From NCBI RefSeq assembly GCF_058153355.1, contig NZ_CM177019.1: DNA of 64,000 nucleotides; one strand, written 5' to 3'. Of the stretch, positions 1 through 64,000 are shown piece by piece. Each line of letters opens with the position of its first letter. Position 1 is the stretch's first letter. The position numbers and the translations under genes were made by a program. The notes under the pieces were generated by a model. The model made no database searches. It was given only the letters and a program-made list of their open reading frames with translations, and was not told the origin of the DNA.

Positions 1-140
1 GTGTCGAACTGAAGCTGAACGCGGAAGCTGTCGAGGCACTGAACGAGCTGGCAGAATCGCGCAATATGAGCCGTAGCGAACTGATCGAAGAGATGTTAAT
101 GCAGCAACTGGCGGCGCTGCGTAGTCAGGGCATCGTTTAA
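1..140 (+). CDS. ybfE: 3' end of ybfE (CopG-like DNA-binding protein), partial; 5' end lies outside the window
   Basis: Frame starting at position 3 reads ...[45 protein letters not shown], stop at 138-140; position upstream of fldA matches K-12 synteny. Confidence 0.6.
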
Positions 141-279
141 ATTTCCACTTTCATGTAGCACAGTGTGCAGTCCTGCTCGTTTGCTGATTCCGCAAGACTG
201 CCTGTTCTGCTATGATTGCCTTTATCCGTGGGCAATTTTCCACCCCCATTTCAATAAGTTTCAAGAGGTTATTTCACTC

Positions 280-810
280 ATGGCTATCACTGGCATCTTT
301 TTCGGCAGCGACACCGGTAATACCGAAAATATCGCAAAAATGATTCAAAAACAGCTTGGTAAAGACGTTGCCGATGTCCATGACATTGCAAAAAGCAGCA
401 AAGAAGATCTGGAAGCTTATGACATTCTGCTGCTGGGCATCCCAACCTGGTATTACGGCGAAGCGCAGTGTGACTGGGATGACTTCTTCCCGACTCTCGA
501 AGAGATTGATTTCAATGGCAAACTGGTTGCGCTGTTTGGTTGTGGTGACCAGGAAGATTACGCTGAATACTTCTGTGACGCATTGGGCACCATCCGCGAC
601 ATCATTGAACCGCGCGGTGCAACCATCGTTGGTCACTGGCCAACTGCGGGCTACCATTTCGAAGCATCAAAAGGTCTGGCAGATGACGACCACTTTGTCG
701 GTCTGGCTATCGACGAAGACCGTCAGCCGGAACTGACCGCTGAACGTGTAGAAAAATGGGTTAAACAGATTTCTGAAGAATTGCATCTCGACGAAATTCT
801 CAATGCCTGA
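280..810 (+). CDS. fldA: Flavodoxin 1 (176 aa)
   Basis: ORF 163..810; internal ATG at 280 preceded by AGAGG gives [20 protein letters not shown]..., the flavodoxin N-terminus and expected length. Confidence 0.95.
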
Positions 811-1015
811 TGTGATGCGGCGTAGACTCATGTCTACGCCGTATTAATAGATAATGCCAATCAAAATAATTGCTACAAATTTGTAACTTTTGCTGTTGTA
901 CCTGTACAATGTCCCGGTGTTCAAGTGGCCTTGCCGTTGTAAATGTAAGCTGTGCCACGTTTTTATTAACAATATTTGCCAGGGACTTGTGGTTTTCATT
1001 TAGGCGTGGCAATTC

Positions 1016-1034
1016 TATAATGATACGCATTATC
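1016..1034. promoter_or_regulatory. Fur box in the uof-fur promoter/leader region (autoregulation)
   Basis: TATAATGATACGCATTATC closely matches the GATAATGATAATCATTATC Fur consensus and lies immediately upstream of and overlapping the uof start. Confidence 0.55.
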
Positions 1035-1106
1035 TCAAGAGCAAATTCTGTCACTTCTCCTAATGAAGTGAACCGCTTAGTAACAGGACAGATTCCGCAT
1101 GACTGA
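1020..1106 (+). CDS. uof: uof, 28-aa upstream ORF translationally coupled to fur
   Basis: MIRIISRANSVTSPNEVNRLVTGQIPHD in ORF 870..1106; its 3' end overlaps the fur ATG at 1099. Confidence 0.75.
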   Translation: MIRIISRANSVTSPNEVNRLVTGQIPHD

Positions 1107-1545
1107 TAACAATACCGCCCTAAAGAAAGCTGGCCTGAAAGTAACGCTTCCTCGTTTAAAAATCCTGGAAGTTCTTCAGGAGCCGGACAACCATCACGTC
1201 AGTGCGGAAGATTTATACAAACGTCTGATCGATATGGGTGAAGAAATTGGTCTGGCTACGGTATATCGCGTACTGAACCAGTTTGACGATGCTGGTATCG
1301 TCACCCGCCACAATTTTGAAGGCGGTAAATCCGTATTTGAACTGACACAGCAACATCACCACGATCACCTGATCTGCCTCGACTGCGGCAAGGTTATCGA
1401 ATTTAGTGATGATTCCATCGAAGCGCGTCAGCGTGAAATTGCCGCCAAACATGGCATTCGCCTGACTAACCACAGTCTCTATCTTTACGGTCACTGTGCC
1501 GAAGGCGATTGCCGCGAAGATGAGCACGCGCACGAAGGCAAATAA
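1099..1545 (+). CDS. fur: Ferric uptake regulator Fur (148 aa)
   Basis: MTDNNTALKKAGLKVTLPRLKILEVL...; C-terminal HHHDHLICLDCGKV metal-binding region; correct length. Confidence 0.97.
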   Translation: MTDNNTALKKAGLKVTLPRLKILEVLQEPDNHHVSAEDLYKRLIDMGEEIGLATVYRVLNQFDDAGIVTRHNFEGGKSVFELTQQHHHDHLICLDCGKVIEFSDDSIEARQREIAAKHGIRLTNHSLYLYGHCAEGDCREDEHAHEGK

Positions 1546-1560
1546 GCCAGCCTGAACGAG

Positions 1561-1588
1561 AAAAGCCAACCTGCGGGTTGGCTTTTTT
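1561..1588. terminator. Bidirectional rho-independent terminator between fur (+) and chiQ (-)
   Basis: AAAAGCCAACCTGCGGGTTGGCTTTTTT: GC-rich hairpin flanked by an A-run on one side and a T-run on the other. Confidence 0.6.
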
Positions 1589-1628
1589 ATGCAAGGGAAA
1601 TAAGAAAAGCGAGAGTTACAGCTCTCAC

Positions 1629-1955
1629 TTATTTGTTATTACTGCGAATTTCCTGCCAGACTTTATCACAATCGGCTTTCACCGCCTGATCATTTCCGGT
1701 TTGCGTTGCACGCAGACACTGCTGATAATCCAGTACGCGTACACTTTCCTGCTCGGCAAACTGCTGATGTTGTTTCTCTTTCTTCAGCACGTTTAACACG
1801 CTCTGACAGGCTTCAATTTTTTCCGGCGAACCTTGCGCGGTGTTGATACAGGCGCTGTAAGCTTCTTTCAGATGGCTGTCTTCCTGTGGCGCGGTGGATT
1901 GTGCACAAGCCACCAGCCCCGATGCCATCATGGCGATGAGAATCAGTTTTTTCAT
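1629..1955 (-). CDS. chiQ: Lipoprotein ChiQ/YbfN (108 aa), chiPQ operon
   Basis: MKKLILIAMMASGLVAC... lipobox-type signal peptide; directly downstream of chiP on the same strand. Confidence 0.85.
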   Translation of the reverse strand: MKKLILIAMMASGLVACAQSTAPQEDSHLKEAYSACINTAQGSPEKIEACQSVLNVLKKEKQHQQFAEQESVRVLDYQQCLRATQTGNDQAVKADCDKVWQEIRSNNK

Positions 1956-2004
1956 TGCAAATTCCTCAAACGTGCGGCAGGCACAAAACCTGCCGCGTCG
2001 GGCA

Positions 2005-3411
2005 TCAGAAGATGGTGAATGGTGCGATTACCATAAATTTCACGTCACGCTCATCCTGGAAGATGTTGCCGTAACCACCGCCCCAGCTTGGGATGTCGGA
2101 GTGGTTGTCGTATTCGGTAAAGTGCAGTTTGAACATCGTGCCTTTGGCGCGACCGTCCTGAATGGTGTAGACCGCATCCAGGCTGTACGCAGACTCTTCA
2201 ATAGTCCGGTTCTTGTCGTAGTATGCATCCGGATTGCTCTGCCAGGTAGCGGGTTTAGCATCCCATGCGTAAACGTAGGAAGCGCCGATGGCGAAGCCTG
2301 GAAGATTCCAGTTTTTCAGGTCATACATCGCACCGAAGAAGACCGCTTTTTCGCCGTTGGCGTTGAAGTCAGAACGGTTATCCCACCAGATATCCAGGCG
2401 ACCGTTCGAGGAAGCATAGGTTGGAGTCATACGTTGCAGGAAGTATCCCTGCTGACCGTCGGCTTTAACCCAGGTGCCTTCCAGACGCAAATCCACTACG
2501 TCAGCCGCCCGGTAACCAAAGGTCAACGCTTGCAGCCAGGCAGTGCCGTCGTAAAGGTCGTTGACGCTGCGATCGTCAACTTTATCGCGCGTACCGTAGA
2601 ACTGGTAGCTGGTGGTTAACGGGCTACCGGCGATATCAAATTTATAGCTGGCTTTGGCAAAATACTGATCAATATACCCTTCCGCCTGACCAAACGCCGC
2701 TTCCAGTACGAAGTTATTTTTGAAGTCGTACTTCGCCCCAAGGGAGTGTAGATAATCAACTTTGGTGGTTTTATCGTTCTGATAAAACTCATCCATTTCC
2801 AGATGCCACGGCGCTTTATATTCGTTGGTCCACATGTAGGAGAAACTCAACGCACCAGCATCGCCGTAATCAAAATTCGCCCCCGCTTCCGCCCCCTGAT
2901 AAGTACCCGGCATAAAGCTCCAGTGCGGCGCTAACAGCGTCTGACCGGTTGGCTGAATATAACCTGCCCGCGCCCACACCGGACCGTATTTAAATTTGGC
3001 CGCTGCTTTATACAGGCTTATACCGCTTTTATCGCCGGACCAGTCTTCGTCATAGGCTTTATTGCTTTTTGAAAACGCGATTTCGTTCGGGTGAGAACTG
3101 TCGCCGTTTTCCGCCATTTCAATCGCCGTAAACGCCGCAATATCAAGGCCGAACATATCAGCAGCATAACCAGACTGAAAATCGAGGTTGGCGTTCCAGG
3201 TGGAATGAGAAAGGTTGGTTTTGTATTTGTCGCCGTCGGTAACGTCTTTACGGTCGCGTTCACGCTGCCAGTAATAGATACCGCCGGTTAAGGTTGAATC
3301 GTCGATGAATCCTTCGGCGCGAGCCTCCGGCATTGCCATAAAGCCCGACATTGCTGTAACACCGGCGATAGCCAGCGCCAGCGTACTACGTTTGCCACTA
3401 AACGTACGCAT
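2005..3411 (-). CDS. chiP: Chitoporin ChiP/YbfM (468 aa), OprD-family outer-membrane porin
   Basis: 468-aa ORF with signal peptide (...AMPEARAEG) and C-terminal beta-barrel signature ending ...IAPFTIF. Confidence 0.93.
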
Positions 3412-3417
3412 GGGTTA

Positions 3418-3430
3418 ATCCTCTTTGACG
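3418..3430 (-). promoter_or_regulatory. ChiX sRNA pairing site overlapping the chiP Shine-Dalgarno
   Basis: chiP mRNA reads GUCAAAGAGGAUUAACCCAUG here; GUCAAAGAGGA is complementary to the ChiX seed UCCUCUUUGAC as I recall it. Confidence 0.55.
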
Positions 3431-3764
3431 TATAAATTGCTGCACCAAAGGTGAACAGCGAAAAAAATAAAAATTAAAAAAGTAGCGTTGAGAAAAGTCT
3501 CGCTGACTACAGGAACAGACTATTTTTCGCGACGCGAATTATCAATCTCTTTCTGTAACCAGAATGTAAGAACATGAGCAACCGCACATATTTTGATGAT
3601 TTTTGTTACAAGGCTTAAGTTTGCAGTTGAAAGGCTTGCAGAAGAATAAAAGCGTGAATTTCCAGCAAGATGAAAACGGTTACATTTTATTTAATTATGG
3701 TTTGTGATTTTAAATTTGTTTTATGGATAAATTGCGAAGCGGAATTAATTCGCGAAGAAAAGCA

Positions 3765-3790
3765 GAAAAAAACGCCGCGGAGCGCGGCGT
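3765..3790 (-). terminator. Rho-independent terminator downstream of glnS
   Basis: Minus strand forms CGCCGCGCUCCGCGGCG hairpin followed by a U-run (plus-strand A-run at 3765-3772). Confidence 0.55.
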
Positions 3791-3812
3791 TTGGGTTTGT
3801 TTGCTATTTCTT

Positions 3813-3848
3813 GCCGGATGCGACGTAAACGCCTCACCCGGCCTGGTA
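3813..3848. repeat. REP (repetitive extragenic palindrome) element
   Basis: GCCGGATGCGACGTAAACGCCTCACCCGGCC resembles the REP consensus. Confidence 0.5.
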
Positions 3849-3858
3849 GAACTTAAAA

Positions 3859-5523
3859 TTACTCGCCTACTTTCGCCCAGGTATCACGCAGCCCAACGGT
3901 GCGGTTAAATACCGGTTTTTCCGCCGTAGAATGGCGGCTGTCGAGGCAGAAATAACCTTCACGCTCAAACTGGAATGCTTTGCCCGCTACCGCGTCTTTC
4001 AGCGACGGTTCAGCAAAGCCCTGTTTGATCACCAGCGATTCCGGGTTAATCACCGACAGGAAATCATCCGCAGCACCTGGGTTCGGCACGCTGAACAGAC
4101 GATCATACAGACGAATTTCTACCGGCAACGCATGTGCCGCGCTCACCCAGTGAATAACACCTTTTACTTTACGACCATCTGCCGGATCTTTGCTTAAGGT
4201 GTCAGCATCATAAGTACAGAAGATAGTGGTGATATTGCCTTCGGCATCTTTCTCCACGCGCTCTGCCTTAATAACGTAAGCATTACGCAGACGCACTTCT
4301 TTACCCAGCACCAGACGCTTGTACTGCTTGTTAGCTTCTTCGCGGAAATCAGCGCGATCGATCCAAATCTCACCGCTGAATGGCACCTGACGGCTGCCCA
4401 TTTCCGGTTTGTTCGGATGGTTCGGCATGGTGACCATTTCGCCTTCGCCCTGATAGTTTTCGATAACCAGTTTCACCGGATCGATAACCGCCATTGCGCG
4501 CGGGGCGTTTTCGTTGAGATCTTCACGAATGCAGGATTCCAGCGACGCCATCTCAATGGTGTTGTCCTGCTTGGTCACGCCAATGCGTTTGCAGAACTCA
4601 CGAATAGAAGCCGCCGTGTAACCACGACGACGCAGACCGGAAATAGTCGGCATACGCGGATCATCCCAGCCTTCAACGTGCTTGTCGGTCACCAGCAGGT
4701 TCAGCTTACGCTTGGACATCACGGTGTATTCCAGATTCAGGCGCGAGAATTCGTACTGGCGCGGGTGAACAGGAATGGTGATGTTGTCCAGTACCCAGTC
4801 GTACAGACGACGGTTGTCCTGGAACTCAAGCGTACACAGAGAGTGCGTAATACCTTCCAGCGCATCGCTGATGCAGTGTGTGAAGTCGTACATCGGGTAG
4901 ATGCACCACTTGTTGCCAGTCTGGTGGTGTTCAGCAAATTTAATGCGGTACAGCACCGGATCGCGCATTACGATAAATGGCGACGCCATGTCGATTTTCG
5001 CACGCAGGCAGGCTTTACCTTCTTCAAAACCGCCGGTACGCATTTTTTCGAACAGCGCCAGGTTCTCTTCAACGCTACGGTCGCGGTACGGGCTGTTTTT
5101 ACCCGGCTGAGTCAGGGTGCCGCGGTATTCGCGGATCTGTTCCGGTGTCAGTTCATCAACGTACGCCAGGCCTTTATTGATCAGTTCGATCGCATAGGCG
5201 TGGAGCTGATCAAAATAATCGGAGGAGTAACGGACGTTACCAGACCAGTGAAAACCTAACCACTCAACGTCGTTTTTGATCGACTCAACATACTCGATAT
5301 CTTCTTTTACCGGGTTAGTGTCGTCGAAACGCAGGTTGCACTGGCCTTTATAGTCCTGGGCGATCCCGAAGTTCAGGCAGATAGATTTCGCATGCCCAAT
5401 ATGCAGATAGCCATTCGGCTCCGGCGGGAAACGGGTGTGTACTGTGGTGTGCTTACCACTGGCCAGATCTTCATCGATGATCTGACGAATAAAGTTAGTC
5501 GGGCGGGCTTCTGCCTCACTCAT
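3859..5523 (-). CDS. glnS: Glutaminyl-tRNA synthetase (554 aa)
   Basis: [24 protein letters not shown]...; class I HIGH motif ([14 protein letters not shown]) and VMSKR (KMSKS-type) motif. Confidence 0.97.
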
Positions 5524-5689
5524 CGCGGATTCCTCAAAGCGTAAACAACGTATAACGGCGTATGATCTTATAAGCGGGACAGGCTGACAACTGTTAGTTA
5601 GTGAAAATCGAAAATCTCACTGAGATTATGGGGATGATTGATGAAAAAAAAAGCGGCAGAGAAGATCTCCACCGCTTCTGCCAGTCCTG

Positions 5690-5785
5690 CGTCATTGTTG
5701 GATGCGACGCTTAAGCGTCTTATCCAACCTGGACTGAGCTTTTGTAGGCCTGATAAGACGCGTCATGCGTCGCATCAGGCATGAA
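5690..5785. repeat. Pair of REP elements (BIME) in the glnS-nagE intergenic region
   Basis: GGATGCGACGCTTAAGCGTCTTATCCAACC and GTAGGCCTGATAAGACGCGTCATGCGTCGCATCAGGC palindromes. Confidence 0.55.
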
Positions 5786-5790
5786 GCAGA

Positions 5791-7737
5791 TTACTTTTTG
5801 ATTTCATACAGCGGCGTTTGACCCGCCACAACATGACCCTGAGCTTTAATGATAAGGCCGCTGAAATCGTCGATATTGCTGCAAACCACCGGGCTAATCA
5901 TCGAACGGGCGTTAGCGTTCAGGTAATCCAGATCCATTTCCAGAATCGGTTGCCCTGCGCTTACTTGCGCCCCCTCTTCCACCAGACGTTTAAAGCCTTT
6001 GCCTTCCAGCGCTACGGTGTCGATACCCATATGGACGACAATCTCAGCGCCTTTTTCGGTTTCCAGGCAGAACGCGTGATTGGTGTTGAAGATTTTCACG
6101 ATTGTCCCTGCGGCTGGCGATACGACGATTTTATCCGTCGGTTTCACCGCCACACCGTCACCCACCGCTTTGCTGGCAAATGCTTCGTCAGGAACCTGAT
6201 CCAGCGCCACAACATCACCGGTAATCGGCGATACCAGCTCCGCGACAGACACCGCGTTTGGTACAGCCTGCGGTTTTGCTACAGGCGCGGCAGTTACAGG
6301 CGCAGTTTCAGCTGACGCAGCGGCTACCGGACCACGGGCAACAACTTTCTTCATTGCATCGCCAATGGATTCCGCTTTCGCGCCAACAATCACCTGAATA
6401 GTCTGTTTGTTCAGTTTCACTACCCCAGAAGCACCCAGACGTTTACACATCGTATCGTTAACGCGGGCAGAGTCAGCCACGGTCAGACGCAGACGGGTGA
6501 TACAGGCGTCAATCGCTTTCAGGTTGTCAGTACCGCCAACCGCAGCAATATAGTTGGTCGCCAGTTGAGTCAGGCCTTCCTCGGTATTGCTGTTGGCTTC
6601 TTCAGTAACGATCTCGTCTTCTTTATCTTCGCGACCCGGCGTTTTCAGATTGAACATGCGGATAACCACACTGAACACCACGAAGTAGATAGCGAAGAAC
6701 ACAACCCCCATCACCAGCAGCATCCAGACGTTCTGGCTGGCGGCCGGCAGGTTATACATCAACGCGTAGTCGATAGCCCCCGCAGAGAAGGAGAAGCCAG
6801 CATGGATACCCAGCAGCGTTGCCACAAACAGGCTGATACCCGTCAGCAGTGCGTGCAGGAGGTACAGCAGCGGTGCAAGGAACATGAACAGGAATTCCAG
6901 CGGCTCAGTCACACCGGTCAGGAACGCAGTAACAGCAACAGAAAGCAGCATACCGCCAACCATCGGACGACGCTCTTTCGGTGCTGCGAAGTACATCGCC
7001 AGCGCCGCGCCCGGCAGACCGAACATCATAATCGGGAAGAAGCCGGACATGAACATCCCCGCGGTGCCGTCACCGGCATAGAAGCGGTTAATGTCGCCGT
7101 GGAAAACCGTACCCGCCGCGTTGGTGAATTCACCAATCTGGAACCAGGCGATGGTGTTCAGCACCTGATGCAGACCGGTTGGGATCAGCAGACGGTTGAT
7201 GAAACCAAAGATACCGGAACCCAGCGCGCCCGCAGAAACGATCCATTCGCCGCCTGCATGGATAGCGTGCTGTACCGGTGGCCAGACGTAACCAAAAATG
7301 GCCGCCAGCACCAGGCAGAAGAAGCCGGTGGCGATCGGCACAAAACGTTTGCCGCCGAAGAAGCTCAGGAAGTCCGGCAGTTTAATATCGGACCAACGGT
7401 TATAGGCAGCACCACCGACCAGACCGGTAATGATACCCGCCAGTACACCCATGTTAATTTCTGGGTTGATGGTCACCATCGCTTTGGTTAACACAAAGTA
7501 ACCGACCGCACCCGCCAGCGCCGCCGCACCTGCGCTGTCTTTCGACCAGCTGGATGCCACACCGATGGCGAAGATTAATGCGAGGTTATCAAAAATCGCA
7601 CCGCCCGCCTGGGCAATAAACGCAACGTTAAGTAAATCTGGCTGACCGAATCGCAGCAACAGTGCCGCCACCGGCAGCACCGCGATAGGGAGCTGTAACG
7701 CCCTACCGAGTCGCTGGAAAAAACCTAAAATATTCAT
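5791..7737 (-). CDS. nagE: PTS N-acetylglucosamine-specific EIICBA component (648 aa)
   Basis: N-terminal polytopic EIIC domain, central EIIB (...NLKAIDACITRLRLTV...) and C-terminal EIIA domain; divergent from nagB. Confidence 0.95.
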   Translation of the reverse strand: MNILGFFQRLGRALQLPIAVLPVAALLLRFGQPDLLNVAFIAQAGGAIFDNLALIFAIGVASSWSKDSAGAAALAGAVGYFVLTKAMVTINPEINMGVLAGIITGLVGGAAYNRWSDIKLPDFLSFFGGKRFVPIATGFFCLVLAAIFGYVWPPVQHAIHAGGEWIVSAGALGSGIFGFINRLLIPTGLHQVLNTIAWFQIGEFTNAAGTVFHGDINRFYAGDGTAGMFMSGFFPIMMFGLPGAALAMYFAAPKERRPMVGGMLLSVAVTAFLTGVTEPLEFLFMFLAPLLYLLHALLTGISLFVATLLGIHAGFSFSAGAIDYALMYNLPAASQNVWMLLVMGVVFFAIYFVVFSVVIRMFNLKTPGREDKEDEIVTEEANSNTEEGLTQLATNYIAAVGGTDNLKAIDACITRLRLTVADSARVNDTMCKRLGASGVVKLNKQTIQVIVGAKAESIGDAMKKVVARGPVAAASAETAPVTAAPVAKPQAVPNAVSVAELVSPITGDVVALDQVPDEAFASKAVGDGVAVKPTDKIVVSPAAGTIVKIFNTNHAFCLETEKGAEIVVHMGIDTVALEGKGFKRLVEEGAQVSAGQPILEMDLDYLNANARSMISPVVCSNIDDFSGLIIKAQGHVVAGQTPLYEIKK

Positions 7738-7856
7738 CTTATTCCCCCTACGAGAACCCTATTTGGCTCGTTTAAAGCCGTATTTTTATTTTGCTGCAAA
7801 TTGTACTGCCGATGTTCTGTAATCAGATTGTTAGATCATCTGCTACAGAGTGTGTG

Positions 7857-7885
7857 AAAATTTAATTCGTATCGCAAATTAAACG
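7857..7885. promoter_or_regulatory. Putative NagC operator, nagE-proximal
   Basis: AT-rich dyad AAATTTAATTCGTATCGCAAATTAAACG in the nagE-nagB divergent control region; about 94 bp from the second candidate, consistent with the known two-operator loop. Confidence 0.45.
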
Positions 7886-7894
7886 CGTGTCTTT

Positions 7895-7910
7895 TGTGAG
7901 TTTTGTCACC
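7895..7910. promoter_or_regulatory. CRP binding site between the nagE and nagB promoters
   Basis: TGTGAGTTTTGTCACC matches TGTGA-N6-TCACA. Confidence 0.6.
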
Positions 7911-7953
7911 AAATATCGTTATCATCACTCCCTTTTACTGGCTAAACCAGAAA

Positions 7954-7979
7954 ACTTATTTTATCATTCAAAAAATCAG
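7954..7979. promoter_or_regulatory. Putative NagC operator, nagB-proximal
   Basis: CTTATTTTATCATTCAAAAAATCAGG, AT-rich dyad at the expected spacing from the nagE-proximal site. Confidence 0.4.
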
Positions 7980-8069
7980 GTCGGATTGACGCCTGTCTGC
8001 GCAAATCCAGGTTACGCTTAAAGATGCCTAATCCGCCAACGGCTTACATTTTACTTACTGAGGTGAATA

Positions 8070-10078
<2,009 letters not shown>

Positions 10079-10086
10079 GAGAAAGT

Positions 10087-11307
10087 ATGACACCAGGCGG
10101 ACAAGCTCAGATAGGTAATGTTGATCTCGTAAAACAGCTTAACAGCGCGGCGGTTTATCGCCTGATTGACCAGTATGGGCCAATCTCGCGGATTCAGATT
10201 GCCGAGCAAAGCCAGCTTGCCCCCGCCAGCGTAACAAAAATTACGCGTCAGCTTATCGAACGCGGGCTGATTAAAGAAGTTGATCAGCAGGCCTCCACCG
10301 GGGGCCGCCGCGCTATCTCTATCGTCACCGAAACCCGCAATTTCCACGCAATCGGCGTACGGCTTGGTCGTCACGACGCCACCATCACCCTGTTTGATCT
10401 CAGCAGCAAAGTGCTGGCAGAAGAACATTACCCGCTGCCAGAACGTACCCAGCAGACGCTGGAACATGCCCTGCTGAATGCCATTGCTCAGTTTATTGAT
10501 AGCTACCAGCGCAAACTGCGCGAGCTGATCGCCATTTCCGTGATCCTGCCAGGGCTTGTTGACCCGGACAGCGGCAAAATTCATTACATGCCGCATATTC
10601 AGGTGGAAAACTGGGGACTGGTAGAAGCACTGGAAGAGCGTTTTAAAGTGACCTGTTTCGTCGGTCACGATATCCGTAGTCTGGCACTGGCAGAGCACTA
10701 CTTCGGTGCAAGTCAGGATTGCGAAGATTCCATTCTGGTGCGTGTCCATCGCGGGACCGGGGCCGGGATTATCTCTAATGGGCGCATTTTTATCGGCCGC
10801 AACGGCAACGTCGGTGAAATTGGCCATATTCAGGTCGAACCGCTGGGTGAACGCTGCCACTGCGGCAACTTTGGCTGCCTGGAAACTATCGCCGCCAACG
10901 CTGCCATTGAACAACGGGTGTTGAATCTGTTAAAGCAGGGCTACCAGAGCCGTGTGCCACTGGACGACTGCACCATCAAAACTATCTGCAAAGCCGCGAA
11001 CAAAGGCGATAGCCTGGCGTCGGAAGTGATTGAGTATGTCGGTCGTCATCTGGGCAAAACCATCGCCATTGCTATCAACTTATTTAATCCGCAAAAAATT
11101 GTTATTGCCGGTGAAATCACCGAAGCCGATAAAGTGCTGCTCCCTGCTATTGAAAGCTGCATTAATACCCAGGCGCTGAAGGCGTTTCGTACTAATCTGC
11201 CGGTGGTACGTTCTGAGCTGGATCACCGCTCGGCAATCGGCGCTTTTGCGCTGGTAAAACGCGCCATGCTCAACGGTATTTTGCTCCAGCATTTGCTGGA
11301 AAATTAA
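10087..11307 (+). CDS. nagC: NagC, ROK-family transcriptional repressor (406 aa)
   Basis: N-terminal HTH followed by ROK sugar-kinase-like domain with CHCGNFGCLE zinc motif. Confidence 0.95.
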   Translation: MTPGGQAQIGNVDLVKQLNSAAVYRLIDQYGPISRIQIAEQSQLAPASVTKITRQLIERGLIKEVDQQASTGGRRAISIVTETRNFHAIGVRLGRHDATITLFDLSSKVLAEEHYPLPERTQQTLEHALLNAIAQFIDSYQRKLRELIAISVILPGLVDPDSGKIHYMPHIQVENWGLVEALEERFKVTCFVGHDIRSLALAEHYFGASQDCEDSILVRVHRGTGAGIISNGRIFIGRNGNVGEIGHIQVEPLGERCHCGNFGCLETIAANAAIEQRVLNLLKQGYQSRVPLDDCTIKTICKAANKGDSLASEVIEYVGRHLGKTIAIAINLFNPQKIVIAGEITEADKVLLPAIESCINTQALKAFRTNLPVVRSELDHRSAIGAFALVKRAMLNGILLQHLLEN

Positions 11308-11354
11308 TGTGCTTTTATAGTGGCGCTTATTGTTGTCAATATTCTGGGTAGTCC

Positions 11355-12107
11355 ATGACCATTAAAAATGTAATTTGCGATATCGACGGCGTGCTGATGC
11401 ACGATAACGTCGCCGTACCGGGTGCAGCGGAATTTTTGCACGGGATTATGGATAAAGGCCTGCCGCTGGTGTTGCTGACCAACTATCCTTCGCAGACCGG
11501 GCAAGATCTGGCGAACCGCTTTGCCACTGCGGGTGTCGATGTGCCGGACAGCGTGTTTTATACCTCCGCGATGGCGACCGCCGATTTCCTGCGTCGCCAG
11601 GAAGGTAAGAAAGCGTATGTGGTGGGCGAAGGCGCACTGATTCATGAACTGTACAAAGCCGGTTTCACTATTACCGATGTGAACCCTGATTTTGTGATTG
11701 TTGGCGAAACGCGTTCCTACAACTGGGACATGATGCATAAAGCAGCCTATTTCGTCGCTAACGGTGCACGCTTTATCGCCACCAACCCGGACACCCACGG
11801 GCGCGGTTTTTATCCGGCCTGTGGCGCGCTATGCGCGGGGATCGAAAAAATCTCCGGACGTAAACCGTTCTATGTTGGTAAGCCGAGTCCGTGGATCATC
11901 CGCGCAGCATTAAACAAAATGCAGGCGCATTCGGAAGAAACGGTGATTGTCGGCGATAACTTGCGCACCGACATTCTGGCGGGCTTCCAGGCCGGTCTGG
12001 AGACGATTCTGGTGCTTTCTGGTGTTTCATCGCTCGACGATATCGACAGTATGCCGTTCCGCCCAAGCTGGATTTACCCGTCAGTCGCTGAAATCGACGT
12101 TATCTGA
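11355..12107 (+). CDS. nagD: UMP phosphatase NagD/UmpH (250 aa), HAD superfamily
   Basis: MTIKNVICDIDGVLMHDN... HAD motif I (DIDGV); correct length. Confidence 0.93.
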   Translation: MTIKNVICDIDGVLMHDNVAVPGAAEFLHGIMDKGLPLVLLTNYPSQTGQDLANRFATAGVDVPDSVFYTSAMATADFLRRQEGKKAYVVGEGALIHELYKAGFTITDVNPDFVIVGETRSYNWDMMHKAAYFVANGARFIATNPDTHGRGFYPACGALCAGIEKISGRKPFYVGKPSPWIIRAALNKMQAHSEETVIVGDNLRTDILAGFQAGLETILVLSGVSSLDDIDSMPFRPSWIYPSVAEIDVI

Positions 12108-12159
12108 ATACCACCCACGTCTGCGGACGTGGTTGGCTCTGATGACAAACGCCAAACTG

Positions 12160-13407
<1,248 letters not shown>

Positions 13408-13502
13408 CATGCCTGCAATCTGGGAAACCGGGGTAGAAAAAAACTTGCAGGCCATAACAGTATCTACGCAGCTCCTGCAATATATTGAATTTTCATGCTT
13501 TT

Positions 13503-13539
13503 GTAGGCAGGATAAGGCGTTCACGCCGCATCCGGCATG
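13503..13539. repeat. REP element downstream of the IS
   Basis: GTAGGCAGGATAAGGCGTTCACGCCGCATCCGGCATG. Confidence 0.5.
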
Positions 13540-13783
13540 AACAAATCGCACTTTGTCAGCAATTTGGCCCCCGTAAAATATAACCATTTAATAAAACCCG
13601 CTAAAAATTATCGATTCATCAATAAATACATCCTCACACCAGACCTTTTTTCACCAATCGACAATCACCATTACGTTTTTTATTCCCCCCCTGCCAAATC
13701 GCTTGCGCACAGTGCTGCTTTGCGGCATTTTTTTAAACAAGCAAACACAACAAGCAACAAATACCAGGTTAACGGAGAAGGTT

Positions 13784-15448
13784 ATGTGTTCAATTTTTGG
13801 CGTATTCGATATCAAAACAGACGCAGTTGAGCTGCGTAAGAAAGCACTCGAGCTGTCACGCCTGATGCGTCATCGTGGCCCGGACTGGTCCGGTATTTAT
13901 GCCAGCGATAACGCCATTCTCGCCCACGAACGTCTGTCCATTGTTGACGTTAACGCGGGGGCGCAACCTCTCTACAACCAACAAAAAACGCATGTGCTGG
14001 CGGTAAACGGTGAAATCTACAACCACCAGGCATTGCGCGCTGAATATGGCGATCGTTACCAGTTCCAGACCGGGTCTGACTGTGAAGTGATCCTCGCGCT
14101 GTATCAGGAAAAAGGGCCGGAATTTCTCGACGATTTGCAGGGCATGTTCGCTTTTGCCCTGTACGACAGCGAAAAAGATGCGTATCTGATTGGTCGCGAC
14201 CATCTGGGGATCATCCCACTGTATATGGGCTATGACGAACATGGTCAGCTGTATGTGGCCTCAGAAATGAAAGCCCTGGTGCCGGTATGCCGCACGATTA
14301 AAGAGTTCCCGGCGGGGAGCTATTTGTGGAGTCAGGACGGCGAAATCCGTTCTTATTATCACCGCGACTGGTTCGACTACGATGCGGTGAAAGATAACGT
14401 GACCGACAAAAACGAGCTGCGTCAGGCGCTGGAAGATTCCGTTAAAAGCCATCTGATGTCTGACGTGCCTTACGGTGTGCTGCTTTCTGGTGGTCTGGAT
14501 TCCTCAATTATTTCCGCGATCACCAAGAAATACGCCGCCCGTCGCGTGGAAGATCAGGAACGCTCTGAAGCCTGGTGGCCGCAGCTGCACTCCTTTGCTG
14601 TAGGTCTGCCGGGTTCACCGGATCTGAAGGCAGCCCAGGAAGTGGCAAACCATCTGGGCACTGTGCATCATGAAATTCACTTCACTGTACAGGAAGGTCT
14701 GGATGCCATCCGCGATGTTATTTACCACATCGAAACCTATGACGTGACGACTATCCGCGCTTCAACGCCGATGTATTTAATGTCGCGTAAGATCAAGGCG
14801 ATGGGCATTAAAATGGTGCTGTCCGGTGAAGGTTCTGATGAAGTGTTTGGCGGTTATCTCTACTTCCACAAAGCACCAAACGCCAAAGAGCTACATGAAG
14901 AGACGGTGCGTAAACTGCTGGCCCTGCATATGTATGATTGCGCGCGTGCCAACAAAGCGATGTCAGCCTGGGGCGTGGAAGCGCGCGTTCCGTTCCTCGA
15001 CAAGAAATTCCTCGACGTGGCAATGCGTATTAACCCACAGGATAAAATGTGCGGTAACGGCAAAATGGAAAAACACATCCTGCGTGAATGTTTTGAAGCG
15101 TATCTGCCTGCAAGCGTGGCCTGGCGGCAGAAAGAGCAGTTTTCCGATGGCGTCGGTTACAGTTGGATAGACACTCTGAAAGAAGTGGCGGCGCAGCAGG
15201 TTTCTGATCAACAACTGGAAACTGCCCGTTTCCGCTTCCCGTACAACACGCCGACCTCAAAAGAAGCGTATCTGTACCGGGAGATCTTTGAAGAACTGTT
15301 CCCGCTACCGAGCGCCGCTGAGTGTGTACCGGGCGGCCCGTCCGTCGCGTGTTCTTCCGCTAAAGCGATTGAATGGGATGAGGCGTTCAAGAAAATGGAC
15401 GATCCGTCTGGTCGTGCGGTTGGCGTTCACCAGTCGGCCTATAAGTAA
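13784..15448 (+). CDS. asnB: Asparagine synthetase B, glutamine-hydrolysing (554 aa)
   Basis: ATG at 13784 after AACGGAGAAGG gives MCSIFGVFDIKTDAVELRKK... (N-terminal Cys nucleophile); correct length. Confidence 0.96.
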   Translation: MCSIFGVFDIKTDAVELRKKALELSRLMRHRGPDWSGIYASDNAILAHERLSIVDVNAGAQPLYNQQKTHVLAVNGEIYNHQALRAEYGDRYQFQTGSDCEVILALYQEKGPEFLDDLQGMFAFALYDSEKDAYLIGRDHLGIIPLYMGYDEHGQLYVASEMKALVPVCRTIKEFPAGSYLWSQDGEIRSYYHRDWFDYDAVKDNVTDKNELRQALEDSVKSHLMSDVPYGVLLSGGLDSSIISAITKKYAARRVEDQERSEAWWPQLHSFAVGLPGSPDLKAAQEVANHLGTVHHEIHFTVQEGLDAIRDVIYHIETYDVTTIRASTPMYLMSRKIKAMGIKMVLSGEGSDEVFGGYLYFHKAPNAKELHEETVRKLLALHMYDCARANKAMSAWGVEARVPFLDKKFLDVAMRINPQDKMCGNGKMEKHILRECFEAYLPASVAWRQKEQFSDGVGYSWIDTLKEVAAQQVSDQQLETARFRFPYNTPTSKEAYLYREIFEELFPLPSAAECVPGGPSVACSSAKAIEWDEAFKKMDDPSGRAVGVHQSAYK

Positions 15449-15462
15449 GAAAGGCGGTACTG

Positions 15463-15490
15463 CCCCGGAGAAATCCGGGGCTGTTTCAGT
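15463..15490 (+). terminator. Candidate terminator downstream of asnB
   Basis: CCCCGGAGAAATCCGGGG hairpin followed by CTGTTTCAGTT (weak T-tract). Confidence 0.45.
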
Positions 15491-15759
15491 TATTGAGCTG
15501 CTTGTTGATTCTCATATGCAGTAAGGAAATGTTCCGGGTTTGCCACATCACTGTTTGACAACTCATCACTGTAGGCCAGTACTTCATAGATTAATTTCCT
15601 ACCACTATTGTTGAATTCCGAATTTCATCCTGTATGACAAAAGAATGGCTGTAGGGTGGGGAAAAAACACAAAGTAAACAATAATTGACGAATATAGCGC
15701 CACGCTGTTCGCAACCTAACCAAACAGTCACTTTCGAGCAATTTTCCTTGAAAAAGAGG

Positions 15760-15788
15760 TTGACGCTGCAAGGCTCTATACGCATAAT
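15760..15788 (+). promoter_or_regulatory. Sigma-70 promoter of the seven-tRNA operon
   Basis: TTGACG (15760-15765), 17-bp spacer, CATAAT (15783-15788), then GC-rich discriminator GCGCCCCGC; AT-rich UP-like stretch upstream. Confidence 0.5.
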
Positions 15789-15827
15789 GCGCCCCGCAAC
15801 GCCGATAAGGTATCGCGAAAAAAAGAT

Positions 15828-15904
15828 GGCTACGTAGCTCAGTTGGTTAGAGCACATCACTCATAATGATGGGGTCACAGGTTCGAATCCCGTCGTAGCC
15901 ACCA
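15828..15904 (+). tRNA. metT: tRNA-Met (elongator, anticodon CAU)
   Basis: GGCTACGTAGCTCAGTTGGTTAGAGCACATCACTCATAATGATGGGG...GTAGCCACCA; CAT in anticodon loop, CCA end. Confidence 0.95.
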
Positions 15905-15912
15905 TCTTTTTT

Positions 15913-15997
15913 GCGGGAGTGGCGAAATTGGTAGACGCACCAGATTTAGGTTCTGGCGCCGCAAGGTGTGCGAGTTCAAGTCTCGCCTCCCGCACCA
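15913..15997 (+). tRNA. leuW: tRNA-Leu (anticodon UAG)
   Basis: GCGGGAGTGGCGAAATTGGTAGACGCACCAGATTTAGGTTCTGG...CCCGCACCA; long variable arm. Confidence 0.95.
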
Positions 15998-16020
15998 TTC
16001 ACCAGAAAGCGTTGTACGGA

Positions 16021-16095
16021 TGGGGTATCGCCAAGCGGTAAGGCACCGGTTTTTGATACCGGCATTCCCTGGTTCGAATCCAGGTACCCCAGCCA
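16021..16095 (+). tRNA. glnU: tRNA-Gln (anticodon UUG)
   Basis: TGGGGTATCGCCAAGCGGTAAGGCACCGGTTTTTGATACCGG...CCCCAGCCA. Confidence 0.95.
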
Positions 16096-16129
16096 TCTTC
16101 TTCGAATAAGCGGTTCACCGCCCGGTTAT

Positions 16130-16204
16130 TGGGGTATCGCCAAGCGGTAAGGCACCGGTTTTTGATACCGGCATTCCCTGGTTCGAATCCAGGTACCCCA
16201 GCCA
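16130..16204 (+). tRNA. glnW: tRNA-Gln (anticodon UUG), second copy
   Basis: Identical to the preceding tRNA-Gln(UUG). Confidence 0.95.
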
Positions 16205-16219
16205 TCGAAGAAACAATCT

Positions 16220-16296
16220 GGCTACGTAGCTCAGTTGGTTAGAGCACATCACTCATAATGATGGGGTCACAGGTTCGAATCCCGTCGTAGCCACCA
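16220..16296 (+). tRNA. metU: tRNA-Met (elongator, anticodon CAU), second copy
   Basis: Identical to the copy at 15828-15904. Confidence 0.95.
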
Positions 16297-16344
16297 AATT
16301 CTGAATGTGTCGAATGCGTTCGGCAAATTCACAAACCAATTTGT

Positions 16345-16419
16345 TGGGGTATCGCCAAGCGGTAAGGCACCGGATTCTGATTCCGGCATTCCGAGGTTCG
16401 AATCCTCGTACCCCAGCCA
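16345..16419 (+). tRNA. glnV: tRNA-Gln (anticodon CUG)
   Basis: TGGGGTATCGCCAAGCGGTAAGGCACCGGATTCTGATTCCGG...; anticodon is wild-type CUG, not the CUA of supE. Confidence 0.95.
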
Positions 16420-16456
16420 ATTTATTCAAGACGCTTATATTGTAAGTGCACCCAGT

Positions 16457-16531
16457 TGGGGTATCGCCAAGCGGTAAGGCACCGGATTCTGATTCCGGCA
16501 TTCCGAGGTTCGAATCCTCGTACCCCAGCCA
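16457..16531 (+). tRNA. glnX: tRNA-Gln (anticodon CUG), second copy
   Basis: Identical to the copy at 16345-16419. Confidence 0.95.
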
Positions 16532-16535
16532 CATT

Positions 16536-16566
16536 AAAAAAACTCGCTTCGGCGAGCTTTTTGCTT
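16536..16566 (+). terminator. Rho-independent terminator of the tRNA operon
   Basis: AAAAAAACTCGCTTCGGCGAGCTTTTTGC: hairpin plus T-run. Confidence 0.7.
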
Positions 16567-16619
16567 TTCTGCGTATATTCAATGTCGAATGCGATGTTGA
16601 CACGTCTTATTCTTCAAAG

Positions 16620-16655
16620 TCGGATGCGACGCTGATGCGTCTTATCCGACCTACA
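16620..16655. repeat. REP element
   Basis: GTCGGATGCGACGCTGATGCGTCTTATCCGACCTAC. Confidence 0.5.
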
Positions 16656-16684
16656 GTTGGCATGCATCCGTCAATGTTGTAAGG

Positions 16685-17860
16685 CTACAACCCTAACGCA
16701 TATTTCAGCGCCTGCCGTTTCAATACGCCAGCACGCTCCGCCGCCATTAACCCGAGATTACGCATAAAACGCAGTGGCGGCAGATTATTGCTGAATCCGG
16801 CATAAAACAGATCCATACCGCTTTGCATAATGAAGTTATCCGCCATACGCCGCATCTGGTAACGCTTGAGGACAGGATAACTGGCCCACGCTTCACCGTA
16901 GCTGCGGGCATTCACCAGAACGTCAATCAGCGCATCAACATCGCGATAACCGAGGTTAACCCCCTGCCCCGCCAACGGATGAATGGTGTGCGCGGCATCG
17001 CCCACCAGCGCAAGCCCTGGTTGCACATACTGCAACGCATGGCGGCGCGTCAGCGGAAACGCACCAGCGGCGAGTGGCATCACGTACCCAAGACGCGACG
17101 GGAAATGCTTCGCGATTTCCGCCTGTAACTGCGCCATATTCATATTCTGCAACTGGCGAATGCGTGCCGGAGAGTCATACCACACCAGCGATGCCCAGTT
17201 ATCAAACAGCGGCAGAAACGCACGAGGTCCATCCGGGGTAAATTGCTGCCAGGTGCTGTCGCCGGGATCGTTCTCACACTGTACGCTAATCAACATACAC
17301 GACTGTGCATACTGCCAGGCATGAACGCCAATTCCCGCCATCTGCCGCACCTGCGAATTTGCGCCGTCGGCACCAATCACCAGCTTCGCGCGGATCGTTT
17401 CACCGCCCTTCAGTTCCAGCTCCTGAAGATCATTATGGCGATGCAGCGCAATCAGCGAGCCTGGCACACGTAACGTTACTTTCGGATGCGCTTCCAGCGC
17501 CTGCCACAGCGCCTGTTGCAGGACAGTGTTTTCCACCATATAGCCAAGCAACGGCAGCTTCAATTCGGCTGCATCAAACACCACATGCGCCGTTTCCCAC
17601 TCCCACGTTTCCAGTCTGCGATAAGGATGGCAACGCATGGCCTGTACCGCGTCCCAGACGCCTAAACCTTTAAGCAATGATACCGAAGCCGCACTAATCG
17701 CCGAGATCCGCACGTCAGGCTGGCTGTCAGCGACAAACGGTGCAGGTTGGGCATGTTCGATAACCGTTACCGAAAATCCGTGCTGAGCCAGTCCCAGCGC
17801 CAGTGCGCCGCCGACCATTCCTCCGCCGACAATGGCAATTTCCGTTGGTTGATTTGTCAT
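16685..17860 (-). CDS. ubiF: UbiF, ubiquinone-biosynthesis FAD-dependent hydroxylase (391 aa)
   Basis: MTNQPTEIAIVGGGMVGGALALGL... (FAD-binding GxGxxG); ATG at 17860 with AGGA RBS (ORF track uses upstream TTG). Confidence 0.93.
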   Translation of the reverse strand: MTNQPTEIAIVGGGMVGGALALGLAQHGFSVTVIEHAQPAPFVADSQPDVRISAISAASVSLLKGLGVWDAVQAMRCHPYRRLETWEWETAHVVFDAAELKLPLLGYMVENTVLQQALWQALEAHPKVTLRVPGSLIALHRHNDLQELELKGGETIRAKLVIGADGANSQVRQMAGIGVHAWQYAQSCMLISVQCENDPGDSTWQQFTPDGPRAFLPLFDNWASLVWYDSPARIRQLQNMNMAQLQAEIAKHFPSRLGYVMPLAAGAFPLTRRHALQYVQPGLALVGDAAHTIHPLAGQGVNLGYRDVDALIDVLVNARSYGEAWASYPVLKRYQMRRMADNFIMQSGMDLFYAGFSNNLPPLRFMRNLGLMAAERAGVLKRQALKYALGL

Positions 17861-18005
17861 GGTCAATCATCCTGTTAGCAATATGCTTTAAGTTTACAGG
17901 ATTTTTACCCCCAAGGGCTGATAACGCTCATACTGGTCACAACGGCAGCAAAGCATTACACTATGCGCCCTGCATTCCTGGCTACTATTTCGCAAGAGCA
18001 AGTCG

Positions 18006-19430
18006 ATGACCAAAAAACTCCATATTAAAACCTGGGGCTGTCAGATGAATGAGTACGATTCATCGAAGATGGCCGATCTGCTGGATGCCACCCACGGCTA
18101 TCAACTGACCGACGTGGCGGAAGAAGCGGATGTGCTGCTGCTGAACACCTGCTCAATCCGCGAGAAGGCTCAGGAAAAAGTCTTCCATCAGTTGGGTCGC
18201 TGGAAACTGTTAAAAGAGAAGAATCCAGACCTGATTATCGGCGTCGGCGGCTGCGTGGCATCGCAAGAAGGCGAGCACATTCGCCAGCGCGCCCACTATG
18301 TTGATATTATTTTTGGGCCGCAAACGCTGCACCGTCTGCCGGAGATGATCAACTCCGTGCGCGGCGATCGCAGCCCGGTTGTAGATATCAGCTTCCCGGA
18401 AATCGAGAAGTTTGACCGTCTGCCGGAACCGCGTGCCGAAGGACCAACCGCGTTTGTCTCCATCATGGAAGGCTGCAATAAATATTGCACCTACTGTGTG
18501 GTGCCTTACACCCGTGGTGAAGAGGTAAGCCGTCCTTCCGACGATATTCTGTTTGAGATTGCCCAGCTTGCGGCTCAGGGCGTGCGTGAAGTCAACCTGC
18601 TCGGTCAGAACGTGAACGCCTGGCGTGGTGAGAACTACGACGGCACCACCGGATCGTTTGCCGATCTGCTGCGTCTGGTTGCGGCGATCGACGGGATCGA
18701 TCGTATTCGCTTTACCACCAGCCATCCGATCGAATTCACCGACGATATAATCGAGGTGTACCGCGACACGCCGGAGCTGGTGAGCTTCCTGCATCTGCCG
18801 GTTCAGAGCGGTTCCGATCGCATTCTAAACCTGATGGGACGTACCCACACGGCGCTGGAGTACAAAGCGATCATCCGTAAATTGCGTGCGGCGCGTCCTG
18901 ATATTCAGATCAGTTCTGACTTCATTGTCGGCTTCCCGGGCGAAACCACCGAAGACTTCGAAAAAACGATGAAGCTGATTGCCGACGTCAATTTCGACAT
19001 GAGCTACAGCTTTATCTTCTCCGCTCGTCCAGGAACGCCTGCCGCCGATATGGTTGATGATGTTCCGGAAGAAGAGAAGAAGCAGCGTCTGTATATTCTG
19101 CAAGAGCGCATTAATCAGCAAGCGATGGCATGGAGCCGCCGTATGCTCGGCACCACCCAGCGTATTCTGGTAGAAGGTACATCGCGTAAGAGCATCATGG
19201 AGCTTTCCGGTCGTACTGAAAATAACCGCGTGGTCAACTTCGAAGGTACGCCGGATATGATCGGTAAATTCGTCGATGTAGAAATTACCGACGTCTACCC
19301 GAACTCTCTGCGCGGTAAAGTGGTGCGTACTGAAGATGAAATGGGTCTGCGCGTGGCAGAAACACCGGAATCGGTGATTGCCCGTACCCGCAAAGAAAAT
19401 GACCTGGGCGTGGGTTATTATCAGCCGTAA
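18006..19430 (+). CDS. miaB: tRNA-i6A37 methylthiotransferase MiaB (474 aa)
   Basis: Radical-SAM CxxxCxxC ([11 protein letters not shown]) and N-terminal MTTase cysteines; correct length. Confidence 0.97.
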
Positions 19431-19434
19431 TTCT

Positions 19435-19467
19435 CAGGCCCGCCGTTCCGGTGGGCCTTGTTTTTTC
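19435..19467 (+). terminator. Candidate terminator/attenuator after miaB
   Basis: AGGCCCGCCGTTCCGGTGGGCCT hairpin followed by TGTTTTTTCT. Confidence 0.5.
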
Positions 19468-19582
19468 TCTCTTTATCCCCATCTTTATCGCAATGCTTGC
19501 GCCTTTTTCCTGTGGCGTGAATAATTTCCTTATAGGCCGGTGAATGTTCAGCTTCCGGCGGCATACAGATAAGAGGAACGGT

Positions 19583-20623
19583 TTGAACATAGACACTCGC
19601 GAAATCACTCTGGAGCCAGCAAACAACGCACGTCTGTTGAGCCTGTGCGGCCCGTTTGATGACAACATCAAACAACTCGAACGCCGTCTCGGCATCGAAA
19701 TCAATCGCCGCGATAACCACTTTAAACTGACCGGCCGTCCGATTTGCGTCACCGCTGCGGCAGACATTCTGCGTAGCCTGTATGTCGATACTGCCCCGAT
19801 GCGCGGTCAGATTCAGGATATCGAGCCGGAACAGATCCACCTGGCGATTAAAGAAGCGCGCGTGCTGGAACAAAGTGCGGAGAGCGTGCCGGAGTATGGC
19901 AAAGCGGTCAATATCAAGACCAAACGAGGTGTAATTAAACCGCGCACGCCAAACCAGGCGCAGTACATCGCCAATATTCTCGACCATGATATTACCTTCG
20001 GCGTTGGCCCGGCGGGTACGGGTAAAACCTACCTGGCAGTGGCTGCGGCAGTTGATGCCCTGGAGCGTCAGGAAATTCGCCGTATTCTGCTGACTCGTCC
20101 GGCGGTAGAAGCCGGTGAGAAACTGGGCTTCCTGCCTGGCGATTTAAGCCAGAAAGTGGACCCGTATCTGCGCCCGCTGTATGACGCGCTGTTTGAAATG
20201 TTGGGCTTTGAGAAAGTCGAGAAGCTGATTGAGCGCAACGTTATTGAAGTCGCGCCACTGGCCTATATGCGTGGTCGTACGCTGAACGACGCGTTTATCA
20301 TTCTTGATGAGAGCCAGAACACCACCATCGAACAGATGAAGATGTTCCTGACTCGTATCGGTTTTAACTCAAAAGCGGTTATTACCGGCGATGTCACGCA
20401 GATCGACTTACCGCGTAATACTAAATCAGGTTTACGTCACGCTATCGAAGTGTTAGCCGATGTCGAAGAGATCAGCTTTAACTTCTTCCACAGCGAAGAC
20501 GTGGTTCGTCACCCGGTGGTAGCGCGTATCGTTAACGCTTATGAAGCCTGGGAAGAAGCCGAACAAAAACGAAAAGCGGCGCTGGCAGCAGAACGCAAGC
20601 GCGAAGAACAGGAACAAAAATGA
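19583..20623 (+). CDS. ybeZ: PhoH-like ATPase YbeZ (346 aa)
   Basis: Walker A GPAGTGKT; TTG start at 19583 after AAGAGGAACGG gives the 346-aa form; ORF track extends to 19544. Confidence 0.9.
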
Positions 20624-21087
20624 GTCAGGTGATCCTCGATTTACAACTGGCATGTGAAGATAATTCCGGGTTACCGGAAGAGAGCCAGTTTCAGACATGG
20701 CTGAATGCGGTGATCCCGCAGTTTCAGGAAGAATCGGAAGTGACGATTCGCGTGGTCGATACCGCCGAAAGCCACAGTCTCAATCTGACCTATCGCGGTA
20801 AGGATAAGCCGACCAACGTGCTCTCCTTCCCGTTTGAAGTACCGCCTGGCATGGAGATGTCGCTGCTGGGCGATCTGGTTATCTGCCGTCAGGTCGTTGA
20901 GAAGGAAGCACAAGAGCAAGGCAAACCACTGGAAGCGCACTGGGCGCATATGGTGGTGCACGGCAGTCTGCATTTGTTAGGTTACGATCACATCGAAGAC
21001 GACGAAGCAGAAGAAATGGAAGCCCTCGAAACAGAGATTATGCTTGCTCTGGGCTATGAGGATCCGTACATTGCCGAGAAAGAATAA
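20620..21087 (+). CDS. ybeY: Endoribonuclease YbeY (155 aa)
   Basis: [14 protein letters not shown]...; [11 protein letters not shown] zinc motif; 4-bp overlap with ybeZ stop. Confidence 0.95.
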
Positions 21088-21176
21088 TTTGCCAGGCATT
21101 TGACTGGCAGACATCCCCGCCGTTGGTGATTAACGACGGCGTTTTGATTAACCAACATGAGAACCCATACGACGCC

Positions 21177-22055
21177 ATGAGCGACGACAATTCACACAGT
21201 AGTGACACGATAAGCAACAAGAAGGGATTTTTCTCCCTGTTACTCAGCCAACTTTTCCACGGTGAACCGAAAAACCGTGACGAACTGCTGGCGCTGATCC
21301 GTGATTCCGGGCAGAACGACCTTATCGACGAAGATACGCGCGATATGCTCGAAGGGGTGATGGACATCGCAGACCAACGCGTTCGCGACATCATGATCCC
21401 CCGCTCCCAGATGATTACCCTGAAACGCAACCAGACGCTGGACGAATGCCTTGATGTCATCATCGAGTCCGCCCACTCACGTTTCCCGGTGATTAGCGAA
21501 GACAAAGATCACATTGAAGGGATTCTGATGGCGAAAGACTTGCTGCCGTTTATGCGCAGCGATGCAGAAGCCTTCAGCATGGACAAAGTGTTACGTCAGG
21601 CGGTTGTCGTTCCTGAAAGTAAGCGCGTAGACCGGATGCTGAAAGAGTTTCGCTCTCAGCGTTACCACATGGCGATCGTCATTGACGAATTCGGTGGGGT
21701 TTCCGGTCTGGTGACCATTGAAGATATCCTGGAACTGATTGTTGGTGAGATTGAAGACGAGTATGACGAAGAAGATGATATCGACTTCCGTCAGCTGAGT
21801 CGTCATACCTGGACCGTGCGCGCACTGGCTTCCATCGAAGATTTCAACGAAGCCTTCGGCACCCACTTTAGCGATGAAGAAGTCGACACCATCGGAGGTC
21901 TGGTGATGCAGGCATTTGGGCATCTCCCGGCGCGTGGCGAAACCATCGACATCGACGGTTACCAGTTCAAAGTGGCGATGGCCGACAGTCGGCGTATTAT
22001 TCAGGTTCATGTCAAAATCCCGGATGACTCACCCCAGCCAAAGCTGGATGAATAA
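21177..22055 (+). CDS. corC: CorC/YbeX, CBS-domain Mg/Co efflux-associated protein (292 aa)
   Basis: [23 protein letters not shown]... from internal ATG at 21177; CBS pair plus CorC_HlyC C-terminal domain. Confidence 0.93.
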
Positions 22056-22079
22056 AACCGAAACTGGATAGATAACTAC

Positions 22080-23618
22080 ATGGCTTTTGCCTCATTAATT
22101 GAACGCCAGCGCATTCGCCTGCTGCTGGCGTTATTATTCGGTGCCTGCGGAACGCTGGCCTTCTCTCCTTACGATGTCTGGCCTGCGGCGATTATTTCGC
22201 TGATGGGACTTCAGGCGCTCACCTTTAACCGCCGTCCACTCCAGTCTGCCTCTATTGGCTTTTGCTGGGGATTTGGCCTGTTTGGCAGCGGTATTAACTG
22301 GGTCTATGTCAGCATCGCGACCTTTGGCGGAATGCCTGGCCCGGTTAACATCTTCCTGGTGGTGCTGCTGGCGGCGTATTTGTCGCTGTATACCGGACTG
22401 TTTGCTGGCGTGCTGTCGCGTCTGTGGCCGAAAACCACCTGGCTGCGCGTGGCGATTGCCGCCCCTGCTCTCTGGCAAGTGACCGAGTTTCTGCGCGGTT
22501 GGGTGCTGACTGGCTTCCCGTGGTTGCAGTTCGGCTATAGCCAGATTGACGGTCCGTTAAAAGGACTGGCACCGATAATGGGCGTGGAAGCCATTAACTT
22601 CCTGCTGATGATGGTAAGCGGCCTGCTGGCACTGGCGTTGGTCAAACGCAACTGGCGTCCGCTGGTGGTGGCCGTCGTGCTGTTTGCCCTTCCCTTCCCG
22701 CTACGTTACATCCAGTGGTTTACCCCGCAACCGGAGAAAACCATTCAGGTTTCGATGGTTCAGGGCGACATTCCGCAATCGCTGAAGTGGGATGAAGGCC
22801 AGCTTCTCAATACGCTGAAGATTTACTACAACGCAACGGCACCGCTGATGGGCAAGTCATCGCTGATTATCTGGCCTGAATCGGCGATAACCGACCTGGA
22901 AATTAATCAGCAGCCGTTCCTCAAAGCACTGGACGGTGAGTTGCGTGATAAAGGTAGCTCGCTGGTCACCGGGATTGTCGACGCGCGTCTCAATAAGCAG
23001 AATCGCTACGATACCTACAACACCATCATCACGCTGGGTAAAGGTGCACCGTATAGCTACGAATCAGCCGATCGCTATAACAAAAACCATCTGGTACCGT
23101 TTGGCGAGTTTGTCCCGCTGGAGTCGATTCTGCGTCCGTTAGCACCGTTCTTTGATCTGCCGATGTCGTCATTCAGCCGTGGACCATATATCCAACCACC
23201 GCTGTCGGTAAATGGTATTGAGCTTACTGCGGCTATTTGCTACGAGATCATTCTCGGCGAGCAAGTGCGCGATAACTTCCGCCCGGATACCGACTATCTG
23301 CTGACTATCTCCAACGATGCGTGGTTTGGTAAGTCTATTGGCCCATGGCAGCACTTTCAGATGGCGCGAATGCGTGCGCTGGAGCTGGCGCGCCCGCTGC
23401 TGCGTAGCACCAACAACGGCATTACGGCGGTGATTGGCCCGCAGGGTGAGATTCAGGCGATGATCCCGCAATTCACCCGCGAGGTGTTGACCACTAATGT
23501 GACGCCGACTACCGGACTCACACCGTACGCACGTACCGGCAACTGGCCGCTGTGGGTACTGACGGCACTGTTTGGTTTTGCCGCTGTGTTGATGAGACTG
23601 CGAGCACGTCAACGTTAA
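22080..23618 (+). CDS. lnt: Apolipoprotein N-acyltransferase Lnt (512 aa)
   Basis: Polytopic N-terminal region plus nitrilase-like domain; correct length. Confidence 0.96.
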
Positions 23619-23722
23619 TGTGAATGATGCACTGGCCAGCAAAATCGCATCATTTTTGCAGGCCAGATAAACTGTTCACACCACATCCGGTATCAACAAA
23701 ACGTACTTTCTCATTGAGCTGT

Positions 23723-23750
23723 GGGGCGTGATTATCATGCCCCTTTTTTT
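23723..23750. terminator. Bidirectional terminator at the convergent 3' ends of lnt and the rhomboid gene
   Basis: GGGGCGTGATTATCATGCCCC hairpin followed by TTTTTTT; overlaps the rhomboid gene stop codon. Confidence 0.6.
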
Positions 23751-25626
23751 ACGGTTCAGGGATACAAGCCACATCGCCATATTGGGGATGCCGAATAATT
23801 GCCTGCGGATCAAGCGAGCGCGTCCTGTCCATTTGGATTAACCCGTTCTTCGCCATAACAAATATCTTTCTACCATCCGCTGAAAAACGAAGATGATTAA
23901 CGTAGCTGGCAGGATAAACGCCAATAATCTGCCCGGCATTAATATTGAGCAGGATGACATAACCTTGCAGGCCATATGACACCAACGCTAAATACTGACC
24001 GTCCGGGCTAATACCCTCAACAGAATAAACGCTCCTGCTACACCATTGCGTCATAATGCTGGCTTGTTGATCCCCTGTGCTTATACGTGAAATCCCCTGA
24101 CTATCGGCAAAAATAACCTCACCATTTTTTGGTCGGAATCCCATCGCAGAAACGACACCACGCGCATCACCTGCGGGAAAGTCTTCTTTCTGATGCGTGA
24201 TGGTATTGATCCGCACGATGTTACCTCTGCCTGCTCCTGGAACCAGTAATGTTTTTTCATCCGGGGAAAGTGCCATAACCCAGGCGCCTGGTTTACCGCT
24301 CGTCCCCGTCCCGTCGTATTTCTCCAGTGCGATATCCGCCACATGCTGATAAGTCACCAGATCAATCGCTGACACACTATTACTGGTGCGATTCATCACC
24401 CAGGCTTTTGTGCCATCACGCGAGAGGATAAGGCTGTCAGGATGGGCGCCGGTGGTAATCGACTGAATAATCTCCCCCGTCGCCACGTTAACGACCGATA
24501 ATGCATTCGCTTCAAATGAAGTCGCATACAGCAACTTTTCATCGGGGCTTAACACCAGCGATCTGACGCCCTGATCTTTACAGCCACCACAATGTTTGAC
24601 TGACTTTTCTTTCGCTATGGGCGCTGTAAAGGTATGCAGGATTTTCTTTTGTCCGAGGTCGAAAACAACAATACTGTTCGTGTTTTCAATTGCGGCATAT
24701 AACGTATTACCATCCCGATTGATCGCCATATCATGGATATCGGCAATCTCAGCGAGCAAATCACCACTGGCCTGTTCACGACTTACCGGAGCGGATAATG
24801 TTTCCCTGAGGGCATTGCGTTCCTCCGCTAACTGCTGCTTTTTATGCCGTCGCTCTTGTTCAATCTCCTGCGGATAAAACTCTTCACGCAGGCTTTGCCT
24901 GACCTGCAAAACTGATTCATCAATCTGCTGCTGCACAAGCCAGATAGCCCCGGTCAGTAGAAGACTACCCGCAACAATAATCCCACCTTCCGTAACGAGC
25001 CGGTTTTGCCCAGATAAACGCGCACTCAGCCAACCCAACGCTCCACCTGCCATCAGGCCGCCAATGTGGCAAGCGTTATCTATTCCTGCTTGCCGGGCAC
25101 CATACAACAGTGTCAGCGCCACCATACCCAACAGAGAAAATACTCGCCGCTGGTTTTTATGGTGTGTACCCGCACCTGAAGAAAGCTGTGTTGCTATCGC
25201 AGCGCCAGCTATTCCCATAATTGCCCCGGATGCCCCAACGCTGATGACTATCTGCTCACTTTCGCGTAACGCATAACAGGCGCTGATGAGCCCACCAAAG
25301 ATGCCGGAGAATAACCAGATAATCAGGAGTCGCCATTTCCCCAGTATCCGTTCCGCCACTGTCCCCACCACCAGGAGTGCAAACATATTCATCAGCAAAT
25401 GGGAAAAACTACTGTGCAGAAAAACACTGCTCAATAAGCGCCAGGGTTCACCCGACAACGTGAGAGAGGCAACGTTAGCGCCGAGATGGATGAGTGCGGA
25501 TTGATCGACTTCTTCATAACTCATCCATTGTGCGAGGTAACAAAATATCCCAACACATAGCGCAAAAAGGATCAGGGTTATTGCGGGTAATTGAACATTT
25601 AACGGCTTAACCGAAGATGCAGACAT
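23749..25626 (-). CDS. Rhomboid-family intramembrane serine protease fused to a C-terminal YVTN-type beta-propeller domain (about 625 aa)
   Basis: ATG at 25626 after AAGGAAG gives MSASSVKPLNV...; rhomboid motifs WRLLSSVFLHSSFSHLLMNM, GASGAIMG (Ser) and ACHIGGLMAG (His); 7th TM helix, coiled-coil linker, then repeated ...LYAAIENTNSIVVFDL / LYATSFEANALSVVNVATG / AWVMNRTSNSVSAIDL blades. Confidence 0.8.
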   Translation of the reverse strand: MSASSVKPLNVQLPAITLILFALCVGIFCYLAQWMSYEEVDQSALIHLGANVASLTLSGEPWRLLSSVFLHSSFSHLLMNMFALLVVGTVAERILGKWRLLIIWLFSGIFGGLISACYALRESEQIVISVGASGAIMGIAGAAIATQLSSGAGTHHKNQRRVFSLLGMVALTLLYGARQAGIDNACHIGGLMAGGALGWLSARLSGQNRLVTEGGIIVAGSLLLTGAIWLVQQQIDESVLQVRQSLREEFYPQEIEQERRHKKQQLAEERNALRETLSAPVSREQASGDLLAEIADIHDMAINRDGNTLYAAIENTNSIVVFDLGQKKILHTFTAPIAKEKSVKHCGGCKDQGVRSLVLSPDEKLLYATSFEANALSVVNVATGEIIQSITTGAHPDSLILSRDGTKAWVMNRTSNSVSAIDLVTYQHVADIALEKYDGTGTSGKPGAWVMALSPDEKTLLVPGAGRGNIVRINTITHQKEDFPAGDARGVVSAMGFRPKNGEVIFADSQGISRISTGDQQASIMTQWCSRSVYSVEGISPDGQYLALVSYGLQGYVILLNINAGQIIGVYPASYVNHLRFSADGRKIFVMAKNGLIQMDRTRSLDPQAIIRHPQYGDVACIPEP

Positions 25627-26081
25627 AAGGTGATTCTTCCTTGAAAAGACAGGTAAAAAAGCATTTTTCCCGTGTGCAGTTATCATCCCGGCAAACGTCC
25701 CATACCGAAAAGTTAACTCTGTCCGAAATATGACTTTTTCAGCCTGAAATTACAATCGTAATTAATTCACCCCTAAGTATTTTTTGGCATGTAAGTTGCT
25801 TTATTTACTGTGTAAGCAATGAAATCAGCCGCAACGCAACCGGGTTGCACCAACACAAATCAGCGGTAGCACCAAAAAGGTGCGGTTTAAGAGTTTTGCT
25901 TCGGAATGGTGCGGCGCATCTCGCAAAAACAAACAATAAAACATCAATATCTTTACATTTAACCAAACTAAATGTTACCTAACAAACACAACACTGCACA
26001 ATAAAGTTGCAGATGATAACAACACAAACACTCACAACGGGTATCCATGCGTTCTTAACGCAGAAGATAAAGGAGTTGGAT

Positions 26082-26990
26082 ATGCAATTACGTAAACCTG
26101 CCACAGCAATCCTGGCCCTGGCGCTTTCCGCAGGACTGGCACAGGCAGATGACGCCGCCCCGGCAGCAGGCAGTACGCTGGACAAAATCGCCAAAAACGG
26201 TGTGATTGTCGTCGGTCACCGTGAATCTTCAGTACCTTTCTCTTATTACGACAATCAGCAAAAAGTGGTGGGTTACTCGCAGGATTACTCCAACGCCATT
26301 GTTGAAGCAGTGAAAAAGAAACTCAACAAACCGGACTTGCAGGTGAAATTGATTCCGATCACCTCACAAAACCGTATTCCGCTGCTGCAAAACGGCACTT
26401 TCGATTTTGAATGTGGTTCTACCACCAACAACGTCGAACGCCAGAAACAGGCGGCTTTCTCCGACACTATTTTCGTGGTCGGTACGCGCCTGCTGACAAA
26501 AAAAGGCGGCGATATTAAAGATTTTGCCGATCTGAAAGACAAAGCCGTCGTAGTCACTTCCGGCACCACCTCTGAAGTTTTGCTCAACAAACTGAATGAA
26601 GAGCAAAAAATGAACATGCGCATCATCAGCGCCAAAGATCACGGTGACTCTTTCCGCACCCTGGAAAGCGGTCGTGCCGTTGCCTTTATGATGGATGACG
26701 CTCTGTTAGCCGGTGAGCGAGCGAAAGCGAAGAAACCAGACAACTGGGAAATCGTCGGCAAGCCGCAGTCTCAGGAAGCCTACGGTTGCATGTTGCGTAA
26801 AGACGATCCGCAGTTCAAAAAGCTGATGGATGACACTATCGCTCAGGTGCAGACCTCCGGTGAAGCGGAAAAATGGTTTGATAAGTGGTTCAAAAATCCA
26901 ATTCCGCCGAAAAACCTGAACATGAATTTCGAACTGTCGGACGAAATGAAAGCACTGTTCAAAGAACCGAATGACAAGGCACTGAACTAA
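26082..26990 (+). CDS. gltI: Glutamate/aspartate periplasmic binding protein GltI (302 aa)
   Basis: ATG at 26082 after AAGGAG gives MQLRKPATAILALALSAGLAQA signal peptide; correct length. Confidence 0.95.
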   Translation: MQLRKPATAILALALSAGLAQADDAAPAAGSTLDKIAKNGVIVVGHRESSVPFSYYDNQQKVVGYSQDYSNAIVEAVKKKLNKPDLQVKLIPITSQNRIPLLQNGTFDFECGSTTNNVERQKQAAFSDTIFVVGTRLLTKKGGDIKDFADLKDKAVVVTSGTTSEVLLNKLNEEQKMNMRIISAKDHGDSFRTLESGRAVAFMMDDALLAGERAKAKKPDNWEIVGKPQSQEAYGCMLRKDDPQFKKLMDDTIAQVQTSGEAEKWFDKWFKNPIPPKNLNMNFELSDEMKALFKEPNDKALN

Positions 26991-27146
26991 TTACAAGAAC
27001 CAGGGGCGGAAATTCCAGCCCTCTCGATTGTTACGTAGCACGGACAGACTATACGCCTGATGGTCGTTCCCCATCGGGCCTGAAAACCGCAATACGCTGG
27101 GTAACAATCTTCGAGGGTAGCAGTTAACGCTGCTACCCTTTTTTTT
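26991..27146 (+). ncRNA. sroC: SroC sRNA region (processed from the gltI-gltJ intergenic part of the gltIJKL mRNA)
   Basis: Location only: intergenic segment ending at the intrinsic terminator; SroC is known to derive from this position; sequence identity not verified from memory. Confidence 0.45.
27115..27146 (+). terminator. Intra-operon rho-independent terminator between gltI and gltJ
   Basis: GGGTAGCAGTTAACGCTGCTACCC hairpin followed by TTTTTTTT. Confidence 0.7.
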
Positions 27147-27159
27147 CTGGAGTAGATTT

Positions 27160-27900
27160 ATGTCTATAGACTGGAACTGGGGTATTTTTTTACAACAAGC
27201 CCCGTTCGGCAACACCACCTATCTTGGTTGGATCTGGAGTGGTTTTCAGGTGACGATTGCTTTGTCGATCTGCGCCTGGATTATCGCTTTCCTCGTCGGT
27301 TCATTTTTCGGCATTTTACGTACCGTTCCAAACCGTTTTCTCTCCGGTCTGGGTACGTTGTATGTCGAACTGTTCCGCAACGTGCCGTTGATTGTGCAAT
27401 TCTTTACCTGGTATCTGGTTATCCCTGAACTGTTGCCGGAAAAAATCGGCATATGGTTTAAGGCAGAACTAGACCCAAATATTCAGTTTTTCCTCTCCTC
27501 CATGCTCTGTCTGGGACTGTTTACTGCAGCTCGTGTTTGCGAACAAGTACGCGCCGCGATTCAGTCGCTGCCGCGTGGGCAAAAAAATGCCGCGCTGGCG
27601 ATGGGTCTGACGCTTCCGCAGGCTTACCGCTACGTACTGTTGCCTAACGCTTATCGCGTTATCGTCCCGCCAATGACCTCTGAGATGATGAACCTGGTAA
27701 AAAACTCCGCCATCGCCTCGACCATCGGTCTGGTAGATATGGCGGCGCAGGCCGGTAAATTGCTCGATTACTCAGCCCACGCCTGGGAGTCATTTACCGC
27801 CATTACGTTGGCGTATGTGTTGATTAACGCTTTTATCATGCTGGTGATGACGCTGGTTGAACGTAAAGTTCGCCTGCCCGGCAACATGGGGGGCAAATAA
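27160..27900 (+). CDS. gltJ: Glutamate/aspartate ABC transporter permease GltJ (246 aa)
   Basis: Polar amino-acid ABC permease with EAA-type loop; gene order gltIJKL. Confidence 0.95.
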
Positions 27901-28573
27901 TGTACGAGTTTGACTGGAGTTCCATTGTTCCTTCCCTGCCATATCTGCTCGACGGGCTGGTGATCACCCTGAAAATCACCATCACGGCGGTGGTCATTGG
28001 TATTTTGTGGGGTACGTTGCTGGCAGTAATGCGCTTGTCCAGCTTTGCGCCGATTGCCTGGTTTGCCAAAGCCTACGTTAACGTGTTCCGTTCGATCCCG
28101 TTAGTCATGGTTTTGCTATGGTTTTACCTGATTGTGCCGGGTTTTCTGCAAAACGTGCTGGGATTATCGCCAAAAAATGATATCCGTTTAATTTCGGCGA
28201 TGGTGGCGTTTTCGATGTTTGAAGCGGCCTACTATTCAGAGATTATCCGTGCCGGTATTCAAAGTATTTCCCGTGGTCAGTCGAGCGCCGCGCTGGCGTT
28301 GGGGATGACTCACTGGCAGTCGATGAAACTGATTATTCTGCCGCAGGCGTTCCGCGCGATGGTGCCGCTGCTGCTCACTCAGGGCATCGTACTGTTCCAG
28401 GATACCTCGCTGGTGTATGTGTTATCTCTGGCCGATTTCTTCCGTACCGCCTCAACCATTGGTGAGCGTGATGGTACGCAGGTTGAGATGATCCTGTTTG
28501 CCGGATTTGTTTATTTCGTTATTAGCCTTAGCGCATCGTTGTTGGTCAGCTACTTGAAAAGAAGGACAGCTTA

Positions 28574-28574
<1 letters not shown>
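27900..28574 (+). CDS. gltK: Glutamate/aspartate ABC transporter permease GltK (224 aa)
   Basis: Second permease; start overlaps gltJ stop (TAATG). Confidence 0.95.
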
Positions 28575-29299
<725 letters not shown>

Positions 29300-29416
29300 T
29301 CACTCTGGCGCGCATACCCAAGTGCGCGCCATCTCACGCTTTATCGTTTCGCTCCTCGTATCTGTTACATCCTGGCGGTACCCTTGTCGCAAAGAAGCAC
29401 ACAACAAGGAGCAACA

Positions 29417-30352
29417 ATGGCACTGCCAATTCTGTTAGATTGCGACCCAGGTCATGACGACGCTATCGCAATAGTTCTTGCCCTCGCCTCACCAGAGCTT
29501 GATGTCAAAGCAATTACGTCTTCCGCCGGAAACCAGACTCCAGAAAAAACCTTACGCAATGTTCTGCGTATGCTGACCTTGCTCAATCGCACCGATATTC
29601 CGGTAGCAGGCGGCGCGGTAAAACCGTTAATGCGTGAGTTGATTATCGCGGACAATGTGCACGGCGAAAGCGGTCTCGACGGCCCGGCATTACCGGAACC
29701 AACGTTCGCACCGCAAAACTGCACGGCGGTGGAGTTGATGGCGAAAACGCTGCGTGAAAGTGCGGAACCTGTCACGATTGTTTCTACCGGGCCGCAAACT
29801 AACGTTGCCTTGCTGCTCAATAGCCATCCGGAACTGCATAGCAAAATGGCCCGTATCGTGATTATGGGCGGCGCAATGGGGCTTGGTAACTGGACGCCAG
29901 CGGCAGAATTTAATATTTACGTTGACCCAGAAGCGGCAGAAATTGTCTTCCAGTCAGGGATACCGGTGGTGATGGCCGGTCTGGATGTTACTCACAAAGC
30001 GCAAATTCACGTTGAGGACACCGAGCGTTTCCGCACCATTGGTAACCCGGTTTCTACCATTGTTGCCGAACTGCTGGATTTCTTCCTCGAATATCACAAA
30101 GACGAAAAATGGGGCTTTGTGGGCGCACCGCTGCATGACCCATGCACCATCGCCTGGCTGTTGAAACCCGAGTTGTTTACCACTGTTGAGCGCTGGGTTG
30201 GCGTGGAAACACAGGGGAAATATACTCAGGGCATGACGGTTGTTGATTATTATTATCTGACGGGCAATAAACCGAATGCCACTGTAATGGTCGACGTTGA
30301 TCGTCAGGGCTTTGTTGATTTACTGGCTGAGCGTCTGAAATTTTACGCTTAA
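29417..30352 (+). CDS. rihA: Pyrimidine-specific ribonucleoside hydrolase RihA (311 aa)
   Basis: [19 protein letters not shown]... (DxDxxxDD nucleoside-hydrolase motif) from ATG at 29417. Confidence 0.94.
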
Positions 30353-30435
30353 CACACGTCATTGATTAAGATCACCACGCGTTACCTGGGTGGTCTTAAT
30401 CTGTTTATCTCTTTTTCCTTTAAGATATAAATGCA

Positions 30436-32106
30436 ATGGATAATGCAGAACTCGCCATTGGTATCTATCTCGGTACTACCAATAGTTTAATTGCCGTCTG
30501 GAAAGACGGTGCCGCGCAATTAATTCCAAATAAGTTCGGTGAATATTTAACACCATCCATAATTAGCATGGATGAAAATAATCATATTTTAGTCGGAAAA
30601 CCGGCTGTATCACGGCGCACTTCGCATCCGGATAAAACCGCCGCATTATTTAAACGCTCAATGGGCAGTAATACCAACTGGCGGTTAGGCAGCGACACAT
30701 TTAACGCACCAGAACTGTCCTCTTTGGTCTTACGTTCATTAAAAGAAGATGCCGAAGAATTTCTGCAACGTTCTATTAAAAATGTGGTGATCTCCGTTCC
30801 GGCTTATTTCAGCGATGAACAACGCAAGCATACCCGTTTAGCAGCGGAGTTAGCCGGGTTAAATGCGGTACGCTTAATTAATGAACCCACAGCAGCTGCA
30901 ATGGCGTATGGCCTGCATACCCAACAAAATACCCGTTCGCTGGTGTTTGATCTCGGTGGCGGCACGTTTGACGTTACGGTGCTTGAGTACGCCACGCCGG
31001 TGATTGAAGTTCACGCCTCCGCTGGCGACAACTTTCTTGGCGGCGAAGATTTTACTCATATGCTGGTGGATGAAGTTTTAAAACGCGCCGCAGTGGCTAA
31101 AAACATGCTCAACGAAAGTGAGCTGGCAGCCCTGTACACCAGCGTGGAAGCGGCAAAATGCAGCAATCAATTACCGCTACAAATTAGCTGGCAGTATCAG
31201 GAAGAAACGCGTGAGTGCGAATTTTACGAGAACGAACTGGAAGATTTGTGGTTGCCGCTGCTCAATCGCTTGCGAGTGCCGATTGAACAGGCGTTGCGCG
31301 ATGCGCGTCTGAAACCGAGTCAAATCGACAGTCTGGTGCTGGTTGGCGGCGCGTCACAAATGCCGCTAGTGCAACGAATCGCCGTGCGTCTGTTTGGCAA
31401 ATTGCCATATCAAAGTTACGACCCGAGCACCATTGTCGCGCTGGGCGCAGCGATCCAGGCCGCCTGCCGCTTACGCAGCGAAGACATTGAAGAAGTGATC
31501 CTCACCGATATTTGCCCCTACTCCTTAGGTGTTGAAGTTAACCGCCAGGGCGTTTCCGGCATTTTCTCACCGATTATTGAACGAAACACCACTGTACCGG
31601 TGTCGCGTGTAGAAACTTACTCGACCATGCACCCGGAACAGGATTCAATTACGGTTAACGTCTATCAGGGAGAAAACCACAAAGTTAAAAATAACATTCT
31701 GGTGGAATCCTTCGATGTGCCGTTGAAGAAAACCGGGGCTTATCAGTCGATTGATATTCGCTTTAGTTATGATATCAACGGGTTGCTTGAAGTTGACGTG
31801 CTTCTGGAAGACGGCAGCGTTAAGTCCAGAGTCATTAATCACAGTCCTGTAACATTGAGCGCACAGCAGATTGAAGAGAGTCGGACGCGGTTATCCGCAT
31901 TGAAAATTTATCCACGCGATATGCTCATCAACCGCACCTTTAAGGCCAAACTGGAAGAGTTGTGGGCGCGGGCGCTGGGTGACGAGCGAGAAGAGATCGG
32001 CCGGGTGATCACCGATTTTGATGCGGCGTTGCAGCCAAACGATATGGCCCGCGTCGATGAAGTTCGGCGACGGGCGAGCGATTATTTGGCTATTGAGATC
32101 CCTTAA
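30436..32106 (+). CDS. hscC: Hsp70-family chaperone HscC/Hsc62 (556 aa)
   Basis: Hsp70 signatures IGIYLGTTNS, DLGGGTFD, LVGGASQMP; correct length. Confidence 0.95.
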   Translation: MDNAELAIGIYLGTTNSLIAVWKDGAAQLIPNKFGEYLTPSIISMDENNHILVGKPAVSRRTSHPDKTAALFKRSMGSNTNWRLGSDTFNAPELSSLVLRSLKEDAEEFLQRSIKNVVISVPAYFSDEQRKHTRLAAELAGLNAVRLINEPTAAAMAYGLHTQQNTRSLVFDLGGGTFDVTVLEYATPVIEVHASAGDNFLGGEDFTHMLVDEVLKRAAVAKNMLNESELAALYTSVEAAKCSNQLPLQISWQYQEETRECEFYENELEDLWLPLLNRLRVPIEQALRDARLKPSQIDSLVLVGGASQMPLVQRIAVRLFGKLPYQSYDPSTIVALGAAIQAACRLRSEDIEEVILTDICPYSLGVEVNRQGVSGIFSPIIERNTTVPVSRVETYSTMHPEQDSITVNVYQGENHKVKNNILVESFDVPLKKTGAYQSIDIRFSYDINGLLEVDVLLEDGSVKSRVINHSPVTLSAQQIEESRTRLSALKIYPRDMLINRTFKAKLEELWARALGDEREEIGRVITDFDAALQPNDMARVDEVRRRASDYLAIEIP

Positions 32107-32114
32107 ACACGGCT

Positions 32115-32212
32115 GCCGGATGCGGCATAAACGCCTTATCCTGCCTACTCGTAGGTCGGATAAGATGCGTTAGCATCGCATCCGACGTTGAAGGATAAGA
32201 TGCGTTAGCCTC
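32115..32212. repeat. Cluster of REP elements (BIME) between hscC and djlC
   Basis: GCCGGATGCGGCATAAACGCCTTATCCTGCCTAC and GTAGGTCGGATAAGATGCGTTAGCATCGCATCCGAC. Confidence 0.55.
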
Positions 32213-32216
32213 ACAT

Positions 32217-33669
32217 CTAACTGAACAACATCGCGATTTTACCGAGCGCGTAACCTATCACCAGAACCGTTAAGCTGATTTTGATAATACTGGCAATGCT
32301 CTGTGGTTTTTCACTCTCATTATTCTTCTCTTCGTGTTCTTCAGGTGCTGGCTCGTCGATATCTTCTTCCACCGGCTCGAGCTTCACTTTCGTCAACAGC
32401 ATGTGAGTAATAATGGCTTCTAACGGATGTGCTTCTCCTCGTTCCAGTCGCGCATTCAGGCGGGCCAGCATCTCTTGTTTCGGGAACGCTTCCAGCACAA
32501 CCTGTTCCGCTACCCGATACAAATCCAGTAACGGTGAATCTTGTTCTGTCTCGCTACCGACTCTCGATTTCCACCATGCCCATGCTTTGCGCTTGAAGAA
32601 TAACGACTCAATAAACGATTGACCTAACGGCGATAATTTTCCGCTATGTAAAATTTCCGCCCATAACAGCCGCGTCCGGGCGCTCTCACCAGGAACATAT
32701 TTCAACGGTTGACCTTGAGCATCTATCATGCTTCGCGCTTCGATAACCATCACTAATAACGCGAAATAATCCGGGCAATGACGCTTGCTCCACTGCAACA
32801 ACAAATTATCAGCTTGTGTAGATGGGTAACTCTCCCGGTATGCGCAGAGATCGGCAAGCAGGCTTTCCCCCTCGCCACAGTACAACCGTTGCGCACACTG
32901 GTAATAACGGGCATCTTCGCTTTCTGGTTCTTCCGTTTGCCACTGTTGCGCTACAGAAATGAGTTCCGCCATACCTGTTTGCACCGAGCTATACCAGCGC
33001 AACAATTTGCGATGCAACTTCGCATCATCGGGAATGAACCACGGACCTTCCATCGCCAAAAACGCAGTGACATAGTCAGGGTGATAACGGCAGCAGCGTT
33101 CCAATGCGAAGTAATACTCAACAGTCTGGTTCTGCAACGCGACGGGATATTCCAGAAGGCTTAGAAAATCGAAACAATCCCCGGCCTGAATGGCCTCAAG
33201 AAAAGCCTCCCGTTCTTCCTCGTCCATGCCTTCACTTTCATTAAACGAATGCCAGTTCAAACGCTCTGCCAGCAAAGAAGCACAATTTAATGAAAGATAT
33301 CGCGCTTCTGTAGCGATTGCACACAGCGGCCAGCGTAATTGATCGACATCCTCCATGTTCCATGGTATTTAATTGCTGAATAAATTTCTGCCAGGCGGAG
33401 GGCTGAAAACGATCGCTTTCCGAAGCCAGTAAGGTTCTGAACGCTTTCAGTGCTTCGTGCTCTTCTGCAAGATTTTTCTCGTCATCAGCATTTTTTTCGT
33501 CCGGATTGACAGCCAGTCGCAGCGCCTCTTCATAGGCCTGGCGTAATGCTTTAAACCCCTGCGGATCGGTTTCGGGATGACACAACGGTAAGCGAGCAAG
33601 ATAAGCCTGGCGGATAATGTCTATTTGCGTCGTGCTTTCAATTTCGAGGATTTGCCAACATGTTTTCAT
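32217..33669 (-). pseudogene. djlC: djlC (J-domain co-chaperone of HscC), split by a frameshift into 142-aa and 379-aa overlapping ORFs
   Basis: ORF 33241..33669 ([15 protein letters not shown]...[10 protein letters not shown] then out of frame) and ORF 32217..33356 ([15 protein letters not shown]...) are collinear with intact paralog DjlB (...[24 protein letters not shown]...). Confidence 0.65.
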
Positions 33670-34373
33670 AGGTCGCTTACATCCTTAAGCGTTACCGGGC
33701 ATTCAGGCTGGACAATTAATGGCTGCCAGGGAAGCGTGGCATAGAAACGGTCGCTTCCCGCTGCCAGCTCTTCGAACATCCGACTCCCGGCGTTATCGTA
33801 TTTGTACAGGGTTAGCGCCTCGCGTAGCGAAGCGTTGTCTTCACACTGGGAAGATTGCCAGTAGAGACGTCCTAATGAATAGGCGGCAAAATAGTGAATC
33901 CAGCTGTGATAATAATGGTGAGCTCGTACATAAACGCGCGATTGCAGCCATAAACTCTCTTCTTCCGTCAGCCAATTGTTGAGCACACCGACCCGCGATA
34001 AAAACCCCATCCGCACATAATCCCAGGCTTTGATTCCCCCTTCCCCACAACACATAGCGGTTTGGGCAACGAATTGGGTATAAATCAACCCTCTCTCCGA
34101 GCCGCCAGCAATTAATGTTTTCCACTCTTCAGGGGAAGAGCGATGCCATGTCAGATATAAGCCAGCTAAATCATTGGCATGACCATCATCGGTCATCTGA
34201 TAAATAGTCTGAATTAAATCATCACGATTATTTATTCCCCAGGATGATGAGAGATCGAATTCTTTTATCCCAGTATACATTTTTGGCGAGTCATGCGCTG
34301 GCTTGCAACCCTGATTAAGTATTTCCATGGGTGCAGAAAGCGCAAAAAGAAGATATTGTTCTTCCTTATTCAT
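33666..34373 (-). CDS. ybeU: YbeU, DUF1266-family protein (235 aa)
   Basis: [23 protein letters not shown]...; paralog of YbeR; stop overlaps djlC start (ATGA). Confidence 0.9.
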
Positions 34374-34473
34374 TTGTTAATAATCCCTTAAGTGCATTAA
34401 CTGACTACTTTTTTATTATCGATGAGTATAAACTTGACGTTTTCAAAATAAAAGAAAATAGAAGTATTCATGC

Positions 34474-35028
34474 ATGAATAAAAAATTAATATATATATTC
34501 GCAATATTTATAGTTGCGGCAATTACCTGTATTAGCCAACCCAACAAAACGACCCTGCGCGATAAAGCTATGGCGAATTATGTCTTTGATTATTTAAGCT
34601 CACCGGGCAGTCTTCCGTTTACCACGGCAGCAACAGAGCTTTCCGCCATTCATGGTCACTCAACGTCGCAATATAGACTTGGCGAATTTTATCTTCATGG
34701 TAGCGATGGTAAGCCTCTGGATTATACAAAGGCGAGATACTGGTATGAGCAATCAGCGGAACAGGAAAATCCACGCGCGCAAAGTCAACTGGGATGGATC
34801 TACCTGAAAGGTTTGGGAGTCAATCCCGATACCCGTAAAGCAATTCTCTGGTATAAGGAAGCAGCTGAACAAGGGCATGTTCATGCACAATACACGTTGG
34901 GTTTGATCTACAGAAACGGCACGGGCATTAGCACCAACAATTATGAAGCTCGCAAATGGTTAGAACTGGCGGCAGAGCAACATTATAAAAATGCGGAAAG
35001 ATTACTTGCAGAGCTTCCCGCACATTAA
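34474..35028 (+). CDS. ybeT: YbeT, Sel1-repeat protein (184 aa)
   Basis: N-terminal hydrophobic segment then Sel1 repeats ([15 protein letters not shown]..., [15 protein letters not shown]...). Confidence 0.9.
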
Positions 35029-35037
35029 CGTCGACTG

Positions 35038-36465
35038 TCACCCGAACAGATGGAGTATTTTCCCTATCAAACCGGCAAAGATAAAAATGTAGAAAATAAT
35101 TTTGATGACGCCCAGGCAGCCCGGCCCACCATCGTCAACGGGCATCGACTGCGGTTGCGGCTCCGGTTCGACGGTTTGCTTCTCGGTAAAATTTGCCGCC
35201 TGAATTAATAATCGACGAATCATTAATGCTTCCAGTGGACAACGATCTTCTGCATCAAGGCGGCTGACGATCGGCATTAATGATTCTTCTGTCGGTTGGC
35301 TGGCCTGAACTAATTGTTTAGCAACTAAATATAATGGCCATAAGGGATGTTCTGTATCACGCGTGAGTGAGATCCGCGGCTTACGTCCTTTGTGCAAAAC
35401 CATCTCGACCAGAGAACGCCCCAGCGCAGAGAGTTTTTCATCACTGAGTATTTCGTATAAATGAAAACGCGTACGAGCGCTGTCACCAGGGACATAAAGT
35501 AGCGGTTTTCCCTGATCGTTAACCAGATCACGCGCTTCAATCATCATCACCACTAACGGGTAATAATCGACCCGATGCTGACGGCACCATTGCAACATTA
35601 AAGCATCCGCCTGGGTGGAGGGATACTCGCGCCAGTAGTCACAAAGTTCTGCCAGCAGGCTTTCGCCTTCTCCACAATAGACGCGTTGCGCGTATTCATA
35701 ATAACGCGCATCTTCATTATCAGGTTCAGCTTCCCGCCACGATCGGGCGTAATCCAGAAGTTCGGGGATATCCAGACGGCTTGTGCTATACCAGCGGAGT
35801 AAATTTTTGTGCAAATTTGCATCATCGGGGATAATCACTGCGCGATGTTGCGCTAAATACAATGTCAGCCATTCTGGATGCGATGACCAAATCCGAGCGA
35901 ACATTTGGTAAAAATCAATGGTGTCATTTTGTACGGCAACGGGCAGATGCAGAATGGTCTGGAAGTTAAAAACATTCCCCTTCGCAATGGCATATAAAAA
36001 GGATTCCAGTTCTTCTTCGTCTATTTCCCCGACGTTTTCCTCCTGCAACCACCGCAATCTTTCTGCTAATAACACCACGCACTCGAAGGATAAATGGGCA
36101 GTGTTCATAGCTATTGTGCACAGCGACCAGCGTAATTCATCAATATCTTCCATCGAGCAATAATTTAATTGCTGAATGAATCGCTGCCAGGCAGAGGGCA
36201 GAAAACGTTCGCTATCAGAGGCGAGTAACGCACGAAAGGCGAGCAGAATTTCATGTTCTGCAACTTCATGTTCTTCTGGTTGCCAAACAGATTTAGCAGG
36301 CGACTGCGCAATCCGTAGCGCGTCCTCATACGCCTGACGAAGTTGTTTAAAACCCTGCGGTTCGGTTTCTGGATGAAAGGACGGTAACAGCGCCAGATAA
36401 GCGCGGCGGATAATATCGACGTCAGTCGTTTCCTCTATTTCGAGAATATTCCAGCAATTTTTCAT
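35038..36465 (-). CDS. djlB: DjlB, tail-anchored J-domain co-chaperone (475 aa)
   Basis: N-terminal J-like domain (HPE in place of canonical HPD) and C-terminal hydrophobic tail [23 protein letters not shown]. Confidence 0.9.
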
Positions 36466-37178
36466 AGGTCGCTCATATCCTTAAGCGTTTCCGGACATGT
36501 GGGGTAGTCAGCCAGTGGTTGCCAGGGTAAGGTCGCGTAATATGCATCGTCACTGGCAATTAATTGATAAAACATATCATTGCCGGAATCGTCGTATTCT
36601 TTGCGTGCCAATGTTTCCCGCAATAACGGTAAATTGTCATCATCAGGAGACTGCCAGTATTGCCGGCCAAAGGTATAACCGGCGAAATACTGCCGCCAGC
36701 TGGTATAATAACGTAGCGCCCGCAGATGAAGACGCGATTGGATCCACAGGCTTTCTTCTTCGCTGAGCCAGTTATTAAGTACGCCCATCCGGCTTAAAAA
36801 ACCCATACGGACATAATCCCAGGCTTTTATACCGCCTTCGCCACAACATTCAGCAGTGCTGGCGGCAAACTGCGCGTAAGCCTGGCCTGACTCATTTAAC
36901 TCACTGGTATAGTTACGCCATTCACATGGTGAATAACGAAACCAGCGGTGATAAAAACCAACCAACCGCGCAGCATGACCGTTATCCATCATTCGGTGAA
37001 TTGTGCGCAGCAGGTCATCACGGTCATCAATTCCCCAGGAGGAAGAAAGGTCAAAAAAGCGTGTACCTAAATACATTTTGGGCGATGAATGCGAAGGTAA
37101 ACAGCATTCATTGCGTATTTCCATCGGAGTGGAAAGTGCAAACAATATTTTTTGCGACTCCATGTCCATATAATCCAT
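36462..37178 (-). CDS. ybeR: YbeR, DUF1266-family protein (235-238 aa; start at 37178 or 37169)
   Basis: [26 protein letters not shown]...; paralog of YbeU; stop overlaps djlB start (ATGA). Confidence 0.88.
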
Positions 37179-37332
37179 CCTTAAATATTCATTTAATGAA
37201 TATAAACTACATTGCGAGGCTCATTTATTTATACTTTTCTGACGCGACATAATACGCATAAAATAAGACTTGCGCAAAAATGGAATACATAAAAATATAA
37301 TATATTTTCTCCGTAACCATAAGGAAATGATA

Positions 37333-38310
37333 ATGATTTTTACATCAAGTTGCTGCGATAATTTATCAATAGATGAGATTATCGAACGTGCTGAAAAAGG
37401 AGATAGTGAAGCACAATATATTGTTGGGTTTTATTATAATCGCGATAGCGCAATTGACTCTCCGGACGACGAAAAAGCCTTCTACTGGCTGAAGCTTGCC
37501 GCTGAACAAGGCCATTGTGAAGCACAATATTCCTTAGGGCGGAAATACTCCGAGGATAAAAGCCGTCATAAAGATAATGAGCAAGCCATCTTTTGGCTGA
37601 AAAAAGCTGCCCTACAAGGCCATACTTTCGCTTCCAACGCCCTTGGCTGGATACTGGATCGTGGAGAAGACCCCAACTATAAAGAAGCGGTTGCCTGGTA
37701 TCAGATAGCCGCGGAGAGCGGAATGCCTTATGCGCAAAATAATCTTGGGTGGATGTACAGAAATGGCAACGGAGTCACACAAGATTATGCGCTGGCATTT
37801 TTCTGGTACAAACAAGCTGCATTGCAAGGCCATAGTTACGCACAAGACAATCTGGCCGATCTTTATGAAGACGGTAAAGGTGTTGCCCAAAACAAAGCTC
37901 TTGCCGCATTCTGGTATTTGAAAAGCGCACAGCAAGGTAATCGGCACGCTCAATTTCAAATTGCGTGGGATTATAACGCTGGCGAAGGGGTTGACCAGGA
38001 CTATAAGCAAGCAATGTACTGGTATCTGAAGGCTGCCGCTCAGGAAAGCGTCGGCGCTTACGTTAACATCGGCTATATGTATAAACACGGTCAAGGCGTT
38101 GAGAAGGATTATCAGGCAGCCTTTGAATGGTTTACGAAAGCCGCTGAATGCGATAATGCCACTGCCTAGTATAACCTTGCCATTATGTATCATTACGGAG
38201 AAGGAAGACCTGTCGATCTCCGACAGGCTCTCGATCTGTATCGTAAAGCTCAGTCATCCGGTACCAAGGATGTCAGTCAAAAAATCCGTGAGATTGAAGA
38301 TTTACTGTAG
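37333..38310 (+). pseudogene. ybeQ: ybeQ (Sel1-repeat protein) with in-frame amber stop at 38167-38169; would be 325 aa if read through
   Basis: Sel1 repeats continue uninterrupted across the TAG (...KAAECDNATA*YNLAIMYHYGEGRPVDLRQALDLYRKAQ...); the stop sits where other repeats have Gln (AQxxLG). Confidence 0.6.
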
Positions 38311-38311
38311 A

Positions 38312-38360
38312 GATAAAAACAAGGGCCGGGGAATTTTATTCGGCCCATATTCTCTTTATT
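38312..38360. terminator. Candidate bidirectional terminator between ybeQ and ybeL
   Basis: GGGCCGGGGAATTTTATTCGGCCC hairpin flanked by A- and T-rich runs. Confidence 0.45.
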
Positions 38361-38379
38361 GCTGTTTGAAATCGGACCA

Positions 38380-38862
38380 TTAAGGCTCGAACGGGCGTCT
38401 CTGGAACTGATCATGACCACATTTCGGGCATAGCGTCAGCACTTCCGGTGTGTAGATTGGGAGATGGAAGTGACATTTCTCGCAGACCAGATTCCCCAGA
38501 CCTACGACTTCCCCGCTGTGATAAACCCCGTGATGATTGAGGTCCTGGAAAACTTCGCGCCATTCAAGCTGCGTTTTATCGGTGATGTCTGCCAGTTCCT
38601 GCCACAAGCTTTCTTTAATCACCCGCATAAAGACGCTGTCAGACTCTTCTTTCAGGCTCTCTTCATAGCTCATGGCGAACTCTTCCAGGTCACGTCTGAC
38701 AGCTCGCGTCAGCTCATCGACCTCGGTTCGCGTTAACTCCCCTGTTTTTATTACGCGCTCGCGCGCCTGTTCCACCAGTGCGTCGATATCACGTTCGCCA
38801 TTACGCAGGCGTTCGCTCAGTGACGCGACCAGTTCACGGTAATATTGAGCAACCTTGTTCAT
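38380..38862 (-). CDS. ybeL: YbeL, DUF1451 zinc-ribbon protein (160 aa)
   Basis: C-terminal CEKCH...CPKCGH zinc-ribbon motif; correct length and position upstream of leuS. Confidence 0.92.
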   Translation of the reverse strand: MNKVAQYYRELVASLSERLRNGERDIDALVEQARERVIKTGELTRTEVDELTRAVRRDLEEFAMSYEESLKEESDSVFMRVIKESLWQELADITDKTQLEWREVFQDLNHHGVYHSGEVVGLGNLVCEKCHFHLPIYTPEVLTLCPKCGHDQFQRRPFEP

Positions 38863-39097
38863 CGTTTCATCTCCCGGGTCGTTAACTGACTATAATAATA
38901 GACGTTCTTTGTTCCTTGCTTTGCTATTACGCCCACAAACTCTGTAAATTAATGTATGAATAATCCGGGCATCATTTCAACGTCGAGTGCGCGAAAGGCT
39001 GTTTTGACGCGGACGTTTGGGCTATGCTATGCGGATCTGAAAAACCACCTCTAACGCTACTTTTGTAGCCGTATTGAAAACAGGACCACTGGCTGCC

Positions 39098-41680
39098 ATG
39101 CAAGAGCAATACCGCCCGGAAGAGATAGAATCCAAAGTACAGCTTCATTGGGATGAGAAGCGCACATTTGAAGTAACAGAAGACGAGAGCAAAGAGAAGT
39201 ATTACTGCCTGTCTATGCTTCCCTATCCTTCTGGTCGACTACACATGGGCCACGTACGTAACTACACCATCGGTGACGTGATCGCCCGTTACCAGCGCAT
39301 GCTGGGCAAAAACGTTCTGCAGCCGATCGGCTGGGACGCGTTTGGTCTGCCTGCGGAAGGCGCAGCGGTGAAAAATAACACCGCGCCAGCACCGTGGACG
39401 TACGACAACATCGCGTACATGAAAAACCAGCTCAAAATGCTGGGCTTTGGTTATGACTGGAGCCGCGAGCTGGCAACCTGTACACCGGAATACTACCGTT
39501 GGGAACAGAAATTCTTCACCGAGCTGTATAAAAAAGGCCTGGTATATAAGAAGACTTCTGCGGTCAACTGGTGCCCGAACGACCAGACCGTACTGGCGAA
39601 CGAACAGGTTATCGACGGCTGCTGCTGGCGCTGCGATACCAAAGTTGAGCGTAAAGAGATCCCGCAGTGGTTTATCAAAATCACCGCTTACGCTGACGAG
39701 CTGCTCAACGATCTGGATAAACTGGATCACTGGCCAGACACCGTTAAAACCATGCAGCGTAACTGGATCGGTCGTTCCGAAGGCGTGGAAATCACCTTCA
39801 ACGTTAACGACTATGACAACACGCTGACCGTTTACACTACCCGCCCGGACACCCTTATGGGTTGTACCTACCTGGCGGTAGCGGCAGGTCATCCGCTGGC
39901 ACAAAAAGCGGCGGAAAATAATCCTGAACTGGCGGCCTTTATTGACGAATGCCGTAACACCAAAGTTGCCGAAGCTGAAATGGCAACGATGGAGAAAAAA
40001 GGCGTCGATACTGGCTTTAAAGCGGTTCACCCATTAACGGGCGAAGAAATTCCCGTTTGGGCAGCAAACTTCGTATTGATGGAATACGGCACGGGCGCAG
40101 TTATGGCGGTTCCGGGTCACGACCAGCGCGACTACGAGTTTGCCTCTAAATACGGCCTGAATATCAAACCGGTTATCCTGGCAGCTGACGGTTCTGAGCC
40201 AGATCTTTCTCAGCAAGCCCTGACCGAAAAAGGCGTGCTGTTCAACTCTGGCGAGTTCAACGGCCTTGATCATGAAGCAGCCTTCAACGCCATTGCCGAT
40301 AAACTGACTGCGATGGGTGTTGGCGAGCGTAAAGTGAACTATCGCCTGCGCGACTGGGGTGTTTCCCGTCAACGTTACTGGGGCGCGCCGATTCCGATGG
40401 TGACGCTGGAAGACGGTACTGTAATGCCGACCCCGGACGACCAACTGCCGGTGATCCTGCCGGAAGATGTGGTGATGGACGGCATTACCAGCCCAATCAA
40501 AGCTGATCCTGAGTGGGCGAAAACCACCGTTAACGGTATGCCAGCGCTGCGTGAAACCGACACTTTCGACACCTTTATGGAGTCCTCCTGGTACTATGCG
40601 CGCTACACTTGCCCTGAGTACAAAGAAGGTATGCTGGATTCCGAAGCGGCCAACTACTGGCTGCCGGTGGATATCTACATTGGTGGTATCGAACACGCCA
40701 TTATGCACCTGCTCTACTTCCGCTTCTTCCATAAACTGATGCGTGATGCAGGCATGGTGAACTCTGACGAACCAGCAAAACAGTTGCTGTGTCAGGGTAT
40801 GGTGCTGGCGGATGCCTTCTACTATGTTGGCGAAAACGGCGAGCGTAACTGGGTTTCCCCAGTTGATGCTATCGTTGAACGTGACGAGAAAGGCCGTATC
40901 GTGAAAGCGAAAGATGCGGCAGGCCATGAACTGGTTTATACCGGCATGAGCAAAATGTCCAAGTCGAAGAACAACGGTATCGACCCACAGGTGATGGTTG
41001 AACGTTACGGCGCGGACACCGTTCGTCTGTTTATGATGTTTGCTTCTCCGGCGGATATGACTCTCGAATGGCAGGAGTCTGGCGTGGAAGGGGCTAACCG
41101 CTTCCTGAAACGTGTCTGGAAACTGGTTTACGAGCACACTGCAAAAGGTGATGTTGCAGCACTGAATGTCGACGCGTTGACTGAAGATCAGAAAGCACTG
41201 CGTCGCGATGTTCATAAAACTATCGCTAAAGTGACCGATGATATCGGCCGTCGTCAGACCTTCAACACCGCGATTGCGGCAATTATGGAGCTGATGAACA
41301 AACTGGCGAAAGCACCGACCGATGGCGAGCAGGATCGCGCCCTGATGCAGGAAGCGCTGCTGGCGGTAGTCCGTATGCTTAACCCGTTCACCCCGCACAT
41401 CTGCTTCACGCTGTGGCAGGAACTGAAAGGCGAAGGCGATATCGACAACGCGCCGTGGCCGGTTGCTGACGAAAAAGCGATGGTGGAAGACTCCACCCTG
41501 GTGGTGGTGCAGGTTAACGGTAAAGTCCGTGCCAAAATCACTGTTCCGGTGGACGCAACGGAAGAACAGGTTCGCGAACGTGCTGGCCAGGAACATCTGG
41601 TAGCAAAATATCTCGATGGCGTTACTGTGCGTAAAGTGATTTACGTACCAGGTAAACTCCTCAATCTGGTCGTTGGCTAA
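39098..41680 (+). CDS. leuS: Leucyl-tRNA synthetase (860 aa)
   Basis: [21 protein letters not shown]... from ATG at 39098; HMGH and KMSKS class I motifs. Confidence 0.97.
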
Positions 41681-41694
41681 GCGCGGGAGGAAGC

Positions 41695-42276
41695 GTGCGA
41701 TATCTGGTAACATTGTTGTTATCTCTGGCGGTGTTAATCACCGCCGGGTGTGGCTGGCATCTGCGTGACACCACGCAGGTTCCTTCCACTATGAAGGTCA
41801 TGATCCTGGACTCAGGCGATCCGAACGGGCCATTAAGCCGTGCGGTACGTAACCAGTTACGTCTGAATGGTGTCGAGTTGCTTGATAAAGAAACCACGCG
41901 TAAGGACGTTCCATCCCTGCGTTTGGGTAAAGTGAGCATCGCGAAAGATACCGCATCGGTATTCCGTAACGGTCAAACAGCAGAGTATCAGATGATCATG
42001 ACGGTCAATGCGACCGTGTTGATCCCCGGCCGTGACATCTACCCGATTAGCGCCAAAGTCTTCCGTTCGTTCTTCGATAACCCGCAAATGGCGTTAGCGA
42101 AAGATAACGAACAAGACATGATCGTAAAAGAGATGTACGACCGTGCTGCCGAACAGCTGATTCGTAAGCTGCCAAGCATCCGTGCTGCGGATATTCGTTC
42201 CGACGAAGAACAGACGTCGACCACAACGGATACTCCGGCAACGCCTGCACGCGTCTCTACCACGCTGGGTAACTGA
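41695..42276 (+). CDS. lptE: LPS-assembly lipoprotein LptE/RlpB (193 aa)
   Basis: [24 protein letters not shown] lipobox. Confidence 0.95.
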
Positions 42277-43307
42277 TGATTCGGTTGTACCCGGAACAAC
42301 TTCGCGCGCAGCTCAATGAAGGGCTGCGCGCGGCGTATCTTTTACTTGGTAACGATCCTCTGTTATTGCAGGAAAGCCAGGACGCTATTCGTCAGGTCGC
42401 TGCGGCACAAGGATTCGAAGAACACCACACTTTTTCCATTGATCCCAACACTGACTGGAATGCGGTCTTTTCGTTATGCCAGGCCATGAGTCTGTTTGCC
42501 AGTCGACAAACGCTATTGCTGTTGTTACCAGAAAACGGACCGAATGCGGCGATCAATGAACAACTTCTCACACTCACTGGACTTCTGCATGACGACCTGC
42601 TGTTGATCGTCCGCGGTAATAAATTAAGCAAAGCGCAAGAAAATGCTGCCTGGTTTACTGCTCTTGCGAATCGCAGCGTGCAGGTGACCTGTCAGACGCC
42701 GGAGCAGGCTCAGCTTCCCCGCTGGGTTGCTGCGCGTGCAAAACAGCTCAACTTAGAACTGGATGACGCCGCAAATCAGGTGCTCTGCTACTGTTATGAA
42801 GGTAACCTGCTGGCACTGGCCCAGGCACTGGAGCGTTTATCGCTGCTCTGGCCGGACGGCAAACTGACCTTACCGCGCGTTGAACAGGCGGTGAATGATG
42901 CCGCGCATTTCACCCCTTTTCATTGGGTTGATGCTTTGTTGATGGGCAAAAGTAAGCGCGCATTGCATATTCTTCAGCAACTGCGTCTGGAAGGCAGCGA
43001 GCCGGTTATTTTGTTGCGCACATTACAACGTGAACTGTTGTTACTGGTTAACCTGAAACGCCAGTCTGCCCATACGCCACTGCGTGCGTTGTTTGATAAG
43101 CATCGGGTATGGCAGAACCGCCGGGGCATGATGGGCGAGGCGTTAAATCGCTTAAGCCAGCCGCAGTTACGTCAGGCCGTGCAACTCCTGACACGAACGG
43201 AACTCACCCTCAAACAAGATTACGGTCAGTCAGTATGGGCAGAGCTGGAAGGATTATCTCTTCTGTTGTGCCATAAACCGCTGGCGGACGTATTTATCGA
43301 CGGTTGA
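42276..43307 (+). CDS. holA: DNA polymerase III delta subunit HolA (343 aa)
   Basis: [30 protein letters not shown]...; overlaps lptE stop. Confidence 0.95.
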
Positions 43308-43308
43308 T

Positions 43309-43950
43309 ATGAAATCTTTACAGGCTCTGTTTGGTGGCACCTTTGATCCGGTGCACTATGGTCATCTTAAGCCCGTGGAAACGCTGGCGAACTTGATTGG
43401 TCTGACGCGAGTCACCATCATCCCTAATAATGTTCCTCCGCATCGTCCCCAGCCGGAAGCAACCAGCGTGCAGCGTAGACACATGCTTGAACTGGCGATT
43501 GCCGACAAGCCACTGTTTACCCTTGATGAACGCGAGCTAAAGCGCAATTCTCCCTCTTACACTGCACAAACACTGAAAGAATGGCGGCAGGAACAAGGGC
43601 CAGATGTGCCGCTGGCATTTATTATTGGCCAGGATTCACTGCTCACCTTTCCAACCTGGTACGAATACGAAACGATACTCGACAATGCACATTTGATCGT
43701 CTGTCGGCGTCCCGGTTACCCACTAGAAATGGCGCAACCGCAATACCAGCAATGGCTGGAAGATCATTTGACACATAACCCGGAAGATCTCCATCTTCAG
43801 CCTGCCGGTAAAATTTATCTGGCTGAAACGCCATGGTTTAACATCTCGGCGACCATCATCCGCGAACGGTTGCAAAAGGGTGAATCGTGTGAGGATTTAT
43901 TGCCGGAACCGGTACTGACTTACATAAACCAACAAGGCTTGTATCGCTGA
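43309..43950 (+). CDS. nadD: Nicotinate-nucleotide adenylyltransferase NadD (213 aa)
   Basis: [11 protein letters not shown] nucleotidyltransferase motif. Confidence 0.95.
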
Positions 43951-43973
43951 TACCTGTCGTTACGGAGGGCATG

Positions 43974-44585
43974 ATGCGACTGTGGTTAATTCGTCATGGC
44001 GAAACGCAAGCGAATGTCGATGGTCTGTACAGCGGTCATGCGCCCACGCCCCTGACCGCACGCGGTATTGAGCAAGCGCAAAATCTACATACACTGCTAC
44101 ATGATGTTTCCTTTGACCTGGTTTTATGCAGTGAACTGGAACGGGCACAGCATACCGCGCGACGGGTTCTCAGTGACCGCCAGATCCCCGTGCAAATCAT
44201 CCCTGAACTCAACGAAATGTTTTTTGGCGACTGGGAGATGCGACATCATCGCGACCTCATGCAAGAAGATGCCGAAAACTATAGCGCGTGGTGCAATGAC
44301 TGGCAGCATGCTATCCCCACGAACGGTGAAGGATTTCAGGCATTTTCACAACGTGTGGAACGGTTTATCGCCAAGCTTAGTGAATTTCAGCACTATCAGA
44401 ATATTTTAGTCGTCAGCCATCAGGGTGTACTGAGTCTGTTAATCGCTCGTTTAATTGGCATGCCTGCCGAGGCTATGTGGCATTTTCGCGTTGACCAGGG
44501 GTGTTGGAGCGCCATTGATATCAACCAAAAATTCGCGACGCTACGCGTCCTCAATAGCCGTGCCATCGGGGTCGAGAATACATGA
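43974..44585 (+). CDS. cobC: Alpha-ribazole phosphatase CobC/PhpB (203 aa), histidine phosphatase family
   Basis: MRLWLIRHGETQAN (RHG catalytic motif). Confidence 0.9.
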   Translation: MRLWLIRHGETQANVDGLYSGHAPTPLTARGIEQAQNLHTLLHDVSFDLVLCSELERAQHTARRVLSDRQIPVQIIPELNEMFFGDWEMRHHRDLMQEDAENYSAWCNDWQHAIPTNGEGFQAFSQRVERFIAKLSEFQHYQNILVVSHQGVLSLLIARLIGMPAEAMWHFRVDQGCWSAIDINQKFATLRVLNSRAIGVENT

Positions 44586-44826
44586 CTTTTCTGTTTTTTT
44601 ACGGGTAAGCCGCAACGACCATTGACAGCCCCGGGCAGGCTGATATTCTCCGCAGCCAGACTTTTTTCGCCAGACACGACTTTGTAGAAATTGTTTTACA
44701 AAAATGGCGATGCAATCTGCGGCGCGGGGTGGGATGATAGCCCACTTTCGAAAGCCGATTCGGCGACAATTGTCCCGAAATCGCCTCTGGTTCAGGTATA
44801 CTGACAGACCATTTTTATCTATTTGA

Positions 44827-45162
<336 letters not shown>

Positions 45163-45165
45163 TGC

Positions 45166-45633
45166 GTGAAGCTGCAACTTGTCGCCGTGGGAACGAAAAT
45201 GCCGGACTGGGTACAAACCGGTTTTACCGAGTACCTGCGCCGTTTTCCGAAAGATATGCCCTTCGAGCTAATTGAAATTCCGGCCGGAAAACGCGGCAAG
45301 AATGCGGACATCAAGCGCATACTCGACAAAGAGGGTGAGCAGATGCTGGCAGCCGCAGGCAAAAACCGCATTGTCACCCTCGATATTCCAGGCAAGCCCT
45401 GGGATACGCCGCAGTTAGCCGCTGAACTGGAACGCTGGAAGCTGGATGGTCGCGACGTCAGTCTGCTGATTGGCGGGCCTGAAGGGTTGTCGCCTGCCTG
45501 CAAAGCGGCGGCGGAACAAAGCTGGTCGCTGTCGGCGCTTACCCTTCCCCATCCGCTGGTTCGCGTGCTGGTCGCAGAGAGCCTGTACCGGGCGTGGAGC
45601 ATCACCACCAACCATCCTTATCACCGTGAGTGA
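45166..45633 (+). CDS. rlmH: 23S rRNA m3Psi1915 methyltransferase RlmH (155 aa)
   Basis: SPOUT-class fold; [16 protein letters not shown]... Confidence 0.95.
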
Positions 45634-45663
45634 TAAGGGAGCTTTGAGTAGAAAACGCAGCGG

Positions 45664-47565
45664 ATGAAACTACAGAACTCTTTTCGCGACTATACGGCAG
45701 AGTCCGCGCTGTTTGTGCGCCGGGCGCTGGTCGCCTTTTTGGGGATTTTGCTGCTGACCGGCGTGCTTATCGCCAATCTGTATAATCTGCAAATTGTTCG
45801 CTTTACCGATTACCAGACCCGCTCTAATGAAAACCGCATTAAGCTGGTGCCTATCGCGCCAAGCCGCGGCATTATCTACGACCGCAACGGTATTCCTCTG
45901 GCACTCAACCGCACTATCTACCAGATAGAAATGATGCCGGAGAAAGTCGATAATGTGCAGCAAACGCTGGATGCTTTGCGCAGCGTGGTCGACCTAACCG
46001 ATGACGATATCGCTGCATTCCGAAAAGAGCGCGCTCGTTCACATCGTTTCACCTCTATCCCGGTGAAAACTAACCTGACCGAAGTACAAGTGGCGCGCTT
46101 TGCCGTTAACCAGTACCGTTTTCCGGGTGTCGAAGTTAAAGGCTATAAACGTCGTTACTATCCTTACGGTTCAGCGTTGACCCACGTCATCGGCTATGTG
46201 TCGAAAATCAACGATAAAGACGTCGAACGCCTGAATAATGACGGCAAACTGGCTAACTATGCGGCAACGCATGATATCGGTAAGCTGGGAATTGAACGTT
46301 ACTATGAAGACGTGCTGCACGGCCAGACAGGTTATGAAGAGGTTGAAGTTAACAACCGTGGGCGTGTTATCCGCCAGTTAAAAGAAGTGCCACCGCAAGC
46401 CGGACACGATATTTACCTGACGCTGGATCTCAAACTGCAGCAATATATTGAAACGCTGCTGGCGGGTAGCCGCGCAGCGGTGGTAGTCACCGATCCGCGT
46501 ACAGGTGGGGTGCTGGCGCTGGTTTCCACGCCTAGTTATGACCCAAACCTGTTTGTTGACGGTATCTCCAGCAAAGATTATTCCGCCTTGCTGAACGACC
46601 CAAATACACCGCTGGTGAACCGCGCCACACAGGGGGTTTATCCTCCCGCGTCTACAGTTAAACCCTATGTAGCGGTTTCGGCATTGAGCGCAGGAGTGAT
46701 CACGCGTAATACGACGCTGTTTGACCCAGGCTGGTGGCAACTGCCAGGTTCAGAAAAACGTTATCGTGACTGGAAAAAATGGGGCCACGGGCGTCTGAAT
46801 GTCACAAGATCGCTGGAAGAATCTGCGGATACCTTCTTCTATCAGGTGGCCTACGATATGGGAATCGATCGCCTCTCCGAATGGATGGGTAAATTCGGTT
46901 ATGGTCATTACACCGGTATCGACCTGGCGGAAGAACGTTCCGGCAACATGCCTACCCGCGAATGGAAACAGAAACGCTTTAAAAAACCGTGGTATCAGGG
47001 TGACACCATTCCGGTTGGTATCGGTCAGGGTTACTGGACAGCGACCCCAATCCAGATGAGTAAGGCACTGATGATCCTGATTAATGACGGTATCGTGAAA
47101 GTTCCACATTTGCTGATGAGCACCGCTGAAGACGGCAAACAGGTGCCATGGGTACAACCGCATGAACCGCCCGTCGGCGATATTCATTCCGGTTACTGGG
47201 AGCTGGCAAAAGACGGTATGTACGGTGTTGCTAACCGCCCTAACGGTACGGCGCATAAATACTTTGCCAGCGCACCGTACAAAATTGCAGCAAAATCCGG
47301 TACGGCTCAGGTCTTCGGCCTGAAAGCGAACGAAACCTATAATGCGCACAAAATTGCCGAGCGTTTACGTGACCACAAACTGATGACCGCCTTTGCGCCA
47401 TACAACAATCCGCAAGTCGCTGTCGCCATGATTCTGGAGAACGGCGGTGCGGGTCCGGCGGTTGGTACGCTGATGCGCCAGATCCTCGACCACATTATGT
47501 TGGGTGATAACAACACCGATCTGCCTGCGGAAAATCCAGCGGTTGCCGCAGCGGAGGACCATTAA
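45664..47565 (+). CDS. mrdA: Penicillin-binding protein 2 (633 aa)
   Basis: Transpeptidase motifs STVK, SGT/KSGT; N-terminal membrane anchor. Confidence 0.97.
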
Positions 47566-47567
47566 TC

Positions 47568-48680
47568 ATGACGGATAATCCGAATAAAAAAACATTCTGG
47601 GATAAAGTCCATCTCGATCCCACAATGCTGCTGATCTTACTGGCATTGCTGGTTTACAGCGCCCTGGTTATCTGGAGCGCCAGCGGTCAGGATATTGGCA
47701 TGATGGAGCGTAAAATAGGCCAAATCGCGATGGGCCTGGTCATCATGGTGGTGATGGCGCAAATTCCTCCACGCGTTTATGAAGGCTGGGCTCCCTATCT
47801 CTACATCATCTGTATTATTTTGCTGGTGGCGGTAGATGCTTTTGGTGCCATCTCTAAAGGCGCTCAACGCTGGCTGGACCTCGGTATCGTTCGTTTTCAG
47901 CCGTCGGAAATTGCCAAAATAGCCGTACCACTGATGGTAGCGCGCTTTATCAACCGCGACGTTTGCCCGCCGTCGTTGAAGAACACAGGCATCGCGCTGG
48001 TGCTGATATTTATGCCCACGCTGCTGGTGGCTGCGCAGCCTGACCTGGGGACATCAATCCTCGTTGCGCTTTCCGGTCTGTTTGTACTGTTCCTCTCTGG
48101 CCTTAGCTGGCGTCTGATTGGCGTCGCAGTAGTGCTGGTGGCGGCGTTCATTCCTATTCTGTGGTTCTTCCTGATGCATGATTACCAGCGCCAGCGCGTA
48201 ATGATGCTCCTGGACCCGGAATCAGACCCACTCGGCGCGGGCTATCATATTATTCAGTCTAAAATTGCTATTGGCTCCGGCGGATTACGCGGCAAAGGCT
48301 GGCTGCACGGTACTCAGTCACAGCTTGAATTTCTCCCCGAACGCCATACTGACTTTATTTTCGCGGTACTGGCGGAAGAGCTGGGATTAGTGGGCATTTT
48401 GATTCTGCTCGCCCTCTACATTCTGCTGATCATGCGCGGGCTGTGGATAGCCGCCAGAGCGCAAACCACCTTTGGTCGCGTCATGGCTGGCGGCTTAATG
48501 CTGATATTATTCGTTTATGTCTTCGTAAATATTGGTATGGTAAGCGGTATTCTGCCGGTTGTAGGGGTTCCGCTCCCACTGGTCAGTTATGGAGGATCGG
48601 CGCTAATTGTGCTGATGGCTGGGTTCGGGATTGTAATGTCAATCCACACCCACAGGAAAATGTTGTCGAAAAGCGTGTAA
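47568..48680 (+). CDS. mrdB: RodA, SEDS-family peptidoglycan polymerase (370 aa)
   Basis: Polytopic SEDS protein immediately downstream of mrdA. Confidence 0.96.
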
Positions 48681-48690
48681 GAGGTGCGCA

Positions 48691-49779
48691 ATGCGTAAGC
48701 AGTGGCTCGGGATCTGCATCGCGGCAGGAATGCTCGCGGCATGTACAAGCGATGATGGTCAGCAACAGACGGTAAGTGTACCGCAGCCTGCGGTATGTAA
48801 CGGCCCCATAGTTGAAATTAGCGGGGCGGACCCGCGTTTCGAACCACTGAACGCGACGGCAAATCAGGATTACCAGCGCGACGGTAAAAGCTACAAAATT
48901 GTGCAGGATCCGTCTCGATTTAGCCAGGCGGGACTGGCGGCAATCTATGATGCCGAACCCGGCAGTAACCTGACGGCCTCTGGCGAAGCTTTCGATCCGA
49001 CACAGCTGACGGCGGCCCATCCAACGCTTCCGATCCCCAGCTACGCCAGAATCACTAACCTGGCTAACGGGCGAATGATCGTGGTGCGCATTAATGATCG
49101 CGGTCCTTACGGCAACGACCGCGTTATTTCGCTTTCTCGCGCAGCAGCTGACCGTCTTAACACGTCAAACAACACCAAAGTTCGTATCGATCCGATTATT
49201 GTCGCCCAGGATGGTTCGCTTTCTGGTCCTGGTATGGCTTGTACCACAGTCGCCAAACAGACTTACGCCCTGCCTGCACCTCCCGATTTAAGCGGCGGCG
49301 CAGGAACAAGTTCAGTGTCTGGCCCGCAGGGTGACATTCTTCCGGTCAGTAATTCGACGCTAAAAAGCGAAGATCCGACTGGCGCGCCGGTAACCAGCAG
49401 CGGTTTTCTGGGCGCACCAACGACCTTAGCGCCTGGTGTACTGGAAGGCAGCGAACCGACACCTGCGCCACAGCCCGTTGTTACAGCTCCGGCGACAACG
49501 CCTGCAACCTCGCCTGCAATGGTGACACCGCAAGCCGCCTCGCAAAGCGCTAGCGGCAACTTTATGGTGCAAGTTGGGGCCGTAAGCGATCAGGCGCGTG
49601 CGCAACAGTACCAACAGCAACTGGGACAGAAGTTCGGCGTCCCCGGTCGCGTAACTCAAAATGGCGCGGTCTGGCGGATCCAGCTTGGCCCATTCGCCAG
49701 CAAAGCCGAAGCCAGTACCTTGCAGCAACGTTTGCAAACCGAAGCCCAATTACAGTCATTTATTACCACCGCGCAGTAG
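48691..49779 (+). CDS. rlpA: RlpA, septal lipoprotein with DPBB and C-terminal SPOR domain (362 aa)
   Basis: MRKQWLGICIAAGMLAACT lipobox; Pro/Thr-rich linker; C-terminal SPOR-like region. Confidence 0.95.
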   Translation: MRKQWLGICIAAGMLAACTSDDGQQQTVSVPQPAVCNGPIVEISGADPRFEPLNATANQDYQRDGKSYKIVQDPSRFSQAGLAAIYDAEPGSNLTASGEAFDPTQLTAAHPTLPIPSYARITNLANGRMIVVRINDRGPYGNDRVISLSRAAADRLNTSNNTKVRIDPIIVAQDGSLSGPGMACTTVAKQTYALPAPPDLSGGAGTSSVSGPQGDILPVSNSTLKSEDPTGAPVTSSGFLGAPTTLAPGVLEGSEPTPAPQPVVTAPATTPATSPAMVTPQAASQSASGNFMVQVGAVSDQARAQQYQQQLGQKFGVPGRVTQNGAVWRIQLGPFASKAEASTLQQRLQTEAQLQSFITTAQ

Positions 49780-49785
49780 CGTAAA

Positions 49786-49853
49786 GCAGGCATCTGATGT
49801 GTCAATTTCTGTAAATGACGTTAACAAAGTCACGCGGAAAGTCAGATGCCTGC
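49786..49853. repeat. 12-bp perfect inverted repeat separated by 44 bp in the rlpA-dacA intergenic region
   Basis: GCAGGCATCTGA (49786-49797) and TCAGATGCCTGC (49842-49853). Confidence 0.4.
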
Positions 49854-49918
49854 CGGTAGTGCATTTGCTATAGTAGGGCACTTTTTTTAATTCCATCACG
49901 GATGTCGTAGTTCAGACC

Positions 49919-51130
49919 ATGAATACCATTTTTTCCGCTCGTATCATGAAGCGCCTGGCGCTCACCACGGCTCTTTGCACAGCCTTTATCTCTGCTGCAC
50001 ATGCCGATGACCTGAATATCAAAACTATGATCCCGGGTGTACCGCAGATCGATGCGGAGTCCTACATCCTGATTGACTATAACTCGGGCAAAGTGCTCGC
50101 CGAACAGAACGCAGATGTCCGCCGCGATCCTGCCAGTCTGACCAAAATGATGACCAGTTACGTTATCGGCCAGGCAATGAAAGCCGGTAAATTTAAAGAA
50201 ACTGATTTAGTCACCATCGGCAACGACGCATGGGCCACCGGTAACCCGGTATTTAAAGGTTCTTCGCTGATGTTCCTCAAACCGGGCATGCAGGTTCCGG
50301 TTTCTCAGCTGATCCGCGGTATTAACCTGCAATCGGGTAACGATGCTTGCGTCGCCATGGCCGATTTTGCCGCTGGTAGCCAGGACGCTTTTGTTGGCTT
50401 GATGAACAGCTACGTTAACGCACTGGGCCTGAAAAACACTCACTTCCAGACCGTGCACGGTCTCGACGCTGACGGTCAGTACAGCTCCGCGCGAGATATG
50501 GCGCTGATCGGCCAGGCGTTGATCCGTGACGTACCGAATGAATACTCGATCTATAAAGAAAAAGAATTTACGTTTAACGGTATTCGCCAGCTGAACCGTA
50601 ACGGCCTGTTATGGGATAACAGCCTGAATGTCGACGGCATCAAAACCGGACACACTGACAAAGCAGGTTACAACCTTGTTGCTTCTGCGACTGAAGGCCA
50701 GATGCGCTTGATCTCTGCGGTGATGGGCGGACGTACTTTTAAAGGCCGTGAAGCCGAAAGTAAAAAACTGCTAACCTGGGGCTTCCGTTTCTTCGAAACC
50801 GTTAACCCACTGAAAGTAGGTAAAGAGTTCGCCTCTGAACCGGTTTGGTTTGGTGATTCTGATCGCGCTTCGTTAGGTGTTGATAAAGACGTGTACCTGA
50901 CCATTCCGCGTGGCCGCATGAAAGATCTGAAAGCCAGCTATGTGCTGAACAGCAGTGAATTGCATGCGCCGCTGCAAAAGAATCAGGTCGTCGGTACTAT
51001 CAACTTCCAGCTTGATGGCAAAACGATCGAACAACGCCCGCTGGTTGTGCTGCAAGAAATCCCGGAAGGCAACTTCTTCGGCAAAATCATTGATTACATT
51101 AAGTTAATGTTCCATCACTGGTTTGGTTAA
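49919..51130 (+). CDS. dacA: D-alanyl-D-alanine carboxypeptidase PBP5 (403 aa)
   Basis: Signal peptide, SLTK active-site motif, SGN and KTG motifs, C-terminal amphipathic anchor. Confidence 0.96.
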
Positions 51131-51182
51131 AAATCGAACACTTGAAAGTGTGATTTCCGCCCCCATATACTAAGCATCAGTA

Positions 51183-51216
51183 AAAAACTCCCGCCTTCTG
51201 GCGGGAGTTGCTATTT
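51183..51216 (+). terminator. Candidate terminator downstream of dacA
   Basis: CTCCCGCCTTCTGGCGGGAG hairpin followed by TTGCTATTT. Confidence 0.5.
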
Positions 51217-51239
51217 AATTACGTTACGCCGGAGCTGAC

Positions 51240-51503
51240 ATGAAAACCAAACTTAACGAACTGCTTGAATTCCCTACTCCTTTTACTTACAAAGTTATGG
51301 GGCAGGCGTTACCTGAGCTGGTTGATCAGGTGGTTGAAGTGGTACAGCGCCATGCGCCAGGTGACTACACCCCAACGGTAAAACCAAGCAGCAAAGGCAA
51401 CTACCACTCGGTATCTATCACTATCAACGCCACTCATATTGAGCAGGTTGAAACACTGTATGAAGAACTGGGCAAAATCGATATTGTCCGCATGGTTCTG
51501 TAA
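51240..51503 (+). CDS. ybeD: YbeD, UPF0250 protein (87 aa)
   Basis: [31 protein letters not shown]...; upstream of lipB. Confidence 0.93.
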
Positions 51504-51603
51504 CTCGCGTATTCTTTACCCGGCCCCTGGTCGGGTAACTCCCCTCTCCTCGCTGTGATATACTTTTCCCCCACTTTTACTCATTCTCCACGGAGATGCC
51601 GTT

Positions 51604-52245
51604 TTGTATCAGGATAAAATTCTTGTCCGCCAGCTCGGTCTTCAGCCTTACGAGCCAATCTCCCAGGCTATGCATGAATTCACCGATACCCGCGATGAAA
51701 GTACTCTTGATGAAATCTGGCTGGTCGAGCACTATCCGGTATTCACCCAAGGGCAGGCAGGAAAAGCGGAGCACATTTTAATGCCGGGCGATATTCCGGT
51801 GATCCAAAGCGATCGCGGTGGGCAGGTGACTTATCACGGGCCGGGGCAACAGGTGATGTATGTGTTGCTTAACCTGAAACGCCGTAAACTCGGTGTGCGT
51901 GAACTGGTGACCTTGCTCGAGCAAACAGTGGTGAATACCCTGGCTGAACTGGGTATAGAAGCGCATCCTCGGGCTGACGCGCCTGGTGTCTATGTCGGGG
52001 AAAAGAAAATTTGCTCACTGGGTTTACGTATTCGGCGCGGTTGTTCATTCCACGGTCTGGCATTAAACGTCAATATGGATCTTTCGCCATTTTTACGTAT
52101 TAATCCTTGTGGGTATGCCGGAATGGAAATGGCTAAAATATCACAATGGAGACCCGAAGCGACAACTAATAATATTGCACCGCGTTTGCTAGAAAATATT
52201 TTAGTGCTACTAAACAATCCCGACTTCGAATATATTACCGCTTAA
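51604..52245 (+). CDS. lipB: Octanoyltransferase LipB (213 aa)
   Basis: TTG start; (M)[25 protein letters not shown]...; catalytic Cys region KKICSLG. Confidence 0.93.
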
Positions 52246-52504
52246 TTATATACATCAATGGCCCAAATTACACTGGGTCATTACTCATAATACCTGCTAA
52301 TGCTTTACTTCTCCTTCGCGTTTGTATATTTTCTTTATCACTTGCAGAAATGCGATGCAATGCTTCGCTCCGTAACTCACCCCATTGATTAACTTATTGA
52401 AATAGTTGACTATGGTGAGCAAAAGCGTTCCATTCAAATTAGATATAAGATTATTGTAATTTTTTTAAATATTATTTTTCCATGAATAAAATTGGAGTAA
52501 GTGC

Positions 52505-53458
52505 GTGGATAGTAATAATCAAATTGAACCCTGTTTAAGCAGAAAGTCGTCAGAAGGTAAACCACAAATATTTACAACCTTACGAAATATTGATCTTAAC
52601 CTTCTAACTATTTTTGAAGCTGTATATGTACATAAAGGGATCGTTAATGCAGCGAAAGTGCTTAATCTGACCCCCTCGGCAATCAGTCAGTCTATTCAGA
52701 AACTGCGCGTTATATTCCCTGACCCATTGTTTATTCGCAAAGGCCAGGGGGTCACTCCTACCGCATTTGCGATGCATCTACATGAGTATATCAGTCAGGG
52801 CCTTGAATCCATTCTCGGCGCGCTGGATATCGAAGGAACCTATGATAAGCAACGAACGATAACTATCGCGACCACCCCCTCGGTCGGAGCCCTGGTCCTT
52901 CCAGTCATCTATCGCGCGATTAAAACTCATTATCCGCAGCTTTTACTGCGCAACCCCCCTATCAGCGACGCGGAAAGCCAACTCAGTCAGTTTCAAACCG
53001 ATCTCATCATTGATAACATGTTCTGCACCAATCGTACGGTACAACATCATGTTCTGTTCACCGACAATATGGTGTTAATTTGCCGCGAGGGAAATTCGCT
53101 ACTCTCCTTAGAAGATGACAGAGAGACTATCGAAAACGCTGCGCATATACTCCTGTTACCGGAAGGGCAAAATTTCAGCGGTCTGCGGCAGAGAGTTCAA
53201 GAGATGTTTCCGGACCGGCAAATCAGTTTCACCAGCTACAACATTTTGACAATCGCTGCACTGGTTGCCAACAGTGACATGTTAGCGATTATTCCCAGCC
53301 GTTTTTATAACCTGTTTAGCCGTTGCTGGCCGCTGGAAAAACTGCCTTTTCCGTCCTTAAATGAGGAGCAAGTAGATTTCTCTATCCACTACAACAAATT
53401 CAGCCTGCGAGATCCCATCCTGCACGGGGTAATAGATGTTATCCGTAATGCATTTTGA
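52505..53458 (+). CDS. ybeF: YbeF, LysR-type transcriptional regulator (317 aa)
   Basis: GTG start; N-terminal HTH (LNLLTIFEAVYVHKGIVNAAKVLNLTPSAISQSIQKLR). Confidence 0.88.
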   Translation: MDSNNQIEPCLSRKSSEGKPQIFTTLRNIDLNLLTIFEAVYVHKGIVNAAKVLNLTPSAISQSIQKLRVIFPDPLFIRKGQGVTPTAFAMHLHEYISQGLESILGALDIEGTYDKQRTITIATTPSVGALVLPVIYRAIKTHYPQLLLRNPPISDAESQLSQFQTDLIIDNMFCTNRTVQHHVLFTDNMVLICREGNSLLSLEDDRETIENAAHILLLPEGQNFSGLRQRVQEMFPDRQISFTSYNILTIAALVANSDMLAIIPSRFYNLFSRCWPLEKLPFPSLNEEQVDFSIHYNKFSLRDPILHGVIDVIRNAF

Positions 53459-53666
53459 AAAAGTATTGTTACAGCCAGATCACAGCGAAGAACGAAAAAA
53501 TGGCACAATCCAACAACAATTTTACATTTTCGCGACCGCTTTGGCTGCTTTCAGGTCCGTTTCAATGATATACTGCCAGTCGTTAATTCAAAAATAGTTG
53601 ATAATTACAACAATCTATTGAATTGAAACGCTTTCCTTCGTAATTCGCAACTGGAACACGCACGCT

Positions 53667-54632
53667 ATGAGTAAACCCATTGTGATGGAACGCGGTGTTA
53701 AATACCGCGATGCCGATAAGATGGCCCTTATCCCGGTTAAAAACGTGGCAACAGAGCGCGAAGCCCTGCTGCGCAAGCCGGAATGGATGAAAATCAAGCT
53801 TCCAGCGGACTCTACACGTATCCAGGGCATCAAAGCCGCAATGCGCAAAAATGGCCTGCATTCTGTCTGCGAGGAAGCCTCCTGCCCTAACCTGGCGGAA
53901 TGCTTCAACCACGGCACAGCAACGTTTATGATCCTCGGCGCTATTTGTACCCGCCGTTGTCCGTTCTGTGACGTTGCCCACGGTCGCCCGGTAGCTCCGG
54001 ATGCCAATGAACCAGTGAAACTGGCGCAGACCATTGCCGATATGGCGCTGCGTTATGTGGTTATCACCTCCGTTGACCGTGATGACCTGCGCGATGGCGG
54101 TGCCCAGCACTTTGCGGATTGCATTACTGCCATTCGGGAAAAAAGCCCGCAAATCAAAATTGAAACTCTGGTGCCGGATTTCCGCGGTCGTATGGATCGT
54201 GCTCTGGATATTCTGACCGCCACACCACCAGATGTGTTCAACCATAACCTGGAAAACGTACCGCGTATTTACCGTCAGGTACGGCCTGGTGCAGATTACA
54301 ACTGGTCGCTGAAGCTGCTGGAACGCTTTAAAGAAGCGCATCCGGAAATCCCGACCAAGTCTGGTCTGATGGTGGGTCTGGGTGAAACCAATGAAGAAAT
54401 TATTGAGGTAATGCGCGACCTGCGCCGTCATGGTGTGACGATGCTAACGCTGGGGCAATATTTGCAGCCAAGCCGCCATCACCTGCCGGTTCAACGTTAC
54501 GTTAGCCCGGATGAGTTCGACGAAATGAAAGCCGAAGCGCTGGCGATGGGCTTTACCCATGCTGCATGCGGTCCGTTTGTCCGCTCGTCTTACCACGCCG
54601 ATTTGCAGGCGAAAGGGATGGAAGTTAAGTAA
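53667..54632 (+). CDS. lipA: Lipoyl synthase LipA (321 aa)
   Basis: Radical-SAM CPFCDV plus auxiliary cluster cysteines ([12 protein letters not shown]). Confidence 0.97.
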
Positions 54633-54663
54633 TCCTGTAATAATTACTTACATCTGTCTGATA

Positions 54664-54694
54664 AAAAACCCGCTTTTTGAAGCGGGTTTTTTGT
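54664..54694. terminator. Bidirectional rho-independent terminator between lipA and tatE
   Basis: AAAAAACCCGCTTTTTGAAGCGGGTTTTTTG. Confidence 0.7.
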
Positions 54695-54732
54695 ATCGAA
54701 CAAGATATTGAGGGAGCGTCCTGCTCGCCACG

Positions 54733-54936
54733 TCACTCTTTATGAGAGAGCTTTTCAGCCTGAAGATCAACGTCTGCGCCTTTTTTCGCCGCAGCATCGT
54801 CATCATTCATCGCCTTCTTGAACCCTTTAATGGCCGCTCCAAGGTCTCCGCCCAGCGTACGTAACTTCTTAGTCCCAAACAGCAGAACGACCAGCGCCGC
54901 AACTACCAGCAGTTTGGTAATACTAATCTCCCCCAT
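54733..54936 (-). CDS. tatE: Twin-arginine translocase subunit TatE (67 aa)
   Basis: [33 protein letters not shown]... Confidence 0.93.
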
Positions 54937-55064
54937 AGATACCTTCTTGACATATAACCGGCAACAGAACGCGCCTTAAAAACCAGAGAATATTAACGGT
55001 CATTCGACGCGCGCACACAATAGCAATCTGTAACAAGGTGAATCAAGCACCGAGTAAAAAAACA

Positions 55065-55853
55065 TCATAATAATTGTGGCGGCGCAAAACGACGGTTGTT
55101 TAAGACGGGCAGTTGCGCGCGCACCTGACGCACACGTTCGGGCGTCACTTCCGCCATAATGAGTGCAGGCATTTCTGACGCTGCCGCAATGGTGACGCCA
55201 AAGGGATCTATAATCCGGCTTTGCCCGATATTTTTGTTCCCGCACTCCCCCGCCGCCACCATATAACAGGTGGTATCCAGCGCACGAGCGGCAAGCAACG
55301 TTGACCAGTGATGCTCTTTGAGCGGCCCGCGAACCCAGGCGGCAGGAAGTACCAGGATTTCAGCTCCCTGTAATGCCTGTGCCAGCGCCAGCTCTGGAAA
55401 GCGTAAGTCATAACAGGTCATCAGACCGACCTTCATCCCTTCCACCTCCAGTAACGGAGCTATTTCATTACCAGCATCAACATGGCGTGATTCCTGAATG
55501 GCAAATGCATCATAGAGATGCAGTTTGGCATAACGGGCGACGATGTTTCCTGCCTGTAGCGCCACCAGCATATTCCATGCGCGCCCCGGCGTTGAAGGAA
55601 CATGAATCGTCAGAATTGTCGTCATCATGTTACGTTTACTTTCTCGCCGTAAACGTCCGAGGAATTCGCCTTCCAGCAGCTGTGCTGATTTAACCGATAG
55701 ATCTGCATCATGATCATCACGCGCCAACAATGCTTCCGGCAGGACAAACAGCGAAACGTCGTTTTCCGCCGCCTGCGCCATCAACGAGGCACAAATCTCA
55801 GCGTTCTTTTCCCACACAGATGTAACAGCAAACTGTCCTGCGGCAACCAGCAT
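55065..55853 (-). CDS. ybeM: YbeM, nitrilase-superfamily (C-N hydrolase) protein, apparently intact (262 aa)
   Basis: ATG at 55853 after AGGAGGAGGTG gives [10 protein letters not shown]...; uninterrupted nitrilase-like ORF with catalytic-Cys region ([12 protein letters not shown]). Confidence 0.85.
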
Positions 55854-55948
55854 TGCCACCTCCTCCTGTCAGAGTCGTAAAATTCGCCAACGGCGATTAT
55901 TCGGCGTTACACTTATCACTCATACAAATCAAATAGCAGGATTTTGCA

Positions 55949-56332
55949 GTGTTACAACTTCTTTTAGCAGTTTTTATTGGCGGTGGTACGGGAAGCGTGG
56001 CGAGATGGCTGTTAAGTATGCGATTTAACCCGCTGCATCAGGCGATTCCGATGGGGACGCTGGCTGCAAACCTGATTGGGGCATTCATCATAGGAATGGG
56101 ATTCGCCTGTTTTAGCAGGATGACGAACATTGATCCAGTGTGGAAAGTATTAATCACCACCGGATTTTGTGGCGGTCTAACAACCTTCTCAACATTTTCG
56201 GCAGAAGTGGTGTTTTTGTTACAAGAGGGCCGCTTTGGCTGGGCATTACTGAACGTTTTCGTCAACCTTCTGGGGTCTTTTGCCATGACCGCACTGGCTT
56301 TCTGGCTGTTTTCGGCCTCAACCGCACACTAA
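55949..56332 (+). CDS. crcB: Fluoride channel CrcB/FluC (127 aa)
   Basis: GTG start; four-TM protein [20 protein letters not shown]... Confidence 0.92.
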
Positions 56333-56337
56333 AGACC

Positions 56338-56367
56338 AAAAAAAACCCGCTGATTAAGCGGGTTTTG
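56338..56367. terminator. Bidirectional terminator between crcB and cspE
   Basis: AAAAAAACCCGCTGATTAAGCGGGTTTTGAATT. Confidence 0.7.
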
Positions 56368-56385
56368 AATTCTTGCTGACGTATC

Positions 56386-56595
56386 TTACAGAGCGATTAC
56401 GTTTGCAGCAGAAGGGCCTTTGGCACCGTTAGTGATTTCGAACTCTACGCGCTGACCTTCAGCAAGAGTTTTAAAACCATTAGTCTGGATTGCAGAGAAG
56501 TGTACGAACACGTCTTTGCTGCCGTCTTCCGGAGTAATGAAACCGAATCCTTTGGACTCATTAAACCACTTAACGTTACCTTTAATCTTAGACAT
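56386..56595 (-). CDS. cspE: Cold-shock-domain protein CspE (69 aa)
   Basis: [37 protein letters not shown]... (RNP1/RNP2 motifs). Confidence 0.95.
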
Positions 56596-56769
56596 CAAAA
56601 TTACCTTTACATGAAAAATAGACACAAATGCTGTGTCGGTTACCAGTACACCAATTGTGGTACGCTTTGTCCAGTGCAACTTTACTAAAAAGTGATAAAA
56701 GTCGCGTTATTTTTGATGTTAATTATTTTACTCATTGATTTTAAAGAAGTTACTAAAATTTCATTTGTC

Positions 56770-57330
56770 TCAAAACTGAAAGCGCATCCAGGCAAAGTAC
56801 ACATTGCCATTGTTATAGGTACCCGGAATGTAGGTCATCTGAAAAGTCACTGGACCATAACCCACAGAGGCCAATGGCAGTAGAACCGGGAGAGGGATGT
56901 AATTCCAGTTATCGCGTGCCGTTACGCCAGCGGTGAATCCCAGTCCTAAATGAAAATTTTCATCCGCCAGCGGTCGCCAGGTACTTTCCCATCCGTATCC
57001 GGCAATCGGTTCCCATTTGTTCCACGAGTCCTTAAATGCCATGGCATACAGGCCATGCCAGTTTCCTTTTTCATCCCAACGCGACTGACCAAAACCGCCC
57101 CCCCACGGTCGCTCGTTATAGCGATCGGTTTTTTCTTTGTCGTAAGCGAAACGAGCATGCCAGGTGATGGCAGGAATATATAAATCATAATGTTCAGGCT
57201 GTTGCCAGGTTTGTGTAATATTTTCTCCAAACGTTGTCATCCACTCATCTGCGTTAGCTAAAACTTTACCAACGCTGATTAACTGAATAAAAACAAAGGA
57301 AAATATAGAGACATATTTACTCACGTTCAT
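56770..57330 (-). CDS. pagP: Lipid A palmitoyltransferase PagP/CrcA (186 aa)
   Basis: [30 protein letters not shown]... signal peptide and outer-membrane beta-barrel. Confidence 0.93.
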
Positions 57331-57919
57331 TTGTGACCATAAAACATTTATCAAAAATCTACTATTAGCATAGCAAAGCTACAATTAACATAACCTTAAT
57401 AGCCCCAACATAAAGAATAATCTGAATAGCTGCTCTATTTATTTCCGCTTGTTTAAGTTAAATATTTCCGCGCATCGATTAAAGATGATGCGTCGTTTTC
57501 TGCGATGGGAATAGTCAAAAAAGAAAAACCAAGTCTTTTTTGATGACAAAATGCAATCAAGGAAAAATTATTTTATTTTTTAACTAGATACAACAATCAT
57601 CTTAACGAAGTATATAATATATATCGTCAACCCATGCTCATGGTAGATTATTTTATGAGCACACAACCGCAGCTAACACCATTGCAATTAACAAATTTGC
57701 ATCAATCCACCATCAATTTACACACATTATTATGTGATAATTGCCAACCGCTAAATATGCGTTTTGTTATCTATGTATAAAAACAGCAACTTCAATGTCT
57801 TAATGGCAGTTTTTCTTGATTTTAATCAGCATTCACCGCCAATTTATTGGGCATATTTTTTTCCTTAAGCTTTAGGAATTTTTTATTATTTACTTTGGGG
57901 CCTGGAGACAGGAAAAATT

Positions 57920-59305
57920 ATGCTGACATTCATTGAACTCCTTATTGGGGTTGTGGTTATTGTGGGTGTAGCTCGCTACATCATTAAAGGGTATTCCGCC
58001 ACTGGCGTGTTATTTGTCGGTGGCCTGTTATTGCTGATTATCAGTGCCATTATGGGGCACAAAGTGTTACCGTCCAGCCAGGCTTCAACAGGCTACAGCG
58101 CCACGGATATCGTTGAATACGTTAAAATATTGCTAATGAGCCGCGGCGGCGACCTCGGCATGATGATTATGATGCTGTGTGGCTTTGCCGCTTACATGAC
58201 CCATATCGGCGCGAATGATATGGTGGTCAAGCTGGCGTCAAAACCATTGCAGTATATTAACTCCCCTTACCTGCTGATGATTGCCGCCTATTTTGTCGCC
58301 TGTCTGATGTCTCTGGCCGTCTCTTCCGCAACCGGTCTGGGTGTTTTGCTGATGGCAACCCTGTTTCCGGTGATGGTAAACGTTGGTATCAGCCGTGGTG
58401 CAGCTGCTGCTATTTGTGCCTCCCCGGCGGCGATTATTCTCGCACCGACTTCAGGGGATGTGGTGCTGGCGGCGCAGGCTTCCGAAATGTCGCTGATTGA
58501 CTTCGCCTTCAAAACGACGCTGCCTATCTCAATTGCTGCAATTATCGGCATGGCGATCGCCCACTTCTTCTGGCAACGTTATCTGGATAAAAAAGAGCAC
58601 ATCTCTCATGAAATGTTAGATGTCAGTGAAATCACCACCACTGCTCCTGCGTTTTATGCCATTTTGCCGTTCACGCCGATCATCGGAGTGCTGATTTTTG
58701 ACGGCAAATGGGGGCCGCAATTACACATCATCACTATTCTGGTGATTTGTATGCTGATTGCCTCCATTCTGGAGTTCATCCGCAGCTTTAATACCCAGAA
58801 AGTGTTCTCGGGCCTGGAAGTGGCTTATCGCGGGATGGCAGATGCGTTTGCTAACGTGGTGATGCTGCTGGTTGCCGCTGGGGTATTCGCTCAGGGGCTT
58901 AGCACCATCGGCTTTATTCAAAGTCTGATTTCTATCGCCACTTCGTTTGGTTCGGCGAGTATCATCCTGATGCTGGTATTGGTGATCCTGACAATGCTGG
59001 CGGCAGTCACGACCGGTTCAGGCAATGCGCCGTTTTATGCGTTTGTTGAGATGATCCCGAAACTGGCGCACTCTTCCGGCATTAACCCGGCGTATTTGAC
59101 TATCCCAATGCTGCAGGCGTCAAACCTCGGTCGTACCCTGTCACCCGTTTCTGGCGTAGTCGTTGCGGTTGCCGGGATGGCGAAAATCTCACCATTTGAA
59201 GTCGTAAAACGCACCTCGGTGCCGGTGCTTGTTGGGCTGGTGATTGTTATCGTTGCTACAGAGCTGATGGTGCCAGGAACGGCAGCCGCGGTCACAGGCA
59301 AGTAA
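57920..59305 (+). CDS. dcuC: Anaerobic C4-dicarboxylate transporter DcuC (461 aa)
   Basis: Polytopic DcuC-family protein of correct length. Confidence 0.93.
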   Translation: MLTFIELLIGVVVIVGVARYIIKGYSATGVLFVGGLLLLIISAIMGHKVLPSSQASTGYSATDIVEYVKILLMSRGGDLGMMIMMLCGFAAYMTHIGANDMVVKLASKPLQYINSPYLLMIAAYFVACLMSLAVSSATGLGVLLMATLFPVMVNVGISRGAAAAICASPAAIILAPTSGDVVLAAQASEMSLIDFAFKTTLPISIAAIIGMAIAHFFWQRYLDKKEHISHEMLDVSEITTTAPAFYAILPFTPIIGVLIFDGKWGPQLHIITILVICMLIASILEFIRSFNTQKVFSGLEVAYRGMADAFANVVMLLVAAGVFAQGLSTIGFIQSLISIATSFGSASIILMLVLVILTMLAAVTTGSGNAPFYAFVEMIPKLAHSSGINPAYLTIPMLQASNLGRTLSPVSGVVVAVAGMAKISPFEVVKRTSVPVLVGLVIVIVATELMVPGTAAAVTGK

Positions 59306-59313
59306 ATAGTCAT

Positions 59314-59340
59314 GCCGGAGGCAAGCTTCCTCCGGCTTTA
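59314..59340. terminator. Bidirectional terminator between dcuC and dpiA
   Basis: GCCGGAGGCAAGCTTCCTCCGGC hairpin followed by TTTATC. Confidence 0.55.
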
Positions 59341-59345
59341 TCATG

Positions 59346-60026
59346 TCACCCACTGTGGTATATGCGTTGCGGTCTGCCAACTTTGCCGTGAACAATTTCA
59401 GCAATAATCAGATGGCGGCTGGCGCAATATTCAAGATAACGTCTGGCAGTGGTGCGGCTGATAGTCAGTGCCTGCGCCACCGTTTCTGCCGTATGTTGCA
59501 CACCAGGCTCTTTAAACAGTTTTCGCACCGCGTTTAGCGTCAAGGGGTCAATGCCGGTCGGCAGTTCGTCTTTGGGTTCACCGCGAGCATAGGCATTAAA
59601 CATCTCATCGATTTGCTTCTGGCTGGCGCTATCAATACTTTCCAGCATATGTTTACGCTGGCGGAAACGGGTTAGCGTTTGCCCCAGCCGTTCATAGGCA
59701 ATTGGCTTAATGAGATAATCAAATACACCACAACGTACGGCTTCAGACACCGTTTCCATATCACTGGCTGCAGTGGTAAACACCACGTCGCCGGGATAAT
59801 GCGCCTGCACCAGTTCATGCAGTAAATTAATCCCTCTACCGTCAGGAAGATAGTTATCGAGCAAGATTAGCCCCGGCTTAAAACGCTCGATCATCATTCG
59901 GGCCTGCGCCAGGTTTCCCGCCAGTAATATCTGACTGAATCCGGGAATGTGACGAATATATTCCGCATGCATCTCTGCCAGCGGCGTTTCGTCCTCAACG
60001 ATCAATAGGGTTAATGGAGCTGTCAT
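59346..60026 (-). CDS. dpiA: DpiA/CitB response regulator (226 aa)
   Basis: Receiver domain (LIVEDETPLAEMH..., conserved Asp) plus C-terminal HTH. Confidence 0.92.
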   Translation of the reverse strand: MTAPLTLLIVEDETPLAEMHAEYIRHIPGFSQILLAGNLAQARMMIERFKPGLILLDNYLPDGRGINLLHELVQAHYPGDVVFTTAASDMETVSEAVRCGVFDYLIKPIAYERLGQTLTRFRQRKHMLESIDSASQKQIDEMFNAYARGEPKDELPTGIDPLTLNAVRKLFKEPGVQHTAETVAQALTISRTTARRYLEYCASRHLIIAEIVHGKVGRPQRIYHSG

Positions 60027-61653
60027 TAGGTTTCACTTTCGGAATATAGATTGAAAATAAGGTACCGCAGGGATCATTATCTTCGAGAGTGATAACACCA
60101 CCGCAGCGCGTTACGTAGCTGGCAATCAAGTACAACCCAATGCCATGTTCGCCGGGCTCGTCAGCACGCGTACTGACACCCTGCTCAAATATTTTGTCTC
60201 GTAGAGACTCTGGAACGCCGCAGCCCTGATCGGCGACTTCAATCACCACATCATCGCCTTCATCGCTGAGGAATAATTCAACGATCTTGTTTCCTTCATC
60301 GCTACGCAGGCTGGCTTCGAAGGCGTTATCAAGTAAATTGCCAATAATGGCTGCAAACTCGGTGCTGTCCAGTCCTGGCGGCAGTTGCGAAAGCTGACTT
60401 CCGGGGACGATGACCATTTTTAGCCCCAGTTCGCGGGCGCGCTGCACTTTACCAAAAAGCAGCCCCGCCACCTGGCGATCGGCAAACGCCTCGCGCAGGC
60501 TATCAATAAGCTGTTGCTGGGCCTGAGACTCCCCCTGCACCATCGCCAACACGCGATCATACTCTTTCATCTGCAACAGACCATTGAGCGTCGACATCCA
60601 ATTGAGATGCTCGTGTCGCAATGTGCGCAGGCTCTCGACGTATTGTTTAATTTGCGTCAGTTGTGCATTGAGGGTGGATATTTCGTCTTTACTACGAAAG
60701 CTGATAATGGCCCCCAGCAAATCATCACCAGAACGAATAGCTTCCCGGTTGGCAATAACGCTCAGACCGTTAAAGTTCGCCACCACATCCTGACGTTTTT
60801 CATCAATCTGTTCGGTAAAGAAATCGGCGGGCCTGACCACTTCAGCAATGGGTTTACCCAACCATTGCCGTCCGGGGGAACTTAGCCCCAGCATCTTTCT
60901 TGCGTTACGATTGATGGCGGTAATGTAACCGTGCGGATCCACCGCAATCAGCCCTTCATAAACCGAACTAAACAGCGCCTCTTGCTGACGGACCACGCGT
61001 GCGATTTGCTTTGGCTCCATGCCCATCATTTGCCGACGGATATGCGCGGCCAGGAACCACGACAGCAACATCAGAATCCCTAACAGCACGACAAACACGC
61101 CAGCCATCGGTAATAAAAACTCAGCCCGCCAGCTATCGATTTTACTCACCAGGTAGCCAATCGACACCACGCCGATGACTTTTCCATCGTCATCAAAGAT
61201 TGGCGTTTTGGCACGCATCGCCATGCCAATTGACCCTTTCCCGGTGATAAAGTAGCTCTCCCCTTTCTCCAGCGCGCCCGGTTTGGTGAACTGCATAGGA
61301 TAACCAATTTTCTCCGGATTAGGATGGTAAAGACGAATCGAGTGCCGATCGCCAATCACCACATAATCGAAATCAGTATCTCTTTGTAATTTGTCAGCGA
61401 TGGTCGCCAACCTCTTGTAGTCACGCGTTTTCACTGCGCTGATGATACTGTCATTAGAAGCAATAATTTTTGCCTGATTCATTGCCATGTCGCGCACATG
61501 AAGCGTTAAATAGTCCTCAAAACTGGCCGTAAAATATTGCGCCAGGGCTGCAATGACAAATATTGAGAACACCAGAATCAGCAAAAAGATACGCAGCGGA
61601 AATGCCAGTCTTTGGAAAAATGCAAACTGTTTATTCTCGTTAAGCTGCAACAT
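59995..61653 (-). CDS. dpiB: DpiB/CitA citrate-sensing histidine kinase (552 aa)
   Basis: ATG at 61653 after AAGGAAAAC gives MLQLNENKQFAFFQRL...; periplasmic PAS, H-box (LRHEHLNW) and HATPase; 3' end overlaps dpiA by 32 nt. Confidence 0.9.
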   Translation of the reverse strand: MLQLNENKQFAFFQRLAFPLRIFLLILVFSIFVIAALAQYFTASFEDYLTLHVRDMAMNQAKIIASNDSIISAVKTRDYKRLATIADKLQRDTDFDYVVIGDRHSIRLYHPNPEKIGYPMQFTKPGALEKGESYFITGKGSIGMAMRAKTPIFDDDGKVIGVVSIGYLVSKIDSWRAEFLLPMAGVFVVLLGILMLLSWFLAAHIRRQMMGMEPKQIARVVRQQEALFSSVYEGLIAVDPHGYITAINRNARKMLGLSSPGRQWLGKPIAEVVRPADFFTEQIDEKRQDVVANFNGLSVIANREAIRSGDDLLGAIISFRSKDEISTLNAQLTQIKQYVESLRTLRHEHLNWMSTLNGLLQMKEYDRVLAMVQGESQAQQQLIDSLREAFADRQVAGLLFGKVQRARELGLKMVIVPGSQLSQLPPGLDSTEFAAIIGNLLDNAFEASLRSDEGNKIVELFLSDEGDDVVIEVADQGCGVPESLRDKIFEQGVSTRADEPGEHGIGLYLIASYVTRCGGVITLEDNDPCGTLFSIYIPKVKPNDSSINPIDR

Positions 61654-61754
61654 TGTTTTCCTTGCGGGTTGTCCCGAGCCTCTTTGACGGATGTAATTAA
61701 AATGTTGAATCAAAATACATAGATATTAAATATAATCGTGGCAAATTTTATTCA

Positions 61755-61787
61755 TTAAATCAATTAAATCAATTAAATCACTTAAAC
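61755..61787. repeat. Tandem AT-rich decamer repeats in the dpiB-citC control region
   Basis: TTAAATCAATTAAATCAATTAAATCACTTAAA, about three copies of TTAAATCAAT. Confidence 0.5.
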
Positions 61788-62041
61788 CTGCGGGTCATTT
61801 CGTAATTACATTAATTAAAAAACTTAAAACCATTAAATAAATAAAAAACCACTAACTCTATGTGAAATAAATCAAAATTTCACGCTGCAATACTCCTTAG
61901 GATGTATAGCGAAAGGAGAAAAAGATATACCTCGATCGCCCCCCTTTCTCCCAAGTGAAAATAAAAGGTTATCAATTTGCAACATCGAACAACATTCGTT
62001 GCAAATCGATAACAACATGCACCTTCAGGATACTATTTATT

Positions 62042-63100
62042 ATGTTCGGCAATGATATTTTCACCCGTGTAAAACGTTCAGAAAATAAAAAAATGGCGGA
62101 AATCGCCCAATTCCTGCATGAAAATGATTTGAGCGTTGACACCACAGTCGAAGTATTTATTACCGTAACCCGCGATGAAAAGCTTATCGCGTGCGGTGGA
62201 ATTGCCGGAAATATTATTAAATGCGTTGCTATCAGTGAATCCGTTCGCGGTGAAGGACTGGCGCTGACATTAGCCACTGAATTGATAAACCTCGCCTATG
62301 AGCGGCACAGCACGCATCTGTTTATTTATACCAAAACCGAATACGAGGCGCTGTTCCGCCAGTGCGGTTTTTCCACGCTGACCAGTGTACCCGGCGTGAT
62401 GGTGCTGATGGAAAACAGCGCCACGCGACTGAAACGCTATGCCGAATCGCTGAAAAAATTTCGTCATCCAGGGAACAAGATTGGCTGCATTGTGATGAAC
62501 GCCAATCCCTTTACGAATGGTCACCGTTATCTGATTCAACAGGCTGCAGCACAGTGCGACTGGTTGCACCTGTTTTTAGTTAAAGAAGATTCTTCACGCT
62601 TTCCCTATGAAGACCGGCTGGATCTGGTGTTAAAAGGCACCGCCGATATTCCACGCCTGACTGTGCATCGCGGCTCCGAATACATCATCTCCCGCGCTAC
62701 GTTCCCTTGCTACTTCATTAAAGAACAGAGCGTCATTAACCATTGTTACACCGAAATTGATCTGAAGATTTTCCGTCAGTACCTCGCTCCCGCGCTGGGT
62801 GTAACTCACCGCTTTGTCGGTACTGAACCCTTTTGTCGCGTTACCGCCCAGTACAACCAGGATATGCGCTACTGGCTGGAAACGCCGACTATCTCCGCAC
62901 CGCCCATCGAACTGGTTGAAATTGAGCGGCTGCGTTACCAGGAGATGCCGATATCCGCTTCCCGGGTACGTCAACTGCTGGCGAAAAACGATCTCACGGC
63001 TATCGCGCCGCTGGTCCCTGCAGTCACGCTGCATTATTTGCAGAACCTGCTTGAGCACTCCCGCCAGGACGCGGCAGCTCGTCAAAAGACCCCCGCATGA
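62042..63100 (+). CDS. citC: [Citrate (pro-3S)-lyase] ligase CitC (352 aa)
   Basis: MFGNDIFTRVKRSENKKMAEIAQFLHENDL... from ATG at 62042; GNAT-like N-terminus and nucleotidyltransferase region. Confidence 0.9.
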   Translation: MFGNDIFTRVKRSENKKMAEIAQFLHENDLSVDTTVEVFITVTRDEKLIACGGIAGNIIKCVAISESVRGEGLALTLATELINLAYERHSTHLFIYTKTEYEALFRQCGFSTLTSVPGVMVLMENSATRLKRYAESLKKFRHPGNKIGCIVMNANPFTNGHRYLIQQAAAQCDWLHLFLVKEDSSRFPYEDRLDLVLKGTADIPRLTVHRGSEYIISRATFPCYFIKEQSVINHCYTEIDLKIFRQYLAPALGVTHRFVGTEPFCRVTAQYNQDMRYWLETPTISAPPIELVEIERLRYQEMPISASRVRQLLAKNDLTAIAPLVPAVTLHYLQNLLEHSRQDAAARQKTPA

Positions 63101-63114
63101 GAAACAGGTGAAAA

Positions 63115-63411
63115 ATGAAAATAAACCAGCCCGCCGTTGCAGGCACCCTTGAGTCTGGGGATGTGATGATACGCATCGCCCCACTCGATACGCAGGATAT
63201 CGACCTGCAAATCAACAGCAGCGTTGAAAAACAGTTTGGTGATGCCATTCGCACCACCATTCTGGACGTTCTCGCCCGCTACAACGTGCGCGGCGTACAG
63301 CTGAATGTCGATGACAAAGGCGCACTGGACTGCATTTTACGTGCACGACTGGAAGCCCTGCTGGCACGCGCCAGCGGTATCCCGGCTCTGCCATGGGAGG
63401 ATTGCCAATGA
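63115..63411 (+). CDS. citD: Citrate lyase acyl carrier protein (gamma subunit) CitD (98 aa)
   Basis: [25 protein letters not shown]...; Ser in ESGDV region is the prosthetic-group attachment site. Confidence 0.93.
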
Positions 63412-64000
63412 TTTCCGCTTCGCTGCAACAACGTAAAACTCGCACCCGCCGCAGCATGTTGTTTGTGCCTGGTGCCAATGCCGCGATGGTCAGCAACTCA
63501 TTCATCTACCCGGCTGATGCCCTGATGTTTGACCTCGAAGACTCCGTAGCATTACGTGAAAAAGACACCGCCCGCCGCATGGTTTACCACGCGCTGCAAC
63601 ATCCGCTGTATCGCGATATTGAAACCATTGTGCGTGTAAACGCGCTGGATTCCGAATGGGGTGTCAACGACCTGGAAGCCGTCGTTCGCGGTGGTGCGGA
63701 CGTTGTGCGTCTGCCGAAAACCGATACCGCTCAGGATGTTCTGGATATCGAAAAAGAGATCCTGCGTATCGAAAAAGCCTGTGGTCGTGAACCCGGCAGT
63801 ACCGGCTTGCTGGCGGCGATTGAATCTCCGCTGGGCATTACCCGCGCAGTGGAAATCGCTCACGCTTCCGAGCGTTTGATCGGTATCGCCCTCGGTGCAG
63901 AAGACTATGTGCGCAACCTGCGTACAGAACGCTCCCCGGAAGGAACTGAACTGCTGTTCGCTCGCTGCTCCATTTTGCAGGCCGCGCGATCTGCGGGTAT
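63408..64000 (+). CDS. citE: Citrate lyase beta subunit CitE, 5' part (3' end outside window)
   Basis: ATG overlaps citD stop (ATGA); [47 protein letters not shown]... (HpcH/HpaI aldolase-like); frame remains open to the window end. Confidence 0.9.

Follow-up and report, generated by a model that had tools for sequence, protein, structure and literature searches.

In Escherichia coli, the region between the divergent dpiB and citC genes is the textbook site from which citrate fermentation is controlled, and the binding of the response regulator DpiA (CitB) to it is already part of the published record. Yamamoto et al. in 2008 and Scheu et al. in 2012 reportedly located a DpiA (CitB) binding region between citC and dpiB of K-12, and the same binding region is annotated in EcoCyc and RegulonDB. 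For Klebsiella pneumoniae, Meyer, Dimroth and Bott are said to have described, in 1997 and 2001, the control of the divergent citS and citC operons by CitB and CRP. The cit promoters of that organism require phosphorylated CitB together with CRP, with the regulator acting on AT-rich targets between the divergent operons (PMC2735749); the divergent partner there is citS-oadGAB-citAB, whereas in the locus described here it is the kinase gene itself. A more distant precedent comes from Lactobacillus casei, where the CitB-family regulator MaeR protects a stretch of a divergent promoter region that holds three tandem, same-orientation AT-rich direct repeats, TTATT(A/T)AA; mutating the first two abolishes binding and the promoter-distal third contributes the least (PMC5457438). 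MaeR differs from DpiA in motif and organism, in the spacing of its repeats, which is variable between species, and in a kinase partner that is non-canonical. DpiA itself also binds the iterated AT-rich 13-mers of oriC (PMC4285127).

The window (the whole stretch of 64,000 nucleotides analysed here) carries such a control region in an Escherichia coli-like genome. Its last 4.7 kb encode DcuC, DpiA, DpiB and CitC, with full-length NCBIfam equivalog matches for all four, and the locus is arranged as follows.

57920-59305, plus strand: DcuC, full-length NCBIfam equivalog match.
59346-60026, minus strand: dpiA (citB), response regulator combining a receiver domain with a DNA-binding domain of the DpiA-like HTH_64 type (NCBIfam NF007467 DpiA, 520 bits, full length; Pfam PF00072 and PF20714).
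59995-61653, minus strand: dpiB (citA), citrate sensor histidine kinase of 552 aa from the ATG at 61653 (NCBIfam NF011627 DpiB, 1-552 of 552; RefSeq orthologue annotation).
61654-62041, no strand: divergent dpiB/citC control region, 388 bp, GC 31%.
62042-63100, plus strand: citC, [citrate (pro-3S)-lyase] ligase, first gene of the citCDEFXGT operon (TIGR00124, 594 bits; RefSeq annotation).

An earlier note on this DNA had described an AT-rich, divergent dpiB-citC region of 388 bp, and both points were confirmed. The ATG codons of dpiB (61653, minus strand) and citC (62042, plus strand) enclose 61654-62041, and the GC content of 31% over all 388 bp compares with about 50% in the flanking genes; it is 23% over the 200 bp at 61700-61899 and 21% at 61692-61860. 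Of 5426 complete E. coli genomes, 5419 are annotated with these genes in the same arrangement, and K-12 MG1655 has it too. The closest described system is accordingly the K-12 citC-dpiB (citA) DpiA region, which shares the locus and its flanking genes at about 97% sequence identity and differs in a few SNPs, in one repeat unit (see below) and in a run of C at 61940-61945, which is 6 C long in the window, in O157 and in strain EC42405 and 5 C long in K-12 and in strains with a single repeat unit. Over the 12-kb stretch 52000-64000 the identity to any of the 5426 genomes does not exceed 99.4%, most of them lying at 95-99%, and to judge from these values the lineage of the window is absent from that set.

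Tandem Repeats Finder detects a repeat at 61754-61786 with a period of 9, 3.7 copies, 95% matches and a score of 59. Together with direct reading of the sequence, this gives the following units.

61754-61762, 61763-61771 and 61772-61780, plus strand: three perfect tandem 9-bp units, ATTAAATCA.
61781-61789, plus strand: degenerate fourth unit, CTTAAACCT, with 6 of 9 bases matching; it is the last unit of what we call array 1.

The repeat had been described before as about three tandem decamers near 61755-61787. Its tandem nature and its position hold good, whereas the period of 10 had to be given up in favour of the 9-mer. There are just two matches to the decamer TTAAATCAAT, at 61755 and 61764, and since these overlap by one base, the decamer is a product of reading across the unit boundary; on this ground, and on the period of 9 found by Tandem Repeats Finder, a period-10 repeat was ruled out. 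The perfect period-9 run of 27 bp amounts to 18 consecutive lag-9 matches, a value reached by none of 5000 dinucleotide-preserving shuffles of the intergenic region (shuffle maximum 17). For the unit ATTAAATCA, 4 copies in the 64-kb window compare with 0.76 expected, and the pattern TTAAA-N4-TTAAA-N4-TTAAA, allowing at most one mismatch, is found 5 times against 0.01 expected, with all five occurrences within 61755-61846. The 9-bp repeat is more than a chance product of AT-richness. The further ATTAAA-rich stretches that had been noticed are also there, as the intergenic region contains TTAAA 9 times on the plus strand and 0 times on the minus strand. Three of these, at 61697, 61726 and 61755, are spaced 29 bp apart.

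The surroundings of the repeat were compared across genera. With CitC as the query, a scan covering one genome of each species yielded 80 loci, about 46 of which have dpiB divergent from citC and an intergenic region of similar length; 26 orthologous regions, from Escherichia species, Citrobacter, Salmonella, Intestinirhabdus, Hafnia and an Enterobacter, were aligned with the window, and conservation was scored for each block as the mean majority frequency in this alignment. The alignment consists of sharp-edged conserved blocks with drifting spacers between them.

61692-61706, no strand: conserved block a, TGTAATTAAAATGTT, near dpiB; conservation 0.93, against 0.57-0.58 in its flanks.
61734-61747, no strand: conserved block b, AATCGTGGCAAATT (GATCGTTACAGATT in other genera); conservation 0.90 (columns 61735-61748).
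61754-61789, plus strand: array 1, units 1-3 and the degenerate fourth, promoter-distal half of the published DpiA region; conservation 0.89.
61790-61809, no strand: inter-array spacer, poorly conserved at 0.65; 45% of window bases common with non-Escherichia genera (columns 61789-61810).
61810-61850, plus strand: array 2, promoter-proximal half of the published DpiA region, with TTAAA-like motifs at 61815, 61824 and 61833 and TAAAA at 61842; conservation 0.92 (columns 61811-61851).
61861-61876, no strand: CRP-like site by sequence match, TGTGA-N6-TCAAA, almost invariant across genera; conservation 0.98.
61890-61908: AATACTCCTTAsGATGTAT; conservation 0.93.

Both arrays are built from the motif T(T/A)AA(A/G), always in the same orientation and at a spacing of 9 bp, in array 2 as in array 1. 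The array 2 motif at 61824 lies 42 bp from its counterpart at 61782 in array 1, and the 43-nt stretches 61753-61795 and 61795-61837 align with each other at 67-74% identity with the same 42-bp offset (repeat finder, family D1). The control region can therefore be described as two similar modules; about four helical turns separate their equivalent motifs, which thus lie on the same side of the DNA. Within an array, the spacing of 9 bp falls short of the helical repeat of 10.5 bp, so that more than two adjacent motifs cannot all be contacted from one face, and this counts against the operator reading given below.

These two arrays coincide with the region to which DpiA binding has been assigned. 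In PMC10610042, with reference to Scheu et al. 2012, DpiA binding in K-12 is assigned to a site 190-280 bp ahead of the citC start codon; mapped by alignment, this span corresponds to K-12 intergenic positions 99-189 and to 61752-61851 of the window. On this mapping, the region begins 2 bp before the first repeat unit, and with the first TTAAA of array 1 starting at K-12 intergenic position 102 and array 2 ending at 184-188, it is bounded almost exactly by the two arrays. The earlier note had named this region as the DpiA target at the cit promoter, and the second-hand K-12 coordinates agree with it. Functional data exist for Citrobacter rodentium, where the DpiA sites of the citC promoter were located by alignment to the K-12 EcoCyc annotation and where, once those sites had been truncated, the promoter no longer responded to citrate in an E. 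coli host (PMC12405535). The truncation primer of that study starts at the equivalent of 61849, directly after array 2, and retains the CRP-like site and the core promoter; blocks a and b are therefore lost along with both arrays, and the effect of the 9-mers is not isolated. For a K-12 line evolved under amoxicillin, the sole mutation reported is the loss of one base pair 193 bp upstream of citC (PMC10610042). This deletion, at K-12 position 652049, corresponds to 61848 of the window and lies within the run of A that closes array 2 on the promoter side.

Considering the coincidence with the published region and the conservation of both arrays, we read the array at 61754-61789 as the promoter-distal half of a two-part DpiA (CitB) operator in the divergent dpiB/citC region, and put the probability of this reading at about 0.8. 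Phosphorylated DpiA would bind the same-orientation direct repeats head to tail, each T(T/A)AA(A/G) motif providing one contact for a DpiA DNA-binding domain. The earlier proposal that the iterated repeats are DpiA binding units is reasonable in this light, and conservation and the precedent of the regulator family make the 9-bp units candidates for that role.

The comparison across genera bears directly on this reading. Over the 46 loci, which represent about 16 genera, the distances between TTAAA pairs on the same strand peak at 9 (101 pairs), 18 (47), 42 (54) and 33 (29), and the distances on the opposite strand are flat; the motif itself is counted 243 times on one strand and 78 times on the other. 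Same-orientation AT-rich repeats with a fixed short spacing, conserved as the 9- and 18-bp peaks over 46 loci, are what is expected of a CitB/DcuR-family operator. Array 1 of other genera reads xTTAAATCA ATTAAACAA ATTAAAACC, that is, three diverged units with their TTAAA cores kept in phase. Even Providencia, whose DpiB is only about 60% identical, retains the 9/9/33 layout, and ahead of citC, array 2 and the CRP-like site persist in loci of Serratia, Ewingella and Hafnia psychrotolerans that have no adjacent dpiB. A single Klebsiella locus (L074) was retrieved; its upstream gene differs, phased motifs are absent from it, and it is uninformative. As a separate observation, the loci L062, L065 and L061 (Ewingella americana, Hafnia psychrotolerans and an Enterobacterales MAG) carry two or three direct repeats of about 36 bp, TAATTAATTAAC(T/G)CCATAAACTCCAC..., upstream of the CRP-like site, and these appear to be a multiplied version of the operator module.

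The same material has to be weighed against the view that the AT-rich arrays play a structural part, either through an intrinsic bend or as binding sites for nucleoid proteins such as H-NS, Fis or IHF, and that DpiA attaches to them merely through a preference for AT. A GC content of 21-23% over about 170 bp is in keeping with such a role, as is the report of DpiA on generic AT-rich 13-mers at replication origins. The strand bias of the motif, in the window as well as over the 46 loci, argues against it, and so does the sharp 9-bp phase, whereas intrinsic bending needs 10-11 bp. The TTAAA cores are conserved while the inter-array spacer drifts, the IHF consensus WATCAANNNNTTR has no match in the control region, and what is lost on removal of the region from the C. 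rodentium promoter is a citrate-specific response. A search upstream of other DpiA targets, which the earlier note had proposed, gives a different picture. With mdh, appY and exuT, which we take to be further DpiA targets in K-12, no 9-bp-phased T[TA]AA[AG] pair was found on either strand upstream of mdh, appY or exuT/exuR; as these genes are presumed targets, the result carries little weight. It would fit structural DNA, and it may equally mean that DpiA recognition is looser at those genes or that they are not DpiA targets. On balance we consider a purely structural role unlikely, although an AT-binding protein other than DpiA could account in part for the conservation of the arrays.

Downstream of the DpiA operator proposed here, the elements of a citC promoter can be predicted at well-conserved positions.

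61891-61897, plus strand: NarL-like heptamer TACTCCT (consensus TACYYMT), abutting the predicted -10, within the conserved block 61890-61908.
61898-61903, plus strand: predicted citC -10 hexamer TAGGAT (TACGAT in other genera), inferred from the sequence and the alignment.
61968-62013, no strand: 16-nt inverted repeat in the predicted citC leader, arms 61968-61983 and 61998-62013, 14-nt loop, 94% complementary (repeat pair I2).

The citC transcript is predicted to start at about 61910. The CRP-like site is centred at 61868.5, which equals -41.5 only if this predicted start is right; it would then occupy a class II CRP position, with array 2 at about -96 to -61 and array 1 at about -156 to -122. 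Involvement of CRP has been reported (PMC2735749, PMC12405535), and in the window the conserved CRP-like site adjoins the arrays. DpiA would activate the citC promoter together with CRP at about -41.5. Inhibition by nitrate and cross-regulation by NarL have also been reported (PMC12405535); a heptamer of NarL consensus abutting the -10 would explain the nitrate repression, with NarL over the -10 shutting the promoter off in nitrate. The arms of the inverted repeat in the leader read GTTATCAATTTGCAAC and GTTGCAAATCGATAAC, and the GTTATCA of the left arm is conserved across genera along with the CAACA/GCAACAA motifs. This inverted repeat could be an operator or an mRNA hairpin; a search of 61400-62300 against Rfam gave no family match at E-values up to 1.

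The same DpiA sites probably serve the divergent dpiB promoter as well. Block a is possibly part of that promoter, and no obvious sigma-70 promoter fits blocks a and b on the dpiB side. One could suppose instead that the repeat junctions are themselves kept as -35 hexamers (TTGATT, minus strand) of the dpiB promoter, since a consensus scan pairs TTGATT at 61772-61767 over a 16-nt spacer with TAAAAT ending at 61745 on the minus strand, 9 of 12 positions matching. The region holds 2 such promoter-like sites against 2.5 expected by chance, the TAAAAT -10 is missing in Citrobacter, Salmonella and Hafnia (GGGGAATCT there) despite conserved repeats, and array 2 would be left unexplained. Such a promoter is therefore very unlikely to be the reason for the repeats, and it was rejected on the number of sites and the unconserved -10.

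What sets the window apart from K-12 is the number of units, a point that the earlier note had not raised. K-12 has two perfect ATTAAATCA units and the window has three; alignment with K-12, O157:H7 and EC42405 shows exactly one 9-bp unit more in the window, the gap being placed at 61754-61762, although which of the units is the extra one is indistinguishable. The 5426 complete E. coli genomes were searched with the three-unit, the two-unit and a synthetic four-unit allele. The region is present in 5371 genomes, and of these about 5355 carry two full units (99.7% of E. coli genomes), 14 carry three (L26, 23CRST011 and 12 O145 strains), 2 carry one (2-331 and DETEC-E223) and none carries four; the synthetic four-unit allele matched in 0 of the 5426. 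With 1, 2 or 3 units among E. coli strains, the array behaves as a variable-number tandem repeat. Larger changes were seen at this locus too. A 111-bp operator segment is missing from 55 of the 5426 genomes, and in the BL21(DE3) assembly NZ_CP081489.1 (L091, locus 2757-3070) the junction between citC and sgcR lies about 70 bp before the citC ATG, so that the DpiA operator and dpiBA no longer adjoin the cit operon; this junction points to a rearrangement breakpoint within the control region.

The third perfect unit is best seen as a slipped-strand duplication of one 9-bp unit. Apart from it, the intergenic region of the window is identical to that of the two-unit strain EC42405, whereas the three-unit O145 and L26 strains carry other flanking SNPs and end array 1 with the partial unit ATTAAAC in place of the CTTAAAC of the window. 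The extra unit of the window is therefore an independent gain, and the different flanking SNPs among three-unit strains indicate that such gains have recurred. All 12 O145 genomes have three units, which shows a copy number that is stable within the clone, without rapid switching. Short tandem units in a control region, with a strain-dependent copy number, are also known from the contingency loci of Neisseria and Haemophilus, but the present locus has only 1-3 units, the same number in 99.7% of genomes and clonal stability in O145; a phase-variable contingency locus was rejected on the last two of these.

The extra unit has two consequences for the layout. It adds a further potential DpiA contact to the far end of array 1, and it lengthens by 9 bp the distance that separates array 2 and the CRP-like site from blocks a and b and from the elements that drive dpiB. 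We give an even chance to the explanation that the extra unit, and perhaps also the Escherichia-specific perfect homogenisation of units 1 and 2, reflects neutral replication slippage at the edge of the operator, the copy number being irrelevant to regulation. Natural strains do vary, with one, two and three units in 2, about 5355 and 14 of the 5371 genomes, and the gains are recurrent, as seen from a window that equals EC42405 plus one unit and from the differing SNPs around the units of O145 and L26. Perfect identity between units is evidently unneeded, as those of other genera have diverged (ATTAAATCA ATTAAACAA ATTAAAACC), and a tandem duplication leaves the local geometry unchanged at either end of the array. 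Against neutrality stand the three-motif layout, which is conserved across genera, and the uniformity of the copy number, as two units in 99.7% of genomes and four in none fit selection on copy number at least equally well as a low rate of slippage. This explanation concerns the extra unit only and is compatible with the arrays being a DpiA operator.

As a discovery the region carries little weight, and what is added here is the correction of the unit to 9 bp, the comparative picture of the operator and a rare gain of one unit. From Escherichia to Providencia this picture is one of two same-orientation TTAAA arrays, with 9 bp between motifs within an array and 42 bp between equivalent motifs of the two arrays, and it provides a concrete, testable model of DpiA recognition. 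The rare natural alleles with one, two and three copies are ready-made material on the number of regulator contacts. It is conceivable, if distinctly doubtful, that the DpiBA circuit is naturally tuned by the number of units, one DpiA contact gained or lost and a 9-bp shift of the dpiB-side elements (about 51 degrees short of a full helical turn) altering basal or induced expression of dpiBA and citCDEFXGT. If this were true, it would explain why variant alleles recur and yet stay rare, and it would bear on citrate fermentation in the gut and, by way of the reported link of DpiA to the SOS response, on tolerance to beta-lactams.
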